From Thermodesulfobacteriota bacterium (lineage in GTDB: Bacteria; Desulfobacterota_D; UBA1144; Nemesobacterales; Mycalebacteriaceae): a stretch of DNA of 64,000 bases. The stretch spans positions 886,570 through 950,569 of the forward strand of contig OZ242184.1 in NCBI GenBank assembly GCA_965205855.1. Direction: 5' to 3'. The stretch's first letter is position 1; each line of letters begins with the position of its first letter. The translations under genes were made by a program, and so were the position numbers. Below, piece after piece: positions 1-64,000 of the stretch. Below the pieces are notes generated by a model. The model was not told the DNA's origin, did not search any database, and saw only the letters and a list, made by a program, of their open reading frames with translations.

Positions 1-1
1 C

Positions 2-913
2 TCAAAGCGGAATATGTCCGTTGACATTTTCGGAGAGAAATTCTCAATGCCGATTTTTGTGGCTCCGACTGCTTTTCACGGGCTTGCATCACCCGAAGCG
101 GAGATTGCAACTGTAAAAGCCGCAAAAAAGGCACAAACGCTTATGATTCTCAGCACTCTTTCAAACACAACCCTTGAGAATGTGAAAAAAGAGACGTCCG
201 TTCCGCTTTTGTTTCAGCTGTATGTCTACAGAGACAGAAGTGCCACGGCGGAGCTTGTGAAAAGAGCCGAACAAGCGGGATACAAAGCAATTGTTGTTAC
301 GGTGGACGCGCCCATTCTCGGAACGCGCGAACGCGATGTGCGCAACGACTTCAAACTTCCCGAAGGACTGACCATAAGAAACATGACTCCGATGCAACTT
401 GAGAAAATGAGCAAGGAATCCGGCTCCGGTCTCGGCAACTACTTTGCCTCGTCAATAGACCCTTCCCTTTCGTGGAAAGACATTGAATGGCTCAAAAGCA
501 TAACAAAACTTCCCGTTCTCGTGAAGGGAGTTGTTCATCCCGAAGACGCGAAGATTGCGCTTAAAAGCGGAGCGGACGGAATTGTGGTTTCAAATCATGG
601 CGGAAGACAGTTGGATACAAGCCCGGCGACAATAGACGCGCTCCCCGATGTCGCAAAGGCTATGGACGGAAAGGGATTGCTGTTTGTGGACGGCGGGGTA
701 CGGCGCGGAACCGATGTTTTCAAGGCGCTTGCACTTGGAGCGGACGCCGTTCTTGTGGGAAGGCCTGTCCTGTGGGGACTTGCCGCAAGAGGCGAAGAAG
801 GAGCTTCTGCGGTGCTTGAAATCCTCAGAGCCGAGTTTGACAAAACGATGATGCTCTGCGGATTCTGCTCCGTGGATGAGATAAAACGAAAGGGAAAAGA
901 GATTCTGTTTTAG
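2..913 (+). CDS. FMN-dependent alpha-hydroxy acid oxidase/dehydrogenase (glycolate oxidase / L-lactate oxidase family); 5' end lies outside the window (frame open to nt 2).
   Basis: The ORF aligns from about residue 60 of family members (SMPIFVAPTA...; KGVVHPEDA; VSNHGGRQLD; VDGGVRRGTD) and is open upstream to the window edge. Confidence 0.75.
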   Translation, partial: SKRNMSVDIFGEKFSMPIFVAPTAFHGLASPEAEIATVKAAKKAQTLMILSTLSNTTLENVKKETSVPLLFQLYVYRDRSATAELVKRAEQAGYKAIVVTVDAPILGTRERDVRNDFKLPEGLTIRNMTPMQLEKMSKESGSGLGNYFASSIDPSLSWKDIEWLKSITKLPVLVKGVVHPEDAKIALKSGADGIVVSNHGGRQLDTSPATIDALPDVAKAMDGKGLLFVDGGVRRGTDVFKALALGADAVLVGRPVLWGLAARGEEGASAVLEILRAEFDKTMMLCGFCSVDEIKRKGKEILF

Positions 914-923
914 TTTCCTCAGA

Positions 924-1271
924 TTAAAGCAAATTATAAATCAACATAAATACATAGCGCATATTCGGGCTTGTTTTCTGCATGTTAAGTTTTGGCTGAA
1001 GGTTGTTTATGCCCCCGAAAAGAGCGGCGTTGTAGGCTCCCGCTACAATTTTGAACTCTTCAAAATCAACCACCGGCTCATCAGGCACCGAAAGCGGGCG
1101 CACATTCCTTTCCGCTCCGGTGATTTTAATGCCACCCCCCTCAACCCTGGCAAGAAACCATCTCTGAGAATCCGGCAACATATACTCTATGCCGTCTCCG
1201 ACTTTTTTCTTCAATAGTTCCCACTCTTTTTCGGGCGAATCGCCGAAATCCAATTTTCTGTCTTTAAGCAT
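924..1271 (-). CDS. Hypothetical protein, 115 aa, with no motif I recognise.
   Basis: A clean ORF lying between two confident genes. Confidence 0.4.
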   Translation of the reverse strand: MLKDRKLDFGDSPEKEWELLKKKVGDGIEYMLPDSQRWFLARVEGGGIKITGAERNVRPLSVPDEPVVDFEEFKIVAGAYNAALFGGINNLQPKLNMQKTSPNMRYVFMLIYNLL

Positions 1272-1333
1272 TTTACACTTCCCTTTTTCAGTTGTTTGGC
1301 TTTAATATAACTGACCTATACAATTAGCCGAGT

Positions 1334-2704
1334 ATGGAAAATCAAGAACTGACAGAATCCGTAAAAAAACACATTAAAAACGGAAACAGGGCGGGAATTT
1401 TCCACGCGCTCTCTGAAATTCATCCTTCTGAAATAGCAAAGATTATAGACCCTCTGGAGACCGAAGAGCAGTCTTTTGTGCTTTCCTCCCTCGGAGTTCA
1501 AATATCTTCGGAAGTCATACCAGAGATGGACGAGAATGTCCGCGAAGAACTGCTTTCCAGACTTGATGAACAGCAGATAGCCGATATTGCCGGGAATATG
1601 GATTCGGACGACGCGGCGGATCTCATACAGGAACTGCCTGAAGAAAAAGCCGAAGAGGTTCTTTCCAAAATAGACCCCGAAGAGCTCAGGGAAGTTGAGC
1701 CTCTGCTCAAATACCCCGATGACTCCGCGGGCGGAATCATGCAAACAGAAGTTCTCACTGGAGGCACGGAGTCACCGGTCAGGGAAACCGTTGAGCGGAT
1801 TAGAGAACTCTCCCGTTCAAGAGAGATTGAGGAATACCAGAGAGTCTATGTGGTTGACGACCTGGACAAACTGGTTGGAATGGTCTCCCTTGGAAAACTC
1901 GCGATTTCGGACTCGGCGGCACCTCTGCGCGACATTATGGAGTCGGCAGAGATCACCCTGTCTCCGCTTACGGATCAGGAGGAAACCGCCGTTTTGTTCC
2001 GGAAATACAATCTGCTTTCCGCTCCCGTAATAGACGAAGACGGAAAACTTCTCGGCAGAATAACCGGCGACGACATTATGGATGTCATATCCGAGGAAGC
2101 CGAGGAAGACATATACCAGTTGGTCGGACTGGGAGACCATTTACACCCGATACATACTCCCACCGCGGAAAGAATTAAAGTCAGAATACCCTGGATTATT
2201 CTTACGCTTCTGGGAGAGCTTCTCATAGCGTTTGTGGTTCTGCACAACTTCCAGGTTACGCTTGAGCAGTTTGCCATCCTTGCCGCTTTTATGCCGGCGA
2301 TTATGGCGGCGGGCGGAAACGTCGGGGTTCAGACAAACACGGTTATCATAAGGTCGCTGGGAATGGAAACCATCAGAGGTAGCGGGCAGATATTGTCCAT
2401 CCTCCTCGCTGAAATAAAAGTCGGGTTCATCCTGGGAGTGATATGCGGAGTTATAGGGGCCATTACAGTGGAGCTTATAAATACCAAACCGGAACAGATA
2501 GACAACCTCGCGGTTGGCGCCACGGTTTTTATAGCCATGATTTCGGCAACAGTCGCCACATCTTCAATAGGGGTTTTTCTCCCGATAGTTTTGAAAAAAC
2601 TTAACATAGACCCCGCGGCTTCATCCGGGCCCTTCCTGATGATGTTCAATGACATACTTGGTTCGGTTTTCTACCTCTTTTTGGGAACATTGTTGCTGTT
2701 TTGA
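1334..2704 (+). CDS. mgtE: Magnesium transporter MgtE.
   Basis: It has an acidic MgtE-N domain, tandem CBS-like region and a C-terminal 5-TM MgtE membrane domain, at 456 aa. Confidence 0.85.
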   Translation: MENQELTESVKKHIKNGNRAGIFHALSEIHPSEIAKIIDPLETEEQSFVLSSLGVQISSEVIPEMDENVREELLSRLDEQQIADIAGNMDSDDAADLIQELPEEKAEEVLSKIDPEELREVEPLLKYPDDSAGGIMQTEVLTGGTESPVRETVERIRELSRSREIEEYQRVYVVDDLDKLVGMVSLGKLAISDSAAPLRDIMESAEITLSPLTDQEETAVLFRKYNLLSAPVIDEDGKLLGRITGDDIMDVISEEAEEDIYQLVGLGDHLHPIHTPTAERIKVRIPWIILTLLGELLIAFVVLHNFQVTLEQFAILAAFMPAIMAAGGNVGVQTNTVIIRSLGMETIRGSGQILSILLAEIKVGFILGVICGVIGAITVELINTKPEQIDNLAVGATVFIAMISATVATSSIGVFLPIVLKKLNIDPAASSGPFLMMFNDILGSVFYLFLGTLLLF

Positions 2705-3414
2705 CAAACCGCAATATAAAAAGCTGCGAGGCTTTGGTTATAAAAAAAACTCCGCTCGGCGAATCCGATATCGCGGTTGTGTTTTTCACAAAAGAGTTCG
2801 GCAAGCTCAGAGCGACGGCAAAGAATGCGGTTTCGAGCAGAAAAAGATTCGGCGGTCGGCTTGAACTTTTCACCCGTCTGAAAATTGAACTGAGAAAGAC
2901 CCTCGCGGGTACGACAACGCTGGAAAGCGCGGAATTGATAAAGAGTTTTGAAGATGTGGTAAAAGACATGAGAATCTTTCTCAAGGCAAACTGCATTGTT
3001 GAGTTTATAGACGCGGCACTACCGGAAAACGAAGAGCCGTGTGAAATAATGTTCACTGAAGCGCTGAAAGCCTTTTCATCAATGGAAAAAGGAGACGGGA
3101 TTGCGGCGATGATAAAATTCCAAATGGTCTCTCTTGAAACCCTCGGATACGGAGCGGATTTGTCGCGTTGTGGCGAGTGCGAAAGAAATGATTTCGCACG
3201 TGGGTCGCTGGTTTTTTCGACCGGTCTTTTCCTGTGCGACGAGTGCGGACGCAAAGAGGTAGCAAAGCCCGCGAAGAAAATCATGCGCGCAAACGCCCTC
3301 GTAGAAGACGAAGACGCGTTTGAAACCATCAACTGCCTGAACGCTTTCTTTCAATATCAGACGGGAAAAATATTGAAATCCGCGAAAGTTCTGGAGAGTA
3401 TGTTGCTGATATGA
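2701..3414 (+). CDS. recO: DNA repair protein RecO.
   Basis: It has an N-terminal OB-fold-like region and a C-terminal Cys4 zinc motif (CGECE...CDECG), at 237 aa, with a 4-nt overlap with mgtE. Confidence 0.7.
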   Translation: MTNRNIKSCEALVIKKTPLGESDIAVVFFTKEFGKLRATAKNAVSSRKRFGGRLELFTRLKIELRKTLAGTTTLESAELIKSFEDVVKDMRIFLKANCIVEFIDAALPENEEPCEIMFTEALKAFSSMEKGDGIAAMIKFQMVSLETLGYGADLSRCGECERNDFARGSLVFSTGLFLCDECGRKEVAKPAKKIMRANALVEDEDAFETINCLNAFFQYQTGKILKSAKVLESMLLI

Positions 3415-4622
3415 GCGCTGCAAAGTTAAAAAAAAATTCTCCCGTTTCGGTTCCAGGGTTTCTGTTCAGTTCGCTTTCGTGCGGAATAAAAAAAGGCGGA
3501 AAGCCCGATCTCGCGCTTATCTATGCGGAGAAACCCGCGGTCACGGCGGCGATATTCACAAAAAACAGACTCAAGGCCGCTCCGGTTCTTCTGGGAATGA
3601 AGCGCGTAAAACAGGGAAAATGCCAAGCGCTTTTGATAAACAGCGGACATGCGAACGCGATAACCGGAAAGGAAGGCGGCAAAGCGGCGGAATTGACCAC
3701 ACGTGCTCTCGCGGGCAAATTAAAAATTCCCCCCGGCCTTGTCATACCTTCGTCAACGGGACTGATTGGCGGAAGGTTTCCTTCCGGAAAAATTGTAAAA
3801 GCGGTTCCGCGCCTGATTTCACAACTTTCCGCAAGCGGAGCAGACAAAACGGCGCGCGCGATAATGACAACCGACCGGTTTTCAAAAATCTCTTCAAGAA
3901 AAATTAAAATCGGCGGACTTGCGGGAACCGTCTGCGCAATTGGAAAAGGCGCGGGGATGATTGCGCCTGACATGGCGACAATGCTTTGTTTTGTTCTGAC
4001 CGACATAAATATTTCAAAAACTTTCTCCGGAAAAATATTGCGAAAAGCCGCCGATGGCTCATTCAACCGCATAATTGTGGACGGCGATATGTCAACAAAC
4101 GATTCGGTGTTTCTTCTTTCAAGCGGAGAGCTGGGAAACAAAACCCTCGCGCCCGAAAGCACGGACAGCAAACGTTTTGACAAAGCCGTTTGCGAGGTGT
4201 GTTTTGACATCGCGCAAATGATAGTCAGGGACGGCGAAGGGGCGACAAAGACCGCGCGTATTGAAGTTGAAGGAGCAAAAAATGACCGTGATGCGGATAA
4301 AGTCGCGAGGGCTGTGGGTGGGTCTGTCCTTGTAAAATGCGCGCTTTTCGGAGAAGACCCTAATTTTGGCAGATTTGCTGCGGCTGCGGGGAGGTCCGGA
4401 GCGAATTTCAATCCCGCAAAAATGGATATTTTTATCGGCGCACTGAGGGTTGTAAGCGGCGGAAAAGAAATGACAAATGCTGAAAAAAAAGCCGCGGAAA
4501 TAATGAAAAAGGATGATTTGATAATAAAAATCCGCCTTTTCGAAGGAAAAGGAAAAGCGTTTACGCTTGTGTCAGACCTATCACTTGACTATGTGAAACT
4601 GAACTCGGAATATAGGAGTTAA
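3411..4622 (+). CDS. argJ: Bifunctional glutamate N-acetyltransferase / amino-acid acetyltransferase ArgJ.
   Basis: It carries the ArgJ fold signature with the autoprocessing ATML site (PDMATMLCFV), at 403 aa. Confidence 0.85.
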   Translation: MSAAKLKKNSPVSVPGFLFSSLSCGIKKGGKPDLALIYAEKPAVTAAIFTKNRLKAAPVLLGMKRVKQGKCQALLINSGHANAITGKEGGKAAELTTRALAGKLKIPPGLVIPSSTGLIGGRFPSGKIVKAVPRLISQLSASGADKTARAIMTTDRFSKISSRKIKIGGLAGTVCAIGKGAGMIAPDMATMLCFVLTDINISKTFSGKILRKAADGSFNRIIVDGDMSTNDSVFLLSSGELGNKTLAPESTDSKRFDKAVCEVCFDIAQMIVRDGEGATKTARIEVEGAKNDRDADKVARAVGGSVLVKCALFGEDPNFGRFAAAAGRSGANFNPAKMDIFIGALRVVSGGKEMTNAEKKAAEIMKKDDLIIKIRLFEGKGKAFTLVSDLSLDYVKLNSEYRS

Positions 4623-4627
4623 GTGCC

Positions 4628-4650
4628 GCCTGAAAATCAGGCAATTATTC
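4628..4650. terminator. Candidate bidirectional terminator hairpin between convergent argJ and pyrD.
   Basis: The sequence GCCTGA-AAA-TCAGGC forms a short stem-loop followed by an A/T-rich stretch; the stem is weak. Confidence 0.25.
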
Positions 4651-5742
4651 CGTCCCCACAATTTCCGCAACAGAGTCAACCCCCTCCCTTTCCATAAAAC
4701 GCGCGATGCCCCTGTTGATTTGAGACGCGACACCGGAGCCCTCTCCCCTTATTGCCGTAAATACCTGAACGGCATTCGCTCCGGCTTTGATTTTCTCAAG
4801 AGCGGTTTTCGTATCCTTTACCCCGCCAGAGCCGATAATTGTCATTTTCCCTCCGGTCTGCGAGCGGATGTATCTAATCCGGTTTGTTGAGAGTTTTCTG
4901 TAACCCTCATCATCACCGCTTATTCCGCCGCTTTCGTCCTTCCATCTTGCGCCGTATTTTGATTTTATCCCGGAAGAACTGGTTGTGTTCGTGGCAATAA
5001 TGCCCGATGCGCCAGTTGTTTCAACCGCTTCAATCACCTCGTCTGTTTCAGAATGTGAAATCTCAGGAGATATTTTCACATAAACAGGAATTTTTTTGTC
5101 TTGTGAGGCAATTGTAACGACACTTTGAAGTATTTGATAAAGTGCATCTCTGCGCTGTAAATCCCTTAATCCCGGCGTATTCGGGGAGCTGACATTAACG
5201 GCGAAATATGACGCGAACGGAAGCAGTTTCCGAGCAACCGCCGCATGGTCTTTCGGAGCGTTTTCCGATGGAACTCCTCTGTTGAAACCGATGCTTATTC
5301 CTATGGGAATTGGGAACGGAGCAGTGTTTTGAAGGTTTTGGGCAACCCCCCCTGCGCCCGGGCTGTTAAAACCGAGCCGATTCAGGAACACTCCGGGGGC
5401 CAGAGAGAAAAGGCGCGGTTTCGGATTTCCGGGTTGGGGATGAAGGGTTACCGAACCAATTTCCACGCAAGAAAAACCGAGAGCGTAGATACCGGAAATT
5501 GCCCTTCCCTTTTTGTCCCAACCCGCCCCGACAATAAGCGGGTTTTCAAGGCGCAGACCGTCAATCTCAACCTCAAGCCGCTTATCTTTGAACCTTCTCC
5601 CGCTGTTTGCGGCAAGCTCGGCAAGCAAAAGCGTAATTCGCGTTTTAGCGGCAAAATGCAACCCTTCAACTGCAAGAAAATGAAGGGTTTCGGAATCTAA
5701 TCTGTCAAGAAACGGGCTTACAAAATTTTTATAGATTGACAT
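4645..5742 (-). CDS. pyrD: Dihydroorotate dehydrogenase (quinone), class 2.
   Basis: It has an N-terminal membrane-association helix and a TIM-barrel with FMN-binding motifs (GFNSPG, IIATNTT, GGV). Confidence 0.85.
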   Translation of the reverse strand: MSIYKNFVSPFLDRLDSETLHFLAVEGLHFAAKTRITLLLAELAANSGRRFKDKRLEVEIDGLRLENPLIVGAGWDKKGRAISGIYALGFSCVEIGSVTLHPQPGNPKPRLFSLAPGVFLNRLGFNSPGAGGVAQNLQNTAPFPIPIGISIGFNRGVPSENAPKDHAAVARKLLPFASYFAVNVSSPNTPGLRDLQRRDALYQILQSVVTIASQDKKIPVYVKISPEISHSETDEVIEAVETTGASGIIATNTTSSSGIKSKYGARWKDESGGISGDDEGYRKLSTNRIRYIRSQTGGKMTIIGSGGVKDTKTALEKIKAGANAVQVFTAIRGEGSGVASQINRGIARFMEREGVDSVAEIVGTE

Positions 5743-5751
5743 TTCAACCCT

Positions 5752-6837
5752 CTACACATTGAAACGAAAAAGCATAATATCCCCGTCACAAACTTCATAG
5801 CCTTTTCCCTCGGCTCTCATTTTTCCGGCTTCCTTCGCCGCCGATTCGGAACCGGCGACGATGAAATCTTCATATTTTATTGTTTCCGCCCTTATAAAAC
5901 CTTTTTCAAAATCGGAATGAATAACTCCCGCCGCCGCAGGCGCCTTTGTTCCCAGTTTTATAGTCCACGCCTTCACCTCCTTGGGTCCGGCGGTGAAATA
6001 GGTTATAAGTCCCAAGCCTTTGTAAGCCGCTTGCACAAGTTTTTCAAGTCCTGTTCTGTCAATGCCCATTTCATTGAAGAACTCTTCCCTTTCTTCAAGG
6101 TCAAGCCCTGATATTTCTTCTTCTATTTTCGCGCAGATGTTCACTACGGGGCTTGAGGTTTTCTGTGCGTGAAGTTCCACCTGTTTTGAAAATTCGGACT
6201 CCCGCGCCACATCATCAATATTGCACACATACAAAACCGGCTTCGCGGTCAGCAAAAAAAGTTGCTGTTCTTTCTCAATCTCAAGCCAATCACAATGGCC
6301 GCGGACGGAATTGCCGTCTTCAATAAACTCTCTCAGTTTTCTAACATCAGACAGCTGTTTTTTTATGTCTTTGTCGCCGCTTTTGGCTTGCGTAGCAAGT
6401 TTCTGTTCTTTTTTTTCCAGAGTTTCAAGATCTTTCAATATCAGTTCGGTCTCAATTGTCTCAATGTCACGCCCGGGATTCAAAACGCCGTCAACATGCG
6501 TAACATCACCGTCCTCAAAACATCGGACGACATGAACTATTAAATCCATCTCGCGTATATGAGAAAGAAAAGCGTTGCCCTTGCCCTTGCCCTCGGACGC
6601 GCCCTTCACAATTCCCGCGATGTCAACAAACTCGATAAAAGCCGGAACCATTTTTTCGGGTTTCACAAATGACTGTATTTTTTCAAGCCGCTCGTCAGGA
6701 ACCGCAGCAACACCGATGTTCGGCTCTATTGTGCAGAAAGGGAAGTTTGCTGCTTCCGCGTTTCCGTTAGAAAGAGAGTTGAAAAGTGTTGATTTGCCCA
6801 CATTGGGAAGCCCTACCACGCCGCATTTGAGTCCCAT
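5752..6837 (-). CDS. ychF: Ribosome-binding ATPase YchF (Obg-like).
   Basis: Walker A (GLPNVGKSTLFN) and a TGS C-terminal domain are present. I trimmed the start to MGLKCG at 6837 because the longer track ORF overlaps tRNA-His. Confidence 0.85.
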   Translation of the reverse strand: MGLKCGVVGLPNVGKSTLFNSLSNGNAEAANFPFCTIEPNIGVAAVPDERLEKIQSFVKPEKMVPAFIEFVDIAGIVKGASEGKGKGNAFLSHIREMDLIVHVVRCFEDGDVTHVDGVLNPGRDIETIETELILKDLETLEKKEQKLATQAKSGDKDIKKQLSDVRKLREFIEDGNSVRGHCDWLEIEKEQQLFLLTAKPVLYVCNIDDVARESEFSKQVELHAQKTSSPVVNICAKIEEEISGLDLEEREEFFNEMGIDRTGLEKLVQAAYKGLGLITYFTAGPKEVKAWTIKLGTKAPAAAGVIHSDFEKGFIRAETIKYEDFIVAGSESAAKEAGKMRAEGKGYEVCDGDIMLFRFNV

Positions 6838-6870
6838 AATTTTTTCTTTCCTGGTATTTCCCTTTAAAAG

Positions 6871-6949
6871 TGGGGTGAATGACCGGATTTGAACCGGCGA
6901 CCTCCGAGGCCACAACTCGGCGCTCTAACCATGCTGAGCTACATCCACC
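6871..6949 (-). tRNA. tRNA-His (GTG), with encoded G-1 and CCA.
   Basis: A hand-folded cloverleaf has the anticodon loop TTGTGGC, an extra 5' G pairing with discriminator C, and an encoded CCA. Confidence 0.8.
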
Positions 6950-6956
6950 ATATTTT

Positions 6957-7031
<75 letters not shown>

Positions 7032-7054
7032 AATATCGTATCAAATTCCGCAAG

Positions 7055-7131
7055 TGGTCGGGGCGAGAGGGCTCGAACCTCCGACCCCGGCGCCCCAAAC
7101 GCCGTGCGCTACCAAACTGCGCCACGCCCCG
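7055..7131 (-). tRNA. tRNA-Pro (TGG), with encoded CCA.
   Basis: A hand-folded cloverleaf has acceptor CGGGGCG/CGCCCCG, anticodon loop TTTGGGG and a GGTTCGA T-loop. Confidence 0.75.
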
Positions 7132-7208
7132 AATCCGATGCGGTTTTTCCTATTATACATTGAGAAAAAGACGGGACAATGAAAAAAAACAACTGCGGAA
7201 TGCGCATT

Positions 7209-8105
7209 TCAGTTTTCCATTCTGAATTTTTTCCAATATCTGACAAGCCCGCCGGTGTTCATCCCCACAGTGTCGGTCTTTCTGTATGTTTCGAGAAGGT
7301 CTTTGCCGTTTGTACTTTCAGTCACGCGCTTGTCAAGAATGTCCTGAAACTCACGGGTGATTTCGTCTTCGGACGTGCCACTTTCCACTTTTTCACCGAT
7401 CCAGGATGAAAATTCCTCAAGATTTGCGGATAATTCGTCCAGATGCGCTACAACATCGGTCGCGGGTCCAAAATGTGTCGGACAAAGGGTTTCGGGCGCG
7501 ATGCCGCGAATGGTTTTTATGGTTTCCTGCCAGAGTTCTATGTTGATTTCGGGCGGCGGAGTCGGAGGAATCACCGCGCCGCCTTCTATTCTGACACCCG
7601 TGGCGTCTCCCGTGAAAAGAGTTCCGTCTTCTTCGCAAAGGTAGCAGTGGTGGTGCCCCGCATGACCGGGAGTGTCAAAAGCCCGTATTTTTAAATTGCC
7701 TACCGAGACCGTGTCGCCGCCGTTGACAACACGAACTTTGTCCTCCGGCACGGGAAGTACTTCGCCCCAAAGCGTTTTCATTTTGTCTCCGAAAACTCTA
7801 GTGGCAGAGGATACAAGACGTTCGGGCGCGGTTAAATGCACCGCTCCGTTGGGATGAACATACACCCGCGCCCCGTTTTGAGCGTACTTCCACGCGCCGC
7901 CACTGTGATCAAGATGTATGTGAGTTACAAAAACGTGTTTTATATCCCCAAGCGACAAGCCAAGCCGCTCAAGATTTTTTTCAACATTCTGAGATGTGGA
8001 TTCCGGACCGCTCTCTATCAGAACAATGCCATCCGAGCTTTCAAACAAGTATGAGGCGATAACCCGCGGAGAAAGAAAATTGTGGTCTATTATCTTTGCT
8101 CTCAT
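7209..8105 (-). CDS. Metallo-beta-lactamase (MBL)-fold metallo-hydrolase.
   Basis: It has the HxHxDH motif ([10 protein letters not shown]) and downstream His/Asp ligands. Confidence 0.75.
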
Positions 8106-8152
8106 AAATTACAATCTACTATCAGAAGTTTTTTTTACAAGGCGCAAAAACC

Positions 8153-9037
8153 ATGACCCCGATACTCAAATTGAAAACTACGAAAAAATCCGCCGATATA
8201 TGGATAAAACTTGAGAATATAAGCAACTCGGGAAGCTCCAAGGAAAGAATCTGCTCCGCGATAATTTCTGATGCGGAAAACAGAGGGAAACTCCATCCCG
8301 GCAAAACAACCGTGGTTGAGGCGACAAGCGGCAACACGGGCATCGCGCTCTCGCTTGTGTGCGTCGAAAAAGGATACCGCACGACTCTTTTCATGCCCGA
8401 AAACACCGCCGCCGAAAAAAAATCCCTTGCCAGGCTGTTCGGCGCGGAAATTGTTGAAACCCCCTCGGATGAGTCCTTGCGGGGGGCGATAAGAAGAGCC
8501 GGAAAGTTTGCCGCTGAAATGCCGGATGAGCGTTTCTTTGCCAATCAGTTCTCAAACCCGTTGAACCCCGCAACGCACAGGACACAAACCGCGCGTGAAA
8601 TAATCGCTCAGGCAAAACAAAAGGACACCGGTGCAATAGACGCTTTTATAATGGGGGTCGGCACCGGCGGAACAATTACGGGCGTGGGGCTTGAGATTAA
8701 AAATGTATTCCCGAACGCCGAAGTCGTCGCCGTTGAGCCTGAATCTTCGGCGGTTCTCTCCGGCGGAAAGCCCGGGAAACACTCAATTTCTGGCATAGGA
8801 ACGGGTTTTATTCCGGATATTCTGGACACCGGAGCATATAACCGGGTGGTTACCGTAACGGATGGTGAAGCATTGAAGGGAGTCTCCGAACTTGCCCTTA
8901 ACAACGGGATCTTCGCGGGAATTTCATCCGGCGCGAACTATGTCGCCGCATTGAAAATGGCGGAAGAACTGGGTCCGGAAAAACAGGTTTTCACCATCGC
9001 GTGCGATTCGGGAAACCGTTATATTTCAATGAAATAA
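8153..9037 (+). CDS. cysK: Cysteine synthase (O-acetylserine sulfhydrylase), PLP-dependent.
   Basis: Fold-type II PLP motifs (SGNTGIAL, GVGTGGTITG, SSGAN) are present, at 294 aa. Confidence 0.8.
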   Translation: MTPILKLKTTKKSADIWIKLENISNSGSSKERICSAIISDAENRGKLHPGKTTVVEATSGNTGIALSLVCVEKGYRTTLFMPENTAAEKKSLARLFGAEIVETPSDESLRGAIRRAGKFAAEMPDERFFANQFSNPLNPATHRTQTAREIIAQAKQKDTGAIDAFIMGVGTGGTITGVGLEIKNVFPNAEVVAVEPESSAVLSGGKPGKHSISGIGTGFIPDILDTGAYNRVVTVTDGEALKGVSELALNNGIFAGISSGANYVAALKMAEELGPEKQVFTIACDSGNRYISMK

Positions 9038-9100
9038 AACACGTCCCCACCATAAAGGTTGAAACACATTGTCGCGTATGATATTTTCACAAAATACCCA

Positions 9101-11047
9101 ATGAAAAGTAGCATATTCAAGAATATATTCATCTGGTTGCTGATTTTTGTCGGTCTCGTAGCGTTCTATCAGTTCAGGGGAATGCCGCAAGACAAGCCGC
9201 TGGAAATATCCTACAGCGATTTTCTCGCCCATGTTGAAAACGGGAAAATCAGCAGTGTGGAAATAACCCTTGAAGATAGCTTAATTCAGGGCTCATTTAC
9301 AAAAGGATTTATCCCGCTGCAAGAGGCATTGCCTGAAAACGCCGCGTCTGTACAAGGCGCTGAAGCGAACAAAACCGACCGGTCTGTTACTTTCAAAACA
9401 TTCGGTCCCGTGGAAGAGAACTACCTGCTTCAAACTCTCAGAGAAAACGGAGTAAAGTTCAGTTACGCGAAAAATTCGGGTAGAAGCTTCGGGCAGATTT
9501 TAATAAGCTGGGGACCGTTTCTGCTCCTTATAATACTTATGGTTTTCTTTCTGCGCCAGATTCAGGCAGGCGGCTCAAAAGCGATGTCCTTCGGCAAGAA
9601 CAAGGCTAAAAAACTGGACACTGAAAACAACAAAATAACATTTGACGATGTGGCGGGAATCGAAGAAGCAAAAGAGGAAGTCGGAGAGATAGTAGACTTT
9701 CTGCAAAACCCGGCAAGGTTCACTTCAATAGGAGGCAAAATTCCGAAAGGGGTGTTGCTTGTTGGGCCCCCCGGAACGGGAAAAACCCTTCTCGCCCGCG
9801 CGATTGCGGGAGAAGCCAACGTTCCATTTTTTCTGATAAGCGGAAGTGATTTTGTTGAAATGTTTGTTGGCGTCGGCGCTTCAAGGGTCAGAGACCTTTT
9901 CGCTCAGGCGAAAAAGAGTGCTCCATGCATAATATTTGTGGATGAACTTGACGCGGTCGGCAGGCACAGAGGAGCTGGTCTTGGAGGAGGCCATGATGAA
10001 AGGGAGCAAACCCTCAACCAGCTTCTTGTGGAAATGGACGGCTTTGAAAACAACAGGGGAACAATAGTTATGGCGGCAACAAACCGTCCCGATGTTCTTG
10101 ACCCTGCGCTTCTGCGTCCGGGGAGGTTTGATAGACAGATAGTTGTTTCCAGACCCGACTTCAAAGGACGCAAAGCCATACTTCAGGTTCACTCAAGAAA
10201 AACCCCTCTGCAAACAAATGTGGACCTTGAGGTAATAGCACTGTCAACTCCGGGGTTTTCCGGCGCGGATCTTGAAAACCTTGTGAATGAGTCGGTTCTT
10301 CACGCTGCGCGCAATGGAAACAAGATGGTCTCAATGGAAGACTTTGAATACGCCAAGGACAAAATAATGATGGGTTCGGAAAGAAAAAGTCTTGTCATAA
10401 ATGAGAAAGAGCGGAATATCACTGCTTACCACGAAGCCGGACACGCCGTGGTCGCAAAACTCACTCCGGGCGCGGACCCAGTGCACAAGGTAACAATTAT
10501 TCCGCGTGGAATGGCTCTCGGCCTCACGCAGCAGATACCCAAAGAAGACACATACACACAGTCGCGCTCTTATCTGAACACTTTGATAATGGTGCTGCTC
10601 GGCGGGCGCGCAGCGGAAGAAATCATCTTCGGAGAACGCACAAGCGGAGCCGGAAACGATTTGAAAAGAGTTACCGAAATAGCCAGAAAGATGGTCTGCG
10701 AGTGGGGAATGAGCGAAAAAATAGGCCCCATATCACTCGCGAAAACCGAAGAGCAAGTTTTCCTCGGAAAAGAGTTTGCGAAAGCATTCGACCACAGTCA
10801 GCGGACCGCCGAAAAAATAGACATGGAAATCAAAGCGATTGTGGAAATGAACTATGGGAAAAGCAAAAGGGTTTTGAACAACAACATAGAACTGCTCAAA
10901 TCGGTTGCCAAGAGGCTTTTAAAAAAAGAAAGCATCACCGGCAGGGAAATAGACGAAATAATGGAAGCCTCAAACCTTTTCGTCAAACATTTTAAAGACA
11001 GAAAATCCTCAGAAATGGAATCGGGGCCGCAACAAGCCCGCGCATGA
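9101..11047 (+). CDS. ftsH: ATP-dependent zinc metalloprotease FtsH.
   Basis: It has an N-terminal TM region, an AAA+ module ([14 protein letters not shown], second region of homology) and HEAGH zinc site. I prefer the ATG at 9101 over the TTG track start at 9059. Confidence 0.85.
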
Positions 11048-11937
11048 TAAAACACATGATATCAACAGTCCGGAACATCAAACCGACGCCTGCCGTTTTA
11101 AAAACAAAGAGCGGGGATATTCCAATGTCCAAACCCCTTGTGATGGGAGTGCTGAATCTGACCCCCGATTCTTTTTACGCGGAAAGCAGATGCGCATCCG
11201 TTGACGAATCGCTTTTCAGAGTTGAAAACATGCTTGATGAGGGAGCGGACATTGTGGATATGGGAGCCGAATCCACACGCCCCGGTTCAATTCCCGTTTC
11301 CGAGAAAGAGGAAACCAAACGGCTGATACCGGTTCTTGAACAGTGCGTGAAAAAATTCGGAGATTCAATTTTTTCCGTGGATACAACCAAAGCCGCCGTC
11401 GCACAGCGCGCTCTTGAAAGCGGCGCTTCAATAATAAATGACATAAGCGGTCTTGCGTTTGAGCCTTCCATAGCAAAATGCGTAGCAGAGGCGGACGCAG
11501 CCATTGTTGTTTCCCACACACCTGAACGCCCGGGCAAAATGCAGTCCCGAACGGACTACACTTGCGTCGTACGCGATGTCATAAAATCCCTGAAACAATC
11601 CGTCGAAAAAGCCGTCAATGCCGGAGTGCGGATTGAGTCCATTGTGATTGACCCGGGAATAGGCTTCGGGAAAACGCAAAATCAGAACCTTGAAATACTC
11701 AACAGACTTGATGAATTCTTTGAAATTGGCCGCCCCGTCCTCGTCGGGACATCCCGCAAGTCTTTTATAGGCGGAGTTCTCGGAGGACTTCCGGCTGAGG
11801 AAAGGATTGAAGGAACCGCCGCGACCGTGACGGTAGCGGTGACGAAAGGCGCTCAAATAGTGCGCGTTCATGACGTAAAAGAAATGGCGCGCGTGGCTAC
11901 AATGTCATACGCGATAAAAAGCGGGATGGCGGCATGA
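11044..11937 (+). CDS. folP: Dihydropteroate synthase.
   Basis: Pterin-binding motifs (VMGVLNLTPDSF, IVDMGAESTRPG, DPGIGFGK) are present. An internal ATG at 11125 (MSKPLVMGV) may be the true start; the 11044 start overlaps the ftsH stop (ATGA). Confidence 0.8.
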   Translation: MIKHMISTVRNIKPTPAVLKTKSGDIPMSKPLVMGVLNLTPDSFYAESRCASVDESLFRVENMLDEGADIVDMGAESTRPGSIPVSEKEETKRLIPVLEQCVKKFGDSIFSVDTTKAAVAQRALESGASIINDISGLAFEPSIAKCVAEADAAIVVSHTPERPGKMQSRTDYTCVVRDVIKSLKQSVEKAVNAGVRIESIVIDPGIGFGKTQNQNLEILNRLDEFFEIGRPVLVGTSRKSFIGGVLGGLPAEERIEGTAATVTVAVTKGAQIVRVHDVKEMARVATMSYAIKSGMAA

Positions 11938-12752
11938 GTCAAATTATCGAAATTCTATCGCTGAGTTTTCTCGCCGGCTTTAACATAAAAGATGCCATAG
12001 ACTTGCTGCTAGTTACGGTGATTCTCTACAAACTGATATCACTGCTTGAAGGCAAGCGCGCGATACAGATGATAGTCGGACTGTGTTTGATCTTCGTTCT
12101 CTATCTGGTGTCCGGCGAACTCGGTATGTTCACAATAAACTGGATTTTGAGGGAGTTTCTGAGTGCCATAATAATAATAATCGTGGTGTTGTTCCAAAAT
12201 GACATAAGAAAGGCTTTGTCGAGCATCGGAGGTAGCTCACCGCTGCGGAAATTTCTCAAGAAGTCCGATTATAACGAAAAAACGGTTGATGAGATAGTCA
12301 AGGCGGCAAACTATCTGGCAAACAACAAAATAGGAGCCATTATCGCGATTGAAAGAACAAACAGTCTTATGGATTACTCGGAAGGAGGAATAGAAGTCAA
12401 CACATCGGTTTCATCCGAAATTCTGATAAGCATATTCAATCCGGATTCTCCTCTTCACGACGGCGGTGTACTTATTCAAGAAAACAAAATCACTTCGGCA
12501 GGCTGCTTCTTCCCCATAGACACAAATCCGGACATCCCCAATCACCTTGGAACCCGTCACCGCGCCGCTTTCGGCCTGTCCAATGAGACGGACGCAGTCG
12601 TTGTTGTTATTTCGGAAGAAAGAGGGGAAATCTCCGTAATGATTCAAGACAAGAGAAGATTCAGAATAGATGTAACCGCCTTGAGAAGCACCCTCAATTT
12701 GTTGCTTCAATTAAACTCGGAAAGCACGGGGGCAAAGGAAAGCAAACCATGA
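11934..12752 (+). CDS. cdaA: Diadenylate cyclase CdaA (c-di-AMP synthase).
   Basis: It has three N-terminal TM helices and a DisA_N/DAC domain with LHDGG and GTRHRAA motifs. Confidence 0.85.
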   Translation: MSQIIEILSLSFLAGFNIKDAIDLLLVTVILYKLISLLEGKRAIQMIVGLCLIFVLYLVSGELGMFTINWILREFLSAIIIIIVVLFQNDIRKALSSIGGSSPLRKFLKKSDYNEKTVDEIVKAANYLANNKIGAIIAIERTNSLMDYSEGGIEVNTSVSSEILISIFNPDSPLHDGGVLIQENKITSAGCFFPIDTNPDIPNHLGTRHRAAFGLSNETDAVVVVISEERGEISVMIQDKRRFRIDVTALRSTLNLLLQLNSESTGAKESKP

Positions 12753-13771
12753 CCCCAACAAGTGAAAAAGAAAACAAGCGCGGAGAGAAAATGATAAAAA
12801 ATCGCGCCGTGTCGCGGTTTTTTTCAAAAAATATGCCTTCTCTGAGTTTGGGACGTCTTGCTCTGGCATTTGCTGTCGCGAGCATTATGTGGTTCACCGC
12901 AAACTATAAATCCGATTTAGAAAAAGAGCTTGAAATACCGATTAACTACCTGAATTTGTCCGACAACCTTGTTATAAGCAACAAGCCGAATCTGCCAAGA
13001 TACGCAAAACTGAGAATCAAGGGAACGCGTAGCCAGGTTTCTGGGGTCGCAAAAACCAATGCGGCAATCAACATAGATATGGAAAACGAAGGGACGGGAG
13101 TTTTTCGCCGTCAGGTAAGTCCCGAATCTATCAGTCTTCCACGAAACGTGAAGATAATCAGAATAAGTCCGCGTGAGATTATTTTTGACATCGACACGAT
13201 TCTTGAAAAATTTGTTTCGGTCAAACCCGTCATAGGCCGACCTGGCAGCGGATACAGAATTGACAACAAACCGCAAGTCAAACCCTCCGCGGCAAAAATA
13301 AAGGGACCGAAAAAAATTATTCAGGATATCAAAGAGATTCTTACGAGCCCAATCTCCATTGACAAAGAAAAATCGGGTTTTTCAATAGATGTCGGACTTG
13401 TTTCCCCCGATTCGCGTGTTGAACTGAGCAATATAAAAACTGTCAAGGTAACGGTGAACATATCCGAATTAAATATTGAAAAATCCTTCCGGGATCTGAA
13501 AGTGGAAGTTCACAACGCTCCGAAGACCGGAACATTCAGGGTAAAGCCCGACAAAGCGAAGATAAAATTTGACGGGCCCGAGTCTATTATCAACAGCCTT
13601 CACAGCGAAGACATAATCATATTTCTGGATGCCTCCAACGCCGGAAAACTCCCCGCTGGCGGAGAGGCGGTCTACCGCCTGCGTTCCACATATCCGTACG
13701 ACGACAAAATTCAAGTAATAGAAATCACTCCTAAAAACGCAAAGATAATAAGAGAGGAGACGGAAAAGTAG
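12749..13771 (+). CDS. cdaR: CdaA regulatory protein CdaR (YbbR-domain protein).
   Basis: It has an N-terminal signal/TM region followed by repeated YbbR-like beta domains, and sits directly between cdaA and glmM. Confidence 0.7.
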   Translation: MTPTSEKENKRGEKMIKNRAVSRFFSKNMPSLSLGRLALAFAVASIMWFTANYKSDLEKELEIPINYLNLSDNLVISNKPNLPRYAKLRIKGTRSQVSGVAKTNAAINIDMENEGTGVFRRQVSPESISLPRNVKIIRISPREIIFDIDTILEKFVSVKPVIGRPGSGYRIDNKPQVKPSAAKIKGPKKIIQDIKEILTSPISIDKEKSGFSIDVGLVSPDSRVELSNIKTVKVTVNISELNIEKSFRDLKVEVHNAPKTGTFRVKPDKAKIKFDGPESIINSLHSEDIIIFLDASNAGKLPAGGEAVYRLRSTYPYDDKIQVIEITPKNAKIIREETEK

Positions 13772-13772
13772 A

Positions 13773-15137
13773 GTGCCGCCGGAAAAACTGTTTGGAACCG
13801 ACGGAATAAGAGGAATCTCCGGGGAATTCCCCGTGAACGAATCCGGTTCCCGCGCTATAGGATTCGCGGTAACGAAGGTGTTGAAAAAACAAGCCAATGT
13901 TCCTCGAATCGCGGTCGGAAGAGACACAAGAAAGCGCGGTGATTTGCTTCAACGGAAGATTTGCACGGGAATTGCCTCATGCGGAGGAAAAATCATTCGC
14001 GCGGATATCTGCCCCACTCCGGCGATTGTGGCTCTCGTTCTTGAGAGCCGCGCGGATGCGGGAGTTATGATTTCCGCCTCTCACAACCCGCCCGAATACA
14101 ACGGCTTCAAAATATTCAACTCCAAAGGCTTAAAGATTGGCTTGAGCGAGGAAAGTGAAATCCAAAAAAAGTTTGAGAAATTGAAATACGACACCCCAAC
14201 TGACGGTTTGAAAACAATACCGGAAGAAAAACCTGACTGGGAAAAAACATACTCTTCCTCTCTTGATACGTCAGCGCGGGAAGGACGCGACTTTTCGGGA
14301 ATGACAATCTGCCTTGACTGCGCCAACGGCGCAATGTTTAAAATAGCACCGAAGGTTTTTGAAAAAACCGGAGCAAAAATGTTTCTGACAGGTACAGAAC
14401 CTGATGGCAAAAACATAAACAAAGACTGCGGAAGCCTTGAAACCTCACTGCTCGGCAAGATGGTCAGGGAAAGCGGAGCCGCTTTCGGAGCGGCCCTTGA
14501 CGGAGATGGAGATAGGGTCGCTTTTTGTGATGAGAATGGAAACGAGGTAGACGGAGACATAATCATAGCCCTTTTTGCGCGAGAAATGCTGGAAAATGGC
14601 GCGTTGAAAAAACCGCTTGTGGCAACGACGGTTATGAGCAACAAGGGGCTTGAAATATTCCTGCAAAAAACGGGAATAGAAATAGTCAGAACGGATGTGG
14701 GAGATAGAAATGTGTCTGATATTATGAGGAAAGAACTCATAAACTTTGGAGGTGAAAAATCCGGTCATCTGATATTTTCAGACTATTCAACCAATGGAGA
14801 CGGATTGCTCGCCGCCCTGCTGATCGCGGATATTGTAAAGAAAAAAAACAAACCTTTTTCGCAAATACTTCCCCAATTTGAACTTTTCCCTCATATTCTT
14901 GCCAATTTGCGAGTTGCTCAAAGAGAGCCCTTCGACCAAATGCCCGGACTCACCGAAGAGATTCCGAAGCTTGAACAATACCTCGGCAACGGGGGAAGAA
15001 TCCATATGCGCTATTCCGGAACGGAACCTCTCGCGAGAATCCTTGTGGAGGGAAAAAACCACCGGGCTGTTAGGGAAGCCGCGGACAAAATCGTCGATAT
15101 TGTGGAGCGAAGAGTCGGAGCGGGGCGGAGAAACTAA
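13773..15137 (+). CDS. glmM: Phosphoglucosamine mutase.
   Basis: It carries the phosphohexomutase signature with the active-site SASHNP motif, at 454 aa. Confidence 0.85.
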   Translation: MPPEKLFGTDGIRGISGEFPVNESGSRAIGFAVTKVLKKQANVPRIAVGRDTRKRGDLLQRKICTGIASCGGKIIRADICPTPAIVALVLESRADAGVMISASHNPPEYNGFKIFNSKGLKIGLSEESEIQKKFEKLKYDTPTDGLKTIPEEKPDWEKTYSSSLDTSAREGRDFSGMTICLDCANGAMFKIAPKVFEKTGAKMFLTGTEPDGKNINKDCGSLETSLLGKMVRESGAAFGAALDGDGDRVAFCDENGNEVDGDIIIALFAREMLENGALKKPLVATTVMSNKGLEIFLQKTGIEIVRTDVGDRNVSDIMRKELINFGGEKSGHLIFSDYSTNGDGLLAALLIADIVKKKNKPFSQILPQFELFPHILANLRVAQREPFDQMPGLTEEIPKLEQYLGNGGRIHMRYSGTEPLARILVEGKNHRAVREAADKIVDIVERRVGAGRRN

Positions 15138-15139
15138 AG

Positions 15140-15871
15140 TTGGTCGGGTTGAATATCAATATAGACCATATTGCCACTCTCAGACGGGCACGAGGCGGAG
15201 AGGAACCGAGTCCAATCAGAGCCGCTCGCGTAGCGGAGAAAGCCGGAGCGGCAGGCATTGTAGCTCATCTCAGAGAAGACAGAAGGCACATAACGGACAA
15301 TGACCTTTACGGGTTGAAAAAATCCGTAAAAACAAAGCTCAACATGGAAATGGCGGCTACCGATGAAATGCTTGCAATAGCCCTGTCCGTGCTTCCTGAT
15401 ATGGCAACCATTGTGCCGGAAAAAAGAGAGGAACTAACAACGGAGGAAGGTCTTGATGTCGCGGGAAATCGGTTGAAAATCAGGCGCGTTGTCTCAGCCC
15501 TTTCGGAAAGCGGAATAACGGTCAGTTTGTTTATAGATCCGGTTTTTGAACAAATAGAGGCGGCGGCGGATGCGGGAGCGAGAATGGTCGAAATACACAC
15601 GGGCGCGTTTGCTAATCAGTGTTTGGAAAAAGAGAAAGAAAAAGAATTTCAAATGATAGAAAAATCAGTTCCATACGCGCTTGACATGGGTTTACAGGTT
15701 TCAGCCGGGCACGGACTTGACTATGAAAACACCAAAGCAATAGCATCATTGGAAGGAATTAAAGAACTGAACATCGGATACGGAGTAGTATCAAGAGCGG
15801 TTTTTTACGGTATGAAACGCGCGGTTGAAGATATGGTTGCCATAATCGCGAAAGCCTCGGAGAGGAAATGA
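15140..15871 (+). CDS. pdxJ: Pyridoxine 5'-phosphate synthase.
   Basis: It has the N-terminal NIDHIATLR and HLREDRRH signatures, at 243 aa. Confidence 0.85.
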   Translation: MVGLNINIDHIATLRRARGGEEPSPIRAARVAEKAGAAGIVAHLREDRRHITDNDLYGLKKSVKTKLNMEMAATDEMLAIALSVLPDMATIVPEKREELTTEEGLDVAGNRLKIRRVVSALSESGITVSLFIDPVFEQIEAAADAGARMVEIHTGAFANQCLEKEKEKEFQMIEKSVPYALDMGLQVSAGHGLDYENTKAIASLEGIKELNIGYGVVSRAVFYGMKRAVEDMVAIIAKASERK

Positions 15872-16245
15872 TACTCGGAATCGGAACCGACATTGTGGAC
15901 AACAAAAGAATTGCCTCTGTGGTTTCAAAACATGGAGACAGATTTATAAAAAAACTTTTCTCCGCGCGTGAGAGAAAAATTTTTCAAAAATTCAAGGGTG
16001 ACGAACAAAAACTGGGAACGTCTTTTGCCGCAAAGGAATCTCTTGTAAAAGCCATGGGAACCGGCTTCAGGTACGGAATATCTTTTTTAAACATTGAAGT
16101 GCTGAGAGGCAGACACGGGAAACCTCTTATCAAACTGTCCGGCAAGGCGGAAGAAGTTGCCCGGGCGATGGGAGTGAAACGTATACACCTGTCCATGTCA
16201 AACGAAAAATCACACAGTCTGGCGGTTGTCATTCTTGAAAGTTAA
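15868..16245 (+). CDS. acpS: Holo-[acyl-carrier-protein] synthase.
   Basis: It has the N-terminal GIGTDIV motif, at 125 aa. Confidence 0.8.
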   Translation: MILGIGTDIVDNKRIASVVSKHGDRFIKKLFSARERKIFQKFKGDEQKLGTSFAAKESLVKAMGTGFRYGISFLNIEVLRGRHGKPLIKLSGKAEEVARAMGVKRIHLSMSNEKSHSLAVVILES

Positions 16246-17512
16246 AAAAGACCCCTTTAAATACCTGGATTCGCTTGAACAACACACCGTAAAGCCCGGG
16301 CTTGAAAGAATCTCAAACGTTCTGAAAGCGGAAGGAAACCCGCATCTTGCCCTGAATACGGTTCTCATAGCCGGGACAAATGGAAAAACCTCCACCGCAT
16401 CAATACTGGCGGAAATTCTTACGGCGGGCGGTTTTTCAATTGGGCTTTACACTTCCCCGCATCTCATACGGCTCGGGGAAAGAATAAAAATATCCGGACG
16501 GGAAATTCCGATTTCCGTTCTTGGAGAATTGCTTTGCCGGGCACGCCGCCTTTCGGAAAACCTGAACCTTCAGATGAGTTATTTTGAAACACTTACCGCC
16601 GCCGCTTTTATTTATTTTAAGGAAAAAAGAGTTGATGCCGCGGTTTTTGAAGTTGGAATGGGAGGAAGGTGGGACGCGGTAAATGTCGCGCAACCTGTGG
16701 TGTCGGCAATTACCAATATCTCAATGGACCATATGCGGTATCTGGGAAGTACATTGGAAGAGATTGCTCTGGAAAAGGCGGGAATAATAAAACGGGAAAC
16801 TCCTCTTGTTACCGCTGCCGGAGAAGTGGCCCTTGGCGTGATTGAAAAAAAATGTGAAGAAAAACGCGCTCCGATTTTCAGAAACGAAAAAGAGTTTTTC
16901 TGCAGTGAAACTGAAAATGGAGCTTTTAATTACGCCGGACCACGGTGGACGGTGAATAACATCCGACCGGAAATAAAGGGAAGTTTTCAGCGGGCAAACG
17001 CCTGCGTCGCGCTTGCCTGTGCAGAGGTAATAGACCGTCTCAAAGGTTTTAACATTCCACCGGAGCGGGTGAGAAAAGCTGTCGGACAAACCCGTGTCGT
17101 TGGGAGAATGGAGTATGCGCGGACAAATCCTCCCTTCATTATAGACGGCGCTCACAATCCCGCATCGGCGCGGCACCTTGTGGAATCTCTCGGGGAACTT
17201 CACCGGGGGCTGCGGTTTGTTTTTGTCATAGCAATGTCCGGAGACAAAGACCACGCGGAATTTATAAAACAGATAGCACCGGTCTGCTTGCGTCTGATAC
17301 TCACCCGAAGTCCGGACGGGAAAAGCGCGCAACCGGAAACTTTGAGAAAATTCGCGCCGACAAACACTGAAACAGAAATAGCGGCAACACCCGAACGCGC
17401 GCTTGAAAAAGCCCGTCAAACCGCCCTGCCCTGTTGCGTAACCGGCTCTTTGTACTTTGCCGGAGAGGTGAAAAAACTAATTTCACGACCCGATTTTTCA
17501 ATCGAGGTTTAG
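16226..17512 (+). CDS. folC: Bifunctional folylpolyglutamate synthase / dihydrofolate synthase.
   Basis: It has the Mur-ligase-type P-loop (GTNGKTST) and an FPGS C-terminal domain. Confidence 0.8.
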   Translation: MSFLKVKKDPFKYLDSLEQHTVKPGLERISNVLKAEGNPHLALNTVLIAGTNGKTSTASILAEILTAGGFSIGLYTSPHLIRLGERIKISGREIPISVLGELLCRARRLSENLNLQMSYFETLTAAAFIYFKEKRVDAAVFEVGMGGRWDAVNVAQPVVSAITNISMDHMRYLGSTLEEIALEKAGIIKRETPLVTAAGEVALGVIEKKCEEKRAPIFRNEKEFFCSETENGAFNYAGPRWTVNNIRPEIKGSFQRANACVALACAEVIDRLKGFNIPPERVRKAVGQTRVVGRMEYARTNPPFIIDGAHNPASARHLVESLGELHRGLRFVFVIAMSGDKDHAEFIKQIAPVCLRLILTRSPDGKSAQPETLRKFAPTNTETEIAATPERALEKARQTALPCCVTGSLYFAGEVKKLISRPDFSIEV

Positions 17513-18256
17513 AAATTGACACATCTTGGAAACCCTGTTGAACGTCAGGTCTCCCAGCTCGTGTTCAAGTTCGTTTTTTCCGTATTTTGTTGTGAGAATT
17601 ATTTTCCCCACCGCGCTGTGTCTTGCCAAAATCAATCTTTCAAGAATACCCTTTTCCCAGTCGGTAAGACCGCGCCCTCCGAACCCAACGCCATCAACCA
17701 CAAGCAACTCGACATTGAGAAACCGGCGGAGAAAGGCACGTTCCGAAACCCCTTCACCTCTGTCCTTTATTTGAAGTATAAAATCACCGAAATCTTGAAA
17801 CAGACAGTCTATGCCCTGTTTGAGTGTCTGATCGGCGACCGTGGCGGCGGCAAGATAGGTTTTTCCGCGTCCCGGGGGGCCTGTGAGTACAAAACCCTTT
17901 GCCACCGGATAGGAGTCTATAAAACCACGAATGTAGCTGCAGGCCAAAGCTGACTCCTTTGTGCCCAAATCTTCTACTTTGGCAGACACCATAGCAGACG
18001 GTATGCGCGCTTTGTTGTATTTTTTAATATTGCCGTAAAGCGCCGAGCATTGATCACAGGGAACAACGCACCTGTAGTTATCTTTGTCTCTTTGAACCAT
18101 AACGCCCCGTCCTTCGCATTGTTCGCAATTTTTTTTGCATTCACAAACACTTGCGTGCGCGAAAGGTTTTTCCTCGCCCAGGATAAAACCTCCCCCGCCG
18201 CATCTATCGCACGTCTTCACTTTCCATCCCGTTTGCCGAAGAAAACAGCCCGTCAA
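17498..18256 (-). CDS. DnaI/DnaC-like AAA+ helicase-loader homolog with an N-terminal Cys-rich zinc module.
   Basis: It has two CxxCxGxG motifs (CDRCGGGG, CEQCEGRG) plus further Cys pairs, Walker A (GPPGRGKTYLA) and an atypical Walker B (LLVVDGVG). Confidence 0.6.
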   Translation of the reverse strand: MTGCFLRQTGWKVKTCDRCGGGGFILGEEKPFAHASVCECKKNCEQCEGRGVMVQRDKDNYRCVVPCDQCSALYGNIKKYNKARIPSAMVSAKVEDLGTKESALACSYIRGFIDSYPVAKGFVLTGPPGRGKTYLAAATVADQTLKQGIDCLFQDFGDFILQIKDRGEGVSERAFLRRFLNVELLVVDGVGFGGRGLTDWEKGILERLILARHSAVGKIILTTKYGKNELEHELGDLTFNRVSKMCQFLNLD

Positions 18257-18884
18257 GACCGGATTCCCTCATAATAATTTCATTCAGACAACCCGCCAAC
18301 GCTTTTTTTCTGTCACCCTTGTTTATAAAGCTCCTTCCAGAAACCGCCTCGCGCGCTTGCTTGTTTACGCGTTCTGTGCGCTCCAGGTCAAAACCCGCAA
18401 CCAGTTCTCTGCACATCCTGTCGCGTAATGTTTCCAAAAAATCACCCACGCTGTTTGCTTTTACTCCAGCTCTGGAAAGTTGTTTGCTGGCTTTTTCAAG
18501 GCACCTCTTCACATTGTCGTCCTTTTCCCTTGCCAGAGCTTTTCGCACATTGCGTGAAACTGCCGCAATCACCGAGTGAACAAACTGTTCCGGCGGCATT
18601 TGCCGGGAAGAAACTTTAGAAATGCCGCCGGCAAGAGAACGGGACTTTATGAAAGATTCCTCAACAAAACGGCTGCATCCCGATATCCGTAGCCTCTCCG
18701 GTCTGGAGCTGTTTTCAAAAGCCTTTTTTATCCCAAGAAGAACATCGCGCTTCGGAACTCCCTCCCGTTTCCACTGTATCAAAAGATAGTCGTCCTCGGA
18801 TGAGATTATCGCCCTACCGACAAGGGAGCAGAAATAGTCTTTTATTTCCCTCATATAGCTGCTTTCGGATATCAAATCGGTCAT
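18204..18884 (-). CDS. Hypothetical protein; possible DnaD-domain primosomal helper.
   Basis: The segment DDYLLIQWKREGVPKRDVLLGIKKAFEN resembles DnaD-domain helices. It is cotranscribed between rpe and the DnaI-like gene with 4-nt and 53-nt overlaps. Confidence 0.35.
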   Translation of the reverse strand: MTDLISESSYMREIKDYFCSLVGRAIISSEDDYLLIQWKREGVPKRDVLLGIKKAFENSSRPERLRISGCSRFVEESFIKSRSLAGGISKVSSRQMPPEQFVHSVIAAVSRNVRKALAREKDDNVKRCLEKASKQLSRAGVKANSVGDFLETLRDRMCRELVAGFDLERTERVNKQAREAVSGRSFINKGDRKKALAGCLNEIIMRESGLDGLFSSANGMESEDVR

Positions 18885-19558
18885 TGGGAAGTCCGCGGAG
18901 CAATCTCTTTCATATCCCTTACCGCTTTGGCTATATCGTCCCGCCCGAATATACCGGAACCGCTCACCACCGCATCCGCGCCGGATTCCACAACCGCTTT
19001 GGCTTTTTCAAAATGCAATCCGCCGTCCACTTCAATAATTGGAACCCCTTCGGTTGGAGGACCGAGAATACCGCGCACTGCTTCTATTTTTTTCAATGAC
19101 GACTCCATAAATTTCTGCCCCGAAAATCCCGGCTCAACGGACATGATAAGAACAATGTCCGCCACCGACAAAGCGCCTTCAATTGAAGAAACCGGAGTTG
19201 AAGGATTAAGAGCGACTCCCGCCATAACGCCAAGCGAACGGATATCCGAAAGCACGGACGAAACATCATCGCATGTTTCAACCTGGACCGTAATGTTGTT
19301 CAGTCTGTCTCCTCCGGCCTTGACAAACGCGCGGATTATCTTCTCGGGATTGTTAATCATCAAATGAACATCCATCGGCGGACACTCAATATTTGAAAGA
19401 GATTTAACCACAGGAAGGCCTATGCTTATGTTTGGAACAAAGCAACCGTCCATAACATCAACATGTATCCAATCTGCGCCGGCATCGGCGACGGCAAGAA
19501 CCTGTTCGCCAAGTTTTGTAAAATCGGCAGCGAGTATTGAAGGAGCAACAATGGCCAT
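18881..19558 (-). CDS. rpe: Ribulose-phosphate 3-epimerase.
   Basis: It has the MAIVAPSILAADF start and Rpe barrel motifs (HVDVMDG, MSVEPGFSGQ). I trimmed the 64 N-terminal codons of the track ORF as non-homologous. Confidence 0.85.
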   Translation of the reverse strand: MAIVAPSILAADFTKLGEQVLAVADAGADWIHVDVMDGCFVPNISIGLPVVKSLSNIECPPMDVHLMINNPEKIIRAFVKAGGDRLNNITVQVETCDDVSSVLSDIRSLGVMAGVALNPSTPVSSIEGALSVADIVLIMSVEPGFSGQKFMESSLKKIEAVRGILGPPTEGVPIIEVDGGLHFEKAKAVVESGADAVVSGSGIFGRDDIAKAVRDMKEIAPRTSQ

Positions 19559-19731
19559 TGCACGATAGATTATATCATAAACCGCCCCGCCCCACCGTAC
19601 CACAACCGGAGTGGTGGGGCGAAAACCCGCGCGCGAATGCCATCTCCGCACCGACACCGGTTTTGCTTGTCCATCTGGTTTCGGCACGGGTTGTGTGATA
19701 GATTTTATTTTAAAGGCGGGAGGCACATGCA

Positions 19732-19929
19732 ATGAGTGAAAAAACGACAATACAGATTCTCAAAGACGGTCCGCTGATTGTGTCCGGAATGTTTGAGATA
19801 ACCGGTTCTTCCAACGAAAAAATCGACTGCCGAGACAAAGTTGCCCTTTGCAGATGCGGCGCTTCGGCAACCAAACCGTTTTGTGACGGAACTCATAAAA
19901 AAATCGGGTTCCAAGAATCAAGAGACTGA
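19732..19929 (+). CDS. CDGSH-type iron-sulfur domain protein.
   Basis: The C-terminal motif is CRCGASATKPFCDGTH, at 65 aa. Confidence 0.7.
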   Translation: MSEKTTIQILKDGPLIVSGMFEITGSSNEKIDCRDKVALCRCGASATKPFCDGTHKKIGFQESRD

Positions 19930-19951
19930 CAGAAGACTCAGGAGGTCTATC

Positions 19952-20506
19952 ATGGCACTTACACCATCCAACATGGTTCCGCTCGGGATGAAAGCCCCCG
20001 ATTTCAATCTTCCCGATGTTATAAGCGGACAGAATAAAACTCTGGGGGACTTTCAATCCAACTTGGCAACCGTTGTGGTGTTTATATGTAACCACTGCCC
20101 TTATGTGAAACATATTCAGAGCGGACTCGTCTCTCTTGCCGAAAATTACATTCCGCGCGGCGTGTTGTTTGTCGCAATCAATTCAAATGATGTTGAGAAC
20201 TATCCCGAGGACTCGCCCGGGAAAATGCTTGAAGAAGCCAAACGGTTCAACTACCCGTTCGCGTATCTATTCGATGAAACACAGGAAGTGGCAAAGTCAT
20301 ATGACGCCGCATGTACGCCTGATTTCTTTGTTTTTGACAAAGATTTTTTCTGTGTTTATAGAGGGCAGATGGACGATTCAAGACCCGAAAACGGAAAGCC
20401 TGTCACCGGCAAAGACATAAAAAACGCCCTTGACCGTATTATTAAAGGGAACCCTCCGGTTGAAAATCAGATTCCGAGCATGGGATGCAACATAAAGTGG
20501 AAATAG
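19952..20506 (+). CDS. Thioredoxin-fold thiol-disulfide oxidoreductase (AhpC/TSA-like).
   Basis: It has a CxxC site (CNHCPY) in a thioredoxin-like fold, with a GGAGG ribosome-binding site 7 nt upstream of the ATG at 19952. Confidence 0.7.
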   Translation: MALTPSNMVPLGMKAPDFNLPDVISGQNKTLGDFQSNLATVVVFICNHCPYVKHIQSGLVSLAENYIPRGVLFVAINSNDVENYPEDSPGKMLEEAKRFNYPFAYLFDETQEVAKSYDAACTPDFFVFDKDFFCVYRGQMDDSRPENGKPVTGKDIKNALDRIIKGNPPVENQIPSMGCNIKWK

Positions 20507-22209
20507 AACCCGCCGAAAAACCCGGTGAGGTGAAAAAAAAAGATTTCATAAGAGAGATTGTTTCAAGCGACTTGGTCTCCGGGAAAAACGGCGGACTGGT
20601 TGTAACACGCTTTCCTCCGGAGCCCAACGGGCATTTGCATATAGGGCACGCCAAATCAATATGTCTTAACTTCTCCATCGCCACGGAAAACTCGGGAAAA
20701 TGCAATCTGCGCTTTGACGATACAAATCCCGGCAAAGAGAAGGGGAAATTTGTCGAGTCAATCAAATCCGATATAAAATGGCTCGGTTTTGACTGGGAAG
20801 ACCGCATTTTCTTTGCCTCGGATTATTTTGACAAACTGTTTGAATGCGCCGTTCATCTGACAGAAAACTCGCTTGCCTATGTGGATGACCTCAGCGCGGA
20901 AGACATTCGCCTGCATCGCGGTACTTTGACCAAACCGGGCAAAAACAGCCCCTTCAGGGAAAGAACAGTTTCCGTAAACCTCGCTCTTCTCCACGAAATG
21001 AAAAACGGGAAGTTTTCCGAAGGAGAAAAGGTATTAAGGGCAAAAATAGACATGACTTCTCCAAACATCAATATGCGGGACCCGGTGATATACCGCATAC
21101 TGGAAACCCCTCATCACAAAACCGGCACAATCTGGAAAATTTATCCGACTTACGATTTTGCCCATCCGCTTTCAGATGCAATTGAGAAAGTAACCCACTC
21201 CCTGTGCACTCTTGAGTTTGAAGACCACAGACCGCTCTACGACTGGTTTGTTGAGCGCCTTGGTGACCTGCTGGGGAACCGTCCGCGTCAGATAGAGTTT
21301 TCCCGCCTTGAGATGAGCCATACCGTTATGAGCAAAAGACAGTTGTCCGAACTTGTTGAGACCGGGGTTACGGACGGCTGGGACGACCCCAGAATGCCGA
21401 CAATTTCCGCAATGCGACGGCGCGGATATCCGCCGGAATCCATAAGGCTTTTTTGCGACAAAGTTGGAATCACAAAACAGAAAAGCTTAATAGAGCAGAG
21501 TTTGCTTGAGCACACGGTCAGGGAGTGTCTGAATAAAACCGCGCTGAGACGGATGGCGGTTTTGAATCCGCTTAAGGTTGTCATAACAAACTATCCGGAA
21601 GATAAAGAGGAGTTTCTGTCTGCGACAAACAATCCCGAAGACGATTCTGCGGGAACAAGACAGCTTCCATTTTCCCGGACAATCTATGTGGAAAGGGACG
21701 ACTTTATGGAAAAACCCCCGAAGAAATTCCACCGCCTCGCTCCGGGCACGGAGGTACGGCTCCGATACGGATATTTTGTTACTTGTGTTGATGTCATAAA
21801 AAACGACAAAGGAGAGGTTGCAGAACTGCATTGCGAATACGATCCCCAGACAAAAGGCGGACACGCGCCCGATGGACGCAAAGTACGGGGAACAATTCAC
21901 TGGGTCAGCGCGAAACACTCCGAACTCGCGCAAGTAAGAATTTACGACAGACTTTTCACGCCGGAAAACCCGTCCGCCGAAGGAAAGAATTTAAAAGATA
22001 TTATCAATCCCGCTTCAATTGAAACCCTGAAAGATATTCCCGTTGAGCTGTCATTGAAAAAAGCAAAGCCCGGAGAAGTCTTTCAGTTTGAGAGGAAGGG
22101 CTATTTCGTCGTTGATAAAGATTCGAGAAACGATGAGATTGTTTTCAACAGAACTGCAACGCTCAGAGATTCGTGGGAGAAAAAGGGCAAAAACGCAAAC
22201 AAAGGTTAA
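20485..22209 (+). CDS. glnS: Glutamine--tRNA ligase.
   Basis: It has a class I HIGH motif in the GlnRS-type context (TRFPPEPNGHLHIGHAKS), VMSKR, and a C-terminal anticodon-binding barrel, at 574 aa. Confidence 0.8.
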   Translation: MQHKVEIEPAEKPGEVKKKDFIREIVSSDLVSGKNGGLVVTRFPPEPNGHLHIGHAKSICLNFSIATENSGKCNLRFDDTNPGKEKGKFVESIKSDIKWLGFDWEDRIFFASDYFDKLFECAVHLTENSLAYVDDLSAEDIRLHRGTLTKPGKNSPFRERTVSVNLALLHEMKNGKFSEGEKVLRAKIDMTSPNINMRDPVIYRILETPHHKTGTIWKIYPTYDFAHPLSDAIEKVTHSLCTLEFEDHRPLYDWFVERLGDLLGNRPRQIEFSRLEMSHTVMSKRQLSELVETGVTDGWDDPRMPTISAMRRRGYPPESIRLFCDKVGITKQKSLIEQSLLEHTVRECLNKTALRRMAVLNPLKVVITNYPEDKEEFLSATNNPEDDSAGTRQLPFSRTIYVERDDFMEKPPKKFHRLAPGTEVRLRYGYFVTCVDVIKNDKGEVAELHCEYDPQTKGGHAPDGRKVRGTIHWVSAKHSELAQVRIYDRLFTPENPSAEGKNLKDIINPASIETLKDIPVELSLKKAKPGEVFQFERKGYFVVDKDSRNDEIVFNRTATLRDSWEKKGKNANKG

Positions 22210-22223
22210 TCTCCCGAAGAACG

Positions 22224-23171
22224 TTAATTGCTTTCCGTCTCAAACCATTCTTCATGCTTTCCGTTTTCCGCGCGCGTGATTTCAAAAAACACTTTCTGAA
22301 GTTTTTTTGTAACCGGTCCGGGTTTGCCGTTGCCGATTTTTCTTTTGTCCACTTCGCGCACGGGAGTTATTTCCGCCGCCGTGCCGGTCAGAAAAACCTC
22401 ATCGGCGGTGTAAAGCTCGTCTCTGGTAAAACGCTGTTCACGCACCTCAAGCCCCTCGTCCGCAGCGAGTTGAATAACAGAGTCTCTGGTTATTCCCTCA
22501 AGCACGGATGTCAGCGGAGGGGTCTTTATAACATCGCCCCGGACGGCAAATATGTTCTCTCCGCTTCCTTCGGCAACATATCCCTCGGCGTCCAGAAGCA
22601 ACGCCTCATCAAAACCCATTGATATGGCTTCCTGTTTTGCCAGAACCGAGTTCACATAGTTGCCGCAAACTTTCGCCTTTGTCATAAAAGAGTTGACATT
22701 CATCCTTGTGAAAGAGGAAATTTTTGTTCTGATACCGTTATTTATTCCGTCGTCGCCTAGATAGGCACCCCAATTCCACGCGGCAATGGCCGTGGACACG
22801 GGATTGTTCTTGGGATACAAACCCATAGAGCCGTAACCGAGAAATGATATCGGGCGTATATAGGCTTCCTGCAGACCGTTTTTCTTGAGAAGTTCAAAAA
22901 TTGCGCCGCGAATTTCGTCTTTTGTATGAGGAATTTTCATACCCACTATGTGAGCGGACATAAAAAATCTGTCTATGTGCTTGCCGAGCTTCAACACGGC
23001 GGGTTTGTCCGGCTTCTTGGGGTTTCTGTACGCCCTTATGCCCTCAAAAACCCCCATTCCGTAGTGCAAAGTGTGGGTCAATATGTGAACATTCGCGCTT
23101 TCCCATGGAACGAGCGAACCGTTGAGCCATATAAGCTCAGGCATATCAATGGTATTTGAAGGTTCTGGCAT
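22224..23171 (-). CDS. ilvE: Branched-chain amino acid aminotransferase.
   Basis: It is a fold-type IV PLP enzyme with EGIRAY and GTAAEITPV motifs, at 315 aa. Confidence 0.8.
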
Positions 23172-23267
23172 TGGGAAGTTCCGCTTGCTTACAAACGGGC
23201 TATTCTAACGACCACCGTCGAAAGTGCAATATGCCTTTTTCTCTTCGTGTGGTAGATTTCGATTTTT

Positions 23268-24515
23268 ATGGCTCAGAAAAACGGCGAAAAAAGAGTTCTT
23301 TTTATCAATCATTCGGTTCGTGACGGGGGTCCGGGAAGGAGTCTTTTCTACATACTGAAACATATTGACCGGAAAGTTATCCGTCCGGTTGTGCTTATAC
23401 CCCGTGACGACATATTCAGCGAAAGGCTGAAGGAAACGGGAATATACCGTGATGTGATTGTTGATTCCCGTTTTCCGGACGGGCTTTTCCGCCCTTACCT
23501 GCAGAAATTTCTCTCTAACTTCAGGTTTTCCTCTCCAGTGTTCACAACGTTTCTGAAGTTCATATACGCCACGGTCAACATATTGCGGATAGCAGCTCTT
23601 GTTTTCACTTTCGGAAATGTAATACGGGAGAGGCGCGTAGATTTGATACACTGCAACGGGACAATAGCAAAAATCACGGGCGCGTTTATGGGCACTATTT
23701 ACAAACGACCGGTTGTTTGGCATGTAAGAAACATACAGCAAACCCGTTTTTTGAAGTTTCTGATAACAAGTCTCGCCTCTTTTTCATCGGTTAAAAAGAT
23801 AATATGCGTTTCACGCGCCACCGCTCTTCAGTTTGGGAACAACCCGAAAGTATGCGTAATACATAACGGCGTGGATATTGAAGATTTTGACTCCAAAGAA
23901 ATGCGCCGGGGTGGGTTGAGAAAGGAGTTTTCAATCAAGCCGGACACAATTGTGATAGGAAACGCGGGCAGAGTGGTTCCGCGAAAAGGATATGAGCACA
24001 TTCTGGAAGTCGCGTCCTCGCTTTTGAAAAGGGAGGGTTTGAAAGAGAAAATCAAATTCGTGATTGTTGGTGATACGCCCGGTTTTTTCGGGGAAAATCA
24101 TCTTTCCAAACTCAAGGACGCAATCGTAAAAATGGGAATGTCGGACAGCTTTGTCTTTACGGGATTTAGAAAAAATGTCGCTACGTGCCTCGCGGACTTT
24201 GACATATTCATTATGCCTTCCAACTACCCCGATCCGTTTCCCCGATCCGTCATAGAGGCGATGTCTTGCGGTATACCGGTTGTGGGTTTCAAGGTGGGAG
24301 GAATAGAAGAATCGGTTGAGAACGGAGTAACGGGGATTTTAAGCCCTCCTGGAGACATAAGCCATATGACCGCGAGCGTAAGCAATCTTATGGAAAATGA
24401 GAACTTAAGAAAATCCATGGGAATAGCAGCCAAACAGCGCGCGGAAAATTTTTACTCGGCGCGGAGCAAAACGATGGAAATTCAGTCCGTTCTTGTTGAA
24501 GCGTCCGAAAAGTAG
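23268..24515 (+). CDS. GT4-family glycosyltransferase.
   Basis: It has a GT-B C-terminal domain with the EAMSCGIPVV ... ENGVTG motif. Confidence 0.75.
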   Translation: MAQKNGEKRVLFINHSVRDGGPGRSLFYILKHIDRKVIRPVVLIPRDDIFSERLKETGIYRDVIVDSRFPDGLFRPYLQKFLSNFRFSSPVFTTFLKFIYATVNILRIAALVFTFGNVIRERRVDLIHCNGTIAKITGAFMGTIYKRPVVWHVRNIQQTRFLKFLITSLASFSSVKKIICVSRATALQFGNNPKVCVIHNGVDIEDFDSKEMRRGGLRKEFSIKPDTIVIGNAGRVVPRKGYEHILEVASSLLKREGLKEKIKFVIVGDTPGFFGENHLSKLKDAIVKMGMSDSFVFTGFRKNVATCLADFDIFIMPSNYPDPFPRSVIEAMSCGIPVVGFKVGGIEESVENGVTGILSPPGDISHMTASVSNLMENENLRKSMGIAAKQRAENFYSARSKTMEIQSVLVEASEK

Positions 24516-24520
24516 AGGTT

Positions 24521-25882
24521 TCAGACAGTCTTTCTTGCTTCCCTTTTACGGAAGAACAGCCTTATCGGAGTGCCCTCAAAACCGAACTCCTCTCTGAGCC
24601 GCCGCTCAATATATTTTGAATAATGAGAGGGAACCCCAGCTCCCGTGGAGTTTGTAAACACAACAAAACTCGGCGGCTGTGAGCGAACCTGACTCATGTA
24701 GTATGCCTTGAACTCCCGACCCCGAAAAACCGACGGGCCGCTGCGCACGGCTTTTTTCAGAAAGTCGTTCAGTTTTCTCGTGGAAATTTTTTTCCGGTGC
24801 CACAAGTGCGCCTGACAAACCTCCTCAAACAATTTGTGAACGTTCTTCCCTTTCAAAGCGGATGCTTTCATCACCGACGAAAAAGAAAGAACGCCTCCAA
24901 GCCGCTCAACTGTTTTTTCGCGGATATCCTTCACTTCCCTTACGTTTTCGGGCGCGAGGTCCCATTTATTCAAAACAACCACCGCCGGTTTTCCCCTGTC
25001 CTCTACGAGAGATGCAAGACGTATGTCCTGCCGTGAGGGGCCTTTACCAGCGTCTATCATTAGCACCGCAACATCACACGCTGCTATGCTTCTTATCGCT
25101 TTCAAGGTTCCAAGACGCTCAACCGAATCTCCTATTCTCGCCCTTTTACGCACGCCCGCGGTGTCCGTCATCACATATTTTCGCCCTCCGTATTCAAGCG
25201 GGACATCAACGGCATCGCGTGTGGTTCCGGGTTCGGAACTTGTTATCATCCTATCGCTTTTCAGTATTGTGTTGACGAGTGTGGATTTTCCCACATTGGG
25301 TTTGCCGAGAACCGCGACCCGTATCGGCGGCTCGCTATCGTCTTTGGTCTGCGCACGTTTCAGGGGCGATAGCGCCGAGGTTATGCTGTCAAGAAGCTCG
25401 TAGGTGTTACGTCCGTGAAGAGCGGAAATCCCGGCGGTTTCCAACTCCCCCATAAAATGAAAATTATTAACAAGTTTCTCGTGCTTTGTATGGTCTATCT
25501 TGTTCACAAAGCAAAAAACCTTTTTTCTGCTTTTTCTTAGCATCCTCATAATCTCCACGTCCTGAGGAACTGGGCTCTCCATTCCGTTGAGAAGCATCAC
25601 AATCAAATCTGCCTCCGCAATGGCGATTTTCACCTGCTCTTTTGCCCCCGACTCCGAGGTATCCCCACCCAGAGACTCAAGCCCAGCCGTGTCAACAACA
25701 GAAAAATCCAACCCGTTCCATCTTACGTCCGCATATATTCTGTCCCTTGTTACACCCGGCACACTCTCCACGATTGCCTTGTCTGTTCCCGTAATCCTGT
25801 TGAACAAAGTTGATTTACCCACATTGGGCCTTCCAACAATTGCAACAAGGGGAACCGGTTGTCTGGCGGATTGAGAAAACAT
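24521..25882 (-). CDS. der: Ribosome-biogenesis GTPase Der (EngA).
   Basis: It has two tandem G domains (GRPNVGKSTLFN and GKPNVGKSTLVN) plus a KH-like C-terminus. Confidence 0.85.
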   Translation of the reverse strand: MFSQSARQPVPLVAIVGRPNVGKSTLFNRITGTDKAIVESVPGVTRDRIYADVRWNGLDFSVVDTAGLESLGGDTSESGAKEQVKIAIAEADLIVMLLNGMESPVPQDVEIMRMLRKSRKKVFCFVNKIDHTKHEKLVNNFHFMGELETAGISALHGRNTYELLDSITSALSPLKRAQTKDDSEPPIRVAVLGKPNVGKSTLVNTILKSDRMITSSEPGTTRDAVDVPLEYGGRKYVMTDTAGVRKRARIGDSVERLGTLKAIRSIAACDVAVLMIDAGKGPSRQDIRLASLVEDRGKPAVVVLNKWDLAPENVREVKDIREKTVERLGGVLSFSSVMKASALKGKNVHKLFEEVCQAHLWHRKKISTRKLNDFLKKAVRSGPSVFRGREFKAYYMSQVRSQPPSFVVFTNSTGAGVPSHYSKYIERRLREEFGFEGTPIRLFFRKREARKTV

Positions 25883-25904
25883 AACGCTGGCACATTATAT
25901 ATTA

Positions 25905-26372
25905 TTGTCCGTTATGCAAAGGAAAAGAGTTTTAAAAACAGGAGCCGAAGCAGGCGCGCCAGTATTAGTTGTCAACAGAAGCCTCAAGGCGGAGCCCCGG
26001 CACCTCCGCCTCATCAAAAAGTGCGCGCGCAAAGCACTTGAGATTCTTTCCCTCAAAGGCGAATTGAGCATAGCAGTTGTTGACGACCCGGAGATGCGGG
26101 AGATTAACCGGACTTACAAAAAAGCGTCAAAAACAACCGACGTACTCTCTTTTGAGCAAGGTGAAAACGGTTTGATAGGCGACGTTATAATATCTTTTGA
26201 AACCGCCCGCCGCCGTGCCGGTCTTTACGGCATCACGATTGAAGAGGAAATAAAGCGCCTCGTTGTCCACGGGACCGCCCACCTTGCCGGACACACTCAT
26301 AAGAGGAGAAAGGACGGCGCAGAAATGCGCGCCGAAGAATCAAAAATTCTCTCCGCCGTCTCAAAACTATGA
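25905..26372 (+). CDS. ybeY: rRNA maturation RNase YbeY.
   Basis: It has the zinc-binding HGTAHLAGHTH motif, at about 150 aa. Confidence 0.8.
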   Translation: MSVMQRKRVLKTGAEAGAPVLVVNRSLKAEPRHLRLIKKCARKALEILSLKGELSIAVVDDPEMREINRTYKKASKTTDVLSFEQGENGLIGDVIISFETARRRAGLYGITIEEEIKRLVVHGTAHLAGHTHKRRKDGAEMRAEESKILSAVSKL

Positions 26373-26960
26373 AACGTCCGGCACGGGCTCCGGTTTTTGG
26401 GGTTTGGCCTCCGACTGTTGCGCTCCGAGGTCTCTCTCTATTTCTTCAATCTCTTTGAGCGTGGGAAGGTCGGAAAGTCTTTCTATGCCGAAAGTCTCAA
26501 AAAACTCCCCGGTTGTTTTATAGAGAAACGGCCTGCCGGGAACGTCCTTTCTTCCGCATATTTCAAGCAGTCGCCTTTCCATAAGAAGGTTGACGACTGC
26601 GGATGAATCCACACCGCGTATTTCCTCCACATCGGCTTTTGTCAGAGGCTGCTGATACGCCGATATGGCAAGTACTTCAAGCGCTGCCTTGCTGAGGCGT
26701 AGTTTCTTTATTTTTTTGTTGAATTTGATTATCTCGCCCGCGTGCTCTTTTTTTGTGCGGAACTGATAACCGCCCGCGACTTTTACAAGCTCAAAACCCC
26801 TGTCCAACTCGTTCCACTCATTGGCAAGCTCCCTGAAAATTGCGCCGATGTCTTCACCGGCGAGTTCGGGCAGATTGTTTTTTACCTCCCCCGGGCTCAC
26901 GGGTGACTGTGATGTAAAAACAACCGCCTCAACCGTTTTCTTTATCAGTTTTTTCTCCAT
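26367..26960 (-). CDS. scpB: Segregation and condensation protein B.
   Basis: It has tandem winged-helix ScpB domains. I trimmed the start to MEKKLIK at 26960; it overlaps scpA by 32 nt. Confidence 0.75.
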   Translation of the reverse strand: MEKKLIKKTVEAVVFTSQSPVSPGEVKNNLPELAGEDIGAIFRELANEWNELDRGFELVKVAGGYQFRTKKEHAGEIIKFNKKIKKLRLSKAALEVLAISAYQQPLTKADVEEIRGVDSSAVVNLLMERRLLEICGRKDVPGRPFLYKTTGEFFETFGIERLSDLPTLKEIEEIERDLGAQQSEAKPQKPEPVPDVS

Positions 26961-27738
26961 CCTTTTTTTCCTCCGAATATAAAAGTCGTATTGAAGAGAA
27001 AGGTTTTTTTTGAAACAACTCCACAATTTCTTTTTTCGCAAGTTCAAGAATCGCCATAAAAGAAATAACAATATGTCTCTTTGATGGCGCGCCGTCCTCA
27101 AAAAGCATATTGAAATCTTCTATAACTTTCTTCTCTTTTATCTTTTCATGTATCTCGGCAATTCGCCGCTCCACCGACACGGGGTCTATGACAAAGGTTA
27201 TGTCTTCGGTGTCATTTTCGTTGATTCTCGCTCTCATCTCACACAGGGAAGCGATAAGTTTCCACACACCGGACGTTGCCGTTTCGGTTTCAATTTCCGG
27301 ATCGCCGAATTCCTCCGCATATCCGTATCCTTTTACAAACACATCCCTGCCCAGTAAATTCATATCAGCCATTTTCATCGCGACATCACGAAACCTCTCA
27401 TATACAACCAGCCGCCTCGCAAGTTCCATGCGAGGGTCGAGCTGCGAAACTTCATCCTCTTCTTCGGTACGGGGTAAAAGCATTTTGGATTTTATAAAAC
27501 CCAGCTCCGCAAGGAGGGGAAGATAAGCCCCAATGGCGTCAAGGTCGCACTCTTCAATCATTGTCAAATGGCGGTTGTACTGGTCGGAAATTTCCGAAAT
27601 TGGAATGTCATAAATATTTATTTCGCTTTTTTTAACGAGAGAAAGCAGAAGGTCCAACGGGCCTTCAAATTCTTCAATATCAACCGTATAAAAGTCTGTA
27701 TGCGTATCGTCGGTCAATTTTTGCTGTTTTTCCGTCAT
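26929..27738 (-). CDS. scpA: Segregation and condensation protein A.
   Basis: It is a kleisin with N- and C-terminal winged-helix regions, at 269 aa, directly upstream of scpB. Confidence 0.75.
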   Translation of the reverse strand: MTEKQQKLTDDTHTDFYTVDIEEFEGPLDLLLSLVKKSEINIYDIPISEISDQYNRHLTMIEECDLDAIGAYLPLLAELGFIKSKMLLPRTEEEDEVSQLDPRMELARRLVVYERFRDVAMKMADMNLLGRDVFVKGYGYAEEFGDPEIETETATSGVWKLIASLCEMRARINENDTEDITFVIDPVSVERRIAEIHEKIKEKKVIEDFNMLFEDGAPSKRHIVISFMAILELAKKEIVELFQKKPFSSIRLLYSEEKKDGEKTDKENG

Positions 27739-27750
27739 TGCAACACGGAT

Positions 27751-28395
27751 TTAAAGAATGCCCTGCACTCCCGATAACAAAACGGTCATCTCCTTTACAG
27801 GCGTCCATAAAACTTTCATAAACCCTTCCCTTGCAAATATAAAAATTCCAAACAGCAGAAGCATCCCGATTTTTTCAAAACGTATGTAAAAATCCGCCAA
27901 CCTTCCCGGAAGAATCCCGTAAAGAATCCTTGAGCCGTCAAGCGGAGGAATCGGAATAAGATTGAACAGCGCAAGGGCGATGCTGTAGAAAACGGTTAGA
28001 ATCAGTACATTCCTCATAAATATCTCCGCACCGGGAGAAAGCAAATTCCCCGTTCCAAAGTCCGCAAGAGCCCTGATTACCCATCCGGCGACAAATGCGG
28101 TCAGAAGGTTTGACAGAGGCCCGGCCGCCGCTATGTATATCATTTCTGTTTTCGGGTTTTTCAGTTTGGAGAGATCCACAGGCACCGGCTTCGCCCATCC
28201 GAACCCCACTATGAACATGAGCACGGTTCCGAGAATATCAAGGTGTGCTATCGGGTTGAGGGTCAGTCTCCCGAGCCTTCTTGCCGTATCGTCTCCAAGC
28301 GCGTCTGCCACAAAGGCGTGGCTGAACTCATGTACGGTCAGCACAAACAGTATGACGACCGACAGAACCACAATTTGCAAAGGGTCGAAAAACAC
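27751..28395 (-). CDS. Site-2 protease (M50) family zinc metalloprotease, short form.
   Basis: It has HEFSHAF (HExxH) in a TM helix plus further TM segments, at 214 aa. Confidence 0.7.
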   Translation of the reverse strand: MFFDPLQIVVLSVVILFVLTVHEFSHAFVADALGDDTARRLGRLTLNPIAHLDILGTVLMFIVGFGWAKPVPVDLSKLKNPKTEMIYIAAAGPLSNLLTAFVAGWVIRALADFGTGNLLSPGAEIFMRNVLILTVFYSIALALFNLIPIPPLDGSRILYGILPGRLADFYIRFEKIGMLLLFGIFIFAREGFMKVLWTPVKEMTVLLSGVQGIL

Positions 28396-28399
28396 CGCG

Positions 28400-30585
<2,186 letters not shown>

Positions 30586-31749
30586 TTATCCCAGACTGTT
30601 TTTCAAACCCTCCGCCCTGTCGGTTCTTTCCCATGTAAATCCTCTCTCCTCGCGGCCGAAATGACCGTACGCAGCGGTCTGTAAATACACGGGTCTGAGA
30701 AGTTCGAGATCTTCTATAATACCCGCGGGTCTAAGGTCAAAATTTTCCCTTATTGCGGACGCTATTCTGCTTTCCGGCTCGGTTGACGTCCCGAAGGTAT
30801 CTACCATTACGGAGACGGGATGTGCTATTCCTATCGCATAGGCGAGTTGAATTTCACACTCCTTCGCGATTCCTGCCGCCACAATGTTTTTTGCTATGTA
30901 ACGCGCCATATACGCGGCGCTGCGGTCAACCTTTGAAGGGTCTTTTCCGGAAAAGGCTCCCCCGCCGTGGCGTGCCCAGCCGCCGTATGTGTCTATGATG
31001 ATTTTTCTTCCCGTAAGACCGACATCCCCCATCGGACCGCCTATGACAAATCTTCCGGTCGGGTTTACAAAAATTTTGGTTTCTTTAGTAATAAGAGACT
31101 CGTCAATCACGGGCTTCACAACCTCTTCTACAATCCCCTCGTATATGGTCTTGCTGTTCGTATCAGCCGAGTGCTGGGAGGAAACCACCACCGTGTCTAT
31201 TGCAACAGGTTTGTTGTTTTCGTATCTGACAGTAACCTGGGATTTTCCGTCTGGCCTGAGAAACGGCAGAACGCCCTTTTTCCTTGCCTCGGAAAGATTC
31301 TTTGACAGCTGATGCGCGCACATAATTGGAAACGGAAGAAGCTCGGGTGTGTCATCATTCGCATATCCAAACATAAGCCCCTGGTCTCCGGCTCCCTGCT
31401 CTTTTCCGGGTCCCGAATCAACCCCCGCTGCTATGTCCTCGGACTGCACATCGGTTGCCACAACAACTGAGCAAGTCCTCGCATCAAAGCCCATTGAACT
31501 GTCCGTATATCCTATGTTTTCCACTGTCTGTCTGACCGTTTCGGGAATGTTAACCCGACTTGAGCTTGTTATCTCGCCCGACACAACGACAAGCCCCGTG
31601 GTTATCAAAGTCTCGCACGCGACCCTGCTGTTGGGGTCTCCGTCGAGCATTCGGTCAAGAACCGCATCCGATATCTGGTCTGCTATCTTATCGGGATGGC
31701 CCTCGGTTACGGACTCTGATGTGAAAATAAAACTCTTGTTGGAGGACAT
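30586..31749 (-). CDS. metK: S-adenosylmethionine synthase.
   Basis: It has the [21 protein letters not shown]-terminus and the GGGAFSGKD motif, at 387 aa. Confidence 0.9.
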
Positions 31750-31782
31750 AATCTGAAAAATGACTCAACGAACTGAAAACTC

Positions 31783-31811
31783 AACATATTGCCTATATAC
31801 CTTTGTGTCAA
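31783..31811 (-). promoter_or_regulatory. Candidate sigma70-type promoter for metK (TTGACA-N17-TATGTT).
   Basis: The hexamers were read on the minus strand about 35-60 nt upstream of the metK ATG. I found no SAM riboswitch-like conserved core in the short leader. Confidence 0.25.
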
Positions 31812-31845
31812 GTTTTCCGGAAACGCAAAAGAGCGCGCGGCGGTT

Positions 31846-32514
31846 TCAGGCGAGAATCTTTGAGACCATGACGTTTTTCTCCCCTTCCGTTCTCTCCTGG
31901 GACGGAGGAATTCGGCTTCCCTTGTGAACCGCCGGGCGCGCGGCCACGCACTCAAACCACTTTTTCAGATTCGGCAGACGGGAGATATCAACGCCCGCCC
32001 TGTCGCAACTGTCCGCCCAGGGCCAAAGCGCCATATCCGCTATTGTGTAGTCCTGTCCGGCGACAAATGGAACAAGAGAAAGTCTTTTTTCCAGAACTTC
32101 ATACAACCTGTTTGTCTCTCTTGTGTATCTGTCCCGCGCGTAGTAGGTTTCCTCCTCGGTAACATAGTGGCGGAAAACATGCGCCTGCCCGTGCATGGGA
32201 CCAACTCCCGACATTTGAAACATAAGCCACTGCATCACAACCGACCTGCCCTCCAAGTCGCCCGGCAGGAATTTACCGGTTTTCTCGGCAAGATAGACAA
32301 GAATCGCACCGGATTCAAAAACGGCGAACCCTCCCATGTCTTCATCAACAATCACGGGTATCCGCCCGTTGGGATTCATTGCGAGAAACTCCGGTTTTTT
32401 CTGCTCCATCTCATCCAGTTTGACAGTGTGAACCTTGTATGGAACCCCTGTTTCCTCAAGCATTATGGAGATTTTTCTTCCGTTTGGAGTCGCCGCTGTG
32501 TAAAGATGAATCAT
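31846..32514 (-). CDS. Glutathione S-transferase.
   Basis: It has an N-terminal thioredoxin-like GST domain and a C-terminal helical domain, at 222 aa. Confidence 0.7.
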
Positions 32515-32525
32515 TGGTAAAACTG

Positions 32526-33329
32526 TCAGCGAACAACTTCTATAACTCTGCTTTCACTGCCGAATCTGCCGGGAACAACATCGCCCGAACTGTCCAGGAG
32601 CTCAATCCGAAAAGTGTATACGCCGCTTTTCAGTCCTTCGACAAAAGCCGGACTCCACTTGGCAAACACCTCGGATGCCACAATGGAATCTCGGGACGCG
32701 CCCTCTCCTTCATGGACGGTCAGCCTCACCCTGTATCCATCTTTGCGGAGAACCGCATTGTGAATGTAGAAATCAACCATTATTCTCTCCGCGTCTTTAC
32801 CTTTATAAGAGCCCTTGGGACGACTGTATATAAGCGCGGGACCGGTTGAAAGGTTTTCAAGCGGATAGGGTTTCCCGAAAGATGAGAAAACACTGAAGTT
32901 TACAATATCGGACGCGCCTTCTGTTTTAACGCTTTCGTGATAAGAGCGCGACGGGAAAACGACAAGAGTATGGGTCCCCGGGCTCAAACCGTCCAGGCGA
33001 ACCGGCTTTGAAACATCGTAGATGGCTTTGTATGGCTTGTTGTCAACAATCAAATGTATATGCTGCCCCCGGTCCGAGTTTGCCACAAGAGTTTTTCTTC
33101 CGGTTCGGGTCTGAACTCCGAGTTTATAGCCGGCAACTTCCAGTTTGATTTTTGGCGACCGCGAGAAAACGGACTTACCGTGCTTCGGATAAACAACCCT
33201 GACCCGCGGGCTGCGGAACTCGGGCGACCTTGTAACCTTGGTAATGCGAACCTGCTCCGCTCCGCGAACATCTGTCGAAAAAACTGCTATAAAAAGCCCC
33301 GATACGGCAAAAAAAAGTAAAAACCTCAT
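32526..33329 (-). CDS. Secreted hypothetical protein with a signal peptide.
   Basis: It has an N-terminal hydrophobic signal ([18 protein letters not shown]) and no recognisable catalytic motif. Confidence 0.5.
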
Positions 33330-33405
33330 ATTTTAGTTTAACACTACAACGCCGTCCGGCGGAAAGAAATTTGAAAAACGCCACCGCCCGTGTAAGTTCC
33401 ACGCC

Positions 33406-34446
33406 ATGGGCGGAGACCGGAAAAAAAGTGGGGGAAACTTCGGCGTTCCGGACTCCGACACCACATTGCTTGACATACCGGCGCGTCCGCGCAGGAACAG
33501 AAAGACAGAGGCGATACGTTCCCTTGTGAAGGAAACAACTCTGTCTGTGCGGGAACTCATCTATCCTGTCTTTATTCACGCCGGCAAAGCGGATGAAGAA
33601 ATAGCCTCAATGCCCGGCAGAAAAAGGTTCACGCCGGACGGTCTTCTAAGGGAAACGGAAAACTGCCTCAAGGCGGGAATCACCTCATTTATGCTGTTTC
33701 CCGTGATTGACGAAAAACTCAAATCCCCGAACGCGAAAGAGGCGGAAAACCCTCACGGGCTTGTTCCCCGAACCGTGCGCAAATTGAAAAAGGAGTTTCC
33801 CGAAACAGTTGTCATAACGGATGTGGCTCTTGACCCGTATTCAAGCGACGGGCATGACGGGATTGTCTCTGCATCGGGTGAAATACTGAACGACGCGACG
33901 GTTGAAATCCTCTGCCGGCAGGCTCTCTGTCACGCGGATTGCGGAGCAGATATCGTAGCCCCGAGTGATATGATGGACGGACGGGTCGGCGCGATAAGGG
34001 AAACGCTTGATGAAAGCGGCTGTACGGACACTTCAATACTTTCCTACACGGCAAAATACGCTTCGTGTTTCTACGGGCCATTTCGCGGCGCGCTTGTCTC
34101 GGTGCCGAAGTCGGGAAACAAACAAACCTATCAGATGGACCCGGCAAACTTGAGAGAAGCCCTCAGGGAGTTGAGCCTTGATGAAGCGGAAGGGGCGGAC
34201 ATAGTAATGGTAAAACCCGCAAGCCATTACCTTGATGTCGTAAGCGCGTTCAAGGAATCAACCGACCTGCCCATTGCCGCGTATCAGGTAAGCGGCGAAT
34301 ATATCATGATAAAAGCGGCCGCCGAAAAAGGGTACCTGAATGAACATAACGCGATTATGGAAAGTCTGACTTCAATCAAAAGAGCGGGAGCGGATATGGT
34401 AGCGACATACTTCGCCCCCGAAGCGGCAAAGATAATCCGGCCTTAA
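33406..34446 (+). CDS. hemB: Porphobilinogen synthase (delta-aminolevulinic acid dehydratase).
   Basis: It has RPRRNRK near the N-terminus and the active-site region (GADIVAPSDMMDGRV; VSGEY ... KAGADM). The true start may be the TTG at about 33457. Confidence 0.8.
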   Translation: MGGDRKKSGGNFGVPDSDTTLLDIPARPRRNRKTEAIRSLVKETTLSVRELIYPVFIHAGKADEEIASMPGRKRFTPDGLLRETENCLKAGITSFMLFPVIDEKLKSPNAKEAENPHGLVPRTVRKLKKEFPETVVITDVALDPYSSDGHDGIVSASGEILNDATVEILCRQALCHADCGADIVAPSDMMDGRVGAIRETLDESGCTDTSILSYTAKYASCFYGPFRGALVSVPKSGNKQTYQMDPANLREALRELSLDEAEGADIVMVKPASHYLDVVSAFKESTDLPIAAYQVSGEYIMIKAAAEKGYLNEHNAIMESLTSIKRAGADMVATYFAPEAAKIIRP

Positions 34447-34463
34447 ACTCCCGTTTCGGTGTC

Positions 34464-35450
34464 TTACGGGTTTATCACAACCTTTCCGAACTGACTTGAA
34501 TTCTCAAGCGCCAGATGCGCCTCGGCAAGTTGCGCCAGAGGGAGAGTTCTGTCTATGACGGGAGACAGAATTCCCTCTGCCGCCATGTCAACCGTATCCT
34601 GCAAAACGCTTTGCGGAGAGTTAAAAACCGTTACGCCAATAATGGAAATATCCCTCATAATCACGGGGCCGAGGGAAAATTTCTCAACAAGCCCTCCTCC
34701 TACAACACCCACAAGAACAAGCCGTCCTCCGGGTTTGAGTATCTTTATGTTTTTCTCCCAGTAAGACGCGCCGACAGAGTCAAAAATCAGGTCAACCCCG
34801 CCTTTGATTTCTTTGGAAAAATCGGATTTTTTGTAGTTGAAAACTTCATCCGCGCCGAGGGTTTTTGCTTTTTCAAGTTTCTCATCGCTGCCCGCCGTCG
34901 CTATGATTTTCGCGCCGAGATGTTTTGCGAACTGTATCGCAGCAGTTCCCGTTCCGCTGCCTGCGGCGTGCACGACAACCGTTTCGCCCTTTTTCAGCCC
35001 GCCCCTGTTTACAAGCCCATAAACGGCTGTCACATAACAGATGGGAAGCGCAGACGCATCATCATGGGAAAGATTGTCCGGAATTTTGCACACATTCACG
35101 GCGGGAACTTTCACATACTCCGCAAAACCTCCCTGCCGGTTCGCGCCTATGATGCCCGTTCCTCTCTCCCCCGCGATTGCCGGATTCACAACCACCCGGT
35201 CTCCCGTGCCGAGGCTTCCGCCTGCCTTGTTTCCAACCTCTTCTATTACGCCCGAAATATCTATCCCGCCGATATGAGGAAGGTCAACGGGGCGAGGGGA
35301 TTTGCCAGATCTTAATCTGGTGTCCAGTGAGTTCATTGCGCATGACTTAACCCTGATTAAAACCTCGTCAGAAGAGATGGAAGGAGTTTTAATATCCTCG
35401 TATTTTATTACTCCAGCGTTTCCCAATTCGTGATATATACCCGCTTTCAT
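34464..35450 (-). CDS. Zinc-binding / quinone oxidoreductase of the MDR superfamily.
   Basis: It has a GroES-like N-domain and Rossmann AAGSGTG. I chose the start at MKAGIYHEL (35450) because GGGAG lies 7 nt upstream. Confidence 0.7.
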   Translation of the reverse strand: MKAGIYHELGNAGVIKYEDIKTPSISSDEVLIRVKSCAMNSLDTRLRSGKSPRPVDLPHIGGIDISGVIEEVGNKAGGSLGTGDRVVVNPAIAGERGTGIIGANRQGGFAEYVKVPAVNVCKIPDNLSHDDASALPICYVTAVYGLVNRGGLKKGETVVVHAAGSGTGTAAIQFAKHLGAKIIATAGSDEKLEKAKTLGADEVFNYKKSDFSKEIKGGVDLIFDSVGASYWEKNIKILKPGGRLVLVGVVGGGLVEKFSLGPVIMRDISIIGVTVFNSPQSVLQDTVDMAAEGILSPVIDRTLPLAQLAEAHLALENSSQFGKVVINP

Positions 35451-35526
35451 TTTTTTCTCCCATACCGTCAAATTTTCCTGTAACTATATATCCGGTCACG
35501 GATTTTGTGCAAAGCGACTGAGAAAA

Positions 35527-36480
35527 TCAACCCTTCGGTTTTCTTCCGAGAGACCAAAGCGTTTCCGCGACACTTGTCTGTAAAGCCCACAAGTCGTAGC
35601 CGCCTTCAAGCATAAAAGCCGCTCCGCAACCACACAGTTCACGGGCAAGGGATTGAACCTCGGACGCGATGGCTCCGAAACACTCGCTTGAAACATTCAT
35701 ACCGGCAAGAGGGTCCGCCCTGTGTGCGTCAAAACCAGCCGATACGAGAATGACATCGGGTTTATACGCGCGCGCCGCAGCCGCGAGTTCATTTTGAAAT
35801 ACGCTCATATAAGAATCGTCTGACTGTCCCGCGGCGAGGGGTATGTTCAAAGTGGCTCCCCTGCCATCTCCGCTTCCGGTTTCCTCTGAGCTTCCGGTGC
35901 CGGGAAAAGCCGGATGCTGGTGGACTGAAAAATAGAAAACATCGCCTCTGCCGTAAAAACTGTTCTGAGTTCCGTTGCCATGATGAACATCCCAGTCAAC
36001 TATCATTACGCGGCCCGCGCCACACTCTCTGAGCGCGAACTCCGCCGCGACAGCGATATTATTGAAAAGACAAAACCCCATCGCACGGTCACGCTCGGCA
36101 TGGTGTCCCGGAGGGCGGCAAAAAGCGAACGCGCTTTCCCTTCCGCCTTTGATAACTGTCTCACACGCGCAAATTGCCGCCCCCGCCGAAAGCGCCGCGG
36201 CTCGCCATGTTTCTCCCCCCGCGCCGGTGTCGGGGTCAAGCTGAAAAAAGGGTTTTCCGTCCGTTTTTTCAATCGTTTCCACATACCTTTCATCATGAAT
36301 CCATGCCAGTTGAGCGGGGGTCGCGGCTCTCAATTGCATACGTTCAACAAAAGGCGACACGCTTGCCAAGTTCAAAAGGGAGTCAATCGCGGTTATTCTG
36401 TCAGGGCTTTCGGGATGCGCGGGACCGTTTTGATGCCCTTTACAAATATCAGAATCAATAAAAACAGCAGTTTGTGTCAT
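35527..36480 (-). CDS. Histone deacetylase-family amidohydrolase (AcuC/HDAC-like).
   Basis: It has CRPPGHHA, DWDVHHGNGTQ and GFD motifs. I trimmed the start to MTQTAVFIDS at 36480. Confidence 0.75.
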   Translation of the reverse strand: MTQTAVFIDSDICKGHQNGPAHPESPDRITAIDSLLNLASVSPFVERMQLRAATPAQLAWIHDERYVETIEKTDGKPFFQLDPDTGAGGETWRAAALSAGAAICACETVIKGGRESAFAFCRPPGHHAERDRAMGFCLFNNIAVAAEFALRECGAGRVMIVDWDVHHGNGTQNSFYGRGDVFYFSVHQHPAFPGTGSSEETGSGDGRGATLNIPLAAGQSDDSYMSVFQNELAAAARAYKPDVILVSAGFDAHRADPLAGMNVSSECFGAIASEVQSLARELCGCGAAFMLEGGYDLWALQTSVAETLWSLGRKPKG

Positions 36481-36576
36481 AGTGCTGAAAAGACTAACAT
36501 AAGATAACAAAGAGCGCTTCTTTACAAAGAAGCGCTCTTTGTTATAATTAATTCTTCTAAAGCGGGAAAGCGTAAG

Positions 36577-36825
36577 ATGAAAAAAGACATTCACCCAGAA
36601 TATAAACCGGTGGTTTTCAGGGATCCTTCAACGGATTTTATGATACTTACAAAGTCCACAAAGACCTCGAACGAAACAATAGAGTGGGAAAACGGCGAGA
36701 CCTATCCGGTTGTGAATGTCGAGATATCAAGTAGCTCCCATCCTTTTTTCTCTGGCAAAGAGCAGCAGTTTTCAAAAGAAAGCCGCGTGGAAAAATTCCG
36801 CAAAAAATACGGCTCGGCAGAGTAA
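36577..36825 (+). CDS. rpmE: 50S ribosomal protein L31 (type B, no CxxC).
   Basis: It starts MKKDIHPEY, with a type-B C-terminal extension, at 82 aa. Confidence 0.8.
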
Positions 36826-36830
36826 CCGCG

Positions 36831-37346
36831 TTATACCGCTTCGGACTCTTTCAGGTATCTGGCGACATCCTCCTGAATTGACTCGTCAACCATTTCACGC
36901 CAGTCATTCTCGTTGTTTTTGATTGAATCCCTTATTTTCGTGGCCGATATCCAGCCGATGTTCTCCGGAGGGAAGAACTCATTCATCTCATATCCGACTC
37001 CCCTGCCCCAGTTAACCGATTCAATATCGGGAATCTGTATCACTTCAACATCATCGCCTTTGCTCATATGGTATTTGCGTATCATGTCAATGGTCTGCGC
37101 CGTTGTAAAAGGATTTGTCGGGTCTGGCGGAATGTCTCTGACCATTATCAGGCACGGAACGCCCTTGTCCAGTTTCTGGCGCACAAGACTTATGTGCCCT
37201 TGATGATAGGGCTGATACCTTCCGATGAATATGGCCCTCTTGGACTTTACCGGCTCAATTCCGGTATGCCCGTGATTTGTAAATTTCCATTCAGACATGA
37301 TCTTCCTTCTTCGCCAGTTTTCGAATTCTGCTGGTGATTCAGACAT
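36831..37346 (-). CDS. (H/T)xGH-family nucleotidyltransferase, NMN adenylyltransferase (NadM)-like.
   Basis: It has a GRYQPYHQGH motif, at about 155-171 aa. The start region is tandemly duplicated. Confidence 0.55.
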   Translation of the reverse strand: MSESPAEFENWRRRKIMSEWKFTNHGHTGIEPVKSKRAIFIGRYQPYHQGHISLVRQKLDKGVPCLIMVRDIPPDPTNPFTTAQTIDMIRKYHMSKGDDVEVIQIPDIESVNWGRGVGYEMNEFFPPENIGWISATKIRDSIKNNENDWREMVDESIQEDVARYLKESEAV

Positions 37347-37398
37347 GATGTTTCTCCTTTGTCAGTTTGTTATTTTGGAAACCCATTCTACTGGTAAT

Positions 37399-38100
37399 TC
37401 AGACAAGTTTCAAAAAAGCGCCGAATACGGACTCCGCGAGTTTGTTAATTCCGTCCGGATAAATCTCCGCGCCCCGCTCAATCTCTTCAATATCAAGACC
37501 GGAGTTTTCAATCTCCAGCCTGTTATCGTTTCTCTCAAGCCATTGCCGCACAATCTTTTCATCCGTCTCAAGGTGGAACTGAAGCGCATACGCCCTGTCG
37601 CCGTATCTGAACGCCTGATTTGGAAAATCATCCGAGAACGCAAGGTTGACCGCTCCAGCGGGCGTTTCAAAACCGTCTCCGTGCCACTGAAAAACCTTTT
37701 CGCTTTGCGAGAAAAGTGAAAATACGGGGTCGGATGCGGCAGAGGGTGCCGCGCTGACATCATACCACCCAATCTCTTTCGAACCACCCGCCCTGACCTT
37801 CGCGCCGAGCGCGGCCGCCATTATCTGCGCTCCGAGACATATTCCAATCACTGGCCTGCCACTTTTGATAAATTCACGCACAAACCGTATCTCCCGCGCG
37901 AGATACGGATACCTGTCGTTTTGATAAACGTTCATCGGTCCGCCCATTATGGCAAGAACGGAAAAGTCGTCCGCATTTGCCGGAGCGGACTCCCCGTCAC
38001 CGAAGTTCACCGTGACGATATCAAAACCGCGTTTGTCCATCAACTTTCCGAGCAGACCCGGAGATTCGTGGCTTACATGCTGAAAAACAAGCGCTTTCAT
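37399..38100 (-). CDS. Class I glutamine amidotransferase-like protein.
   Basis: It has the GATase1 catalytic GICLGAQ motif and a downstream His, at 233 aa. Confidence 0.7.
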   Translation of the reverse strand: MKALVFQHVSHESPGLLGKLMDKRGFDIVTVNFGDGESAPANADDFSVLAIMGGPMNVYQNDRYPYLAREIRFVREFIKSGRPVIGICLGAQIMAAALGAKVRAGGSKEIGWYDVSAAPSAASDPVFSLFSQSEKVFQWHGDGFETPAGAVNLAFSDDFPNQAFRYGDRAYALQFHLETDEKIVRQWLERNDNRLEIENSGLDIEEIERGAEIYPDGINKLAESVFGAFLKLV

Positions 38101-38378
38101 TTTATTTTTTTGTTAATATGCCCGAGGCTCTTTTCTGGCACGACACGGTCTCTCACAAGAGACTTGAGTTCTGCGGCAGATGGAAAACCGCCCTGTTCCC
38201 GCCTTGACCACACAAGATATTTTCCGACAAAGATTCTGAAAACCCCGCCGGAGGAAGGTGCAAGCGCAAAATCGCCTATCTCATCGTCAAAGGTGGAAAA
38301 CAACTCCTGCGCCATCCAGCCCGCTCTGAGAAGCCAGCCGCACCGGACACAATACTCTATTCTTATCTTTACGGGCAC
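38097..38378 (-). CDS. SelW/Rdx-family thioredoxin-like small protein (Cys form).
   Basis: It has the N-terminal IEYCVRCGW CxxC motif typical of Rdx/SelW, at 93 aa, with a 4-nt overlap with the amidotransferase gene. Confidence 0.55.
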   Translation of the reverse strand: MPVKIRIEYCVRCGWLLRAGWMAQELFSTFDDEIGDFALAPSSGGVFRIFVGKYLVWSRREQGGFPSAAELKSLVRDRVVPEKSLGHINKKIK

Positions 38379-38456
38379 AGCGGGCTTAAGATAACCGCGC
38401 GAACTCGTGGCGCAAACGTTTTCGCAATGTGCCTTATCGGGAATGTTCGGGGGAGA

Positions 38457-38532
38457 TGGCTCCGGCGGAGGGATTCGAACCCCCGACCTAGTGGTTAACA
38501 GCCACCCGCTCTGCCAGCTGAGCTACACCGGA
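38457..38532 (-). tRNA. tRNA-Asn (GTT), with encoded CCA.
   Basis: A hand-folded cloverleaf has acceptor TCCGGTG/CGCCGGA, anticodon loop CTGTTAA and a GGTTCGAATCC T-arm. Confidence 0.75.
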
Positions 38533-38563
38533 ACTGAAGAAGATGTGTTAAATTATATTGCCT

Positions 38564-39481
38564 ATGAAAGACAGTCAAGAAAAACCCGTGTCCGCAACGG
38601 AGCCCGAAGAAAAGCCCAAACCCGCAATCCGGTCTGCGCCGCTTGTTGAAGCCTCGCCTCTGCAGCGCTATGTGTCCGAAATCGCTTCCAACCCCATTTT
38701 ATCAAATGAGGAAGAGCGCGAACTCGCCGTCCTCTACAGGGAAAAGGGAGACATAGAAGCCGCGCGCAAACTTGTCGCTTCAAACCTGAAGTTTGTCGTC
38801 AAAGTCGCCGGAGAATACAAAAACTACAACATCAACATTATGGACATTATTCAGGAGGGGAACCTCGGGCTTATGCACGCGGTCAAAAGATTCGACCCCA
38901 CAAAGGGTTACAGGCTTATCTCATACGCGGTCTGGTGGATAAAAGCATATATTCAGAAACACATAATGGACACATGGAGTCTTGTCAGAATCGGCACCGG
39001 CAGAGAGCAGAGAAAACTTTTCTACAAAGTCCGCTCCGCGAGTAGCGCGGCGGGAAGTGGGGCGGAAAAAAATGACGCCGAAATTGCGAACAGCCTCGGC
39101 GTTTCGGAAAAAAGTTTCTCGGAGATGAAGCGGGTTATGGGCACAAGAGATCTATCTCTTCATTCTCCGGTTCAAAATGAAGCCCAGCAGGCACATGTGG
39201 ATTTTCTGACCGACAGTTCCGAAGGGCCGGAAGCTGGTTTTGAGCGCGAGGAAACAAAGAGAATTATCCATAACCACATAGGGAAAGTTCTCGAAAAACT
39301 CAAAGAAAAAGAGAGGCATATAGTTGAAAACAGGCTACTGACGGAAAACCCCGAAACCCTAGACACAATCGGAAGCAGGCTGGGCATCTCGCGCGAAAGA
39401 GTAAGGCAGATAGAACAAACCGCTCTGAAGAAACTCAGGCGGGAATTCGAAAAATACGGCATCACCGCCCCACTGGACTGA
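38564..39481 (+). CDS. RNA polymerase sigma factor, sigma-70 family (RpoS/RpoH-sized).
   Basis: It has regions 2 (DIIQEGNLGLMHAVKRFDP), 3 and 4 (a C-terminal helix-turn-helix, RVRQIEQTALKKLR). The ATG is at 38564; the track used the TTG at 38558. Confidence 0.75.
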   Translation: MKDSQEKPVSATEPEEKPKPAIRSAPLVEASPLQRYVSEIASNPILSNEEERELAVLYREKGDIEAARKLVASNLKFVVKVAGEYKNYNINIMDIIQEGNLGLMHAVKRFDPTKGYRLISYAVWWIKAYIQKHIMDTWSLVRIGTGREQRKLFYKVRSASSAAGSGAEKNDAEIANSLGVSEKSFSEMKRVMGTRDLSLHSPVQNEAQQAHVDFLTDSSEGPEAGFEREETKRIIHNHIGKVLEKLKEKERHIVENRLLTENPETLDTIGSRLGISRERVRQIEQTALKKLRREFEKYGITAPLD

Positions 39482-39505
39482 CACCCGCGCACCGGCAGGG
39501 ACACG

Positions 39506-42115
39506 CTAAATTGACTCAACAACACCGGCGGACATTTCAATCGCTTCGGCAACCCCTTCGGGACGGTCTCCGCCCGCCTGCGCGAGCACGGGCTTTCCGC
39601 CTCCTCTGCCGCCAATCAGCGGGGCAATCTCCTTGATGATTTTCCCCGCGTGAAACCTGTCTGAAATATCCTTTGTAACCCCGACAAGGATAAATGCCTT
39701 TCCCTCGCGCACGCCGCCAAGCACCGCGACCCCGCCTTTAATTTTCGCGCGTATCCCGTCCCACAATTCCCTCAACTCTTCGGGGCCGCAGTCCGGAACT
39801 TCGCGTGAAAGAAACCGCGCTCCGTTAATTTCCTTCATGCCGGATATCATCTCACCGGCGCCTTTCATAAGAGCGCTTTTTCTGCGCACACCAGACTCCT
39901 TTTCGAGCTCCGTGTTACGCTCAAGCAGTTTTCCGATTTTTTCCGCAACCGCTCCCGGAGCAACTCCGAGCATCTTTGCGGCGCGCGCAAGAGTCCTTTC
40001 GTTTTCCAGAGCGCGTTTGTACGCCGCCTCATGGCAAACCGCCTCTATTCTTCTCACTCCCGCGCTTGAAGCGGATTGCGAAACTATGCTGAACATTCCC
40101 GCCTCCGCGGAGTTGGCAATATGAGTTCCGCCGCACAGCTCAACGCTGTATCCGCCGATTGAAACCACCCTGACCCTGTCGCCGTATTTCTCCTCAAAAA
40201 TCGCCATTGCCCCCCCTTTCAGCGCCTCTTCGTAAGAAACATCCGCTCTTGTAACAACCTCGTCCGCGCGTCTTATTTTCTCATTCACCATATCTTCAAT
40301 CCCCTTAATGTCTTCGTGGCTCACGGGCGAGTGGTGTGTGAAGTCAAACCGCAATCTGTCCGGGGCGACAAGCGAGCCCGCCTGTGAAACATGGGTTCCG
40401 AGTTTGTCCCTCAAAACGGAGTGCAGTATGTGAGTCGCGGTGTGGTGCGCGCACGCGGCGCGTCTGCAGCTTTTGTCAACTGAAAGGCGCACGGTGTCTC
40501 CGGGGCGAACCGCGCCTTTTTCAATCACGGCGCGGTGGCGGATAATACCCGCGATGGGGCGGGTTGTGTCAATCACTTTCGCAAAAAACCCGTCCCCCTC
40601 AATGGTTCCCGTGTCTCCCGCCTGTCCTCCGGACTGTGCGTAAAAAGGCGTTGAATCGGTAACAATGTCCGCTGTGATGTCAGAATTTGCGAAAAAAACA
40701 ACCTTGCCCGTCCCTTCGGTGGCTTCGTAGCCGGTAAAAGCCGATGAGAAACCCGCGGAAACAAGTTCCGACAAACCCCCGCCGCCGTCTTCGGTGCCTT
40801 TCCACGACCCTTTTGACTGCTCTTTCTGTTTTGCCATCTCTTTGTCAAAACCTTCCCTGTCAACCCCGATATTTTTTTCCCTGAGCACATCCTCGGTCAA
40901 TTCAAGCGGAAAACCGTACGTGTCGTAAAGTTTGAAAGCCACATCGCCGGAAAGTTTTTCACCGCTTGAAAGTTTTTTCACTTCGCTCTCAAGAATCTCA
41001 AGCCCTCTGTCTGCGGTTTCAAGAAAACCCTCCTCTTCTTTCATCACGATTTGAGCCGCAAACTCGGTTTTTTCCACAAGTTCGGGATAGGTTCCGGCAA
41101 GTGTGCCGGAGACCGCGCCGAGGATTTTGAAAAGAAACGGCTCATTTGTGCCGAGGGTTTTCGCATGGCGCGCGGCTCTTCTGATAATTCTTCTAAGAAC
41201 ATAGCCCCTACCTTCGTTTGAGGGAAAAATCCCGTCCGCGATAAGAAACACAGCGGCGCGCGCATGGTCTGCGATAACGCGCATGCCGCTGTCAATCCTG
41301 CCTCCCTTTCCATCTGTGTATTTTATTTGCGAAAGTTCTTCAATCCGCCCGATTACGGGGCGAATCAGGTCGGTTTCGTAGTTTCCGGGCGCTCCCTGTA
41401 TGACCGCCGTTATCCTTTCAAGTCCCATCCCCGTGTCTATGTTCGGAAGAGGAAGGGGTTTTGTCTCGCCGGATTCATTCTGTTCATACTGCATAAAAAC
41501 AAGGTTCCACAACTCAAGGTAGCGGTCGCAGTCGCAGCCCGGCGCGCACTCCGGTTTACCGCATCCGGTTTTTTCGCCCTGGTCTATGAGAATTTCCGAA
41601 CACGGCCCGCACGGCCCCACATCTCCCATAGTCCAGAAGTTGCTTTCGTCTCCCATGCGCAGAATGTGGGATTGCTCAAGCCCCGCTTCTTTGCGCCAGA
41701 TTTCAAACGCTTCGTCATCGTCCTTGTAGACGGTAACCCAGAGTTTATTTTTGGGAAGTCGGAAAACATTTGTCATCAAATCCCATGCGAAATGCACGGC
41801 GTCCTGTTTGAAATAGTCGCCGAATGAAAAATTGCCGAGCATTTCAAAAAATGTGTGATGCCGTGCCGTGTATCCGACATTGTCCAGATCGTTATGTTTT
41901 CCGCCCGCTCTCAAGCATTTCTGCGACGAGACCGCGCGTTTGCTGGCGGGAGGCTGTTCGAGTCCGAGAAAGATGTTTTTGAACGGAACCATCCCCGAAT
42001 TGGTAAAAAGAAGAGTCGGGTCTTGCACGGGGATAACGGGTGCGCTTCTTACACGCTTGTGGCCGTTTTTTTCAAAGTAAGAAAGAAAAGTTTCCCTTAT
42101 TTCGTTTCCGGTCAT
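39506..42115 (-). CDS. alaS: Alanine--tRNA ligase.
   Basis: At 869 aa it has a class II catalytic core, an editing domain with HxxxH/CxxxH zinc motifs and a C-terminal DHHA1-like region. Confidence 0.9.
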   Translation of the reverse strand: MTGNEIRETFLSYFEKNGHKRVRSAPVIPVQDPTLLFTNSGMVPFKNIFLGLEQPPASKRAVSSQKCLRAGGKHNDLDNVGYTARHHTFFEMLGNFSFGDYFKQDAVHFAWDLMTNVFRLPKNKLWVTVYKDDDEAFEIWRKEAGLEQSHILRMGDESNFWTMGDVGPCGPCSEILIDQGEKTGCGKPECAPGCDCDRYLELWNLVFMQYEQNESGETKPLPLPNIDTGMGLERITAVIQGAPGNYETDLIRPVIGRIEELSQIKYTDGKGGRIDSGMRVIADHARAAVFLIADGIFPSNEGRGYVLRRIIRRAARHAKTLGTNEPFLFKILGAVSGTLAGTYPELVEKTEFAAQIVMKEEEGFLETADRGLEILESEVKKLSSGEKLSGDVAFKLYDTYGFPLELTEDVLREKNIGVDREGFDKEMAKQKEQSKGSWKGTEDGGGGLSELVSAGFSSAFTGYEATEGTGKVVFFANSDITADIVTDSTPFYAQSGGQAGDTGTIEGDGFFAKVIDTTRPIAGIIRHRAVIEKGAVRPGDTVRLSVDKSCRRAACAHHTATHILHSVLRDKLGTHVSQAGSLVAPDRLRFDFTHHSPVSHEDIKGIEDMVNEKIRRADEVVTRADVSYEEALKGGAMAIFEEKYGDRVRVVSIGGYSVELCGGTHIANSAEAGMFSIVSQSASSAGVRRIEAVCHEAAYKRALENERTLARAAKMLGVAPGAVAEKIGKLLERNTELEKESGVRRKSALMKGAGEMISGMKEINGARFLSREVPDCGPEELRELWDGIRAKIKGGVAVLGGVREGKAFILVGVTKDISDRFHAGKIIKEIAPLIGGRGGGKPVLAQAGGDRPEGVAEAIEMSAGVVESI

Positions 42116-42179
42116 TTAATTGCCGTCCGTGGCGCGACAGAGTGAAGTGGGAAAAGACGCACGCGGGGAATTGAGAAAA

Positions 42180-42434
42180 TCACTCTGCGGGAGAAACGAC
42201 CGAGACGGTGTTTCTTTTTCCTTTGCGGAATTTCACAACTCCGTCTGCAAGAGCAAAAAGCGTCCAGTCCCGTCCGGTTCCGACATTGTCTCCGGCGTGA
42301 AAAGAAGACCCTCTCTGGCGGATGATGATGTTTCCCGCTTTGACGACTTCTCCGCCGAATTTTTTAACGCCGAGCCGTTTGCCCGCCGAATCTCTTCCGT
42401 TTCTTGAACTGCCGCCGCCTTTTTTTGTGGACAT
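42180..42434 (-). CDS. rpmA: 50S ribosomal protein L27.
   Basis: It starts [22 protein letters not shown], at 84 aa. Confidence 0.9.
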
Positions 42435-42446
42435 TCTCTGTCTCTC

Positions 42447-42764
42447 CTACCCTTTTATACCGGTTATGCGAACCGATGTGTATCTCTGCCGGTGTCCGGC
42501 TTTAAGTCTGTATTTTTTGCGTCTTTTGAATTTAAAAACGGTAATTTTAGGTCCTTTCTTCTGAGAGACGATTTCGCCTTTAACTTCCGCTCCGTCAACA
42601 ACGGGAGTACCCACGCGCGCCTCACCCTCTCCGTCCGAAACCATAAGCACATCGGGAAATCCGATCGTGTCTCCGGGGCTACCCTCGATTTTTTCTATGT
42701 CAAGAACATCTCCGGATTTGACCAAGTACTGTCTGTTTCCTGTTCTTATTACTGCCTGCTGCAT
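42447..42764 (-). CDS. rplU: 50S ribosomal protein L21.
   Basis: It starts MQQAVIRTGNRQY and is 105 aa, lying 12 nt upstream of rpmA. Confidence 0.9.
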   Translation of the reverse strand: MQQAVIRTGNRQYLVKSGDVLDIEKIEGSPGDTIGFPDVLMVSDGEGEARVGTPVVDGAEVKGEIVSQKKGPKITVFKFKRRKKYRLKAGHRQRYTSVRITGIKG

Positions 42765-42788
42765 AAAGATTGCTCCGCTCTTGGAAGG

Positions 42789-43547
42789 TCAATTATGCCA
42801 CAAAAAGGGATGGAGTGTCAAACTATACGGCGACCGCCTGATAGTCGGGGAGTTCACCCATTGTTTTCCCTCAAGAGCGCGTCCCGTCTTCTTTTTGTTC
42901 ACACCGCCCCATTGTTTGAAGAAAAACGGAACCCCGCTTTCAACGCAGTTGTCCCTGATTTCCGTAACCCATTCCTCTTTCATCGGTCTTGCGCCGGGGC
43001 CGGACTCTCCACCGACAATGACCCAGTCTATGCCTGACAAATTGAGGTTTGGAAACGGGGCAAGCAACGGTTCAAGAGAAAGAAACTTCACGCAAGCATC
43101 GGTCTGTTTTAAAACTTCTGTACGGGAAAGATATTTCTCGGACTCTACGCTTGTTCCCATCCAGATGTTGGAAGTCCAGTGCAGGTGTTTGTTCGCCTTC
43201 ACAACCCTTTCCGGTCTTTTTGTGAGAACCTGAAAAGTGTGTTGAGATGCTTCGTTCATAACTTCAAAAACGGACATAATGAATTTTGCGGGAACATCCT
43301 TGTGGAACAAATCGCTCATTGAATTGACAAAAACTATTTTCGGTTTTTTCCATTTAAGCGGGTCTTTCAAAGTGTGTTCATGAGTGGTGAGTTTGAAACC
43401 GTTTCTGTATTTCTCCATCCCTTGAGCGTGAAGCCGCTTTGCCATCCGCTCGGCGTAGCAGTATTTGCAACCGTGGCTGATTTTTGAACAACCGGTAATG
43501 GGGTTCCATGTTGTGTGAGTCCATCCTATTTTGGAGGGTTGGGTCAT
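42789..43547 (-). CDS. Phage Gp37/Gp68 (DUF5131)-like three-Cys protein.
   Basis: Its N-terminus is [26 protein letters not shown] (C-x6-C-x2-C). The start ATG overlaps the res stop (TAATG). Confidence 0.55.
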
Positions 43548-46090
43548 TACTGTTTGTTGATAACACCGTTTATATCGTCCCGCCAGCTGTCTTCAAACAT
43601 CATCCTGAAAGTAGCGGGCGTCTTATTGATGGCCATTTCGCCTCTGTCAAGGGCGATCCTGTATGTTTTTTCAAGCGTGTCGAGCAATTTTTTCTTGTAA
43701 CTCGTATCTTCGCTGCCTTTCAGGTGGATGCCCTTTGTTTCCAGAATTAGCAGTTTTCCGTTATCTTTTCGGCAGGCCACAAAATCGGGATACACGCGCT
43801 GGCGTCGCCAGCCTTGCAGATAGTACGCTTGTCTTGCAGCTATTCTGTGCCACCAGTAGATGGCGTTGCTCTTATCCAGATAAAGCGCAAAATCCCGCTC
43901 CAGACCGTTAAAACTACTTTCATAAACAGGTTCAAAAAGGTTTTGCTGTATAGGTCTGCCATGTTCGCTCTGTAATGATCTTTCTTGACTGGAAACAAAA
44001 ACCTCGAACGACTTGCTCAATTCGTAGTCCAGTCGCTGGTCGGTCTCAAGGTGAAACCGAATCACATTCCGCCCAACCTTTTCCCGAAACACCGCTTCGG
44101 CCTCGTCGTCTATGGCCTTGTTCACGCGGCGGCTCAATTCTTCGGAAAGGTAAATTCGGTTATTCAACAATTTGCTTTCATCGTGTTTCCTGTTTTTATG
44201 TGTTTGAATAAACCCCTCCGCCATGCGCGCCGCCTGCCACGGATTGGGCACCTTGTCCACAAGCCGCCGAACAAAATAATCCACGCTCAGCCGCTTTTCG
44301 CTGTCAGGGATTTGTTCCGAAGCCTTAACCTGCCCTTGAATGTCCACCGTGGTTTTGATCTCCTGAGTGATGTCTCTATCATCCAGATTCACCGCTGCGC
44401 CCGCGTCAATGGTGTCCCAATCAATCGCGCTTAATATATCGCGGTCGTAATCAATGGGGCGCCAGGTGCGCCCCGCTTTGTGTAACACCTGCGGGAGAAA
44501 AATTTTCAATGGCCGGTATTTACCACGACGTTTGACGGTGGTCGGTTTCGGTGCATCGCCCTCGCCATGCCCGTGAACAAAATCGCCAAGCCCGGTCAGC
44601 CCTTCATTCTCCAGGCCGGCCTTCACGCCTTTGATCGCCTTGCCTACGACCTGATTATAGCAATAGATATAACACTGGTTCAGCGCATCGCCTTGTGCGA
44701 TTCTGCGTGCATGGGGTTGCCGCATCACCCGACCGACCATTTGCGTGATGGCGGTGGTTGCGGTGGTGTTATCCAGCAAGGCAAGCAGATATGCAAACGA
44801 GCAATCCCAGCCTTCTTTCAGCGCGTCTTTGGTGATAATCCAGCGCACCTCGCTTGTCTCGCTCAACAAATCCTCACCCGCAAGTTCCTTGCGTTCCGAT
44901 GATTGAATCCTGATGTGATTCTCCGGCACAGCAAGATTTTGTATCAGGTATTCGCGCGCATCCTCCGAATGAATTTTTCCTTGCCCTCTTTGTTTTGCGC
45001 CCGTTCTTTCCACCCTGACCAAAGCGATGGGTCGGATATGGCGGTTTTCCTGTTCCTGTAATTTTTGCGCCGCACTTTCAAGCTCATCCAGTTTTTCCTG
45101 TGTTTTGGCAAGCGTGTGTTCCCAGTCGGAATTGCTGAAACTGTGAATCTCTATCGGCAGTTTGATCATCTCCTCGTCCTGGAGGTCGCGGCCCGATGTG
45201 TTGACCAGGATATTGCTGATGCCGATTTTCGGCGTGGCGGACAGTTCAAGCACAAAACGGGGGTTGAGCCGGTTGACGGATTTGACAAACTCCTGGTTGT
45301 TTTGATTATTCGGTCCATATGCTTTATGCGCTTCGTCCAAAATCACCGTGGGACGAATCAGTTTCAGCACATTGATCAGGCTTTGCTTAACCCAGTCGCC
45401 GGGTGCATTTTTCTCCAGGTCGGGATGGTGTTCCGAAAGCGTTGCATTGGCCGCCGCGTCATCCTGCTCGGGAAAAAACGACATATACCCGCTGCTGTCG
45501 CGGAATATTTTGAGAAACTCCCTGTTCTTTTGCCGGTTGGCGGAGGGTAGCATCAGCAGCATAATGCAAAGATAGTTTTCGGTATCCTGTCGGGTAAAGC
45601 GGTCGGTTTTTTGCAACAATTTGACCCTGCCGCCAGACATATGTTCGAGCATCTGCCGGTAGGTATGTTCGCGGGTGTGGAACGCCTGGCGGGTCTGCTC
45701 GTAGATCGCCCGGGTCGGCACAATCCACAACACAAAGCCGGTATCCCGCTTGATCCGCTCAAGCGTGGCCACGCCCAACAGCGTCTTGCCGCCGCCGGTC
45801 GGCACCTTCAGGCAAACATGCGGGATGGGTTCGCCGGATGCCGCAGTGCGGGAAATGTAGCCGGGAACTGCCATGTCACCGTCTTGGGAAATGCCGGGGA
45901 GGATATTTTGATCTTTCAGCGCCTTCCAAGCTAAGAGGGGATAGTTTTGCAGTTCTTCAGGAATATCAATCCCCGACTCTTCAAGAGCTTTGCCCGCCTT
46001 TTCACTAGTCAGCCGCGCTTCCTTGAGCGCGTCCAGCCAGCGGTCTAACTGTTCAAGAGCTTGTTGCTGATAGTTTTTCAGGGAGAGCAT
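43547..46090 (-). CDS. res: Type III restriction enzyme Res subunit (SF2 helicase plus C-terminal nuclease).
   Basis: It has Walker A (VPTGGGKTL), DEAH (ILDEAHKA), motif VI (QMVGRVMRQ) and a C-terminal PD-(D/E)xK-like ILETKG. The start is set at MLSLKNY (46090), 1 nt after the upstream ORF stop. Confidence 0.75.
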
Positions 46091-46091
46091 A

Positions 46092-46649
46092 TCACGGATT
46101 TTTTGAGTCAGTACTGTCTGAATTATTTGGCAAATTGATGATTTCAACAGGCACATTCCTTTTACCAACTGCAAGACCGACAGCGTAGTTACGGATAATA
46201 GTTTGATCCATTTCCATATCCGCATAGCCTTGTGGATAGTACGAACCCCTTAGAATTTCCATCTGTTCTACCTTAAAATCTAGCACCTTGGCCATTGAGC
46301 TAAGCATCTCCGTGAGCAATTCCATTTGCTCCTTGCCGAGTCGTTCATAGTGCGAACGAGAATCATTTTCTTCGTTAGGCCTCTTAGCATGCGTTTCACC
46401 ATAATGCTTGCGGAGTGCTGCCCATTTTTCTATAACTTCTTTATGCTTAACAAATTCTATCTCAACCAGATTAATGGCTCCGACATAATCAGGTGATAAA
46501 CGCGCATTTCGTGTACGCATTAACGTCTTGAATATATCCATTTTTCGCGCCTTTTGTTCGCGCCATCTGTCAAGAAGACCGTTAACCCAGACAGCTGCGC
46601 AAGGACCGATTAAGATGGCTGCAATGGTGATGATAGAATATGAATTCAT
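46092..46649 (-). CDS. Membrane-anchored hypothetical protein embedded between mod and res.
   Basis: It has one N-terminal TM helix (IITIAAILIGPCAAVWVNGLL) followed by a charged helical domain. It lies 2 nt after the mod stop and 1 nt before the res start, and is visibly AT-richer than its flanks. Confidence 0.6.
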   Translation of the reverse strand: MNSYSIITIAAILIGPCAAVWVNGLLDRWREQKARKMDIFKTLMRTRNARLSPDYVGAINLVEIEFVKHKEVIEKWAALRKHYGETHAKRPNEENDSRSHYERLGKEQMELLTEMLSSMAKVLDFKVEQMEILRGSYYPQGYADMEMDQTIIRNYAVGLAVGKRNVPVEIINLPNNSDSTDSKNP

Positions 46650-46651
46650 GT

Positions 46652-48208
46652 TTATCTTATACCCTCATATGGTAATTGGGCAAAAGTTATCCCCATCTCG
46701 GTTAATGCTTTTTGTCCCATGAATTTGTGAGTGGCGAACACCACCGCGGTTTTCTTTTTTGCCTTGGCCTGTTTGGCGATGCGTTCGGCGCGGGTGCTGT
46801 TCAAAGCGGAATCCGCACTGCGCAGAAAATCAAGGTTCGGCTCGTAGATCAGGTAAAACATTTTGTCACCTGCTTCATAAAATAAACCGTCTTTGCCACG
46901 CCTTGTTTTCGGGTTGAGTTTATGCGGCGATTGTCCGCTTGCGGTATAGATCAGATGGCGGGCAAAGGTTTCATAGCCCGGCAGGTTCCTGCCGGTGAGC
47001 ATTTTTTCAATGCTGATTTCATCGCCCAGTGTGCAATAGGCAAAACTGCCGCCCAGTCCGTTTTTTAGGTTCTCATCCTTTGCTTTTGGTATGCCCTTTA
47101 TCACACGGCGAACGCGCTCGGCGGTGATTTTGTCGGCGTAGTCTTCGCATTCCACCAAGATAAATTTGCGGTTGCCGCCGTCTTCCTTGTTCAGCGCAAG
47201 CACGGCGTGGGCAGTGGTGCCGGAACCGGCGAAGGAGTCGAGGATAATGGCGTTTTTTGTCGTTGCCAGTTGTAAAATCTTTTTCACAAGGGAAATTGGT
47301 TTGGGGTTTTGGAACTGATTAGAACCAAACACCGTCCTCAACTCGATTGTGCCGTTGGTTGTTGTACCTACATCATCCCACCAAGTGCTAGGCGTTAACC
47401 CCCTTCGGCGTGCCTCTGACAAAAAACGTTTGCGCTGAGGTCTGGAACTATTTCTCTTTCCGAATACGATTCTATTGTCTGCAAGAAGCTCCTCAAATTT
47501 GTTCAAATCGTTTTTCCAGCAATTACCTTCAGTGGGGTAAAATATTTCTTTTGTTTTAGGGTTTCTTATCGGATACATCTGATTAGGTCGAACCCCACCA
47601 GCCTCAAATGGATCCGCCTTCCATGGGCCTCTCGGATCATTATCAGGATTTTTGAATCCTTCTAAAATGGCAGGAAGTTTGAAATCTTTTCTAATGGTTT
47701 TTAATACATTCAGTTGTTTAGCATAAGCTATATTATGAGTGTGTGATATTGATACTAATGCAGGATTTGTAATTGATTTTGTGCTATGCCACACAAAATC
47801 TGCAACAAAATTCTCCTCCCCAAAAATCTCATCCATGACCATCCGCAGGCGGTGCTGTTCATTGTCGTCGATGGAAATAAAAATTACGCCATCTTCGGCC
47901 AGCAATTCTCTTAACAACTGCAATCTTGGCCACATCATGCACAGCCATTTGTCGTGCCGCTCCAGGTCTTCGCCATCCACCGGACTTTTGCCTTTCAGCC
48001 ACGCCTTCATCATCGGGCTGTTGACATTGTCGTTATAGACCCATTTCTCATTGCCGGTGTTGTAGGGCGGGTCGATGTAAATGCAGTTGACGCGGCTGGC
48101 ATAGCGCGGCAGCAACGCCTTGAGCGCGTGCAGATTGTCGCCGTGGATAATCAGATTGTCATCAAGGGAAGGGTTACCCCCCCATTTTTCGCTGAAAGAG
48201 ATTTTTTA
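46652..48208 (-). pseudogene. mod: Type III R-M Mod subunit (beta-class N6-adenine methyltransferase) with its 5' end disrupted at a G7 tract; candidate phase-variable gene in the OFF state.
   Basis: DPPY (motif IV) precedes ILDSFAGSGTTAHAV (motif I). Mod-like sequence (DDNLIIHGDNLHALKA) continues upstream of the annotated TTG (48115) to a TAA at about 48208, with no ATG. An upstream ATG ORF (48291..48151) is in another frame and crosses the G7 tract at about 48177-48183. Confidence 0.7.
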
Positions 48209-48284
48209 GTGTCTATCTCAAGTGTCCTGGACGGAACAGTCAGGTGGTGCGCATAAATGAGTTGCTTCCCTTTGAAATCAATTG

Positions 48285-48448
48285 TCGGCATTGAAAACCC
48301 CGTAAATCAGTTTGATATTGGCTTTGAAGATACCCGATTTACTCCCCCAACCTAAACCCCTCAACCTCCCGATGCACCGCCCCTTCCCGTCTCAATTCAC
48401 TCTCCATCAAACAAACTCTTTCAGAAGCAAAACCAAGTTCAAACTGCG
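48285..48448. repeat. Direct repeat copy A of the thpR 3'-terminal sequence (about 164 nt).
   Basis: It is near-identical to copy B and about 90% identical to copy C over tcagtttgatattggctttgaa...caaactgcg. It abuts the mod upstream ATG on one side and the IS fragment on the other. Confidence 0.8.
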
Positions 48449-48768
48449 CCCGCGGTGACATGGAGAACCGGATCAAGGATCAGCAGTTGGATTTGTTTGC
48501 GGATCGCACCTCTTGTCACCGCTGGTGGCCCAACCAGTGCCGGCAGTTGCTGTCAGGGTTGGCTTACACGTTGATTGAGGGATTGCGGCGCCTTGCACTA
48601 CAGGGCACCGAACTGGCCAAAGCCAGTCCTCACAGGATCAGGCTGACACTGCTTAAAATCGGTGCCGTGATCATCCGCAACACGCGCCGCATCCGCCTAC
48701 TGATGAGCAGTGCTTATCCCCATCAGGCGTTGTTCCGCACGGCAGCCTATCGGCTCAACTCCCCATAA
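48449..48768 (+). mobile_element. C-terminal fragment (about 100 aa) of an IS1380-like DDE transposase; IS remnant.
   Basis: ENRIKDQQLDLFADRTSCHRWWPNQ ... LAYTL ... RLTLLKIGA matches the conserved C-terminus of IS1380-family transposases. There is no N-terminal catalytic part, and it starts exactly where repeat A ends. Confidence 0.55.
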
Positions 48769-48959
48769 ACCCAACCCAGTGCTGCCCCGGCATGTTGATA
48801 AACAATGGGGGTAGGGGGAGTTGCGCCCGAAATCTGTGAACAACGAAAGAATTGATCAAAGAACAGGCAACTGCATCATATGATGCATCGACAGGGATGG
48901 CGCTACCGAAAAATCGACCACCACCGCTTCACTCATGAAATATCCGGGATAGTCTCGCT

Positions 48960-50099
48960 TTATTTTCGGATGAGAAACAGAAATTCTTTATTCGGATCGC
49001 TGGATTCCCGCAACCACTCATTTGTCCATTTCATGGCGGCCATCACATTTTTTTTATACTCAATTTTTGCGCTATCCACAATTTCTCCGTTACGCGTTAT
49101 CACCTCGTTTAATTCCTCCGCGGTTGCTCGTCCACCGGAACTGTAAGAGAGCAAGATCCATCGGCAAGGAGTTTCCTTCAGCAAACGCTCTATGGCTTCC
49201 ACCACAACCAATCGTCCTGATTTGCTTCTACGAAATTCCTCGAACACTGAAGTCGCCACTTTATCGGATGTGTCTTTTCTGCGGAGGGACTTGCCAAATA
49301 GCACGGGATGATCATTTTTACATATGGTCGTCCACAAATGATAATATGAAGCGTACCGAACCCTTGAAGGTGGCATTTTTTCATTGTTTGACCCATACGG
49401 AGGATCAAAATAAGCAAGATCGGCGTCCGCTTCGGGAAGTACCTTAAAAACATCACCACACAGCACCGTGTTTTCGATTTCATTTTTCCACAACCGTGGC
49501 ACTTTCAATTGTAAATTTTTGAATGAACGCGGCGACCAATCTTTTAAATAAGAAACAAAATGACCAAGAGTACTGTCTATCTCATTCAACCCTAAAATCA
49601 GGCTTGTCAATGCCACACTTTTGGAAACGTCATCCAGCATCAAGGCATCGATCTCTCTCCTGATTGCATCAAGTTTTCTTGTATTTTTTTTCTGCCAAGG
49701 CTTTTTGGTTCCATCCTTCTGAATAGCATTATGGCAAGTTCCAGAGCGAACATCACCACCGTAATTCTCAGTAAACCATCCGTCTTCCGGAGGAAGCGAA
49801 TTTAAATGATCAATAAGAGGTTGGTATATTTTCGGGTTTTTTAAGTTTTTCAAATAGCACGTGGCAAAAATTCTTGACCATTCGGAAATATCATTTGATA
49901 CCACGCGATATCCTGCTTGTGCAAAAGATTGACTTACTCTGGTGGAGCCTGAAAAACCGTCAAAAATGCTTTTTGCTCCGGTCTGTTTTGACAGATTAAA
50001 AATATGTGGAAGCAGTTTCAGTTTTGAGCCTGCGTAATTGATGCCTTCGGTTTTTGGAACATCAATCCAATCACGAAAAATTTGAACTTGCCCTTGCAT
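48960..50099 (-). CDS. D12-class (Dam-family) N6-adenine DNA methyltransferase.
   Basis: It has the N-terminal INYAGSKLKLLP motif (compare Dam WAGGK..LL) and FDPPYGS (motif IV), at 379 aa. Confidence 0.7.
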   Translation of the reverse strand: MQGQVQIFRDWIDVPKTEGINYAGSKLKLLPHIFNLSKQTGAKSIFDGFSGSTRVSQSFAQAGYRVVSNDISEWSRIFATCYLKNLKNPKIYQPLIDHLNSLPPEDGWFTENYGGDVRSGTCHNAIQKDGTKKPWQKKNTRKLDAIRREIDALMLDDVSKSVALTSLILGLNEIDSTLGHFVSYLKDWSPRSFKNLQLKVPRLWKNEIENTVLCGDVFKVLPEADADLAYFDPPYGSNNEKMPPSRVRYASYYHLWTTICKNDHPVLFGKSLRRKDTSDKVATSVFEEFRRSKSGRLVVVEAIERLLKETPCRWILLSYSSGGRATAEELNEVITRNGEIVDSAKIEYKKNVMAAMKWTNEWLRESSDPNKEFLFLIRK

Positions 50100-50776
50100 T
50101 ATGTAACTTTAAAGCGGGAAGCCTGCTTGAGTCTAACAATATCATCTTTCACTTTTGCAAGAGCCTCATTCTGGCCGAAATCAGAAGAAACAAGCGCGTG
50201 AGAAAATAGTTGGACCAAGATAGGATTGTGAGAATAATCAACCCATCCATTGGTTATGCTATCAAAATAGTTTAAACCACTTTTTGTATGAGTCCAAAGC
50301 CCTCGCTGGAGGGCATTGGCGGTTGCGCTTCCATAACGCACCTCGCAAATATAAGAATCGCTTGCATCGTAGAAACGATATACTGGGTGCTTTCTACCTT
50401 TCTTTTTTGTTTCTTTTACTATTTTCACCGTTTCAGTTTCAGCGCGGTGGTAATCGAAGACAAGAATATTACACTGTCGATTTTTTTCGTCATAAATTAA
50501 TGGCAAAACATTTACATTGTAAAAATCCGAGAAAGCGGGGTCGGCAAGCACTCGTTGTACATTTTTCTTGCCCACTATTTCATCCCCCTCTTGTGCCAAT
50601 CTCGGAAACATTTTGAAATTCTTGTCGGTTGAAAGTTGAAGGGGACCATCACCATACGCTTTGATGCTAACAGGAAATTCAGCTTCGGTTACTTCATTTA
50701 TTATTTTGATGTCTTCTTCCCGAGATTTGGCTCTGTATAAATCTTTGCCAACATGGATCGAGCGAAAATCATACAT
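50099..50776 (-). CDS. Candidate Type II restriction endonuclease (C-terminal part?), paired with the Dam-like methyltransferase.
   Basis: Its stop overlaps the methyltransferase start. The 225-aa product has no recognised motif, and a 69-aa ORF abuts it 1 nt upstream in another frame. Confidence 0.35.
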   Translation of the reverse strand: MYDFRSIHVGKDLYRAKSREEDIKIINEVTEAEFPVSIKAYGDGPLQLSTDKNFKMFPRLAQEGDEIVGKKNVQRVLADPAFSDFYNVNVLPLIYDEKNRQCNILVFDYHRAETETVKIVKETKKKGRKHPVYRFYDASDSYICEVRYGSATANALQRGLWTHTKSGLNYFDSITNGWVDYSHNPILVQLFSHALVSSDFGQNEALAKVKDDIVRLKQASRFKVT

Positions 50777-50777
50777 A

Positions 50778-50987
50778 CTACTGGTTGATAAATTCGGCTA
50801 TGGCGATTTCTGCCAAATCTCCATGTGTTTTATTTCCAATGAGGCGCATGGTGAAAATGTTGCTCAATGTCAAGATTATTAAATCCGGGCGTTTACTCGC
50901 AAGAAGCTTCAATCTCGAGATGAAATCTTTATATGGATCATTTTTCATGTTTTTCGTTTGATGCCTCTGTTTTGGTATTTTTATCAA
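50778..50987 (-). CDS. Small ORF, possibly the frameshifted N-terminal part of the downstream restriction gene.
   Basis: The 69-aa product ends 1 nt before the ATG of the 225-aa ORF. Confidence 0.3.
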   Translation of the reverse strand: MIKIPKQRHQTKNMKNDPYKDFISRLKLLASKRPDLIILTLSNIFTMRLIGNKTHGDLAEIAIAEFINQ

Positions 50988-51105
50988 CCTTCATTTTTCA
51001 GATCGTCGCATGAGCTTGGGTTGAGATGATTCGGTAGCGTCATCGAGAATTCATGTGTATCAATTGCTGTTCAAGTTTAACCCGTTTTGCCTGTAAATCA
51101 CCCAA

Positions 51106-51335
51106 TCGGCATTGAAAACCCCGTAAATCAGTTTGATATTGGCTTTGAAGATACCCGATTTACTCCCCCAACCTAAACCCCTCAACCTCCCGATGCACCG
51201 CCCCTTCCCGTCTCAATTCACTCTCCATCAAACAAACTCTTTCAGAAGCAAAACCAAGTTCAAACTGCGGCAATTCGGGTAGCTTCATCCTTTTTTTTAT
51301 CCACCCTATCGTAACGTGCGACATAAAATCCCGTT
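51106..51335. repeat. Direct repeat copy B of the thpR 3'-terminal sequence (about 230 nt).
   Basis: It is identical to copy A over about 164 nt and continues to match copy C through ...ataaaatcccgtt. Confidence 0.8.
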
Positions 51336-51461
51336 ATTGTAGGCTGCTGTTATGTGTAACGGAGTTTCATATGAAAATTCTCTGCTATGAGCAATTGTGG
51401 TCACTGGGATTCTCACAATTGCTGGTTGTGCGAGCCAGCCAGATTTGACAATGACTCAGTA

Positions 51462-51872
51462 TTAGTGCTCGCCCTCTTGATTAATTTGTTTCCACAAACT
51501 GCCGATAGCAAGTAGTGCTGGAATAATAAGTAGCACCACTACAATTGGCACACTTGATTTAATTACCTCTACATTTAATGCATATACGGTAATAACATCG
51601 GATATGTCCGTCAATAATCTGACAATTAATATCGCTAAAAGTGCTTTATGAGACTTAAGGAATAAAGCAACTATTATCCCTATAACTACCATTACATTTC
51701 TTGTAATGTAAAGTTGTGTAACATAATTCAATTCGGAAACCTCTGGTATGAAACCACTTGGGTTCATGGCCGTACCAGCTGAGAAGAAAAGCACTAAAGA
51801 TATTTGTATTAGAACAATGACCCATACCCAAATAGGTAAGAATCCATTGGTTTGACCATTTTTGTAATTCAT
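51462..51872 (-). CDS. Hypothetical 4-TM membrane protein (AT-rich cargo gene).
   Basis: It has four hydrophobic segments and low GC relative to the flanks, and sits between repeat copies C and B. Confidence 0.5.
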   Translation of the reverse strand: MNYKNGQTNGFLPIWVWVIVLIQISLVLFFSAGTAMNPSGFIPEVSELNYVTQLYITRNVMVVIGIIVALFLKSHKALLAILIVRLLTDISDVITVYALNVEVIKSSVPIVVVLLIIPALLAIGSLWKQINQEGEH

Positions 51873-52050
51873 ATTTGCAACCTCTTATTTTTACCTAATT
51901 ATCACTTAAACTAAGCAGAGTTTCAAGATATTTTCCGGCATCGGCGGCGTTTTGAGCGCTGCATAAGCAAGTCTCGGTATTAACTCGCACAAATCAAAGC
52001 GACGATTGAAACGATACTGAAATTCTGACAAATAACGCTGTGCGTATTTT

Positions 52051-52258
52051 TCAGTTTGATATTGGCTTTGAAAATACCCGATTTACTCCCCCAACCTAAA
52101 ACCCTCAACCTCCCGATGCACCGCCCCTTCTCGTCTCAATTCACTCTCCATCAAACAAACCCTGTCAGAAACAAACTCAAGTTTAAACTGCGGCAATTCG
52201 GGCAGTTTTATCCTTTTTCTTATCCGCCCTATCGTAATGTGTGGTATAAAATCCCGTT
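52051..52258. repeat. Repeat copy C: the resident 3' end of thpR plus about 30 nt downstream, the source sequence of copies A and B.
   Basis: It overlaps thpR codons for ...HITIGRIRKRIKLPELPQFKLEFVSDRVCLMESELRREGAVHREVEGFRLGE*. Confidence 0.8.
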
Positions 52259-52664
52259 TCTCCGGCTCAAAACCGATTGTCTCAAGTTTTGAGTCAATCT
52301 CGTCCTTGAGACTGAAAAACGCGTCCCCGGATTCCGCAATCACCGCAAGCGTCTGCGTATAACGGCGGAGTATAAGCGCCTCAACCCCGTCCGTTGTGAT
52401 GTCGAGCGGCACAAACCGCTTGCAACAACTTTCAATAACCCCGCACAGTTCGGGAATCAATTCGCGGCGCGTCTCTCCGAGAAACCTTAAAGTAATATGG
52501 AATTTTTCAGACAGCTCCCAACGCACATGGCGGAGCGAGCGTATTGCGGCGGAACGGGATTTTATCACCCTTTTTGCTTTTTCGGGAACTTCAAGAGAAA
52601 TAAAAAGCCGGACGGTAGCGCTGTCAACTCTCAAGCTCAACATTCCAGTATGAGGCATCAACAA
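52083..52664 (-). CDS. thpR: RNA 2',3'-cyclic phosphodiesterase (2H family, ThpR/LigT).
   Basis: It has two HxT/S motifs (HITLRFLGE and HITIGRI), at 193 aa. Confidence 0.8.
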   Translation of the reverse strand: MLMPHTGMLSLRVDSATVRLFISLEVPEKAKRVIKSRSAAIRSLRHVRWELSEKFHITLRFLGETRRELIPELCGVIESCCKRFVPLDITTDGVEALILRRYTQTLAVIAESGDAFFSLKDEIDSKLETIGFEPEKRDFIPHITIGRIRKRIKLPELPQFKLEFVSDRVCLMESELRREGAVHREVEGFRLGE

Positions 52665-53232
52665 AACTTACAAACGGCTCCCATTCTTTGTAGCGGATTG
52701 GGTGCGCGTAAATGTTTGCAAACGGTCCCCACTGCGGTTCGGAGGGAATTGTGAGCAATTTCATCCTTGCCTGTTCGGGAGTTCTACCGCCTTTTCTGCG
52801 GTTGCACGAGCCGCAGGAGCAGACAACATTGTCCCATCTGCTTTCTCCGCCGTGCGCGCGCGGAATAACATGGTCTATCGTAAGCTCGGTTTTGGAAAAA
52901 TGCTTTCCGCAGTATTGGCATTTACCGCTGTCTCTGCGGAATATGTTGAAGCGCGTAAATCTCGGACGCTTTCTGTGAAATCCGCTGTAACGGAGCAGGA
53001 TTATAACCCTCGGCGCTTTGATGATCCTTGTAACGGTTCTCACATAGTCGCCACGCCCTCCGGCGGCAGAGGCGGCGGAAACCTCCGCCCAACTCTCAAA
53101 ATCAAAAGTCTCGTAGGTTTTTGTTACGGCTTTCGCCTCGCCGCAATAGAGCATCACAAATGCCCGTCGCAAATTGGTAACGGAAACGGGCATATAGTTT
53201 TTGTTCAAAACCAGAACCGGCGAACTCAACAT
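52624..53232 (-). CDS. HNH endonuclease.
   Basis: The HNH motif is CQYCGK ... DHVIPRAHGGESRWDNVVCSCGSCNRRKG. It overlaps the thpR start by 41 nt. Confidence 0.75.
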   Translation of the reverse strand: MLSSPVLVLNKNYMPVSVTNLRRAFVMLYCGEAKAVTKTYETFDFESWAEVSAASAAGGRGDYVRTVTRIIKAPRVIILLRYSGFHRKRPRFTRFNIFRRDSGKCQYCGKHFSKTELTIDHVIPRAHGGESRWDNVVCSCGSCNRRKGGRTPEQARMKLLTIPSEPQWGPFANIYAHPIRYKEWEPFVSFVDASYWNVELES

Positions 53233-53468
53233 ATCCCGATATTTTACAGTCGGAAACGGACTATTTCAAAAAAAAACCGGCCGCTGTTGAAAAAAAGTCT
53301 GAAAAGATATAAATAGAACAAAGGCGTTTGCCGGTTATGGATATTACAGCAAATATTGTTTTTCTTGTTAACTTTCTGCTCTGCGCGGGCTTTTTCTCCC
53401 TGCTGTTTGCGCTTTCGAGAACAAACGCGCGCGCGGAAAAAGCCGCCCAAGAGAAACGGCACGGTTAG

Positions 53469-54233
53469 ATGTATCCGGATCTTTTCAAAGCCGGAGACTT
53501 TACGGTCGGCTCATTCGGCGTTCTTGTCGCTCTGGCGTTTCTTGTCGCCTACATCGTTGCGGCGGGAGAGTTGAAAAGAAAAGGCGCGCCGCCCTCCGCC
53601 GCTCAGGACATGTTTGTGTGGATTTCTTTGTGCTCAATAGTGGGAGCAAAACTGTTCTTTGTCACGGAAAATTTCACATTTGCAGAAATAATCTCAGACC
53701 CCGTTCCGGTTCTTTTTTCGCGCAACGGGCTGACTTTCTACGGCGGTCTGCTCGGCGGGATTGCGGGCGGGATATACGCCGCGCGTAAAAACGGCGTGCA
53801 GGTGCGAAAGGCGCTTGACGCTGTGGCTCCCGCGCTTGCAATCGGCTACGCGATTGGAAGAATCGGCTGCCTACTTGTTGGAGACGACTACGGAACGGCG
53901 TCCGACCTGCCGTGGGCAATGGCGTTTCCAAACGGATATCCGCCCGTGGATTTTACCGTTCATCCGACCCAGATATACGAATCGGTTTTAATGTTCGCGG
54001 TGTTCGCCCTGCTGTGGAGAATCAGGAAAACCGCCATGCCCGACGGACGCCTGTTCGCGCTTTATCTCGCGCTTGCGGGCACAGAGCGGTTTCTCGTTGA
54101 GTTTATAAGAACAACCACCCAAAGCGGATTTGCCGGACTTTCAGTCGCGCAAGTCATTGCCCTTGCGTCAGTAACAATCGGATGTGTGTGGCTTGTCGTT
54201 TCCCGCCCATCGGGTTCGCGCCACGAACTATAA
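53469..54233 (+). CDS. lgt: Prolipoprotein diacylglyceryl transferase.
   Basis: It has the Lgt signature (YGGLLGG ... GRIGCLLVGDDYG ... HPTQIYES) and multiple TM helices. Confidence 0.85.
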   Translation: MYPDLFKAGDFTVGSFGVLVALAFLVAYIVAAGELKRKGAPPSAAQDMFVWISLCSIVGAKLFFVTENFTFAEIISDPVPVLFSRNGLTFYGGLLGGIAGGIYAARKNGVQVRKALDAVAPALAIGYAIGRIGCLLVGDDYGTASDLPWAMAFPNGYPPVDFTVHPTQIYESVLMFAVFALLWRIRKTAMPDGRLFALYLALAGTERFLVEFIRTTTQSGFAGLSVAQVIALASVTIGCVWLVVSRPSGSRHEL

Positions 54234-55313
54234 AACAGCCGGAACAATGTCGCGTAAACAGGCCTCAAACTCACGGTTTTCTTCCGCAAGTCCGACCGTA
54301 ACCCTGAGACAGTCCTCGACACCGCCACCGGAAAAATTGCGCACAAGAACGCTTTTTTCAACAAGCGCCCGGTAAACCCTGTCCGCCGCCGCCACGTCCG
54401 GGAAACGGATAAGAAGAAAATTGGAATCACTCCGATAAACGGTAACGCCTTCAACGGCAGAGAGAGATTTGAATATTTTTGCACGCTCCGCCGCGACGGT
54501 TTTCACGTTTTCCTCAAACATCGCGCGGTTTTCAAAAAAGAACATGACCGCCGCCTGCGTGAGCGAGTTTATGTTATACGGAAGCCTGACTTTTGACAGT
54601 TGCGCGGAAAGTTCGGGACGCATAAACAAAACTCCAAGCCGGAGAGCGGCGAATCCGATTTTGGAGAATGTGCGCATAACGGCAAGGTTCTCGTATTTTT
54701 CCATAAGCGGTGTGTTGTCCGCGCCGCAGAACGCGCCGTATGCCTCATCCACAACAACAACCCCCGGAGCGTTTTTTATGACCGATTCCACCCTTCGGGG
54801 CGACAGCAAATTTCCGGTCGGGCTGTTGGGTGAGGCGAGAAACACAATGTCGGGGTCGCATTTCTCAATAGCGTGTTGCATAGCAGCTTCTTCAAGGTCA
54901 AACTCCGGGTCAAGGTTTTCAGAAACAACCTTTCTGCCAAGAGCCGCCGCCGTGAGCGCATACATTGAAAATGTCGGAGACGGAACAAGCACGGTTTGAG
55001 AACCACCGCAAAAAGCCTCCACGGCCATCTGTATCAACTCATCCGAGCCATTGCCGAAAACAATGCCGTCCGGACAAACTCCGCTCCATTGCGACACCGC
55101 CTCTCTGAGACGCGAGCAGTCCGGGTCGGGATAACGGTTGAGCGGAACGCTCGAAAGGTTTTTCAGAATCTCGCCGCGCTCTCCCACGGAAAGCGGAAAA
55201 GGGCTTTCGTTGCCATCAAGCCGTATCCGGCACTGCGGTCTTGAGGAGTCGTAAGCCGAAAGGTCGCGCACGGAGCCGCGAACCCTGTGCAGAAGTTGTT
55301 CAACGCCCGCCAT
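54228..55313 (-). CDS. hisC: Histidinol-phosphate aminotransferase.
   Basis: It is a class II aminotransferase of 361 aa with the FSKIGFAALRLG PLP-Lys region, directly downstream of hisD. Confidence 0.8.
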   Translation of the reverse strand: MAGVEQLLHRVRGSVRDLSAYDSSRPQCRIRLDGNESPFPLSVGERGEILKNLSSVPLNRYPDPDCSRLREAVSQWSGVCPDGIVFGNGSDELIQMAVEAFCGGSQTVLVPSPTFSMYALTAAALGRKVVSENLDPEFDLEEAAMQHAIEKCDPDIVFLASPNSPTGNLLSPRRVESVIKNAPGVVVVDEAYGAFCGADNTPLMEKYENLAVMRTFSKIGFAALRLGVLFMRPELSAQLSKVRLPYNINSLTQAAVMFFFENRAMFEENVKTVAAERAKIFKSLSAVEGVTVYRSDSNFLLIRFPDVAAADRVYRALVEKSVLVRNFSGGGVEDCLRVTVGLAEENREFEACLRDIVPAVL

Positions 55314-56607
55314 TTGAGAAGTTTTTCTTCCTTGTGGTTACGGAAAGAGCGTGAGCGGAAAGCCCTTCGGCGAGGGCGAGGTTGACCACTGTGTCCGAGA
55401 GGTTTTCAAACCCTTTTTCCGTAAGTTCGGCGACACTCGGTGTTTTCACAAAATCCGCGGCGGAAAGAGGCGAAGAGAACCGCGCCGCGCCGCCCGTAGG
55501 TAGCACGTGGCTTGAGCCGCAAACATAGTCGCCAAACGCCTCGGTGGTGTTTTTCCCCATAAAAATGGCGCCGGCGTGCCGTATCAGAGGCAGAACCGAA
55601 CGCGGAGATTTAACGCAAAGCTCAAGATGTTCGGGAGCGACCGCGTTTGCGATACGTGCGGCCAGATTGATGTTTCTCACAACAAAGATTCTTCCGTTGT
55701 TTCGTATCGCCGCAAGAGCGATGGCGCTTCTTTCAATCCCGTGCGCCATTTCGTAAAGCGCGGATTTAACCTTGGCGGCGTGGGACGCAGAGGTTGTAAC
55801 AAGGGTCGGGGTCGCCATTTCATCATGCTCGGCTTGGGCGAGCAAATCCGCGGCAATCCACCGCGCGGGACATGAACCGTCTGAGATAACAAGCACCTCG
55901 CTGGGCCCGGCCATCATGTCTATGTCTGTTTCGCCGTAGACGAGTTTCTTCGCAATCGTAACATAGATGTTTCCTGGACCGACAATCTTGTCCGCACGGG
56001 GAACCAAGCGTGTTCCAAAAGCGAGCGCGGAGATTGCCTGAGCGCCTCCGATTTTGAAAATACGGTCAACACCCGCAATACCTGCCGCGGCAATCGTTTC
56101 GGGATTTAACTCCCCCCCGCGGCACGGTGTCGCCATGACTATTTCACGAACTCCGGCGACCTTTGCCGGAACAGCCGTCATGAGAACGGTTGAGGGATAC
56201 GCCGCTTTTCCTCCGGGAATATATATCCCGACTCTGTCAAGCGGCCGGACAACCCAGCCCAGTTTGTTCCCGTATTTGTCCCTGTGCTCATGAGAGCGCG
56301 GCAGTTTTTTTTTCTGGTATTCCGCTATGCGGCGGCGCGCGGTTTTCAAATCCCTTATGACGGATTTTGCAACCTTTGCAGTCGCCATCTTCGCTTCGTC
56401 CGGCGAGACCTCAACCGTCCGGGAGTTTACGACCGTGCCGTCAAATTTTTTTGTAAGCGAAAAAAGAGCCCGGTCGCCTCCGGTTCTTACGAGTTCAACA
56501 ATCTTCGCAACAGAGGCAACCTCCCGCGTACTGAACGGAGAAGCCGTCTTGCGTATCCGGGCAATCTGTTTCTCAATGTTGGAGAAATCTATTTTGACAG
56601 TTTTCAT
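55300..56607 (-). CDS. hisD: Histidinol dehydrogenase.
   Basis: It has the HisD zinc/NAD motifs, at 435 aa. Confidence 0.85.
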   Translation of the reverse strand: MKTVKIDFSNIEKQIARIRKTASPFSTREVASVAKIVELVRTGGDRALFSLTKKFDGTVVNSRTVEVSPDEAKMATAKVAKSVIRDLKTARRRIAEYQKKKLPRSHEHRDKYGNKLGWVVRPLDRVGIYIPGGKAAYPSTVLMTAVPAKVAGVREIVMATPCRGGELNPETIAAAGIAGVDRIFKIGGAQAISALAFGTRLVPRADKIVGPGNIYVTIAKKLVYGETDIDMMAGPSEVLVISDGSCPARWIAADLLAQAEHDEMATPTLVTTSASHAAKVKSALYEMAHGIERSAIALAAIRNNGRIFVVRNINLAARIANAVAPEHLELCVKSPRSVLPLIRHAGAIFMGKNTTEAFGDYVCGSSHVLPTGGAARFSSPLSAADFVKTPSVAELTEKGFENLSDTVVNLALAEGLSAHALSVTTRKKNFSNGGR

Positions 56608-56619
56608 ATCCGCGCCGCA

Positions 56620-56907
56620 TCATTCTCCGGTGTGAGCACCCTCCCCGAATCCGCTCTCCACAAAGCCGGATATCTGCTCGGAGGCTTCCTGAGCATCGCC
56701 GCCCGAAACCCTGATATCAATCTCCGTGCCTCTTGTGGCGCCGAGGGAAAGAATTCCGAGAATGCTTTTGCCGTCCACTTCGTATCCGTTTTTAATTATC
56801 TTCACATCCGATGAAAATCTGCTTGAAAGTTTGACAAAACCCGCCGCCGCTCGCGCGTGCAAACCGAGGGTGTTGACAATTGTGAGGGTTTTGTTTATTG
56901 AATCCAC
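56620..56907 (-). CDS. ptsH: Phosphocarrier protein HPr.
   Basis: It has the active-site His in TLGLHARAAAGFV and a regulatory-Ser region (GKSILGI). I set a GTG start at 56907 with AGAGG 8 nt upstream; the ATG track start would add 14 non-homologous residues. Confidence 0.65.
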   Translation of the reverse strand: MDSINKTLTIVNTLGLHARAAAGFVKLSSRFSSDVKIIKNGYEVDGKSILGILSLGATRGTEIDIRVSGGDAQEASEQISGFVESGFGEGAHTGE

Positions 56908-56992
56908 TACTGTTGCCTCTGTAAAAATACGATGACGGATTATACACAATTATACGGCAAGCATTAAAAACCGTGGCACGGCAAGTTACAAT

Positions 56993-58078
56993 GTGAGCAG
57001 TATGAGCATCAAAGAAATATGTGGCAAGGTAATGGACTGCGAAAGACTGCGCGGCGATGACGGACTTGAACTCCTGCGCGGTGCGACCCTGACGCAACTC
57101 GGTGGCCTTGCGTCTTTTTGCAGACAGAGGTGCAACCCCGGCAAAACCGTAACCTTCATCTGCGACACAAACCCGAACTATACAAATGTGTGCGACACAG
57201 AATGCCTTTTCTGCGCCTTCTGGAGACCCGCGGATGCGTCGGACGCCTACACTCTTTCAGTGGACAGGCTCATTGAGATGATGAAAACATCTTATCACAA
57301 CGGAGCCACAACGGTTTTGCTTCAGGGCGGTCACAATCCCGATATCGGAATTGAGTATTACGAGAAAATTGTGAGGCGCGCGAGAGAGGAAATTCCCGGT
57401 CTTCATCTTCACGCCTTTTCCGCGCCGGAAATAGCGGCAATCGCGAAATACGAGGGCATCAATACGCGGGATGTGCTGTGGAGACTCTGGAATGCCGGAC
57501 TCAGAACAATCCCCGGCGGTGGCGCGGAGATACTTTCCAACAGAGTGAGAAAAAAAATCAGCCCGCTCAAGATAGATGCGGACAAGTGGATTGGAATTAC
57601 AAAAGAGGCACATGAAACCGGATTCAAAACCACCGCGACAATGATGTTCGGTCATTTAGAGCGGGACGAAGACATTGTGGAGCATCTCACGAGGGTGCGC
57701 GATTTGCAGGATGAAACGGGCGGTTTTCTCGCTTTTATACCCTGGATATTCAAGCCTTCCAACACCTTCCTTGAGCGCAAAATTTCCGCCGAAATAGGCG
57801 GGGAACGCTATTTACGTGTGCTTGCGGTGTGCCGAATCTTCCTTGACAACTTCAGATTTATTCAGGGCTCGTGGTTCACTCAGGGGTTTAAAATCGGGTC
57901 TGCGTCAATGAATTTCGGCGCGGACGACCTTGGGGGAACATTGTATGAGGAAAACGTGCTCAGATGCGCGGAGAACAGAATAAAGGCGAGTGCCGGAGAG
58001 ATTTCCGGAATGATAGAGCGCGCGGGCTTCAAGCCGGCGCGGAGAAACACTTTTTATGAAATCATACCCAAACCCTGA
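56993..58078 (+). CDS. Radical SAM enzyme of the MqnC/MqnE/CofH family (futalosine-pathway menaquinone biosynthesis).
   Basis: It has the CDTNPNYTNVCDTECLFCAF cluster motif and a MqnC-like length of 361 aa. Confidence 0.65.
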   Translation: MSSMSIKEICGKVMDCERLRGDDGLELLRGATLTQLGGLASFCRQRCNPGKTVTFICDTNPNYTNVCDTECLFCAFWRPADASDAYTLSVDRLIEMMKTSYHNGATTVLLQGGHNPDIGIEYYEKIVRRAREEIPGLHLHAFSAPEIAAIAKYEGINTRDVLWRLWNAGLRTIPGGGAEILSNRVRKKISPLKIDADKWIGITKEAHETGFKTTATMMFGHLERDEDIVEHLTRVRDLQDETGGFLAFIPWIFKPSNTFLERKISAEIGGERYLRVLAVCRIFLDNFRFIQGSWFTQGFKIGSASMNFGADDLGGTLYEENVLRCAENRIKASAGEISGMIERAGFKPARRNTFYEIIPKP

Positions 58079-58821
58079 TGGCTGAGCGTATACAGAAACT
58101 GCTCGCGGGCGCCGGAGCGGGCTCGCGGAGACAGGCGGAAAAGTTGATAAAATCCGGCGCGGTTTTTGTCAACGGAAAGATTTGCAAACTCGGAGACAAA
58201 GCGGAGCCGCATGACGCCATTACAATAGACGGAAGGGAAATTGATTGTAAAACAGACCCGTCCGAAAAACTCGTAATCGCATACAACAAGCCCGCCGGAA
58301 AAATCGTGAGCAGAAGCGACCCTCAAAACCGCCCCGTTGTTTTTGATGATTTGCCCCCGTTAAAGAAAGCCCGCTGGGTTTGTGCGGGGCGGCTGGACGT
58401 GAATACATCGGGGTTGCTGCTCTTCTGTTCGGACGGACTGCTTGCGCACAGGCTTGCTCATCCCTCAAGCGGAATTGAGCGCGAATATATGGCGCGTGTG
58501 CGCGGAAACACGGGTCCGGAAACGATTAATAAACTGCTCGCGGGCGTTGTTCTTGACGGCAAAAAGGGGCAGTTTGAAAAAATTACAGCAGTTGCCTCAA
58601 AGAACAAAAGCAACAAATGGTTCAAGATAATTGTACAAGAGGGAAGAAACAGGTTTGTCAGAAGAATGTGGGAAAGTTGCGGGTGTTCGGTCAGTCGCTT
58701 GATAAGGGTCAGGTTCGCAACGGTGAGGCTTCCGAAAAAATTGCCCACGGGAGCGTCGGTATTTCTTGATGGGAAGGAAATCCGGAAGATTTATAAAGCC
58801 ACGGGGGTTAATACGGGTTAG
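58078..58821 (+). CDS. rRNA pseudouridine synthase, RsuA/RluB family.
   Basis: It has an N-terminal S4 domain and a catalytic GRLDVNTSGLLL motif. Confidence 0.8.
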   Translation: MAERIQKLLAGAGAGSRRQAEKLIKSGAVFVNGKICKLGDKAEPHDAITIDGREIDCKTDPSEKLVIAYNKPAGKIVSRSDPQNRPVVFDDLPPLKKARWVCAGRLDVNTSGLLLFCSDGLLAHRLAHPSSGIEREYMARVRGNTGPETINKLLAGVVLDGKKGQFEKITAVASKNKSNKWFKIIVQEGRNRFVRRMWESCGCSVSRLIRVRFATVRLPKKLPTGASVFLDGKEIRKIYKATGVNTG

Positions 58822-58848
58822 GCAATTTGCGTGCCGTCGCGGGTGGAA

Positions 58849-59415
58849 TCACTTCACCCTTTCAACATAACTTCCGTCCCTTGTATCAACCCTTATGATA
58901 TCCCCAGGGTTGACAAAAAGCGGGACGTTAACCTTCGCTCCGGTCTCAAGAGTCGCGGGCTTTGTCGCGGACGCGGCGGTGTCTCCCTTCACTCCCGGTT
59001 CCGCCTCGGTAACTTTCAATTCCACAACCGCCTTGGGAAACTCAACTCCACGCGGCTCCCCGTTGATGAAGTTGACCTGGACCTCCTGGTGCTCGCTGAT
59101 AAAATCCGCCATGCTCCCAACCTGAGCGGCCGAAAGCTCCCATTGGTCAAACTTCTCGCTGTCCATAAAATGGTAGGAAGAACCGTCCGAATACAGAAAC
59201 TGCATTGCCGTTTTTTTTATGTCAGGAGTATCAAATTTGTCTCCCGAACGGAATTTTTTTTCCTGTACCGCTCCCGTAACTATGTTGCGCACCTTTACCG
59301 TTACGATGGGACTACGTTGAGCCATCTTTGAGTGCTGATACTCAATGATCTCCCAAATCCCGTCATCGGTCTGTATTTTCATTCCTCTGTGAAAATCGTT
59401 TGTTTCAACAACCAT
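58849..59415 (-). CDS. efp: Elongation factor P.
   Basis: It has three OB/KOW-like domains and the conserved G (KGDTAASATKPA) region. I trimmed the start to MVVETNDF at 59415. Confidence 0.85.
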   Translation of the reverse strand: MVVETNDFHRGMKIQTDDGIWEIIEYQHSKMAQRSPIVTVKVRNIVTGAVQEKKFRSGDKFDTPDIKKTAMQFLYSDGSSYHFMDSEKFDQWELSAAQVGSMADFISEHQEVQVNFINGEPRGVEFPKAVVELKVTEAEPGVKGDTAASATKPATLETGAKVNVPLFVNPGDIIRVDTRDGSYVERVK

Positions 59416-59437
59416 TTTATTCTCCGGACAAGTGAGA

Positions 59438-61240
59438 TTACTTTCTCTTGAACATCTTCTCAAGACTGCCGTAAGTAATTCTTACCGCGACCGGCCTGCC
59501 GTGCGGACAGAAATGGGGAGACTCGCATTTGTCCATATCGGAGAAAAAAGTATTTAACTCCTCCTCCGCCGTTATGTATCCGGCACGGATGGACCGGTGA
59601 CACGCCATTGTGGCGAGAATGTGCTCGGTTTTTTCGTCAAGCTTGTTGGAAAGTTCCGGACAGTCGGCCTCTTTCAGTTCGGTAAAAATATCGATAAATA
59701 GGTTTCTACCACTTACGCACGGCAAAATGGCGGGAAGCGCACCAAGTCTGATGGCATCTTCTCCAAACGCTTCTGCGCCAAACCCTATTCTGCTCATTTT
59801 CGGTTCAATCTCCGCAAACAGGATGATATCTTCGGGACGCATCTCTATAATCTCCGGTATGAGAAGCCTCTGAGCCTTCAAGCCGCCGTCGTTGAGGTAA
59901 CTGTTTTTAAGCCGCTCAAAATTGACTCTCTCGTGCGCTGCATGTTGGTCAATCAGCACAAGTCCCTCTTTTGACTCACAGATAATGTAAAGCCCTGCTA
60001 CCAGCCCGATACGGTTAAGTTGGGAGAAAAAACCCCTCTCCGCAGGGGAAGAGATTCCTTGCGGATTGCCGGTTCGCGGTGGCTCCTCCAAAGCTGTGAA
60101 ATCCAAATCGGGGGCTTTGTTTACCGGTGGCTTTCCGTAAACCTGAGCACCGATAGACTGCCGTGCCGCGCGGGAGCCGGAACCGTACCGTTCGGATTCG
60201 GGGGTCTCTCTCATCGGAGATGTTTGCCGGGGAGCGGACGGTTCCGGATAACCGGTAATCCACGGAGCGGATGAAAGGAAAGCCTCCACCGCCGCGCGAA
60301 CTGACGCGGCAACCGCGGCGGGAGACTTGAAACGAACCTCGTGTTTTGTGGGATGCACATTGACATCAACCTCCTCCGACGACAGGTTGATAAAAAGCGC
60401 CCCTTGCGGATAACGCCCCCTTTCAAATGTGCGCCCGAAGGCGCCTATCACAACCTTGTTGACAAACCTGTCCCGCACATACCTGCCGTTAACATAGCAG
60501 TAAAAATGCGTCATTGAGGAAAATCCGTCCAAAGGGGAACAGAGAAATCCCTTTATTTCAACTGCGCCGCCCGTGGCTTCAATCTCATACGGCTTTATCT
60601 TTCCGAGCACATCCCCGACTCTGCGCTCAAGGTCGCCCGGAGAAAAACTGAAAATGCTTTTGCCGTTGTGCAGAACCTCAAAGCCAACTTCGGGATTTGC
60701 CAGCGCGATGGAACGGATAACTCCGGCGCACCTTGAAAGCTCGGTTTCATTTGTTTTCAGAAATTTGAGACGCGGACGCGTGTTGAAGAAAAGAGAGCGC
60801 GCCTCAACGGTTGTTCCTGCGGGACAGCCCGTGTCCTTCACACCGCCTGATCTTCCGCCCTCCACAACTATAAGGGTTCCGGTGTCGCAATCGCGCGGGC
60901 GTGTCTCAAGAGAGAATCTGGACACAGCGGCAATGGAGGCAAGCGCCTCTCCCCTGAACCCAAAGGTGGACACAGAGGCAAGCTCCTTTTCGTTCTTTAT
61001 CTTGCTTGTGGTATGCCGTTCAACGCTCAACACAGCATCTTCGCGCGACATTCCGCAACCGTCATCGGCAACCCTTACAAGGCGTTTTCCACCCGAATCA
61101 AGCTCAACCGAAATCCTTTTCGCTCCCGCATCAACGGAGTTCTCAAGAAACTCTTTGAGAACCGACGCGGGTCTTTCAATTACTTCTCCGGCAGATATTT
61201 TGGAAATAAGGATATCGTCAAGTTTTTGAATGTGGTTCAT
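59438..61240 (-). CDS. mutL: DNA mismatch repair protein MutL.
   Basis: It has an N-terminal GHKL ATPase (ELLENSVDAGA, GFRGEAL) and a C-terminal dimerisation domain, at 600 aa. Confidence 0.85.
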   Translation of the reverse strand: MNHIQKLDDILISKISAGEVIERPASVLKEFLENSVDAGAKRISVELDSGGKRLVRVADDGCGMSREDAVLSVERHTTSKIKNEKELASVSTFGFRGEALASIAAVSRFSLETRPRDCDTGTLIVVEGGRSGGVKDTGCPAGTTVEARSLFFNTRPRLKFLKTNETELSRCAGVIRSIALANPEVGFEVLHNGKSIFSFSPGDLERRVGDVLGKIKPYEIEATGGAVEIKGFLCSPLDGFSSMTHFYCYVNGRYVRDRFVNKVVIGAFGRTFERGRYPQGALFINLSSEEVDVNVHPTKHEVRFKSPAAVAASVRAAVEAFLSSAPWITGYPEPSAPRQTSPMRETPESERYGSGSRAARQSIGAQVYGKPPVNKAPDLDFTALEEPPRTGNPQGISSPAERGFFSQLNRIGLVAGLYIICESKEGLVLIDQHAAHERVNFERLKNSYLNDGGLKAQRLLIPEIIEMRPEDIILFAEIEPKMSRIGFGAEAFGEDAIRLGALPAILPCVSGRNLFIDIFTELKEADCPELSNKLDEKTEHILATMACHRSIRAGYITAEEELNTFFSDMDKCESPHFCPHGRPVAVRITYGSLEKMFKRK

Positions 61241-61244
61241 AAAT

Positions 61245-61430
61245 TCAGAACGCCCCGGATACCCTCAAAACTGCTATGATCGCAATCACAGCAACGGGAA
61301 CAACAACGGCGGCAAAAGCGAAAAGTACATAGAAAAAAAGAGCGCGGGAAGCATTTTTGCCGTAAACATCACCGGACTGCTCTTTTAAGGAAGCAAATAG
61401 CGACAGAAAAAATCCGCCGTCCGAGCTCAT
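61245..61430 (-). CDS. Possible small membrane protein (61 aa).
   Basis: It has a single hydrophobic helix and weak support. Confidence 0.25.
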   Translation of the reverse strand: MSSDGGFFLSLFASLKEQSGDVYGKNASRALFFYVLFAFAAVVVPVAVIAIIAVLRVSGAF

Positions 61431-61744
61431 CTTTTTTCGTTTCTCCTCTCGGCTTTGTCTTTGGCAAGAGTATCCACCACCGAGTCAATTGAAATAGCCA
61501 CAAGAGTAATAATCTCAACGGTTCCCCTTGAGCAAAGCTCAACCGACACCTGACCTATGGTTTCATTGTCCGGGGCTTCGACGATATTGACAAAATCGTA
61601 ATGACCGAGAGTGGCATACTGCTCAATAACCTGGACACCGAATTTTTCAAGCTCCCTGTCAACTTCTTTGATTCTCTCCGGCCTTTCCTTGACTGTTTTT
61701 CTTCCTTCGGGCGTTAACTTGCTGAGTAGAATATAGATTGACAA
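61427..61744 (-). CDS. GYD-domain protein.
   Basis: It has a GHYDFV motif, at 105 aa. Confidence 0.6.
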   Translation of the reverse strand: MSIYILLSKLTPEGRKTVKERPERIKEVDRELEKFGVQVIEQYATLGHYDFVNIVEAPDNETIGQVSVELCSRGTVEIITLVAISIDSVVDTLAKDKAERRNEKR

Positions 61745-61800
61745 AACCCTTTCCGTTCCTGTGATATAGTCTTATTTTAATTGTATCGGTTCTTTGCCAC

Positions 61801-62907
61801 ATGACAACAAGGAAAATAAATTCACTCACTCTTACTGCGTTCTTTTTTATGGTTTCGGCGTTTTGGATTGCGGATGCGCACGCTTTGTCGCGCATCGGCA
61901 TTTTCGGCGGGCGGCAAAGCACGGACATCACCGTTGAAAGCTTCAAATGGCAGTCTGGCGGAATCGGCAGAAAAGCGGTTTTTTCGGAAGTAACGCTCCG
62001 CAACAACAGCAATCTGGACTATTCCTCGGTCACATTGAGAGCCCGGCTTCTGGTATCGGGAAAGTCAAGAGGCGGCGTTCGGGGCAAACTGAACACCGCT
62101 TTGAAAGCCTGGGAGATGAAAACATTCAAAAATGTGCGTCTCGGAAGAATGAACTTCAATGCGGACTCCGTCTCGCTTGAGGTTGTCGGCGCAACTCTCG
62201 CGTCAGAGGACGGAAAACGGCGAAACCCTCTCAAAATAACGGATTGGGAATGGAAAAGCGGAGGGCAACAGATGGGAAGCGGAACAATTGAAAAAATTGT
62301 CATAAAAAACCCGTCAAATACTCCGTACGGGAAAGTGCGCATTCTCATAGTTCAGAAAAGAGCGGGAAAAAGACTTCAGGCTTATCCGGTAACGATAAAT
62401 AAAATCGCCCGACCCGGCACGGAGACGGTTTATGAAAACGTGAATCCAGGATTTATCCACCCTTCGGCCGACGAGATTGAAGTCTCCATCGTCTCCGCAT
62501 ATCCGGTCTCGGAAAAACAGATAGCTTTGATGAGCGAAAGAGCCGGAGAGAAAAACACAAAGGCCGTAAAGTTCGGTGGCAAAGCCAAGGCCGTTCCGGG
62601 TTACGATATTGTGGTAAGAGAATTCGAATGGGGAAGCGGAGTCGCCGGTTCGCTGGGGGTTGTCAAATCTCTTGTCTTGACAAATAGAAGCGCTGTCCGA
62701 TATGCGGAAGTTTCCATGGCGGTGGAGTTTCTCTCAAGAAAAGGAACGGTTGTTAACACAAAAGTTTTCAAGATAAAAAAACCACCGACACCCGGAGAAA
62801 CCGTCACTTTCAAAAACTTGAAATTGGGAATTCTAAATTACTCTCCAGAAAAAAGACTGATGAGAATATATGTTAAAGGTGGCAAGAACACAGACTTGGA
62901 ACAATAA
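61801..62907 (+). CDS. Secreted protein with three tandem ~110-aa internal repeats.
   Basis: It has a signal peptide and repeated motifs (EWKSGG/DWEWKSGG/EWGSGVAG ... TFKNVRLG/TFKNLKLG). Confidence 0.55.
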   Translation: MTTRKINSLTLTAFFFMVSAFWIADAHALSRIGIFGGRQSTDITVESFKWQSGGIGRKAVFSEVTLRNNSNLDYSSVTLRARLLVSGKSRGGVRGKLNTALKAWEMKTFKNVRLGRMNFNADSVSLEVVGATLASEDGKRRNPLKITDWEWKSGGQQMGSGTIEKIVIKNPSNTPYGKVRILIVQKRAGKRLQAYPVTINKIARPGTETVYENVNPGFIHPSADEIEVSIVSAYPVSEKQIALMSERAGEKNTKAVKFGGKAKAVPGYDIVVREFEWGSGVAGSLGVVKSLVLTNRSAVRYAEVSMAVEFLSRKGTVVNTKVFKIKKPPTPGETVTFKNLKLGILNYSPEKRLMRIYVKGGKNTDLEQ

Positions 62908-62910
62908 AAA

Positions 62911-63129
62911 TCAGTCCGTTACAAGAGATGCCTTTTTCATAATATCCGCTAAGCTTTCGCTAAACGATTGAGCCCCGCTGAGAGGAATCACTATGCATGA
63001 ACGACCGCCGCTCACTTCGGTTATGCGTACATATTTTCCCTTATGGTTTTCTTTCAAGTCAAAAAAGAACTTTTTCTGTTCTATGTTAATCTGTTTACTG
63101 ATATGGTCTTTTTCAAAATTTCCGCTCAT
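62911..63129 (-). CDS. PUR-alpha-like nucleic-acid-binding protein (DUF3276-like).
   Basis: It has the KQKFFFDLKEN ... GKYVRITE pattern, at 72 aa. Confidence 0.45.
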   Translation of the reverse strand: MSGNFEKDHISKQINIEQKKFFFDLKENHKGKYVRITEVSGGRSCIVIPLSGAQSFSESLADIMKKASLVTD

Positions 63130-63239
63130 TGTTCACTCCCGCTAATTAAGACACTCTGACAGAAATTCTATACTACAAGCAAGCGGAGAAAAATCAAACC
63201 GGCTTGGCAGCCGCGGAAAATGAATTTATATTGCCATAT

Positions 63240-63686
63240 ATGGCGAAAATTAAGATAGAAATGCCGGATTTTTTTCTGTTTTCCACCGATATTACCGTAA
63301 GAATAAACGACATCAACTATGGAATGCACGTTGGGCATGACTCATTTCTTACAATAACCCATGAAGCACGGGTCAGGTTTCTGAGAAGTCTCGGAGCGAC
63401 CGAAGGCGATGTGTTTGGAAAAGGAATAGTGTTGTCTCACGCGGCCCTTTCATACACAAACGAGTCTTTCTACGGAGATGTGATAACGGTCAAAATAGGA
63501 GCCGGAGAGTTTAGTAAATACGGGCTGGAGCTTTTCTATCTGCTTTCCGAAAATACGCGCGAGACAGAGATAGGCAGAGTGCGAACCGGAATTGTCTTCT
63601 TTGACTACAAGAAACGGAAAGTGGCGCGCGTGCCGGCGAAATTCGCGCAAATGATTTCCAGTATCCGCGCGGCCGCGGACATTTGA
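63240..63686 (+). CDS. Hotdog-fold acyl-CoA thioesterase (YbgC/4HBT-like).
   Basis: It has a 4HBT-like fold signature. The ATG at 63240 is preferred over the TTG track start at 63204. Confidence 0.6.
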   Translation: MAKIKIEMPDFFLFSTDITVRINDINYGMHVGHDSFLTITHEARVRFLRSLGATEGDVFGKGIVLSHAALSYTNESFYGDVITVKIGAGEFSKYGLELFYLLSENTRETEIGRVRTGIVFFDYKKRKVARVPAKFAQMISSIRAAADI

Positions 63687-63689
63687 CGC

Positions 63690-64000
63690 CTATTTGCCAT
63701 TCGGGTAATCAACCCTGAACGCAATAAACAGGTTGCCACCCCTTCTCCGGACAAGAAACCGCACCGGCTTGTTTTTATCAATGTCTTTTATCTTTGCGTT
63801 GTAATGGTCTACGGATTTTATCTCATCACCGTTCACCTTAAGCACAATATCCCCACGACGAACACCGGCATCCCACGCGGGACTGTCTCCGCGCACGTTG
63901 ACCACAACAACACCGGAGCGCGAATCCAGAGCGTAACGTTCCGCAAGACCCTGAGTAACCTGAGCAACCCGTATTCCGGTTGAGGAAGATGGCTCTTGCT
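63690..64000 (-). CDS. C-terminal PDZ domain of a larger protein (likely HtrA/DegP-type protease); its 5' end lies beyond the window.
   Basis: It has a PDZ motif (GDSPAWDAGVRRGDIVLKVNGDEI), and the frame is open to the window end. Confidence 0.5.
   Translation of the reverse strand, partial: QEPSSSTGIRVAQVTQGLAERYALDSRSGVVVVNVRGDSPAWDAGVRRGDIVLKVNGDEIKSVDHYNAKIKDIDKNKPVRFLVRRRGGNLFIAFRVDYPNGK

Follow-up and report, generated by a model that had tools for sequence, protein, structure and literature searches.

Restriction-modification (R-M) systems of Type III are described as two contiguous genes, mod and res, and their Res subunit is active only in complex with Mod. Such systems cleave in an ATP-dependent reaction that requires Mod and unmethylated sites, and they hemimethylate an asymmetric site. 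Among the known systems closest to the locus described here are the phasevarions (e.g., Helicobacter pylori modH, with its G[n] tract). A survey of these systems (PMC5909438) called mod phase-variable if a mononucleotide repeat of at least 9 lay within the ORF, regarded G7-G8 tracts as capable of phase variation too, and let more than 90% identity define a single mod group. A further point of comparison is the class of unrelated genes nested in defence systems, such as prrC in the Type Ic system EcoprrI and the rlo genes of Type I loci; the 'guilt-by-embedding' survey of Payne et al. 2024 (bioRxiv 10.1101/2024.01.29.577857) looked at Hma, BREX, DISARM and Type I systems and did not include Type III. 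The same approach yielded the published candidate pair TcmP+DUF5131 (PADLOC PDC-M41/M30), PDC-M30 and PDC-M41 stemming from cassettes that lie inside BREX, DISARM and Type I systems.

How does a run of four coupled genes that includes mod and res compare with these systems? We regard it as probable that the block is a composite, in which a laterally moving, switchable Type III cassette with an embedded DUF6680 gene has joined a resident DUF5131 gene.

Layout of the locus

The features below lie in the window, the whole 64-kb stretch of DNA that was analysed.

42447..42764, minus strand: rplU (ribosomal protein L21, from ORF translation), the housekeeping boundary of the island
42789..43547, minus strand: DUF5131 (Gp37/Gp68) radical-SAM-fold protein, 252 aa (Pfam DUF5131, 3.8e-98)
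42792..42821, minus strand: promoter-like site, TTGACA, 18 nt, CATAAT, with TG (best match in the scan, 11/12 positions)
43547..46090, minus strand: res, SF2 helicase (PTGGGKT, DEAH) with C-terminal PD...ExK nuclease (Pfam ResIII, 2.7e-14; PADLOC REase_III)
46092..46649, minus strand: DUF6680 gene, 185 aa (PF20385, 5.9e-47)
46652..48176, minus strand: mod main frame (Pfam N6_N4_Mtase, 5.1e-32; PADLOC MTase_III, 9e-146)
48177..48183, minus strand: G7 homopolymer in mod, frameshift site and candidate slippage tract (direct read)
48184..48291, minus strand: 5' segment of mod, codons 1-36, in a frame unlike the rest of mod (translation, homology to intact Mods)
48307..48514, no strand assigned: first copy of a direct repeat of 208 nt that duplicates the thpR 3' end, immediately upstream of mod

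An earlier note on this DNA had reported four tightly joined minus-strand genes and had named the DUF5131 and Type III Mod and Res families; the ORF list together with a direct read of the letters bears out the first statement, and the domain-library matches listed above bear out the second. On the minus strand, the mod TAA is followed by 2 nt and the DUF6680 ATG, the DUF6680 TGA is followed by 1 nt and the res ATG, and the res stop overlaps the DUF5131 ATG in the sequence TAATG. A scan found no minus-strand terminator-like site at any gene boundary. Given this and the TAATG coupling, co-expression of DUF5131 with res is possible, and DUF5131 may consequently cooperate in function. The promoter-like site is 27 nt upstream of rplU, where the tail of the DUF5131 ORF is not conserved, and Ribosomal_L21p is found at the matching position in a related genome (L005). 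Further copies of the 208-nt repeat are present at 51128-51335 and 52051-52258. The neighbouring Type II nuclease is split, with an IS remnant beside it, and its frame break is not at a homopolymer.

The Type III assignment is carried by both subunits. Res comprises 847 aa from a conserved ATG and matches PADLOC REase_III (6e-213) over residues 3-841; alignments to every relative begin at residue 1, which supports its start at 46090. Its translation combines SF2 helicase motifs with a PD-(D/E)xK site (PDF...ILETKG), and it is 91% identical to the Res of the closest relative, L013, with a dN/dS of 0.21. In Mod, the order DPPY, target recognition domain (TRD), FAGSGTT (IYIDPPYNTG and DSFAGSGTT in the translation) is that of the beta-class N6-adenine methyltransferases. 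Mod would accordingly modify adenine and also provide DNA recognition, and res would encode the helicase-nuclease of the cassette. The two genes are not contiguous: the DUF6680 gene intervenes, as it does in L012, L013, L015 and L019.

The poly-G tract in mod

The earlier note read mod as one ORF from 48291, and so missed both the frameshift and the poly-G tract. The frame of the ATG at 48291 translates to MPTIDFKGKQLIYAHHLTVPSRTLEIDTKKSLSAKN and then meets a stop, its ending reading 'MTI*'; only a +1 shift after codon 36, in the G7 tract (48177-48183), leads into the methylase frame, so that the window has no intact mod reading frame. The main-frame ORF itself spans 46652-48115 (minus strand), the first in-frame start past a stop being the TTG at 48115. 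The 5' segment is nevertheless homologous to the N-termini of the intact Mods in L012, L019, L015 and L092, and the addition of one G (G8) yields a Mod of 546 aa that can be aligned with intact relatives over its whole length.

At the homologous site, L013 carries a G24 tract, a length that is itself uncertain, and its mod is likewise out of frame; in other relatives the site reads GG or GGCGG and mod is intact. Comparison between loci thus gives tract lengths of 7, 24 and 2, with both long tracts out of frame. Because L013 has G24 where the window has G7, and neither is in frame, the comparison suggests slippage-driven ON/OFF switching. We infer that the poly-G tract, at codon 37 of mod, is prone to slippage and that its length would fix the reading frame, so that the entire enzyme would be switchable ON or OFF; as assembled (G7), mod would be OFF. 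The same gene differs from its L013 counterpart in a second respect. Its 5' end is 87% and its 3' end 92% identical to L013 mod, whereas the central 47258-47806 finds no match, which points to a swap of the TRD. The Mod C-terminus has a dN/dS of 0.14.

Pseudogenisation of mod or a homopolymer assembly error may account for the frameshift instead. If the frameshift were an assembly error, mod would truly be intact (G8) and the locus a constitutive Type III operon with an embedded gene. Long-read assemblies are known to err in the length of homopolymers, the L013 length is uncertain, and a single inserted G restores the full-length Mod; we consider this reading unlikely, however, because the tract is out of frame in two independent assemblies and the break in the nearby Type II nuclease lies outside homopolymers, so that the stretch gives no sign of systematic homopolymer error. 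Pseudogenisation would make the locus an eroding relic, in which mod has been inactivated by a frameshift that is now fixed, the intact downstream ORFs have not yet decayed, and the cassette no longer restricts or methylates. The frameshift itself, the split Type II nuclease with its adjoining IS remnant, the L015 copy, which shows that cassette decay happens, and a DUF6680 dN/dS of 0.70 relative to L013 all agree with erosion. Yet the mod break sits exactly in the homopolymer that is G24 in the closest relative, indicating a hypermutable tract and not a random lesion; moreover, res, DUF6680 and DUF5131 are all intact, and Res and the Mod C-terminus have the dN/dS values given above. On this evidence we judge a relic quite unlikely.

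DUF6680, DUF5131 and the origin of the block

The 185-aa protein is a member of the DUF6680 family, scoring 159.9 bits against a cut-off of 23.2 over residues 1-177 of the protein (PF20385). At E<=1e-3, the family numbers 1847 cluster representatives. The membrane anchor that the earlier note had proposed is backed by sequence and by an AF2 model (pLDDT 92), in which a transmembrane helix at the N-terminus leads into a four-helix bundle in the cytoplasm. The model returned no informative fold match and displays no signature of catalysis or DNA binding; PADLOC lacks a model for DUF6680, and no mention of the family was found in the literature searched. Relative to L012, its dN/dS is 0.26-0.31.

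The order mod-DUF6680-res recurs in four other loci (L012, L013, L015 and L019, of which L015 is a decayed copy), all from sponge-associated Nitrospirales and Arenicellales MAGs; the hosts of the cassette span two phyla, and none of the four loci has DUF5131. Across the cassette loci, neighbouring genes stay 1-4 nt apart or overlap at ATGA. In a tree of 81 members, the embedded DUF6680 proteins of the five loci form one clade, which has kept its position between the two subunit genes even as identity dropped to 49-54% in Mod and 37-38% in Res. By these comparisons, mod-DUF6680-res is a conserved Type III cassette that appears to move laterally among sponge-associated bacteria. The mod/res junction of L092 holds a ParE toxin-antitoxin pair, a HEPN-like gene and a TPR/DUF2971 gene, and that of L004 holds an M78 peptidase and DUF4411; the junction thus acts as a cargo slot.

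What might DUF6680 do there? We propose that it is a co-inherited, translationally coupled small protein that one N-terminal helix would anchor in the inner membrane, with its four-helix bundle facing the cytoplasm. From its position between mod and res, and by the logic of prrC and rlo in Type I loci and of 'guilt-by-embedding', we infer an embedded defence accessory at the cytoplasmic membrane face, which might serve as an effector of the back-up or exclusion type, or as a tether. The family as a whole need not be a defence family, since 76 of 80 DUF6680 loci lack R-M linkage. Many of these lie among housekeeping genes; the commonest partner is a GrlR-like protein of ~111 aa, and others lie by cysS, leuA or RNR genes.

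DUF5131 has a different history. The window protein matches PADLOC PDC-M41B (1.7e-117) and PDC-M30B (7.8e-115); more than 8000 homologues were found, of which the best 120 listed share 64-84% identity with it. On its PADLOC matches, it is the B half of the candidate defence pair TcmP+DUF5131. Cys20, Cys27 and Cys30 are invariant in 37 homologues, the fold is a partial radical-SAM TIM barrel, and RadicalSAM.org lists DUF5131 as a radical-SAM subgroup (Megacluster-5-2) in the same megacluster as spore photoproduct lyase (SPL, 5-3). The structural model is poor around the Cys loop (pLDDT <50, residues 21-33). A comparison of DUF5131 with solved structures gave no sequence-level match. The gene is under strong purifying selection (dN/dS). 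DUF5131 is thus a predicted [4Fe-4S]/SAM radical enzyme, and because its fold most resembles that of spore photoproduct lyase, it probably acts on nucleic acid. Among ~10 contexts sampled from the more than 8000 homologues, TcmP lies directly upstream of DUF5131 in L004, L006-L011, L094 and L095, as does a PDC-M30A-sized gene in L096. A tblastn search found no TcmP (TIGR04474) in the whole window, where the gene directly upstream is res, and the res-DUF5131 adjacency was seen in this window only.

Homology breakpoints separate the two parts. The window is 92% identical to L013 over 47257-43582, a match that ends 35 nt before the res stop, and homology to the DUF5131 loci L005 and L004 begins exactly at the DUF5131 ATG (43547). 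The match to the L005 DUF5131 runs as far as 42836, and the match to the L005 rplU flank resumes at 42823. In L005, DUF5131 lies upstream of rplU beside MT-A70, N6_N4_Mtase and HNH genes, not beside a Type III system; since DUF5131 occupies this site next to a different R-M system, the TAATG fusion is a local junction. We propose that DUF5131 was resident upstream of rplU first, and that the cassette then joined it such that the res stop came to overlap the DUF5131 ATG.

These results bear on the alternatives that make less, or more, of the two additional genes. DUF6680 might be a passenger, with a role at the membrane that has nothing to do with restriction, at a junction that merely tolerates insertions. 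The 76 family loci without Mod and Res, the prevalence of the GrlR-like partner, the different cargo at other mod/res junctions and the absence of a catalytic or DNA-binding signature from the fold would suit a passenger; we nonetheless hold it to be somewhat unlikely, given that the embedded copies are one clade fixed between diverging mod and res genes, that junction geometry is conserved, and that a distant DUF6680 relative occupies the gpA-gpQ slot of a P2-like phage. At the other extreme, the four genes could be one system, as the earlier note had it, with the radical-SAM protein modifying or processing DNA and using the Type III Mod in place of TcmP. TAATG coupling and the lack of terminator-like sites fit this idea, as do the strong purifying selection on DUF5131, the methyltransferase-like motifs of TcmP (DAFAGTG, LDPF; a weak RlmJ match, E 0.04), and the fact that TcmP-less DUF5131 genes have DNA methylase genes as neighbours in L005 and in the phages Jablanski, prophiGD53-3 and RcapNL. 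We find it highly improbable: DUF5131 is absent from all five related Type III cassettes, the breakpoints fall exactly at the res/DUF5131 junction, the same gene stands upstream of rplU in L005 next to another R-M system, and phages Sbash, Bipper and PhiCh1 have DUF5131 with no methylase annotated within 2.5 kb. A bolder version, also very unlikely, would have DUF6680 as a membrane defence component under the control of the Type III enzyme, after the PrrC/EcoprrI model, with DUF5131 using Mod and all four genes cooperating. Were it true, Mod-Res would silence or position DUF6680 at the inner membrane face, and a phage blocking restriction would release or activate it; the GrlR-like protein would be the controller for most of the DUF6680 family; and DUF5131 would be a DNA-acting radical-SAM enzyme with varied methyltransferase partners, here Mod instead of TcmP.

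The locus is a three-gene mobile R-M cassette beside an unrelated radical-SAM gene, not a new four-gene system. Both additional genes are, as the earlier note supposed, real members of families with no assigned function, and DUF6680 does recur between mod and res; the abortive-infection, regulatory or hypermodification-accessory roles that the note suggested would be candidate functions. DUF5131 does not belong to the cassette, and its usual partner is TcmP. Because the cassette landed beside a gene unrelated to it, the locus adds one candidate to the known class of genes nested in bacterial defence systems.

Comparison with known systems

Like the phasevarions, the window cassette has mod upstream of res, a Mod of the beta-class m6A type with DPPY before and FxGxG after the TRD, a helicase Res with a PD-ExK nuclease, and, inside the 5' part of mod, a mononucleotide G tract that would set the frame. 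It likewise shares their allele pattern, with conserved mod ends and a central TRD swapped between relatives, although its 87% lies slightly under the survey's >90%. Unlike the phasevarions, it has a third gene between mod and res, and its G7 tract falls short of the survey threshold of G9, which the G24 of its relative passes. Furthermore, phasevarions are found in host-adapted pathogens, whereas the hosts here are sponge-associated MAGs and the switching is predicted from sequence.

Similarly, DUF6680 resembles prrC, the rlo genes and the 'guilt-by-embedding' candidates in being an unrelated, same-strand gene nested between defence subunit genes, recurrently (five loci, one clade) and co-inherited with its host system. 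It differs in being a small membrane-anchored helical bundle, where PrrC is an ATPase-nuclease, and in having no PADLOC model. DUF5131, for its part, resembles spore photoproduct lyase and the other radical-SAM enzymes, a superfamily defined by [4Fe-4S]-dependent reductive SAM cleavage, in that three cysteines close to its N-terminus are invariant, spaced CX6CX2C where the canonical motif is CX3CX2C. Finally, as in the TcmP+DUF5131 cassettes (PDC-M41/PDC-M30), the window DUF5131 sits in a defence island beside R-M genes; in contrast to them, it has no A component and is fused through TAATG to a Type III res.

Composite origin of the locus

Do the four tightly coupled genes constitute a single restriction-modification (R-M) system? 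The four open reading frames lie consecutively on the minus strand:

42789-43547, minus strand: DUF5131 gene, 252 aa
43547-46090, minus strand: res, 847 aa from the ATG common to all relatives
46092-46649, minus strand: DUF6680 gene, 185 aa
46652-48115, minus strand: mod, main-frame open reading frame

The earlier note had proposed one four-gene Type III operon on the strength of its junctions, and direct reading bore out all three: the mod TAA stop is separated from the DUF6680 ATG by 2 nt, the DUF6680 TGA stop is separated from the res ATG by 1 nt, and the res stop and DUF5131 start overlap as TAATG. A longer res reading frame from 46225 was dropped because the alignments of all relatives begin at the ATG at 46090. 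Between 38 and 53.5 kb, the Rfam and tRNA searches returned nothing beyond a tRNA-Asn gene at 38457-38532.

The DNA homology between the window and its closest relative, L013 (92%), spans 47257 to 43582, leaving the last 35 nt ahead of the res stop unmatched. With L004 and L005, the nearest DUF5131 loci, homology sets in exactly at the DUF5131 ATG, 43547. In L005 the same DUF5131 gene (84% protein identity) likewise lies upstream of the ribosomal protein gene rplU, with MT-A70, N6_N4_Mtase, and HNH genes beside it and AAA_21 and RloB genes after it, and in the rplU flank the match to the window resumes at 42823. The L005 context and the breakpoints therefore indicate that DUF5131 is resident at this site and that differing R-M cassettes have been placed beside it. 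DUF5131 is absent from all four sister cassettes (L012, L013, L015, and L019) and from another Type III relative (L092 1841-4998; Res 72% and Mod 65% identical). The locus thus combines two units, a mobile mod-DUF6680-res cassette and an orphan DUF5131 gene already resident at the site, and the four-gene system is not supported, since DUF5131 is missing from the sister cassettes and homology breaks around the res/DUF5131 junction. Two adjoining modules that are unrelated can resemble one system through their tight junctions alone. The final ~15 codons of the window DUF5131 reading frame are not conserved and overlap the region's best promoter-like site, 27 nt upstream of rplU.

The resident protein matches DUF5131 (Gp37/Gp68) at 3.8e-98, and its residues C20, C27, and C30 are invariant among 37 homologues. 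RadicalSAM.org places DUF5131, as a radical-SAM subgroup, in one megacluster with spore photoproduct lyase (PMC9477430); a profile search against solved structures gave nothing meaningful. We infer that the DUF5131 protein is a radical-SAM enzyme in its own right, with nucleic acid as its substrate. The gene directly upstream encodes TcmP (TIGR04474), or a larger variant, in most of the other contexts covered (L004, L006-L011, L094, L095, and L096). This pair corresponds to the PADLOC candidates PDC-M41 and PDC-M30, which were drawn from cassettes nested inside BREX, DISARM, or Type I systems (bioRxiv 10.1101/2024.01.29.577857); no mention of PDC-M41 was found in the searched literature. TcmP genes (L011 7139-7996, L095 5144-5998, and others) encode conserved DAFAGTG and LDPF motifs, and TcmP weakly matches the rRNA m6A methyltransferase RlmJ (E 0.04). 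Its sequence suggests a methyltransferase-fold protein. No TcmP gene was found in the window. The dN/dS of DUF5131 is 0.08-0.11, indicating strong purifying selection, and the gene is solitary in many phages; an orphan DUF5131 can therefore be functional. A general DUF5131-methylase link in phages was rejected, as an annotated methylase lay nearby in only three of eight records sampled. The suggestion that undescribed partners accompany a Type III system holds for DUF6680 and fails for DUF5131, which usually pairs with TcmP and is not part of the cassette.

Adjoining the cassette are the following elements:

48307-48514, 51128-51335, and 52051-52258: three copies of a 208-nt direct repeat
48460-48768, plus strand: DDE_Tnp_1_4 transposase fragment spanning 100 C-terminal aa, set between the Type II and the Type III system
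48960-50099: D12-class methylase of a Type II system
50099-50987, minus strand: split Type II restriction nuclease, adjoining the D12-class methylase

The repeat corresponds to the 3' end of a thpR/LigT-like gene (52083-52664). Two of its copies, 1 and 2, additionally hold the first mod codons (ATGCCGA), and copy 1 is truncated by the transposase fragment. Between the copies lie a 136-aa membrane protein gene (51462-51872) and the Type II system with the IS remnant; the arrangement suggests that cassettes accumulated here one after another. The Type II nuclease consists of a 69-aa N-terminal reading frame and a 225-aa reading frame covering profile positions 58-278, the frame changing at 'cagTAGtATG', where there is no homopolymer. 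This nuclease is probably inactivated beside an intact methylase.

The poly-G tract in mod

Mod is a beta-class N6-adenine methyltransferase (Pfam N6_N4_Mtase; PADLOC MTase_III, 9e-146). Res matches PADLOC REase_III over its full length (6e-213) and contains Walker A, DEAH, and C-terminal PD...ExK motifs. The earlier note had taken mod to be continuous from 48291, and this reading was not upheld: the frame opened by the ATG at 48291 ends after 46 codons, and the methylase frame is accessible only via a +1 shift at a G7 run (48177-48183). With one G added, the product is a Mod of 546 aa, alignable with intact relatives over its entire length. At the same site L013 has G24 followed by (TAA)3, and its mod is likewise out of frame; it would read through with G23 or G26. 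Relatives with GG or GGCGG at the tract site have an intact mod. The tract is thus hypermutable-looking. The ends of the window and L013 mod genes are 87% and 92% identical, and the central 47258-47806 is without a match, a structure of conserved ends and differing centre also found among alleles of phase-variable mod genes (PMC5909438). The survey threshold for such genes was G9, and G7-G8 tracts were noted as able to switch (PMC5909438).

Because of the tract lengths and frames in the window and L013, the intact tract-free relatives, and the phase-variable allele structure, we favour slippage-driven ON/OFF switching of mod. A fixed pseudogene is also a possible reading of the window mod. It is possible, too, that the G7 frameshift is a homopolymer error in the assembly; the nearby frame split in the Type II nuclease, which is not at a homopolymer, speaks against such an error. 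In Type III systems Res depends on Mod, and so, if slippage does switch mod, restriction would switch too. With this tract, mod would be a new candidate phase-variable methylase gene from uncultured bacteria associated with sponges.

DUF6680 within and outside restriction-modification loci

The 185-aa protein belongs to Pfam DUF6680 (5.9e-47), a family with 1847 cluster representatives. It had no match in NCBIfam, PADLOC, or PHROGs, a profile search against solved structures gave nothing meaningful, and no mention of DUF6680 was found in the searched literature. An AlphaFold model (pLDDT 92) displays one N-terminal hydrophobic helix leading into a four-helix bundle; positive charges clustered just after the helix suggest, by the positive-inside rule, that the bundle is cytoplasmic, with this domain at residues ~30-165.

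A 12-sequence alignment retrieved 80 DUF6680 loci (a 60-sequence alignment was too diverse for locus search). Four have the order Mod-DUF6680-Res: L012 and L019 from Nitrospirales, L013 from the Ca. Spongiihabitans MAG OZ242212.1, and L015, a decayed copy, from Ca. Poriferihabitaceae. The other 76 have neither Mod nor Res nearby. A neighbour-joining tree groups the five embedded proteins, that of the window among them, into one clade. The arrangement has been kept while identity dropped to 49-54% (Mod) and 37-38% (Res), and the junction geometry is conserved, with gaps of 1-4 nt or an ATGA overlap. The hosts belong to two phyla, implying lateral transfer of the three-gene unit. For DUF6680, dN/dS lies at 0.26-0.31 against L012 and at 0.70 against L013, where Res and the Mod C-terminus give 0.21 and 0.14. 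As an embedded partner, DUF6680 is conserved in one small clade only. A metagenome scan with Res as query found two loci only. A viral-contig scan with DUF6680 as query also found only two, from which it follows that this branch is not typically phage-borne.

Outside R-M loci, DUF6680 most often adjoins the gene for a translationally coupled protein of ~111 aa that has no Pfam match and weakly matches GrlR (PDB 2ovs and 4kt5, E about 0.02). This gene is present at L026 427-762 and at 35 further loci, among them L035 6654-6989 and L048 6615-6947; it usually precedes the DUF6680 gene immediately, the two overlapping as ATGA or separated by 0-3 nt. The two genes are an undescribed two-gene module. 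A toxin-antitoxin reading was rejected: over half of the loci in the family lack both this partner and an R-M system, which argues against a constitutive toxin. Further copies adjoin cysS, leuA, or ribonucleotide reductase genes, and distant relatives stand alone on Vibrio plasmids. Yersinia phage vB_YenM_31.17, which is P2-like, carries a distant DUF6680-like gene (L105 2890-3552; 26% identity, E 4e-5) between the replication gene gpA and the portal gene gpQ, a slot that in P2 relatives is home to tin/old-type anti-phage cargo. Window positions 57149-59412 align at about 70% DNA identity with the flanking DNA of L037, a locus in a Ca. Dadabacteria MAG where the two matching blocks are set apart by a 6.5-kb insert with a DUF6680 gene; this gives a weak hint at the taxon of the window.

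The mod/res junction and genes embedded in defence operons

The mod/res junction is a cargo slot whose gene content differs between cassettes. In L092 it holds four genes (HEPN-like, antitoxin and ParE, and TPR/DUF2971); in this locus the res 5' end is moreover duplicated over 62 nt at 3150-3211, and a gene for an Mrr-type nuclease lies downstream. In the Type III locus L004 (8-7041) the slot is occupied by genes for an M78 (ImmA/IrrE-like) peptidase and a DUF4411 protein, and the locus adjoins a frameshifted TcmP gene and an intact DUF5131 gene.

We propose that DUF6680 is an embedded defence accessory at the cytoplasmic membrane face, where its role might be that of effector, exclusion factor, or tether. 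If DUF6680 does defend, it would exemplify how a restriction enzyme of the cytoplasm can have a partner anchored in the membrane, and the family, with its roughly 1,800 sequence clusters, would have its first functional lead. Extra genes nested in defence operons are a known phenomenon, for example prrC in EcoprrI, and the 'guilt-by-embedding' survey of such genes did not cover Type III systems (bioRxiv 10.1101/2024.01.29.577857). DUF6680 resembles prrC and the surveyed genes in being nested in a defence operon; it differs in that its host is a Type III system, outside that survey, and a defensive role would extend 'guilt-by-embedding' to Type III systems.

What the first reader, a model, noticed from the sequence alone, without database searches (positions are those of the whole stretch)
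42789..43547. DUF5131 (phage Gp37/Gp68-like) three-Cys protein translationally coupled to res
The N-terminus [26 protein letters not shown] carries a C-x6-C-x2-C motif reminiscent of non-canonical radical-SAM/Fe-S binding sites. I recognise this as the signature of the poorly characterised Gp37/Gp68 family, which in phages and bacteria tends to sit near DNA-methylase genes. Its start overlaps the res stop by 1 nt. Only 24 nt separate its stop from the rplU start, so it is the last gene of the island module.
Basis: partly seen in the sequence, partly recalled or inferred. Interest (0 to 1): 0.6.

Follow-up and report, generated by a model that had tools for sequence, protein, structure and literature searches.

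The report
Orphan DUF5131 Fe-S enzyme gene
This is an intact, well-conserved copy of a very common but uncharacterised iron-sulfur (radical-SAM-like) enzyme gene that has lost its usual partner gene and now sits as the last gene behind a restriction enzyme; it is an ordinary member of a family whose function is unknown.

Summary
ORF 42789-43547 (-) encodes 252 aa, matches Pfam DUF5131 over its full length (E 3.8e-98), and carries C20-x6-C27-x2-C30. These Cys are invariant in close homologs and present in 142-143 of 150 distant cluster representatives. The TAATG overlap with res and the 24-nt gap to rplU are exact.

The interpretation needs correcting.
- The family's real partner is TcmP, adjacent in 65/80 genome loci and 42/80 viral loci. 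It is predicted here to have an RlmJ-like SAM-methyltransferase fold. No TcmP is present in this 64-kb window.
- DNA methylases are not generally enriched next to DUF5131.
- The closest Res ortholog (72%) has no DUF5131 downstream, so DUF5131 is not a conserved Type III R-M component.
- In a related contig DUF5131 is also the upstream neighbour of rplU. The rplU promoter lies inside the last 11 codons of the window ORF.
- The gene therefore looks like the older resident, with the mod-DUF6680-res module joined to its start codon.
- dN/dS is 0.08-0.11, equal to rplU, so it is functional.

The parts
42789..43547 (-). DUF5131 (Gp37/Gp68 family) CDS, 252 aa, intact
   Evidence: ORF. Pfam PF07505 E 3.8e-98, full length. 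PADLOC PDC-M41B 1.7e-117 and PDC-M30B 7.8e-115. PHROG 2045, unknown function. dN/dS 0.08-0.11 against the closest homologs.
43458..43490 (-). Three-Cys motif C20-x6-C27-x2-C30, the predicted [4Fe-4S] ligands
   Evidence: Codons read directly. Invariant in A1 and A2. C in 142-143 of 150 distant representatives. This loop has low confidence in the AF2 model, pLDDT <50 for residues 21-33.
42945..42947 (-). Fourth conserved cysteine, C201
   Evidence: Invariant in A1 and A2. C in 124 of 134 non-gap representatives. Role unknown.
43545..43549 (-). TAATG junction: res stop codon overlaps the DUF5131 start codon by 1 nt
   Evidence: No Shine-Dalgarno-like sequence in the 20 nt upstream. No promoter-like site near it. 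Tight junctions are the family norm with TcmP: 29 of 59 lie within -11..+4 nt.
42789..42836 (-). Non-homologous C-terminal tail (aa 238-252 plus stop), produced by a frame change relative to relatives
   Evidence: Homologs cover about 93% of the query and end near aa 240. Nucleotide homology to L082 DUF5131 ends at 42836, and homology to the L082 rplU upstream region starts at 42823. An 8-nt indel is visible in alignment A5.
42792..42821 (-). rplU promoter-like site, TTGACA-18 nt-(TG)CATAAT, inside the last 11 codons of DUF5131
   Evidence: Best promoter-like site of the region, 11/12 matches with an extended -10. Both hexamers are conserved upstream of rplU in L082.
42447..42764 (-). rplU (ribosomal protein L21), downstream neighbour
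   Evidence: ORF. 79% aa identity to the L082 gene that carries Pfam Ribosomal_L21p.
43547..46090 (-). Type III restriction subunit res. The real start is probably M46 of the listed ORF, at 46090.
   Evidence: Pfam ResIII. PADLOC REase_III PDLC03653 E 7e-213, matching from aa 48. 72% identical ortholog in L086 with a homologous native C-terminus.
46092..46649 (-). DUF6680 gene lying between mod and res
   Evidence: Pfam PF20385 E 5.9e-47. No PADLOC, NCBIfam or PHROG hit. Absent from the orthologous operon in L086.
46652..48291 (-). Type III mod gene, frameshifted at a G7 tract (48177-48183)
   Evidence: PADLOC MTase_III E 9e-146, matched from profile position ~55. The sequence shows ATG at 48291 and an in-frame TGA at 48153-48151. 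Alignment with the intact 543-aa ortholog of L086 shows 5 extra bases at the G tract.

Best explanation
The ORF is a genuine, intact and selectively maintained member of DUF5131 (Gp37/Gp68). This is a very large, horizontally mobile family of TIM-barrel-like Fe-S enzymes related to radical-SAM enzymes of the spore-photoproduct-lyase neighbourhood.

In most genomes the gene forms a two-gene cassette with TcmP. TcmP is predicted here to have an RlmJ-like SAM-methyltransferase fold plus a winged-helix domain. The window copy is an orphan, with no TcmP within 64 kb.

In this lineage DUF5131 has been the immediate upstream neighbour of rplU, and its 3' end overlaps the rplU promoter. The Type III module mod-DUF6680-res now abuts its start codon. 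It is therefore transcribed and, through the TAATG overlap, probably translated as the last cistron of that operon. It is not a conserved part of Type III restriction-modification.

Inferred mechanism, not shown: C20, C27 and C30 hold a [4Fe-4S] cluster that reductively cleaves SAM. The resulting 5'-deoxyadenosyl radical acts on a nucleic-acid substrate, most likely DNA. In the canonical cassette that substrate is recognised or pre-modified by TcmP. Here the enzyme works alone or with a partner encoded elsewhere.
For: Shown:
- Family membership.
- Cys conservation.
- Family size: 39,694 cluster representatives at E<=1e-3. Spread at 58-68% identity across many phyla and in 176 phage records.
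- TcmP (TIGR04474) adjacent in 65/80 genome loci and 42/80 viral loci, plus a DUF5131-TcmP fusion protein, P0146.
- No TcmP in the window by tblastn or HMM.
- In the closest clade TcmP is intact in L083, split in L081, a remnant in L085 and absent in L082. DUF5131 there still has dN/dS 0.08-0.11, against 0.088 for rplU.
- Synteny DUF5131-[2-kb insert]-rplU in L082, and a conserved rplU promoter inside the window ORF's tail.
- The closest Res ortholog operon lacks DUF5131.

Supporting the radical-SAM or nucleic-acid inference:
- TIGR04471 'radical SAM mobile pair protein A', E 3.3e-24 over residues 17-212.
- The SFLD/RadicalSAM.org subgroup listing, next to spore photoproduct lyase.
Against: - No family member has been characterised, and there is no solved relative by sequence.
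- The Cys spacing is not the canonical CX3CX2C, and Pfam Radical_SAM does not hit.
- The TIGR04471 score is far below its cutoff.
- Foldseek finds only generic TIM barrels, none at E<=1e-3.
- The Cys loop is modelled with low confidence.
- A fourth conserved Cys (C201) could mean a fully ligated, non-SAM cluster.
- The nucleic-acid substrate is inferred only from the partner's fold, kinship to SPL and the mobile or defence context.
- A TcmP gene elsewhere in the genome cannot be excluded.
- The direction of the rearrangement is inferred from only two comparator contigs: whether R-M was inserted next to DUF5131, or was ancestral and lost elsewhere.
Confidence: 0.55

Rival explanations
1. DUF5131 is a functional accessory subunit of this Type III restriction-modification system. 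For example, it could further modify or repair the Mod-methylated site, with the N6-adenine methylase Mod standing in for the RlmJ-like TcmP.
For: Same strand, 1-nt TAATG overlap with res, and no promoter-like site or Shine-Dalgarno sequence of its own. The closest relatives sit beside N6/N4, MT-A70 or Type III-like methylases. Gordonia phage Bakery has a C5 DNA methylase overlapping DUF5131 by 1 nt. TcmP itself has a SAM-methyltransferase fold.
Against: The closest Res and Mod orthologs (72% and 63%) form an operon without DUF5131. Methylases are not enriched around DUF5131 in general, 3/127, or around TcmP-less copies, 1/123. Synteny ties DUF5131 to rplU, not to the R-M genes. In this window mod is frameshifted, yet DUF5131 is under strong purifying selection. 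There is no profile similarity between TcmP and Mod beyond a non-significant motif I match.
Confidence: 0.15
2. It is a stand-alone anti-phage or conflict enzyme that acts on a small molecule. It could make a modified nucleotide as viperin-like enzymes do, or consume SAM. It would not act on DNA.
Against: PDC systems are candidates only, and no experimental report was found. The usual partner has a nucleic-acid-methyltransferase fold with a wHTH domain. The flanks of the cassette are mostly non-defence genes. The viperin similarity is no better than that to other radical-SAM or TIM-barrel proteins.
Confidence: 0.12
3. It is not a radical-SAM enzyme at all. It would be a TIM-barrel protein with a structural or redox Fe-S or Zn site ligated by four cysteines (C20, C27, C30, C201), catalysing non-radical chemistry.
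For: The motif spacing is non-canonical and there is no Pfam Radical_SAM hit. A fourth nearly invariant Cys exists. Foldseek sees only generic TIM barrels. Invariant acidic and basic residues (D79, H103, K110, R111, E159, E181) are compatible with acid-base or metal catalysis.
Confidence: 0.13
4. It is a decaying remnant of a broken TcmP-DUF5131 cassette with no remaining function.
For: The partner gene is missing. The C-terminus is altered by a frame change. The neighbouring mod is frameshifted and an IS remnant lies in the island.
Against: The ORF is intact with a full-length profile match and every invariant residue. dN/dS is 0.08-0.11 at dS of about 1, the same as ribosomal protein L21 across the same two contigs. 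The altered tail lies beyond the conserved domain.
Confidence: 0.05

Closest known systems
DUF5131 / phage Gp37-Gp68 family (Pfam PF07505; PHROG 2045; PADLOC PDC-M41B and PDC-M30B)
   Same: Full-length HMM match, the same CX6CX2C motif and the same invariant residues. 58-84% identity to homologs from many phyla.
   Different: It lacks the adjacent TcmP partner found in about 80% of genomic copies. It has a 15-residue non-homologous C-terminal tail. It is joined to a Type III res gene and overlaps the rplU promoter.
TcmP-DUF5131 two-gene cassette (TIGR04474 partner protein)
   Same: The DUF5131 half is orthologous. Tight, overlapping coupling to the upstream gene is also the norm in the cassette.
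   Different: Here the upstream gene is res, not TcmP, and no TcmP occurs in 64 kb. In the closest clade TcmP is split, truncated or absent.
Spore photoproduct lyase (radical-SAM DNA repair lyase; PDB 4fhc)
   Different: Only 10% identity. SPL has the canonical CX3CX2C motif (established knowledge), whereas this protein has CX6CX2C. There is no sequence-level hit to any PDB chain. Substrate and chemistry are unknown.
Radical SAM mobile pair protein A (NCBIfam TIGR04471)
   Same: Significant homology over residues 17-212, E 3.3e-24. Like DUF5131 it is named as a paired gene of mobile contexts.
   Different: The score of 85.6 bits is far below the 355-bit equivalog cutoff, so this protein is a relative and not a member.
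Type III restriction-modification operons with accessory genes
   Same: It lies in one transcription unit with mod and res. Such operons in relatives carry variable cargo genes: four ORFs between mod and res in L086, and M78 peptidase plus DUF4411 in L081.
   Different: DUF5131 lies after res rather than between mod and res. It is not found with the closest Res ortholog.

Membership tests
DUF5131 (Pfam PF07505, Gp37/Gp68) | Profile HMM score above the gathering threshold over the full domain | tested here: met
   328.3 bits against a cutoff of 28.9, E 3.8e-98, profile positions 2-243 of 243.
DUF5131 (Pfam PF07505, Gp37/Gp68) | N-terminal three-Cys motif conserved across the family | tested here: met
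   C20, C27 and C30 are invariant in 31 and 41 homologs. They are C in 142, 143 and 143 of 150 50%-identity cluster representatives, the rest being gaps or a single Ser.
TcmP-DUF5131 dyad (TIGR04474 partner) | A TcmP gene adjacent to the DUF5131 gene | tested here: not met
   No TcmP in the window: tblastn with 61 TcmP sequences gave a best E of 0.01, and a TcmP HMM on the six-frame translation gave a best E of 1.7. The rest of the genome could not be searched.
Radical SAM superfamily | Canonical CX3CX2C cluster motif and a Pfam Radical_SAM (PF04055) match | tested here: not met
   The motif is CX6CX2C. PF04055 is not among the Pfam hits at E<=0.01. The family is nevertheless listed as an SFLD/RadicalSAM.org subgroup.
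Radical SAM superfamily | Partial or full (beta/alpha) TIM-barrel core resembling solved radical-SAM enzymes | tested here: inconclusive
Radical SAM superfamily | [4Fe-4S] cluster binding and reductive cleavage of SAM | not testable with these tools
   Needs anaerobic purification, UV-vis or EPR, and a 5'-deoxyadenosine assay.
Radical SAM mobile pair protein A (TIGR04471) | Score above the equivalog cutoff | tested here: not met
   85.6 bits against 355.
PADLOC candidate systems PDC-M41 / PDC-M30 | B component present | tested here: met
   PDC-M41B E 1.7e-117 and PDC-M30B E 7.8e-115.
PADLOC candidate systems PDC-M41 / PDC-M30 | A component encoded alongside | tested here: inconclusive
   None of the five upstream neighbours matched a PDC-M41A or PDC-M30A model.
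Type III restriction-modification system (as an accessory component) | Conserved co-occurrence with orthologous res and mod genes | tested here: not met
   The only full-length close Res relative found (L086, 72%) has mod-4 ORFs-res followed by an unrelated gene on the other strand. A DUF5131 HMM finds nothing in L086 or L087.

The most novel reading that the evidence does not exclude
DUF5131 is a DNA-acting radical-SAM enzyme. In this lineage it has exchanged its dedicated RlmJ-like partner TcmP for the Type III Mod methylase. The operon would then install or repair a radical-SAM-dependent DNA modification on top of m6A, making it a new class of R-M accessory. It would be only the third radical-SAM enzyme known to work on DNA, after spore photoproduct lyase and phage M6 gp53 (PMC8989533).
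Probability: 0.08. Interest if true: 0.75.

Novelty: new member of a known kind. Interest (0 to 1): 0.3.

Why it matters
DUF5131 is one of the largest uncharacterised radical-SAM-related families: about 40,000 clusters at 50% identity. It is present in many phyla and in cultured myco-, Gordonia and Burkholderia phages, and it is listed as a candidate defence component. Its chemistry is unknown.

This locus does not reveal that chemistry, but it adds three usable facts:
- The enzyme is kept under ribosomal-protein-level purifying selection after its usual partner TcmP has decayed or vanished. TcmP is therefore not strictly required, or it acts in trans.
- The partner has a nucleic-acid N-methyltransferase (RlmJ-like) fold, which points experiments towards DNA or RNA substrates.
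- The apparent link to Type III restriction here is a product of defence-island rearrangement next to rplU. It is not a conserved system, which guards against over-annotating it as an R-M subunit.

Tried and rejected
- Search for TcmP in the window by tblastn and by HMM: nothing.
- Test of whether methylases are the general neighbours of DUF5131: negative. 127 flanks gave a top family at 3 hits, and 123 neighbours of TcmP-less copies gave 1 C5 methylase. PADLOC on the same flanks showed only scattered R-M, TIR, Fic and PDC hits.
- Profile comparison of TcmP with the window's Mod and with DUF6680, to see whether either could be a cryptic TcmP: not significant, probabilities 0.5% and 0.2%.
- Sequence searches of the PDB with the protein and with the family profile: no relative. 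The same for TcmP.
- Foldseek against the PDB: only generic TIM barrels. The AFDB50 library was unavailable.
- Look-up of the window's own protein in the contig index, to reach the rest of the genome: not on record. Cluster look-up gave no accession or organism.
- The metagenome scan for Res relatives returned only two loci, so the statement about Res orthologs rests mainly on one operon.
- Literature: DUF5131 appears in one paper as a table entry. TcmP appears only in gene lists, and PDC-M30 only in survey tables. No functional study was found.
- The pseudogene idea was rejected on dN/dS.
- A TcmP remnant fused to the end of res was rejected, because the Res C-terminus is homologous to that of L086.

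Full report
OBSERVATION. The minus-strand ORF 42789..43547 encodes 252 aa beginning [32 protein letters not shown]. I read the cysteine codons in the raw sequence: C20 at 43490-43488, C27 at 43469-43467, C30 at 43460-43458. The motif is C-x6-C-x2-C as stated. The upstream 892-aa ORF ends with TAA at 43549-43547, and the DUF5131 ATG is 43547-43545, giving TAATG with one shared base. The DUF5131 stop codon (42791-42789) is 24 nt from the ATG of the next ORF at 42764. That ORF is L21: it is 79% identical to a gene carrying Pfam Ribosomal_L21p in a related contig.

FAMILY. Pfam places the protein in DUF5131 (PF07505) with E 3.8e-98 over profile positions 2-243 of 243. PADLOC matches the candidate-system components PDC-M41B (1.7e-117) and PDC-M30B (7.8e-115). 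PHROGs gives phrog_2045, 'unknown function'. NCBIfam gives only sub-threshold homology to 'radical SAM mobile pair protein A' (TIGR04471, E 3.3e-24, 85.6 bits against a cutoff of 355), covering residues 17-212 and thus the Cys motif.

The family is enormous. There are 39,694 representatives of 50%-identity clusters at E<=1e-3 and 8,837 at E<=1e-30. Relatives at 58-68% identity occur in Planctomycetota, Chloroflexota, Bacteroidota, Acidobacteriota, CPR and others. It occurs in 176 deposited phage genomes, chiefly Mycobacterium, Gordonia and Burkholderia phages.

C20, C27 and C30 are invariant in alignments of 31 and 41 homologs. They are Cys in 142, 143 and 143 of 150 distant representatives, the remainder being N-terminal gaps or a single Ser. 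A fourth Cys (C201) is conserved in 124 of 134 non-gap representatives. D79, H103, K110, R111, E159 and E181 are nearly universal.

IS IT RADICAL SAM? The evidence is moderate.
- For: the homology to TIGR04471, and more weakly to TIGR04470.
- For: DUF5131 is listed as a subgroup in SFLD/RadicalSAM.org (Megacluster-5-2), beside spore photoproduct lyase at 5-3 (PMC9477430).
- Against: the spacing is not CX3CX2C, and Pfam Radical_SAM does not hit.
- Against: the Cys loop is modelled at pLDDT below 50.
- Against: no PDB chain is detectable by sequence, even with the family profile.

No paper in the searchable library reports a function.

THE REAL PARTNER. In 80 genomic loci carrying relatives, clustering of neighbours gave one dominant family. 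It lies immediately upstream in 40 and immediately downstream in 12 of the 72 loci where the DUF5131 gene was called. NCBIfam identifies it as TcmP, TIGR04474 (E down to 2e-64). With an HMM built from those sequences, 65 of 80 genomic loci and 42 of 80 viral loci contain it. One cluster representative is a DUF5131-TcmP fusion of 558 aa. The TcmP stop and DUF5131 start are within -11..+4 nt in 29 of 59 same-strand pairs, including TAATG overlaps. Tight coupling to the upstream gene is thus the family norm.

THIS LOCUS. Reading 5' to 3' on the minus strand, the island upstream of rplU holds the following.
- A Type II REase (50099-50776) and a D12 methylase (48960-50099) at 39-42% GC.
- On the opposite strand, an IS (DDE_Tnp_1_4) C-terminal remnant (48460-48768, +).
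- Type III mod (48291-46652), DUF6680 (46649-46092), res (46090-43547) and DUF5131.

No TcmP is present anywhere in the 64 kb. No promoter-like site or Shine-Dalgarno sequence precedes DUF5131. Its expression must therefore depend on the res transcript and probably on termination-reinitiation at TAATG. This last step is inference.

ORIGIN. Four lines of evidence show that DUF5131 is not a conserved part of the Type III module.
1. The closest Res relative found (L086, 72% over 843 aa, with a 63% identical, intact 543-aa Mod) lies in an operon mod-226-93-98-562 aa-res, followed by an unrelated gene on the other strand. It has no DUF5131 and no DUF6680. The Res C-terminus of the window is homologous to that of L086, so no TcmP remnant is fused to it.
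2. The closest DUF5131 homolog (P0002, 84%) lies on contig L082 in the order DUF5131 - AAA_21 - RloB - rplU, divergent from MT-A70, N6_N4 methylase and HNH genes. Nucleotide alignment shows window 43547-42836 matching L082 DUF5131 at 81%. Window 42823-41650 matches the L082 rplU region at 75%, with the 2-kb AAA_21/RloB segment absent from the window. DUF5131 next to rplU is therefore shared by the two lineages while everything upstream differs.
3. The strongest promoter-like site of the region is TTGACA-18-CATAAT with a TG extension (42821-42792). It lies in the last 11 codons of the window ORF, and both hexamers are conserved before rplU in L082. In L082 the DUF5131 stop codon lies in a copy of the GTTTGACA sequence. 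In the window an 8-nt indel shifts the frame, so the ORF runs 12 codons further. This explains why the protein is 252 rather than about 240 aa and why residues 238-252 match nothing.
4. In the closest clade TcmP is intact upstream in L083 (77% homolog), split into two ORFs in L081 (83%), reduced to a C-terminal remnant in L085 (82%), and absent in L082 and the window.

Despite these losses, DUF5131 shows dN/dS of 0.08-0.11 at dS of about 1.0-1.3 in all pairwise comparisons within this clade. This is the same as rplU between the window and L082 (0.088). The gene is therefore functional without an adjacent TcmP. A TcmP elsewhere in the genome cannot be excluded, because I could not reach the rest of the contig.

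MECHANISM.
- Shown: family membership, conservation of the Cys triad, a barrel-like fold, the usual MTase-fold partner, loss of that partner here, purifying selection, and dependence on the res transcript.
- Inferred, in decreasing certainty: the three Cys bind a [4Fe-4S] cluster; the enzyme cleaves SAM to a 5'-deoxyadenosyl radical; the substrate is a nucleic acid, probably DNA.
- The nucleic-acid inference rests on three things: the nearest characterised structural and classification neighbour is a DNA repair lyase; the partner resembles rRNA and tRNA amino-methyltransferases and carries a wHTH domain; and the cassette travels on phages and in defence islands.

Only two radical-SAM enzymes are reported to act on DNA (PMC8989533). 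The family as a whole is therefore worth an experiment, but this copy is not special evidence for that idea.

RIVALS.
- An R-M accessory role is suggested by the operon structure and by methylase neighbours in the close clade. It is contradicted by the Res ortholog operon, the lack of general methylase association, the rplU synteny, and the fact that mod is frameshifted here.
- A small-molecule defence enzyme (viperin-like or SAM-consuming) is compatible with the PADLOC candidate hits. It does not explain the MTase/wHTH partner.
- A non-radical four-Cys metalloprotein is not excluded by any computation here.
- A dead remnant is excluded by the selection analysis.

VERDICT. This is a new member of a known, uncharacterised family in an unusual but explicable context: an orphan of the TcmP dyad, captured as the last cistron of a Type III operon and overlapping the rplU promoter. 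Interest is modest at 0.3. The most novel reading not excluded is a DNA-directed radical-SAM accessory of Type III R-M, which I rate at about 8% probability.

Noticed in passing
window 48177-48183 (within mod, 46652-48291, minus strand): The Type III mod gene is out of frame at a G7 homopolymer. ATG at 48291 runs into TGA at 48153-48151, and the conserved frame (SLDDNLIIHGDNLHALK...DPPYN) continues in another frame. G8 or G5 would restore a ~545-aa Mod like the intact 543-aa ortholog in L086. Possible causes are phase variation, a homopolymer sequencing error, or a pseudogene.
   Followed up: partly
window 48460-48768 (+): C-terminal remnant (about 100 of 435 profile positions) of a DDE_Tnp_1_4 transposase. 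It lies between the Type II and Type III R-M modules and marks the island as a mosaic.
   Followed up: no
window 48960-50776 (-): Complete-looking Type II R-M pair at 39-42% GC against about 52-56% in the flanking core genes. PADLOC gives REase_II E 1e-99 and a D12-class MTase_II E 7e-162.
   Followed up: no
window 46092-46649 (-): A DUF6680 gene is wedged between mod and res, with 2-nt and 1-nt gaps. It has no hit in PADLOC, NCBIfam or PHROGs. Related Type III operons carry different cargo at this position: four ORFs in L086 2841-5998, and Peptidase_M78 plus DUF4411 in L081.
   Followed up: partly
L082 4853-6932, compared with window 42823-42836: In the related contig a 2-kb AAA_21 + RloB pair is inserted between DUF5131 and rplU. 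GTTTGACA, the rplU -35 region, is present at both ends of the insert, which suggests insertion at the promoter with a short duplication.
   Followed up: partly
L081 9132-9996; L085 683-1060: The TcmP upstream of close DUF5131 homologs is split into two ORFs (HMM positions 11-91 and 85-261) in L081. In L085 it is reduced to a C-terminal remnant (HMM 212-262). This suggests repeated partner decay, although metagenome assembly error is possible for L081.
   Followed up: partly
L169 (Gordonia phage Bakery NC_055804.1) 2421-4975: A 526-aa C5 cytosine DNA methylase (gp63) overlaps a 324-aa DUF5131 protein (gp64) by 1 nt, inside the replication/recombination gene block. This is a methylase-to-DUF5131 coupling without TcmP.
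   Followed up: partly
protein P0146 (558 aa); also P0145, P0156, P0157, P0233, P0252: P0146 is a natural DUF5131-TcmP fusion. Several other representatives carry 250-750 extra residues with no Pfam or NCBIfam match, for example P0252 with DUF5131 at its C-terminus (residues 727-1002 of 1008).
   Followed up: partly
window 52083-53232 (-): An HNH endonuclease (52624-53232) overlaps a LigT/2'-5' RNA ligase-like phosphoesterase gene (52083-52664). They lie at the far edge of the low-GC island, before lgt (53469-54233, +).
   Followed up: no

What the first reader, a model, noticed from the sequence alone, without database searches (positions are those of the whole stretch)
46092..46649. Membrane-anchored 185-aa unknown embedded between mod and res
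It has a single N-terminal TM helix followed by a charged, helix-rich ~150-aa cytoplasmic domain with no catalytic motif I can recognise. The gene is visibly AT-richer than mod and res, yet sits at 2-nt and 1-nt spacings, which implies co-translation with both. A membrane-tethered component inside a restriction operon is unusual. It could couple restriction to the membrane or to phage entry, or act as an abortive-infection toxin or regulator.
Basis: seen in the sequence. Interest (0 to 1): 0.6.

Follow-up and report, generated by a model that had tools for sequence, protein, structure and literature searches.

The report
DUF6680 membrane protein inside restriction operon
The small gene between the two restriction-enzyme genes is real and encodes a membrane-anchored protein of a large, uncharacterised family (DUF6680) that moves between genomes, prophages and plasmids; it was captured once by this restriction system and looks like an add-on rather than part of the enzyme.

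Summary
A 185-aa ORF (46092..46649, minus strand) lies 2 nt after mod and 1 nt before res. It is AT-richer than both and has one N-terminal TM helix followed by an all-helical domain.

The protein is a full-length member of Pfam DUF6680 (E 6e-47). The family has about 2,800 50%-identity clusters and no literature. No defence, phage or solved-structure homologue turned up; the fold is a generic helical bundle.

Context in 70 species-level genomes:
- 4 (plus the window) sit between Type III mod and res. These form one clade, all in sponge-symbiont MAGs.
- 2 sit inside a Type I operon.
- 30 are paired with a ~112-aa, weakly GrlR-like gene.
- 6 follow nrdJ.
- Others lie at prophage edges, including the P2 gpA–gpQ defence hotspot, or next to TA or TIR genes, or among housekeeping genes.

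The gene is AT-richer than its host in every locus tested (55/55). Related Type III systems have mod and res overlapping directly, with no insert.

Best reading: a mobile accessory gene captured once and kept under purifying selection (dN/dS 0.3–0.6). It is probably a membrane-level phage-exclusion factor, not a restriction subunit. The function is inferred, not shown.

In passing: mod carries a frameshifting poly-G tract (G7 here, G24 in the ortholog).

The parts
46092..46649 (-). DUF6680-family gene (185 aa): N-terminal TM helix (about residues 4-25, with the family-invariant G15-P16) and a predicted cytoplasmic helical-bundle domain.
   Evidence: Pfam PF20385, E 5.9e-47, residues 1-177. Hydropathy. 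AF2 model, pLDDT 87. All 17 family-invariant residues retained.
46652..48115 (-). Type III mod, main reading frame (DPPY motif through to the C-terminus). The listed ORF starts at an internal TTG; the reading frame continues upstream to the poly-G tract.
   Evidence: N6_N4_Mtase, E 5e-32. PADLOC MTase_III, E 9e-146, matching only from profile position about 55 onward.
48151..48291 (-). N-terminal 46 codons of mod, in a different frame (MPTIDFKGKQLIYAHHLTVP...), ending at a premature stop after the frameshift.
   Evidence: The N-terminus aligns with the Mod N-termini of L004, L011 and L007.
48177..48183 (-). G7 homopolymer in mod that puts the gene out of frame. G8 would restore full-length Mod. 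The ortholog in L005 has G24 at the same site.
43547..46090 (-). Type III res (847 aa), apparently intact. Its ATG lies 1 nt after the DUF6680 stop.
   Evidence: ResIII, E 2.7e-14. PADLOC REase_III PDLC03653, E 6e-213, nearly full length.
42789..43547 (-). DUF5131 (phage Gp37/Gp68 family) gene. Its ATG overlaps the res stop by 1 nt (TAATG). It is probably the fourth gene of the transcription unit in this window only.
   Evidence: PF07505, E 3.8e-98. Junction sequence. Absent downstream of res in L004, L005 and L011.

Best explanation
The ORF encodes a DUF6680-family protein. A single N-terminal transmembrane helix tethers a helical-bundle domain to the inner (cytoplasmic) face of the membrane.

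DUF6680 genes are small, compositionally foreign, horizontally mobile accessory genes. They occur alone or with a ~112-aa partner gene, in variable chromosomal spots, at prophage edges and hotspots, on plasmids and inside R-M operons. One such gene was inserted once into the overlapping mod-res junction of a Type III R-M lineage that circulates among sponge-associated bacteria. It has been kept there, translationally coupled to both neighbours, under purifying selection.

It is not a subunit of the restriction enzyme. Most likely it is an independently acting, membrane-level phage-exclusion or abortive-infection-type factor. It would gain co-transfer and co-regulation by riding in the R-M operon, including ON/OFF control by the poly-G tract in mod, and so form a two-layer defence cassette.

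Shown: family membership, anatomy, single capture, retention, mobility and AT-bias, and absence from sister R-M systems.
Inferred: cytoplasmic orientation (positive-inside rule), co-translation, and the defence function.
For: Membership and anatomy.

Size of the family: 2,828 50%-identity clusters and 655 90%-identity clusters.

Single capture:
- The mod/res-embedded DUF6680s (window, L005, L004, L011) form one clade in the family tree.
- Their Mod and Res proteins also form one clade.
- In 8 DUF-less metagenomic relatives whose junction was read (Res 38-49% identical in most; two are more distant, about 30%), mod and res abut or overlap directly. No DUF6680 was found in any of the 10 loci that carry both genes.

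Retention:
- The same slot and the same 1-3 nt junctions are kept while Res diverges to 37% and Mod to 48% identity.
- dN/dS is 0.31-0.60.
- In L007, mod, DUF6680 and res have decayed together.

Mobility and foreignness:
- The DUF6680 gene is AT-richer than the whole locus in 55/55 genomes (mean -10 GC points).
- It is AT-richer than neighbouring genes in 57/57 genomes (GC3 -21 points).
- The cassette sits at different chromosomal sites in each genome.

Defence or mobile contexts elsewhere:
- Inside a Type I operon, hsdM-abiEi-like-partner-DUF6680-hsdS-hsdR, in two Porisulfidus MAGs.
- Next to a Type ISP fragment, MTases, DpdF and a Type IIG enzyme.
- Next to TIR plus IS110, ImmA plus DUF4411, and HicAB, and at prophage ends.
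- In a P2-like Yersinia phage, between gpA and gpQ. That locus is the published P2 defence hotspot (PMC9122126).
- In 86 Ralstonia prophage records and on Vibrio plasmids.
Against: - Many family members sit among housekeeping genes with no defence or mobile gene in view. Examples are purM/purN, rpoD, cysS/leuA and nrdJ.
- The nrdJ linkage in 6 genomes is unexplained.
- Neighbour annotation covered mostly the +/-1 genes, used a home-made gene caller, and had no matched control set. Enrichment near defence genes is therefore suggestive, not demonstrated.
- Trees are neighbour-joining without support values.
- Deep retention in the mod-res slot would also fit a true functional link to restriction.
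Confidence: 0.5

Rival explanations
1. It is a genuine functional accessory of this Type III R-M system. For example, it could be a membrane tether that concentrates Res-Mod at the inner membrane where phage DNA enters. Or it could be a modulator that sets the Mod:Res ratio or delays Res activity after transfer of the cassette to a new host.
For: - It sits in exactly the same slot with conserved 1-3 nt junctions in four cassettes whose Res proteins are only 37% identical.
- It is under purifying selection.
- The whole cassette decayed together in L007.
- DUF6680 alleles appear to have been exchanged between cassettes while keeping the slot. The L004 DUF is 66% identical to the window's but 46% to L011's, whereas the L004 Res is 86% identical to L011's.
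- A second R-M type (Type I) also harbours a DUF6680 inside its operon.
Against: - 61 of 70 representative family members have no R-M gene nearby.
- The family's commonest partner is a small GrlR-like protein, not an R-M subunit.
- Sister Type III systems function as plain overlapping mod-res pairs.
- Established knowledge of Type III enzymes (EcoP15I is a Mod2Res1 complex, PMC3333885 listed) includes no third subunit.
- No interaction evidence is available.
Confidence: 0.17
2. It has no role in phage defence. It is a mobile-element 'passenger' with another function, such as a membrane or stress-related factor, a lysogenic-conversion-type gene, or an addiction or toxin-like module. It landed in the mod-res junction and persists because excising it would break translational coupling of res.
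For: - Many family members lie in housekeeping surroundings.
- It is linked to nrdJ in 6 genomes across Alpha- and Gammaproteobacteria.
- A two-gene architecture with an overlapping small partner is found in 27/70 genomes, which resembles TA-like pairs.
- In Porisulfidus the pair follows an AbiEi-type antitoxin or regulator gene.
- dN/dS is somewhat relaxed, at 0.6 for the window versus L005, compared with 0.21 for res.
Against: - Purifying selection at the protein level is still evident (0.31 at greater divergence), and all invariant residues are retained.
- It recurs in defence-type loci of three independent kinds: R-M operons, the P2 hotspot, and TIR or TA islets.
- The mod/res-embedded clade and a large alphaproteobacterial clade lack the partner. 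The protein therefore cannot be a toxin that needs that partner as its antidote.
Confidence: 0.28
3. It is a spurious ORF or an annotation artefact in an AT-rich spacer between mod and res.
For: It has atypical composition relative to its neighbours.
Against: - It gives a full-length, 160-bit match to a curated Pfam family.
- Thousands of homologs exist.
- The AF2 model is confident.
- dN/dS is below 1.
Confidence: 0.01

Closest known systems
Pfam DUF6680 (PF20385), family of unknown function
   Same: The ORF is a full-length member at 159.9 bits. It has the same size, the same N-terminal TM helix with the invariant Gly-Pro, and all invariant polar residues (T46, R47, E63, E93, R103, Q129, Y137, R153).
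   Different: Nothing differs in the protein itself. What differs is the context. This clade lacks the ~112-aa partner gene found in 43% of sampled genomes and instead sits between Type III mod and res.
Classical two-gene Type III R-M operons (EcoP1I/EcoP15I-type mod-res)
   Same: Mod (beta-class N6-adenine MTase) lies upstream of Res (SF2 helicase-nuclease) on one strand with tight coupling. The nearest DUF-less relatives have mod and res overlapping by 8 nt.
   Different: A third gene is inserted at the junction, and a DUF5131 gene is coupled downstream in this window. No third subunit is known for Type III enzymes.
Accessory defence genes embedded in Type I R-M loci (e.g. the PrrC anticodon nuclease in the E. 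coli prr/hsd locus; Abi/TA genes between hsd genes) — cited from general knowledge
   Same: An unrelated gene is nested inside an R-M operon and co-inherited and co-expressed with it. DUF6680 itself is nested in a Type I operon in Porisulfidus MAGs.
   Different: PrrC is a soluble ATPase-nuclease that physically senses EcoprrI. DUF6680 is a membrane-anchored helical bundle with no nuclease or NTPase motif, and no evidence exists that it senses the R-M enzyme.
Prophage-encoded exclusion genes in the P2 gpA-gpQ hotspot (old, tin and others; PMC9122126)
   Same: A DUF6680 gene occupies that hotspot in Yersinia phage vB_YenM_31.17. Like those genes it is a small, AT-rich, variable cargo gene.
   Different: There is no sequence or fold similarity to Old, Tin or any system tested in that paper. 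Activity has not been tested.
Phase-variable Type III mod genes (phasevarions; H. pylori modH poly-G, PMC3230613)
   Same: A poly-G tract inside the 5' part of mod shifts the frame. Its length differs between orthologs (G7 versus G24).
   Different: The hosts are sponge-associated environmental bacteria, not host-adapted pathogens. G7 is short. Switching has not been observed. Here the switch would also gate the two downstream genes, DUF6680 and res.

Membership tests
Pfam DUF6680 (PF20385) | HMM score above the curated gathering threshold over most of the model | tested here: met
   159.9 bits against a cut-off of 23.2. Residues 1-177 match model positions 1-168 of 170.
Pfam DUF6680 (PF20385) | Family-invariant residues and an N-terminal hydrophobic helix with Gly-Pro | tested here: met
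   The 17 invariant columns of a 120-sequence alignment are all present in the window protein. Hydropathy maximum 2.04 at residues 4-22.
DUF6680 + ~112-aa partner two-gene module | A partner gene immediately upstream, usually with a 4-nt ATGA overlap | tested here: not met
   The partner HMM finds nothing in the six-frame translation of the window at E<=10. It is present in 30 of 70 other genomes.
Type III restriction-modification system | Mod: beta-class N6-adenine MTase with a DPPY motif and Type III Mod profile match | tested here: met
   N6_N4_Mtase E 5e-32. PADLOC MTase_III E 9e-146. DPPY is seen in the translation. However, the gene is frameshifted at G7.
Type III restriction-modification system | Res: SF2 helicase-type ATPase with a Type III REase profile over its full length | tested here: met
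   ResIII E 2.7e-14. PADLOC REase_III PDLC03653 E 6e-213, covering 3-841 of 847 residues.
Type III restriction-modification system | The third protein is a known subunit or a conserved component of the family | tested here: not met
   10 metagenomic relatives have mod and res with no DUF6680 between them; the junctions read abut or overlap directly. DUF6680 matches no PADLOC R-M model.
Known anti-phage defence systems (PADLOC-DB v2) | A profile match to any catalogued defence protein | tested here: not met
   0 families at E<=0.1.
Defence-island gene (guilt by association) | Significant enrichment of known defence genes in the neighbourhood across the family, relative to controls | tested here: inconclusive
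   9 of 70 genomes have R-M genes within about 1.5 kb. About 7 of 11 Pfam-annotated contexts are R-M, prophage-edge, TA or TIR. No matched control set was available, and the seed-based distance test is circular.
Toxin-antitoxin / abortive-infection membrane effector | Toxicity or infection-triggered growth arrest, with a cognate neutraliser | not testable with these tools
   The evidence is indirect only: an overlapping small partner gene in 27/70 genomes, and an AbiEi-like gene upstream in L018 and L021.
Phase-variable (phasevarion-type) Type III mod | A simple-sequence repeat inside the mod ORF whose length changes shift the frame | tested here: met
   G7 at 48177..48183 is out of frame, and G8 restores the frame. 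The ortholog has G24 at the same site and is also out of frame.
Phase-variable (phasevarion-type) Type III mod | Observed ON/OFF length heterogeneity within a population | not testable with these tools
   This needs the raw reads of the assemblies.
GrlR-like beta-barrel (for the partner protein, not the window ORF) | Sequence or fold similarity to GrlR (PDB 2ovs, 4kt5) | tested here: inconclusive
   The partner profile hits 2ovs and 4kt5 at E about 0.01 (19 bits) over the N-terminal 50 residues only. A single-sequence search and Pfam find nothing. No fold search was left to test the fold.

The most novel reading that the evidence does not exclude
DUF6680 is a new, widespread, single-protein (or two-protein, with the GrlR-like partner) membrane-anchored anti-phage module. 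In this lineage it has become functionally wired to a phase-variable Type III R-M system. For example, it could sense failed restriction or phage DNA entry at the membrane and trigger exclusion or abortive infection. The cassette would then be a three-component, phase-switchable, two-layer defence system.
Probability: 0.15. Interest if true: 0.7.

Novelty: new variant of a known kind. Interest (0 to 1): 0.42.

Why it matters
If DUF6680 is an exclusion or abortive-infection factor, about 2,800 sequence clusters of a completely uncharacterised family would gain a function. That family is common in Alphaproteobacteria, in sponge symbionts and in prophages of Ralstonia and Yersinia.

The three-gene cassette would then be a clean natural example of a second defence layer welded into a Type III R-M operon and switched together with it by a poly-G tract.

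Even if it has no defence role, three family-wide regularities found here are new, testable handles on a DUF with no literature:
- it is always AT-richer than its host;
- it has a translationally coupled ~112-aa partner in about 40% of genomes;
- it recurs inside R-M operons and at prophage hotspots.

If it turns out to be a passive passenger, the finding is ordinary.

Tried and rejected
- **Profile libraries.** PADLOC, NCBIfam and PHROGs give no hit for the ORF. The only other Pfam hit, FAM192A_Fyv6_N (19 bits, below cut-off), falls in the charged linker and was dismissed.
- **Structure.**
  - Foldseek against PDB gives E>=1.9 and against BFVD E>=0.69.
  - Weak Foldseek hits to hemerythrin-like DcrH prompted the idea of a His/Glu metal site.
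  - AFDB50 was not available.
  - The profile against PDB sequences gives nothing below E 2.
- **Literature.** 'DUF6680' and 'PF20385' return 0 papers.
- **E. coli.** There is no DNA match to the Yersinia-phage DUF6680 gene.
- **Distance test.** R-M seeds against the 70 loci give 17 of 19 hits within 3 kb of DUF6680. I rejected this as evidence because the seeds came from genes next to DUF6680.
- **Polyubiquitin hits.** Hits of the partner profile are summed-repeat artefacts and were ignored.
- **Spurious ORF.** Rejected.
- **Independent insertions.** I considered whether DUF6680 entered the two Res sublineages separately. The DUF, Mod and Res trees each group the DUF-bearing systems. That favours one capture with later allele exchange, but without support values.

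Full report
**1. The observation**

The ORF at 46092..46649 on the minus strand is real and is as described.
- It starts with ATG 2 nt after the TAA of mod. Its TGA is followed by one base and then the ATG of res (TGAtATG; res runs 43547..46090).
- Hydropathy peaks at 2.04 over residues 4-22. The segment is followed by a cluster of Arg and Lys. By the positive-inside rule (inference), the 150-residue C-terminal part lies in the cytoplasm.
- An AlphaFold2 model built on 120 homologs is confident (pLDDT 87, pTM 0.70) and entirely helical. One long helix (3-45) spans the membrane anchor and its extension, and four to five further helices form a bundle.
- The gene has 42.1% GC (GC3 39.8%), against 46.8% (GC3 52.3%) for mod and 51.7% (GC3 60.7%) for res.
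- No terminator-like site and no convincing promoter separate the three genes on the coding strand.

**2. What the protein is**

It is a full-length member of Pfam DUF6680 (PF20385): E 5.9e-47, 159.9 bits against a cut-off of 23.2.
- The family is large. There are 655 90%-identity clusters by word-indexed search. There are 2,828 50%-identity cluster representatives at E<=1e-3 by exhaustive HMM search, nearly all 170-230 aa.
- The window protein keeps all 17 invariant positions of a 120-sequence alignment. These include a Gly-Pro inside the TM helix and a set of polar residues (T46, R47, E63, E93, R103, Q129, Y137, R153).
- Nothing is known about the family. No paper in the library contains 'DUF6680' or 'PF20385'.
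- PADLOC, NCBIfam and PHROGs have no model for it.

**3. The surrounding operon**

- Upstream is a Type III Mod (PADLOC MTase_III, E 9e-146). Downstream is an apparently intact Type III Res (REase_III, E 6e-213, full length).
- The mod ORF as listed lacks about 55 N-terminal residues. These are present upstream in another frame (ATG at 48291). The two parts are separated by a G7 run at 48177..48183, and one extra G restores a full-length Mod.
- The ortholog in a Candidatus Spongiihabitans MAG (L005) carries G24 at exactly the same position and is also out of frame. More distant cassettes have no tract.
- This is the signature of a poly-G contingency locus, as known for H. pylori modH (PMC3230613, listed). 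Because DUF6680 and res are coupled behind mod, the switch would affect all three genes (inference).
- A DUF5131 gene overlaps the res stop by 1 nt, in this window only.
- The whole region lies in a stack of small islets bounded by three copies of the 3' end of ligT/thpR. One of these islets holds a Type II R-M system.

**4. Is the ORF conserved with this R-M system?**

Yes, within a sub-lineage.
- The two closest homologs (81% and 66% identity) sit between mod and res at unrelated chromosomal sites in two sponge-symbiont MAGs. A 42% homolog (L011) does the same, and a fourth cassette (L007) has decayed as a whole.
- The junctions are conserved: TGA, then 1-3 nt, then ATG.
- Across these cassettes Res identity falls to 37% and Mod identity to 48%, while DUF6680 stays in place.
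- dN/dS for DUF6680 is 0.60 (window versus L005) and 0.31 (window versus L004). Res gives about 0.21.
- Gene histories are partly discordant. The DUF6680 of L004 is closest to the window's, whereas its Res is closest to L011's. This suggests allele exchange between cassettes.
- In neighbour-joining trees the embedded DUF6680s form one clade within the family. The DUF-bearing Mod and Res proteins also group together.
- A metagenome scan with the Res alignment found 10 loci carrying related mod and res genes. Most have Res 38-49% identical to the window's, about as similar as L004 and L011; two are more distant at about 30%. None contains a DUF6680. At the 8 junctions read, mod and res abut or overlap directly (for example ATGCGCCTTAA).
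- The simplest history is one insertion into an ancestral overlapping mod-res junction.

**5. Is the family tied to R-M?**

Mostly not. I surveyed 70 species-representative genomes.
- Only 9 have an R-M gene within about 1.5 kb: the four Type III cassettes; two Porisulfidus MAGs; and three loci next to a Type ISP fragment, a small MTase or a DUF1156 MTase.
- In the two Porisulfidus MAGs the gene lies inside a Type I operon (hsdM, AbiEi-like, partner, DUF6680, hsdS, hsdR).
- The commonest neighbour is a ~112-aa protein with no Pfam family. It lies immediately upstream, typically with an ATGA overlap, in 27 genomes, and tail-to-tail in 3 more.
- The partner's profile weakly matches the N-terminal half of GrlR (PDB 2ovs and 4kt5, E about 0.01). 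This is a lead only.
- The window has no such gene.
- Six genomes have DUF6680 just downstream of the class II ribonucleotide reductase nrdJ. This is unexplained.
- Eleven Pfam-annotated contexts break down as follows:
  - two Type III cassettes;
  - one following an MTase-like fragment;
  - two at prophage edges;
  - one next to TIR plus IS110;
  - one next to ImmA plus DUF4411;
  - four purely housekeeping.
- DUF6680 genes also occur in phage and plasmid records:
  - In a P2-like Yersinia phage the gene lies between gpA and gpQ. That locus is described as the P2 anti-phage hotspot (PMC9122126).
  - It occurs at the end of Ralstonia prophages, in 86 records.
  - It occurs in a Brevundimonas jumbo phage.
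  - It occurs on Vibrio plasmids.

**6. A family-wide compositional signature**

- The DUF6680 gene is below the GC of its own locus in 55 of 55 genomes (mean -10 points).
- It is below the mean of neighbouring genes in 57 of 57 (GC -12 points, GC3 -21 points).
- Hosts range from 33% to 70% GC.
- The partner gene shares this bias in 29 of 30 loci.
- This marks the gene, or gene pair, as compositionally foreign wherever it is found. That is typical of horizontally mobile cargo such as defence genes and prophage morons (interpretation).

**7. Mechanism**

Shown:
- the protein is a membrane-anchored helical-bundle protein;
- it is mobile;
- it was captured once at the mod-res junction and retained;
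- it is absent from sister R-M systems.

Inferred:
- it is co-translated with mod and res;
- its soluble domain faces the cytoplasm;
- it acts independently of the restriction enzyme.

My best guess at function is phage exclusion or abortive infection at the membrane, packaged with R-M as a second layer (confidence about 0.5 for the whole statement, lower for the function itself).

Rivals:
- a true R-M accessory, as tether or modulator (0.17);
- a non-defence passenger or addiction-type gene (0.28);
- an artefact (0.01).

**8. Limits**

- Neighbour calls rest on a simple codon-usage gene finder of my own.
- Mostly only the +/-1 genes were annotated.
- There is no matched control for enrichment.
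- The genome sample was retrieved through three peptide patterns and may under-sample divergent subfamilies.
- Trees carry no support values.
- The source organism of the window was not identified.

**9. Verdict**

The ORF is a new context (variant) for a known but uncharacterised family, inside an otherwise ordinary and possibly phase-variable Type III R-M operon.

Interest is moderate. There is no surprise at the level of mechanism yet. It is, however, a well-defined and cheaply testable candidate, and several family-wide regularities had not been described.

Noticed in passing
window 48177..48183 (with mod pieces 48151..48291 and 46652..48115); L005 8396-8419: mod is frameshifted at a G7 run, and G8 would restore full-length Mod. 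The ortholog in a Candidatus Spongiihabitans MAG has G24 at the same codon position and is also out of frame. This looks like a poly-G phase-variable Type III mod in sponge-associated bacteria, and the switch would also gate DUF6680 and res.
   Followed up: partly
window 48300-48448, 51121-51269, 52051-52192: There are three direct copies of the last ~145 bp of ligT/thpR. Two are 100% identical, and the real gene end is 94% identical to them. They bound small islets: Type III R-M plus DUF5131; an IS fragment plus a Type II R-M; and a 136-aa multi-TM ORF at 51462..51872. This suggests repeated integration at one att-like site.
   Followed up: partly
window 42789..43547 (-): A DUF5131 (phage Gp37/Gp68 family) gene has its ATG overlapping the res stop (TAATG). 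It is therefore probably co-translated as a fourth operon gene. It is absent from the related cassettes in L004, L005 and L011.
   Followed up: no
window 48460..48768 (+): This is a C-terminal 100-aa fragment of a DDE_Tnp_1_4 (IS1380-type) transposase, E 8e-34. It directly abuts a ligT-end repeat and is an IS remnant between the two R-M systems.
   Followed up: no
window 48960..50776 (-): A second, complete R-M system lies here: a D12-class adenine MTase (379 aa; PADLOC MTase_II, E 7e-162) overlapping a Type II REase (225 aa; E 1e-99). It is even AT-richer, at 40-42% GC.
   Followed up: no
L018 6740-15501 and L021 6741-15484 (Candidatus Porisulfidus MAGs): A Type I operon is interrupted by three genes: hsdM, an AbiEi-like HTH gene, the ~112-aa partner, DUF6680, then hsdS and hsdR. 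The HsdR carries a C-terminal Schlafen/AlbA_2 domain.
   Followed up: partly
27 loci, e.g. L036 9603-9941, L027 9621-9980, L037 9648-9986: An uncharacterised ~112-aa protein family (consensus MxGxYAxYYTGxxGxGHAV...GPVNVIFKKLR) is translationally coupled upstream of DUF6680. It has no Pfam family and gives a weak profile hit to GrlR (E about 0.01). It is AT-richer than the host, like DUF6680.
   Followed up: partly
L016, L020, L029, L047, L072 (gene -1) and L054 (gene -2): DUF6680 lies directly downstream of class II (B12-dependent) ribonucleotide reductase nrdJ in six genomes. These include Alphaproteobacteria and a Marinobacter. The linkage is unexplained.
   Followed up: no
L074 5890-6552 (Yersinia phage vB_YenM_31.17, record 10426-11088): A DUF6680 gene (Pfam E 4e-31) occupies the gpA-gpQ accessory locus of a P2-like phage, the locus reported as a defence hotspot in E. 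coli P2-like prophages. No E. coli counterpart was found by DNA search.
   Followed up: partly

What the first reader, a model, noticed from the sequence alone, without database searches (positions are those of the whole stretch)
48151..48291. G7 homopolymer tract splits the mod gene: candidate phase-variable Type III methyltransferase (phasevarion) in OFF phase
The main mod reading frame has no ATG. The annotated start is a TTG at 48115. Conserved Mod sequence (DDNLIIHGDNLHALKA, matching the region before DPPY in EcoP15I-type Mod) continues upstream of it to a TAA at about 48206-48208. An ATG at 48291, in another frame, opens a 46-codon ORF (MPTIDFKGKQ...KNGGVTLPLMTI*). This ORF runs through a G7/C7 tract (+ strand C at about 48177-48183) and stops 10 codons later. 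One extra G (G8) would fuse it in-frame to the main body (...KNGGGNPSLDDNLIIHG...), giving a full-length ~546-aa Mod. Homopolymer or short-repeat tracts in the 5' end of Type III mod genes are the classic slipped-strand switch in several host-adapted bacteria, and Res is inactive without Mod. By my reading of the printed sequence the tract is 7 nt, which agrees with the ORF track.
Basis: seen in the sequence. Interest (0 to 1): 0.7.

Follow-up and report, generated by a model that had tools for sequence, protein, structure and literature searches.

The report
Poly-G on/off switch in methylase gene
A run of seven G's splits the DNA-methylase gene of a restriction system in a sponge-symbiont genome, and relatives carry repeats of many different lengths at the same spot, so it is most likely a known kind of reversible genetic on/off switch, caught here in the off position.

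Summary
A G7 tract (minus strand, 48183-48177) separates a 36-codon conserved Mod leader (ATG 48291) from the otherwise intact 500-codon mod body. G8 or G5 would give a 546-aa protein. The leader is real Mod sequence: about 540-550-aa homologs cover 99-100% of the repaired protein, and several leader residues are invariant. The switch reading is supported by comparison. In 77 family members, 65 of 66 genes without a repeat are in frame, while 9 of 11 with a repeat at this linker are out of frame (Fisher p = 3e-9) although their bodies are intact. The repeats are G7, G9, G10, G11, G24, C9-C17 and (CA)13. Cassettes 92-94% identical to the window carry G9, G11 and G24. Leader, body and res all show purifying selection (dN/dS 0.15-0.27). 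Other C7 runs in the window lie in intact genes, so assembly error is unlikely. Caveats: G7 is a short tract (at one published cut-off, below a stricter one), no read-level heterogeneity could be checked, and any regulon effect is untested. This is a new member of a known kind. The modest novelty is the setting: a horizontally shared cassette in sponge symbionts, with repeats gained several times at one site.

The parts
48177..48183 (-). G7 homopolymer tract (C7 on the plus strand), the proposed slipped-strand switch. G8 or G5 would be ON. G7 is OFF.
   Evidence: Homologous positions in relatives hold G9 (L002), G11 (L004) and G24 (L029).
48184..48291 (-). Conserved Mod leader, codons 1-36 (MPTIDFKGKQLIYAHHLTVPSRTLEIDTKKSLSAKN), in the frame of ATG 48291.
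   Evidence: F6, G8, K9, H16 invariant in 51 homologs. dN/dS is 0.15-0.27 in this frame.
48151..48291 (-). The 46-codon ORF as it stands: the OFF-state product, a leader plus 10 out-of-frame codons ending at TGA 48153-48151.
46652..48176 (-). Mod body in the main frame (…NPSLDDNLIIHGDNL… to the stop at 46654-46652), intact, about 500 codons. DPPY and FAGSGTT motifs are present.
   Evidence: PF01555; 6K0W, 4ZCF, 7DSU; PADLOC MTase_III.
48113..48115 (-). TTG used by gene callers as the start of a 487-aa product. That product would lack the leader, a core strand and most of the following helix.
   Evidence: (P0001).
47250..47786 (-). Central variable region of mod (target-recognition domain). It is only 15-55% identical between alleles whose flanks are 85-100% identical.
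46092..46649 (-). DUF6680 gene (185 aa) inserted between mod and res, 2 nt after the mod stop and 1 nt before the res ATG.
   Evidence: PF20385, E = 6e-47. Also present in L029.
43547..46090 (-). res (847 aa), the Type III restriction subunit, intact.
   Evidence: PF04851; PADLOC REase_III, positions 2-879 of 883. dN/dS 0.19-0.20.
42789..43547 (-). DUF5131 gene (PADLOC PDC-M41B/M30B candidate defence protein). Its start overlaps the res stop, and it lies just outside the 92-94% shared block.
48460..48768 (+). 5'-truncated IS1380-family transposase remnant at the upstream edge of the cassette.
   Evidence: PF13701, profile positions 332-431 of 435, E = 8e-34.
48960..50776 (-). Adjacent complete Type II restriction-modification pair: REase 50776-50099 and D12-class MTase 50099-48960.

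Best explanation
The G7 tract is a simple-sequence-repeat contingency switch inside the coding sequence of a Type III mod gene. Slipped-strand mispairing during replication adds or removes G's. With 8 (or 5, 11 …) G's the conserved 36-residue leader is fused through a Gly-rich coil to the methyltransferase core, and full-length Mod (546 aa) is made. With 7 G's, as assembled here, ribosomes starting at ATG 48291 stop after 46 codons and no functional Mod is made. Res depends on Mod for DNA recognition, and res lies downstream in a tightly packed operon (mod, 2 nt, DUF6680, 1 nt, res), so both methylation and restriction should then be off. Shown here: the anatomy; that the leader belongs to Mod; that this linker carries repeats of different types and lengths across relatives; that frame breakage is tied to the repeat; and purifying selection on all parts. 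Inferred: that switching is reversible and frequent enough to matter in this host; that the OFF state silences Res; and the biological pay-off (bet-hedging between phage defence and DNA uptake, and/or epigenetic regulation). The cassette (43582-48279) is shared at 92-94% DNA identity with a Halieaceae MAG and a Ca. Spongiihabitans MAG, while the window's host is Dadabacteria-like. The switch therefore travels with a horizontally transferred module among sponge symbionts.
For: Anatomy. The leader is real Mod sequence: homologs of about 540-550 aa cover 99-100% of the repaired protein; tract-free relatives read …KSLPAKGQKPSLDDNLIIHGDNL in one frame; leader residues are invariant or at least 90% conserved. 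Repeats at the same linker: L002 G9, L004 G11, L029 G24, L022 G10, L072 G9, L001 C13 and C17, L079 C16, L080 C9, L083 (CA)13; L092 C11, L093 C14, L096 C9, L097 C14, L095 C34. Association: with a repeat 9 OFF and 2 ON, without a repeat 1 OFF and 65 ON, Fisher p = 3.3e-9; the ON fraction is compatible with a random one-third (p = 0.36); all repeat-bearing bodies are intact at 488-515 codons, whereas the one repeat-less broken gene (L068) is a true pseudogene. Near-identical alleles differ in tract: C11 vs C9 at 96.3% identity in two samples of the same syntenic locus, C13 vs C34 at 95.7%, and a C14 ON allele (P0245) in the same ≥90% identity protein cluster as OFF alleles. Selection: dN/dS 0.147 for the mod body, 0.15-0.27 for the leader, 0.19-0.20 for res. 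TRD mosaicism. At least five separate clades carry repeats. In the AF2 model the repeat maps to a coil between strand 22-26 and strand 45-48. Assembly control: the other C7 runs lie in full-length DHODH, AlaS and HisD, and the A/T runs of 8 or more that lie within long ORFs do not interrupt them. Published cut-offs: G/C of 7 or more is used for phase variation in Campylobacter (PMC6321876); G[n] tracts in Type III mod genes are a described class (PMC5909438).
Against: G7 is short. It is below the 9-nt cut-off used by the Type III mod survey (PMC5909438), and PhasomeIt's authors warn that tracts at their lower cut-off may mutate at less than 1e-5 (PMC6321876). No reads were available, so no within-population heterogeneity is shown for this locus. 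All four alleles of the window's own clade (G7, G9, G11, G24) are OFF, so no ON allele of this particular cassette was seen (expected by chance about 20% of the time). L002 also carries an extra C in the leader, hinting at some decay in that relative. Long tracts in long-read metagenome assemblies (G24, C34) have uncertain lengths. A G/C run of 7 is not statistically rare in this window.
Confidence: 0.74

Rival explanations
1. Fixed pseudogene: a one-off frameshift at a mutation-prone homopolymer has inactivated mod for good. The tract has contracted to a length that no longer switches, and the system is on its way to decay.
For: G7 is below the 9-nt criterion (PMC5909438). All four alleles of this cassette clade are OFF. 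L002 has a second indel in the leader. L084 shows an interrupted, out-of-frame remnant of the tract. L068 shows that true pseudogenes exist in this family.
Against: The frameshift is the only lesion. The body (500 codons), res (847 aa) and DUF6680 are intact. dN/dS is 0.15-0.27 for the leader and body between two OFF alleles, which would not be expected if they were dead for long. The tract is uninterrupted, and its length differs in every relative.
Confidence: 0.14
2. Assembly or sequencing artefact: the true tract is G8 and the gene is a single uninterrupted ORF.
For: Homopolymer length errors are the typical error of long-read assemblies. Many related loci come from long-read metagenome assemblies (contig names), and long tracts there are uncertain.
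Against: Three other C7 runs and the A/T runs of 8-9 that fall within long ORFs lie in uninterrupted ORFs, with end-to-end profile matches for the C7-bearing genes. The suspected break at 27004 is just the scpA/scpB junction. Seven bases is a short homopolymer for consensus error. Short-read-style assemblies (L022, L092, L096) also show out-of-frame tracts.
Confidence: 0.07
3. Recoding: full-length Mod is made constitutively from the G7 template by programmed -1 ribosomal frameshifting or by transcriptional slippage on the G run, so the gene is not really OFF.
For: Runs of identical bases can promote polymerase or ribosome slippage (general knowledge). A -1 shift on U GGG GGG would restore the frame.
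Against: Relatives are offset by +1, +2 or 0 with no consistent frame relation, which recoding would require. There is no stimulatory RNA structure downstream (z = +0.64). The base before the run is T, so the heptamer is not a canonical slippery site.
Confidence: 0.03
4. The TTG-initiated 487-aa protein (the annotated product) is the functional Mod, and the upstream ORF is irrelevant.
For: The Pfam N6_N4_Mtase domain starts after the TTG (residue 68 of the repaired protein). A weak promoter-like match lies at 48162-48134.
Against: The missing 59 residues include a leader conserved across 51 homologs. They also include the NLIIHGDNLHALKA segment, which is conserved down to EcoP15I and H. pylori Mod and forms a core strand and helix before motif IV in the model. 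No tract-free homolog starts there; short calls coincide with repeat-bearing genes. The promoter scan is not above background in a meaningful way (7 found vs 3.6 expected, all 9 of 12 matches).
Confidence: 0.02

Closest known systems
Helicobacter pylori modH / modJ / modL and Campylobacter upsaliensis modU (Type III mod genes with mononucleotide G[n] tracts; PMC5909438)
   Same: A Type III beta-class N6-adenine methyltransferase gene with a poly-G tract inside the ORF, whose length sets the reading frame. Multiple alleles differ in the central target-recognition domain. The closest solved structure by sequence is an H. pylori Mod (6K0W, E = 1e-67).
   Different: The host is an uncultured sponge symbiont (Dadabacteria-like), not a pathogen. 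The tract is only 7 nt here. Res is intact and under selection. An extra gene (DUF6680) sits between mod and res. No methylome, switching-rate or regulon data exist.
Haemophilus influenzae / Neisseria modA phasevarions (tetranucleotide repeats in the 5' part of mod; PMC4525171, PMC5909438)
   Same: An SSR in the 5' coding region of a Type III mod gene gives random ON/OFF expression, with allelic TRD variants.
   Different: The repeat unit differs (tetranucleotide vs mononucleotide). For modA, switching and a regulated gene set are shown experimentally. Here they are only inferred from comparative genomics.
EcoP15I / EcoP1I Type III restriction-modification enzymes (PDB 4ZCF)
   Same: The same two-subunit architecture (Mod plus an SF2-helicase Res) and the same motif order. 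The segment just downstream of the tract aligns with EcoP15I Mod residues 92-252.
   Different: EcoP15I has no repeat tract and is not phase-variable. Its N-terminal 90 residues are not detectably similar to the 36-residue leader of this family.
Restriction-modification systems enriched in, and laterally transferred among, sponge symbionts (PMC8163846)
   Same: The cassette is shared at 92-94% DNA identity between symbionts of different phyla or classes, and close family members are almost all from sponge-associated MAGs.
   Different: That work did not report repeat tracts or phase variation. Searches of the paper library for sponge symbionts together with phase-variable methyltransferases or simple sequence repeats found nothing relevant.

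Membership tests
Type III restriction-modification system | Mod is a beta-class N6-adenine DNA methyltransferase (motif IV DPPY precedes motif I FxGxG, with the TRD between them). | tested here: met
   PF01555 E = 7e-32. DPPY and FAGSGTT are in that order. PADLOC MTase_III E = 4e-160. PDB hits to Type III Mods 6K0W, 4ZCF and 7DSU.
Type III restriction-modification system | Res subunit with SF2 helicase motifs, full length, encoded downstream of mod on the same strand. | tested here: met
   PF04851 ResIII. PADLOC REase_III covers profile positions 2-879 of 883, E = 6e-213. Gene order is mod, DUF6680, res with 2-nt and 1-nt spacers.
SSR-mediated phase-variable mod gene | A simple sequence repeat lies inside the ORF, so that changes in unit number shift the frame. 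| tested here: met
   G7 lies between the conserved leader and the core. G8 or G5 restores a 546-aa ORF.
SSR-mediated phase-variable mod gene | Tract length is at or above the length shown to switch at high rate. | tested here: inconclusive
   It meets the G/C ≥7 cut-off of PhasomeIt (PMC6321876) but fails the ≥9 cut-off of the Type III mod survey (PMC5909438). Sister cassettes have G9, G11 and G24.
SSR-mediated phase-variable mod gene | Tract length differs among closely related strains or alleles, with both ON and OFF states observed. | tested here: met
   G7/G9/G11/G24 occur among cassettes 92-94% identical. C11 vs C9 at 96.3% identity in one syntenic locus, C13 vs C34 at 95.7%, and ON alleles L001b, L072 and L097. 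No ON allele was seen within the window's own four-member clade.
SSR-mediated phase-variable mod gene | Length heterogeneity within a single population (reads or colonies). | not testable with these tools
   No reads are available. Exact-protein look-ups for the window's own genes found no other assembly.
Phasevarion (phase-variable regulon) | Multiple mod alleles differ in the central TRD. | tested here: met
   Body residues of about 121-280 are 15-55% identical between alleles whose flanks are 85-100% identical.
Phasevarion (phase-variable regulon) | ON/OFF switching changes genome methylation and the expression of a set of genes. | not testable with these tools
   This requires methylome and transcriptome or proteome data from ON and OFF variants.

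The most novel reading that the evidence does not exclude
One Type III mod/res family, circulating by horizontal transfer among sponge symbionts of many phyla (Dadabacteria-like, Gammaproteobacteria, Nitrospirales, Dehalococcoidia, Actinobacteria-like), has gained hypermutable repeats (poly-G, poly-C, CA) at least five separate times at the same coil between a conserved leader and the catalytic core. On this reading, stochastic on/off restriction-modification is a recurrent, selected trait of the sponge microbiome, a bet-hedge between phage defence and gene uptake, and not something peculiar to small-genome pathogens.
Probability: 0.45. Interest if true: 0.6.

Novelty: new member of a known kind. 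Interest (0 to 1): 0.47.

Why it matters
Phase-variable Type III methyltransferases are well known in host-adapted pathogens and were predicted by sequence survey in some environmental bacteria. Here the same device appears in an uncultured sponge symbiont, on a cassette shared across phyla, with independent repeat gains at one structural position. If switching is confirmed, methylation state and restriction barriers inside the sponge microbiome would be heterogeneous and dynamic. That bears on phage-host dynamics, on the extensive lateral gene transfer reported among sponge symbionts, and on methylation-motif-based binning of such metagenomes. There is also a practical annotation point: gene callers systematically mis-start these genes at downstream TTG or ATG codons, which hides the switch.

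Tried and rejected
1. Exact-protein look-ups for the window's Mod call (P0001), its DUF6680 and the 46-aa leader ORF, meant to find the same strain in other samples, found nothing on record.
2. A metagenome scan with both tract flanks found nothing. The second scan, with the right flank only, gave 8 loci, mostly non-sponge intact alleles. These were useful for defining the tract-free (likely ancestral) linker but gave no sister alleles.
3. My first hand translation of L004 (G11) as in frame was wrong. The script shows it is out of frame.
4. A suspected A8/T8 frameshift at 27004 turned out to be the scpA/scpB gene junction.
5. Programmed frameshifting was considered and rejected: there is no downstream structure and no consistent frame offset among relatives.
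6. The promoter/terminator scan around mod was uninformative, with only weak matches near background.
7. An internal ATG just before the tract (AAAAATG) is in frame with the body only for G6 or G9, and the gene caller used it in L002. It has no obvious ribosome-binding site and is absent from L004 and L029, so a three-state switch idea was not pursued.
8. The first padloc call failed on a coordinate error and was redone.

Full report
**Observation.** On the minus strand there are exactly seven G's at 48183-48177 (regex). ATG 48291 opens a 46-codon ORF (MPTIDFKGKQ…KNGGVTLPLMTI*) ending at TGA 48153-48151. The long mod frame is open from the TAA at 48208-48206 down to the stop at 46654-46652 and reads …EKWGGNPSLDDNLIIHGDNLHALKALLPRY…. 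Its first canonical start is TTG 48115, giving 487 aa, which is exactly the protein deposited for this contig (P0001, 100% identity, 1.40-Mb contig). One added G (or two removed) joins the frames into a 546-aa protein.

**What the gene is.** The repaired protein is a Type III Mod. The evidence is PF01555, PADLOC MTase_III at E = 4e-160, and sequence matches to the solved Type III Mods of H. pylori (6K0W, 1e-67), EcoP15I (4ZCF, 3e-47) and Mycoplasma bovis Mbo45V (7DSU). Downstream on the same strand lie three genes:
- a DUF6680 gene (46649-46092), starting 2 nt after the mod stop;
- an intact res (46090-43547; PF04851; PADLOC REase_III covering 2-879 of 883), starting 1 nt after the DUF6680 stop;
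- a DUF5131 / PDC-M41B gene whose start overlaps the res stop.

Upstream lie a 5'-truncated IS1380-family transposase remnant (48460-48768) and a complete Type II restriction-modification pair (48960-50776). This is a defence island next to alaS.

**Is the upstream ORF really part of Mod?** Yes.
- Nearly all of the 120 best homologs are about 540-550 aa and cover 99-100% of the repaired query.
- Tract-free relatives read MPTLEFKGK…KSLPAKGQKPSLDDNLIIHGDNL in a single frame.
- In an alignment of 51 homologs, leader residues F6, G8, K9 and H16 are invariant and eleven more (M1, P2, L4, K7, Y13, H15, L17, V19, P20, R22, L24) are at least 90% conserved.
- An AlphaFold model of the intact close relative P0027 (pLDDT 85.8, pTM 0.82) places the repeat site in a coil between strand 22-26 and strand 45-48.
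- The TTG-start product would lack the leader, strand 45-48 (NLII) and nearly all of helix 51-62. These elements precede the DPPY strand and are conserved down to EcoP15I. A functional truncated Mod is therefore unlikely.

**Is the tract a hypervariable site or a one-off lesion?** I fetched 80 related loci from species-representative genomes plus others through exact-protein look-ups. I then scored the linker between the leader motif and the IIHGDNL motif.
- Of 66 genes without a repeat, 65 are in frame. The exception, L068, also has a broken body and is a true pseudogene.
- Eleven genes carry a G/C run of 7 or more, or a dinucleotide repeat, at this linker. Nine of these are out of frame, yet all eleven have intact 488-515-codon bodies.
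- The association gives Fisher p = 3.3e-9. The ON fraction (2 of 11) fits the one-third expected if tract length drifts (p = 0.36).
- The window's own cassette lineage shows G7 (window), G9 (L002), G11 (L004, Halieaceae MAG) and G24 (L029, Ca. Spongiihabitans MAG) at the homologous codon.
- Other clades carry G10, G9, C9, C13, C16, C17 and (CA)13.
- Three further short-called homologs were examined. Two hide C11 and C14 tracts upstream of a fallback start codon, and the third is intact and tract-free.
- At finer scale, the same syntenic locus from two samples (96.3% identical) has C11 versus C9. A third genome has C14 and a full-length protein with a PPPP run. Two alleles 95.7% identical from one metagenome have C13 versus about C34.
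- A distance tree on the non-TRD parts of Mod puts the repeat-bearing genes in at least five separate clades with different repeat types, which indicates repeated independent gains at this coil.

**Is the gene alive?** Nei-Gojobori dN/dS between the window and L004 is 0.147 for the mod body. For the leader read in the ATG frame it is 0.15-0.27 (against L004, L029 and L003). For res it is 0.19-0.20. The leader estimates rest on only about 25 synonymous sites, but all point the same way. The mod alleles are mosaics: the N- and C-terminal parts are 85-100% identical, while the central 160 residues are 15-55% identical. This is the target-recognition-domain shuffling described for phase-variable mod families (PMC5909438).

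**Could it be an assembly error?** The window has four G/C runs of 7 or more, which is the number expected by composition (3.85). The other three lie inside genes with end-to-end profile matches: DHODH, AlaS and HisD. The A/T runs of 8-9 that fall within long ORFs do not interrupt them; a few lie outside any long ORF. The one suspicious overlap, at 27004, is the scpA/scpB junction. A consensus error at a 7-mer is therefore unlikely, though only the reads can exclude it.

**Recoding** was considered. There is no RNA structure downstream of the tract (z = +0.64), and the frame offset differs among relatives, so programmed frameshifting is not supported.

**Host and mobility.** AlaS is 71% identical to that of Candidatus Mycalebacterium (class Ca. 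Dadabacteria), and the next matches are Thermodesulfobacteriota/Dadabacteria. DNA similarity to the Halieaceae and Spongiihabitans MAGs (92-94%) is confined to 43582-48279, the res-DUF6680-mod block, and stops at the mod start codon. The cassette has therefore moved between distantly related sponge symbionts, in line with published evidence that RM systems are enriched and laterally transferred in sponge microbiomes (PMC8163846).

**Comparison with what is known.** SSR-driven ON/OFF switching of Type III mod genes is well established. A REBASE survey found repeats in 17.4% of them, including G[n] tracts in H. pylori modH/J/L and C. upsaliensis modU, and noted examples in environmental bacteria (PMC5909438). 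That survey required mononucleotide tracts of 9 or more. PhasomeIt uses G/C of 7 or more but cautions that such short tracts may mutate at less than 1e-5 (PMC6321876). The window's G7 is thus at the bottom of the accepted range, while its sister cassettes are well within it. Library searches linking sponge symbionts to phase-variable methyltransferases or simple sequence repeats returned nothing relevant.

**Verdict.** It is best classed as a new member of a known kind. I put about 0.74 on a real slipped-strand switch caught OFF, about 0.14 on a locked or decaying pseudogene, about 0.07 on assembly error, and the remainder on recoding or a functional truncated product. The wider pattern is the more interesting result, but it remains comparative inference until read-level heterogeneity and methylation are measured. 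That pattern is convergent repeat gains at one coil of a Mod family that circulates among sponge symbionts.

Noticed in passing
window 46092-46649 (minus); L002 7630-8721; L004 6713-7999; L008 6723-7803; L013 6289-7426; L007 6631-7324: About 20 of the related Type III loci carry 0.5-3 kb of unrelated genes wedged between mod and res, while the others have the two genes abutting. The cargo differs: DUF6680 here and in L029, a class-3 lipase, DUF1828 plus an unknown, an extra N6/N4 methyltransferase, a weak HEPN-like protein, and several ORFs with no Pfam match. It looks like a cargo slot inside the operon, possibly for accessory defence genes.
   Followed up: partly
window 48460-48768 (plus): A 5'-truncated IS1380-family transposase remnant (Pfam DDE_Tnp_1_4, profile positions 332-431 of 435) lies about 170 bp upstream of the mod start codon. 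Similarity to the other cassettes ends at that start codon, so the remnant marks the insertion edge.
   Followed up: partly
window 48960-50776 (minus) and 42789-43547 (minus): A complete Type II restriction-modification pair (REase 50776-50099, D12-class MTase 50099-48960; lower G+C, about 0.38-0.43) lies next to the Type III operon. A DUF5131 / PADLOC PDC-M41B gene is translationally coupled to the end of res. Together with the Type III operon they form a defence island beside alaS.
   Followed up: partly
L001 5822-9156 (ENA ERZ25069810 ctg135816): Two mod genes sit in tandem, each with its own poly-C tract (C13 out of frame, C17 in frame), with different target-recognition domains and no res gene nearby. 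These may be two independently switching orphan methyltransferases.
   Followed up: no
L002 5894-6034: Besides G9, this relative has an extra C in the leader (CACCCACC against CACCACC in the window), a second frameshift. The gene caller used the ATG that directly abuts the G tract (MGGGNPSLDD…). This is either decay in that lineage or a sequencing error at a short C run.
   Followed up: no
L004 5123-5146 and L029 5109-5144: In two sister cassettes the G tract is followed by TAATAATAATAG, which puts four consecutive stop codons in one of the OFF frames. L004 also has a 12-nt tandem duplication (TCTTTCAGCGAA) just before the tract.
   Followed up: no
L084 about 3050-3250 (WASV01076517.1): A relative in which the tract position reads GAAAAAGAGGGAGAAAGGGG, an interrupted G run, and the leader is out of frame with the body. 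This may be a decayed former switch.
   Followed up: no
locus list as a whole: The closest 80 members of this Mod family in species-representative genomes are almost all from sponge-associated MAGs spanning many phyla (Poribacteria, Dehalococcoidia, Nitrospirales, Binatia, Latescibacterota, Spirochaetia, Cyanobacteria and others). Some genomes carry two to three copies (OY761015.1, OZ241845.1).
   Followed up: no
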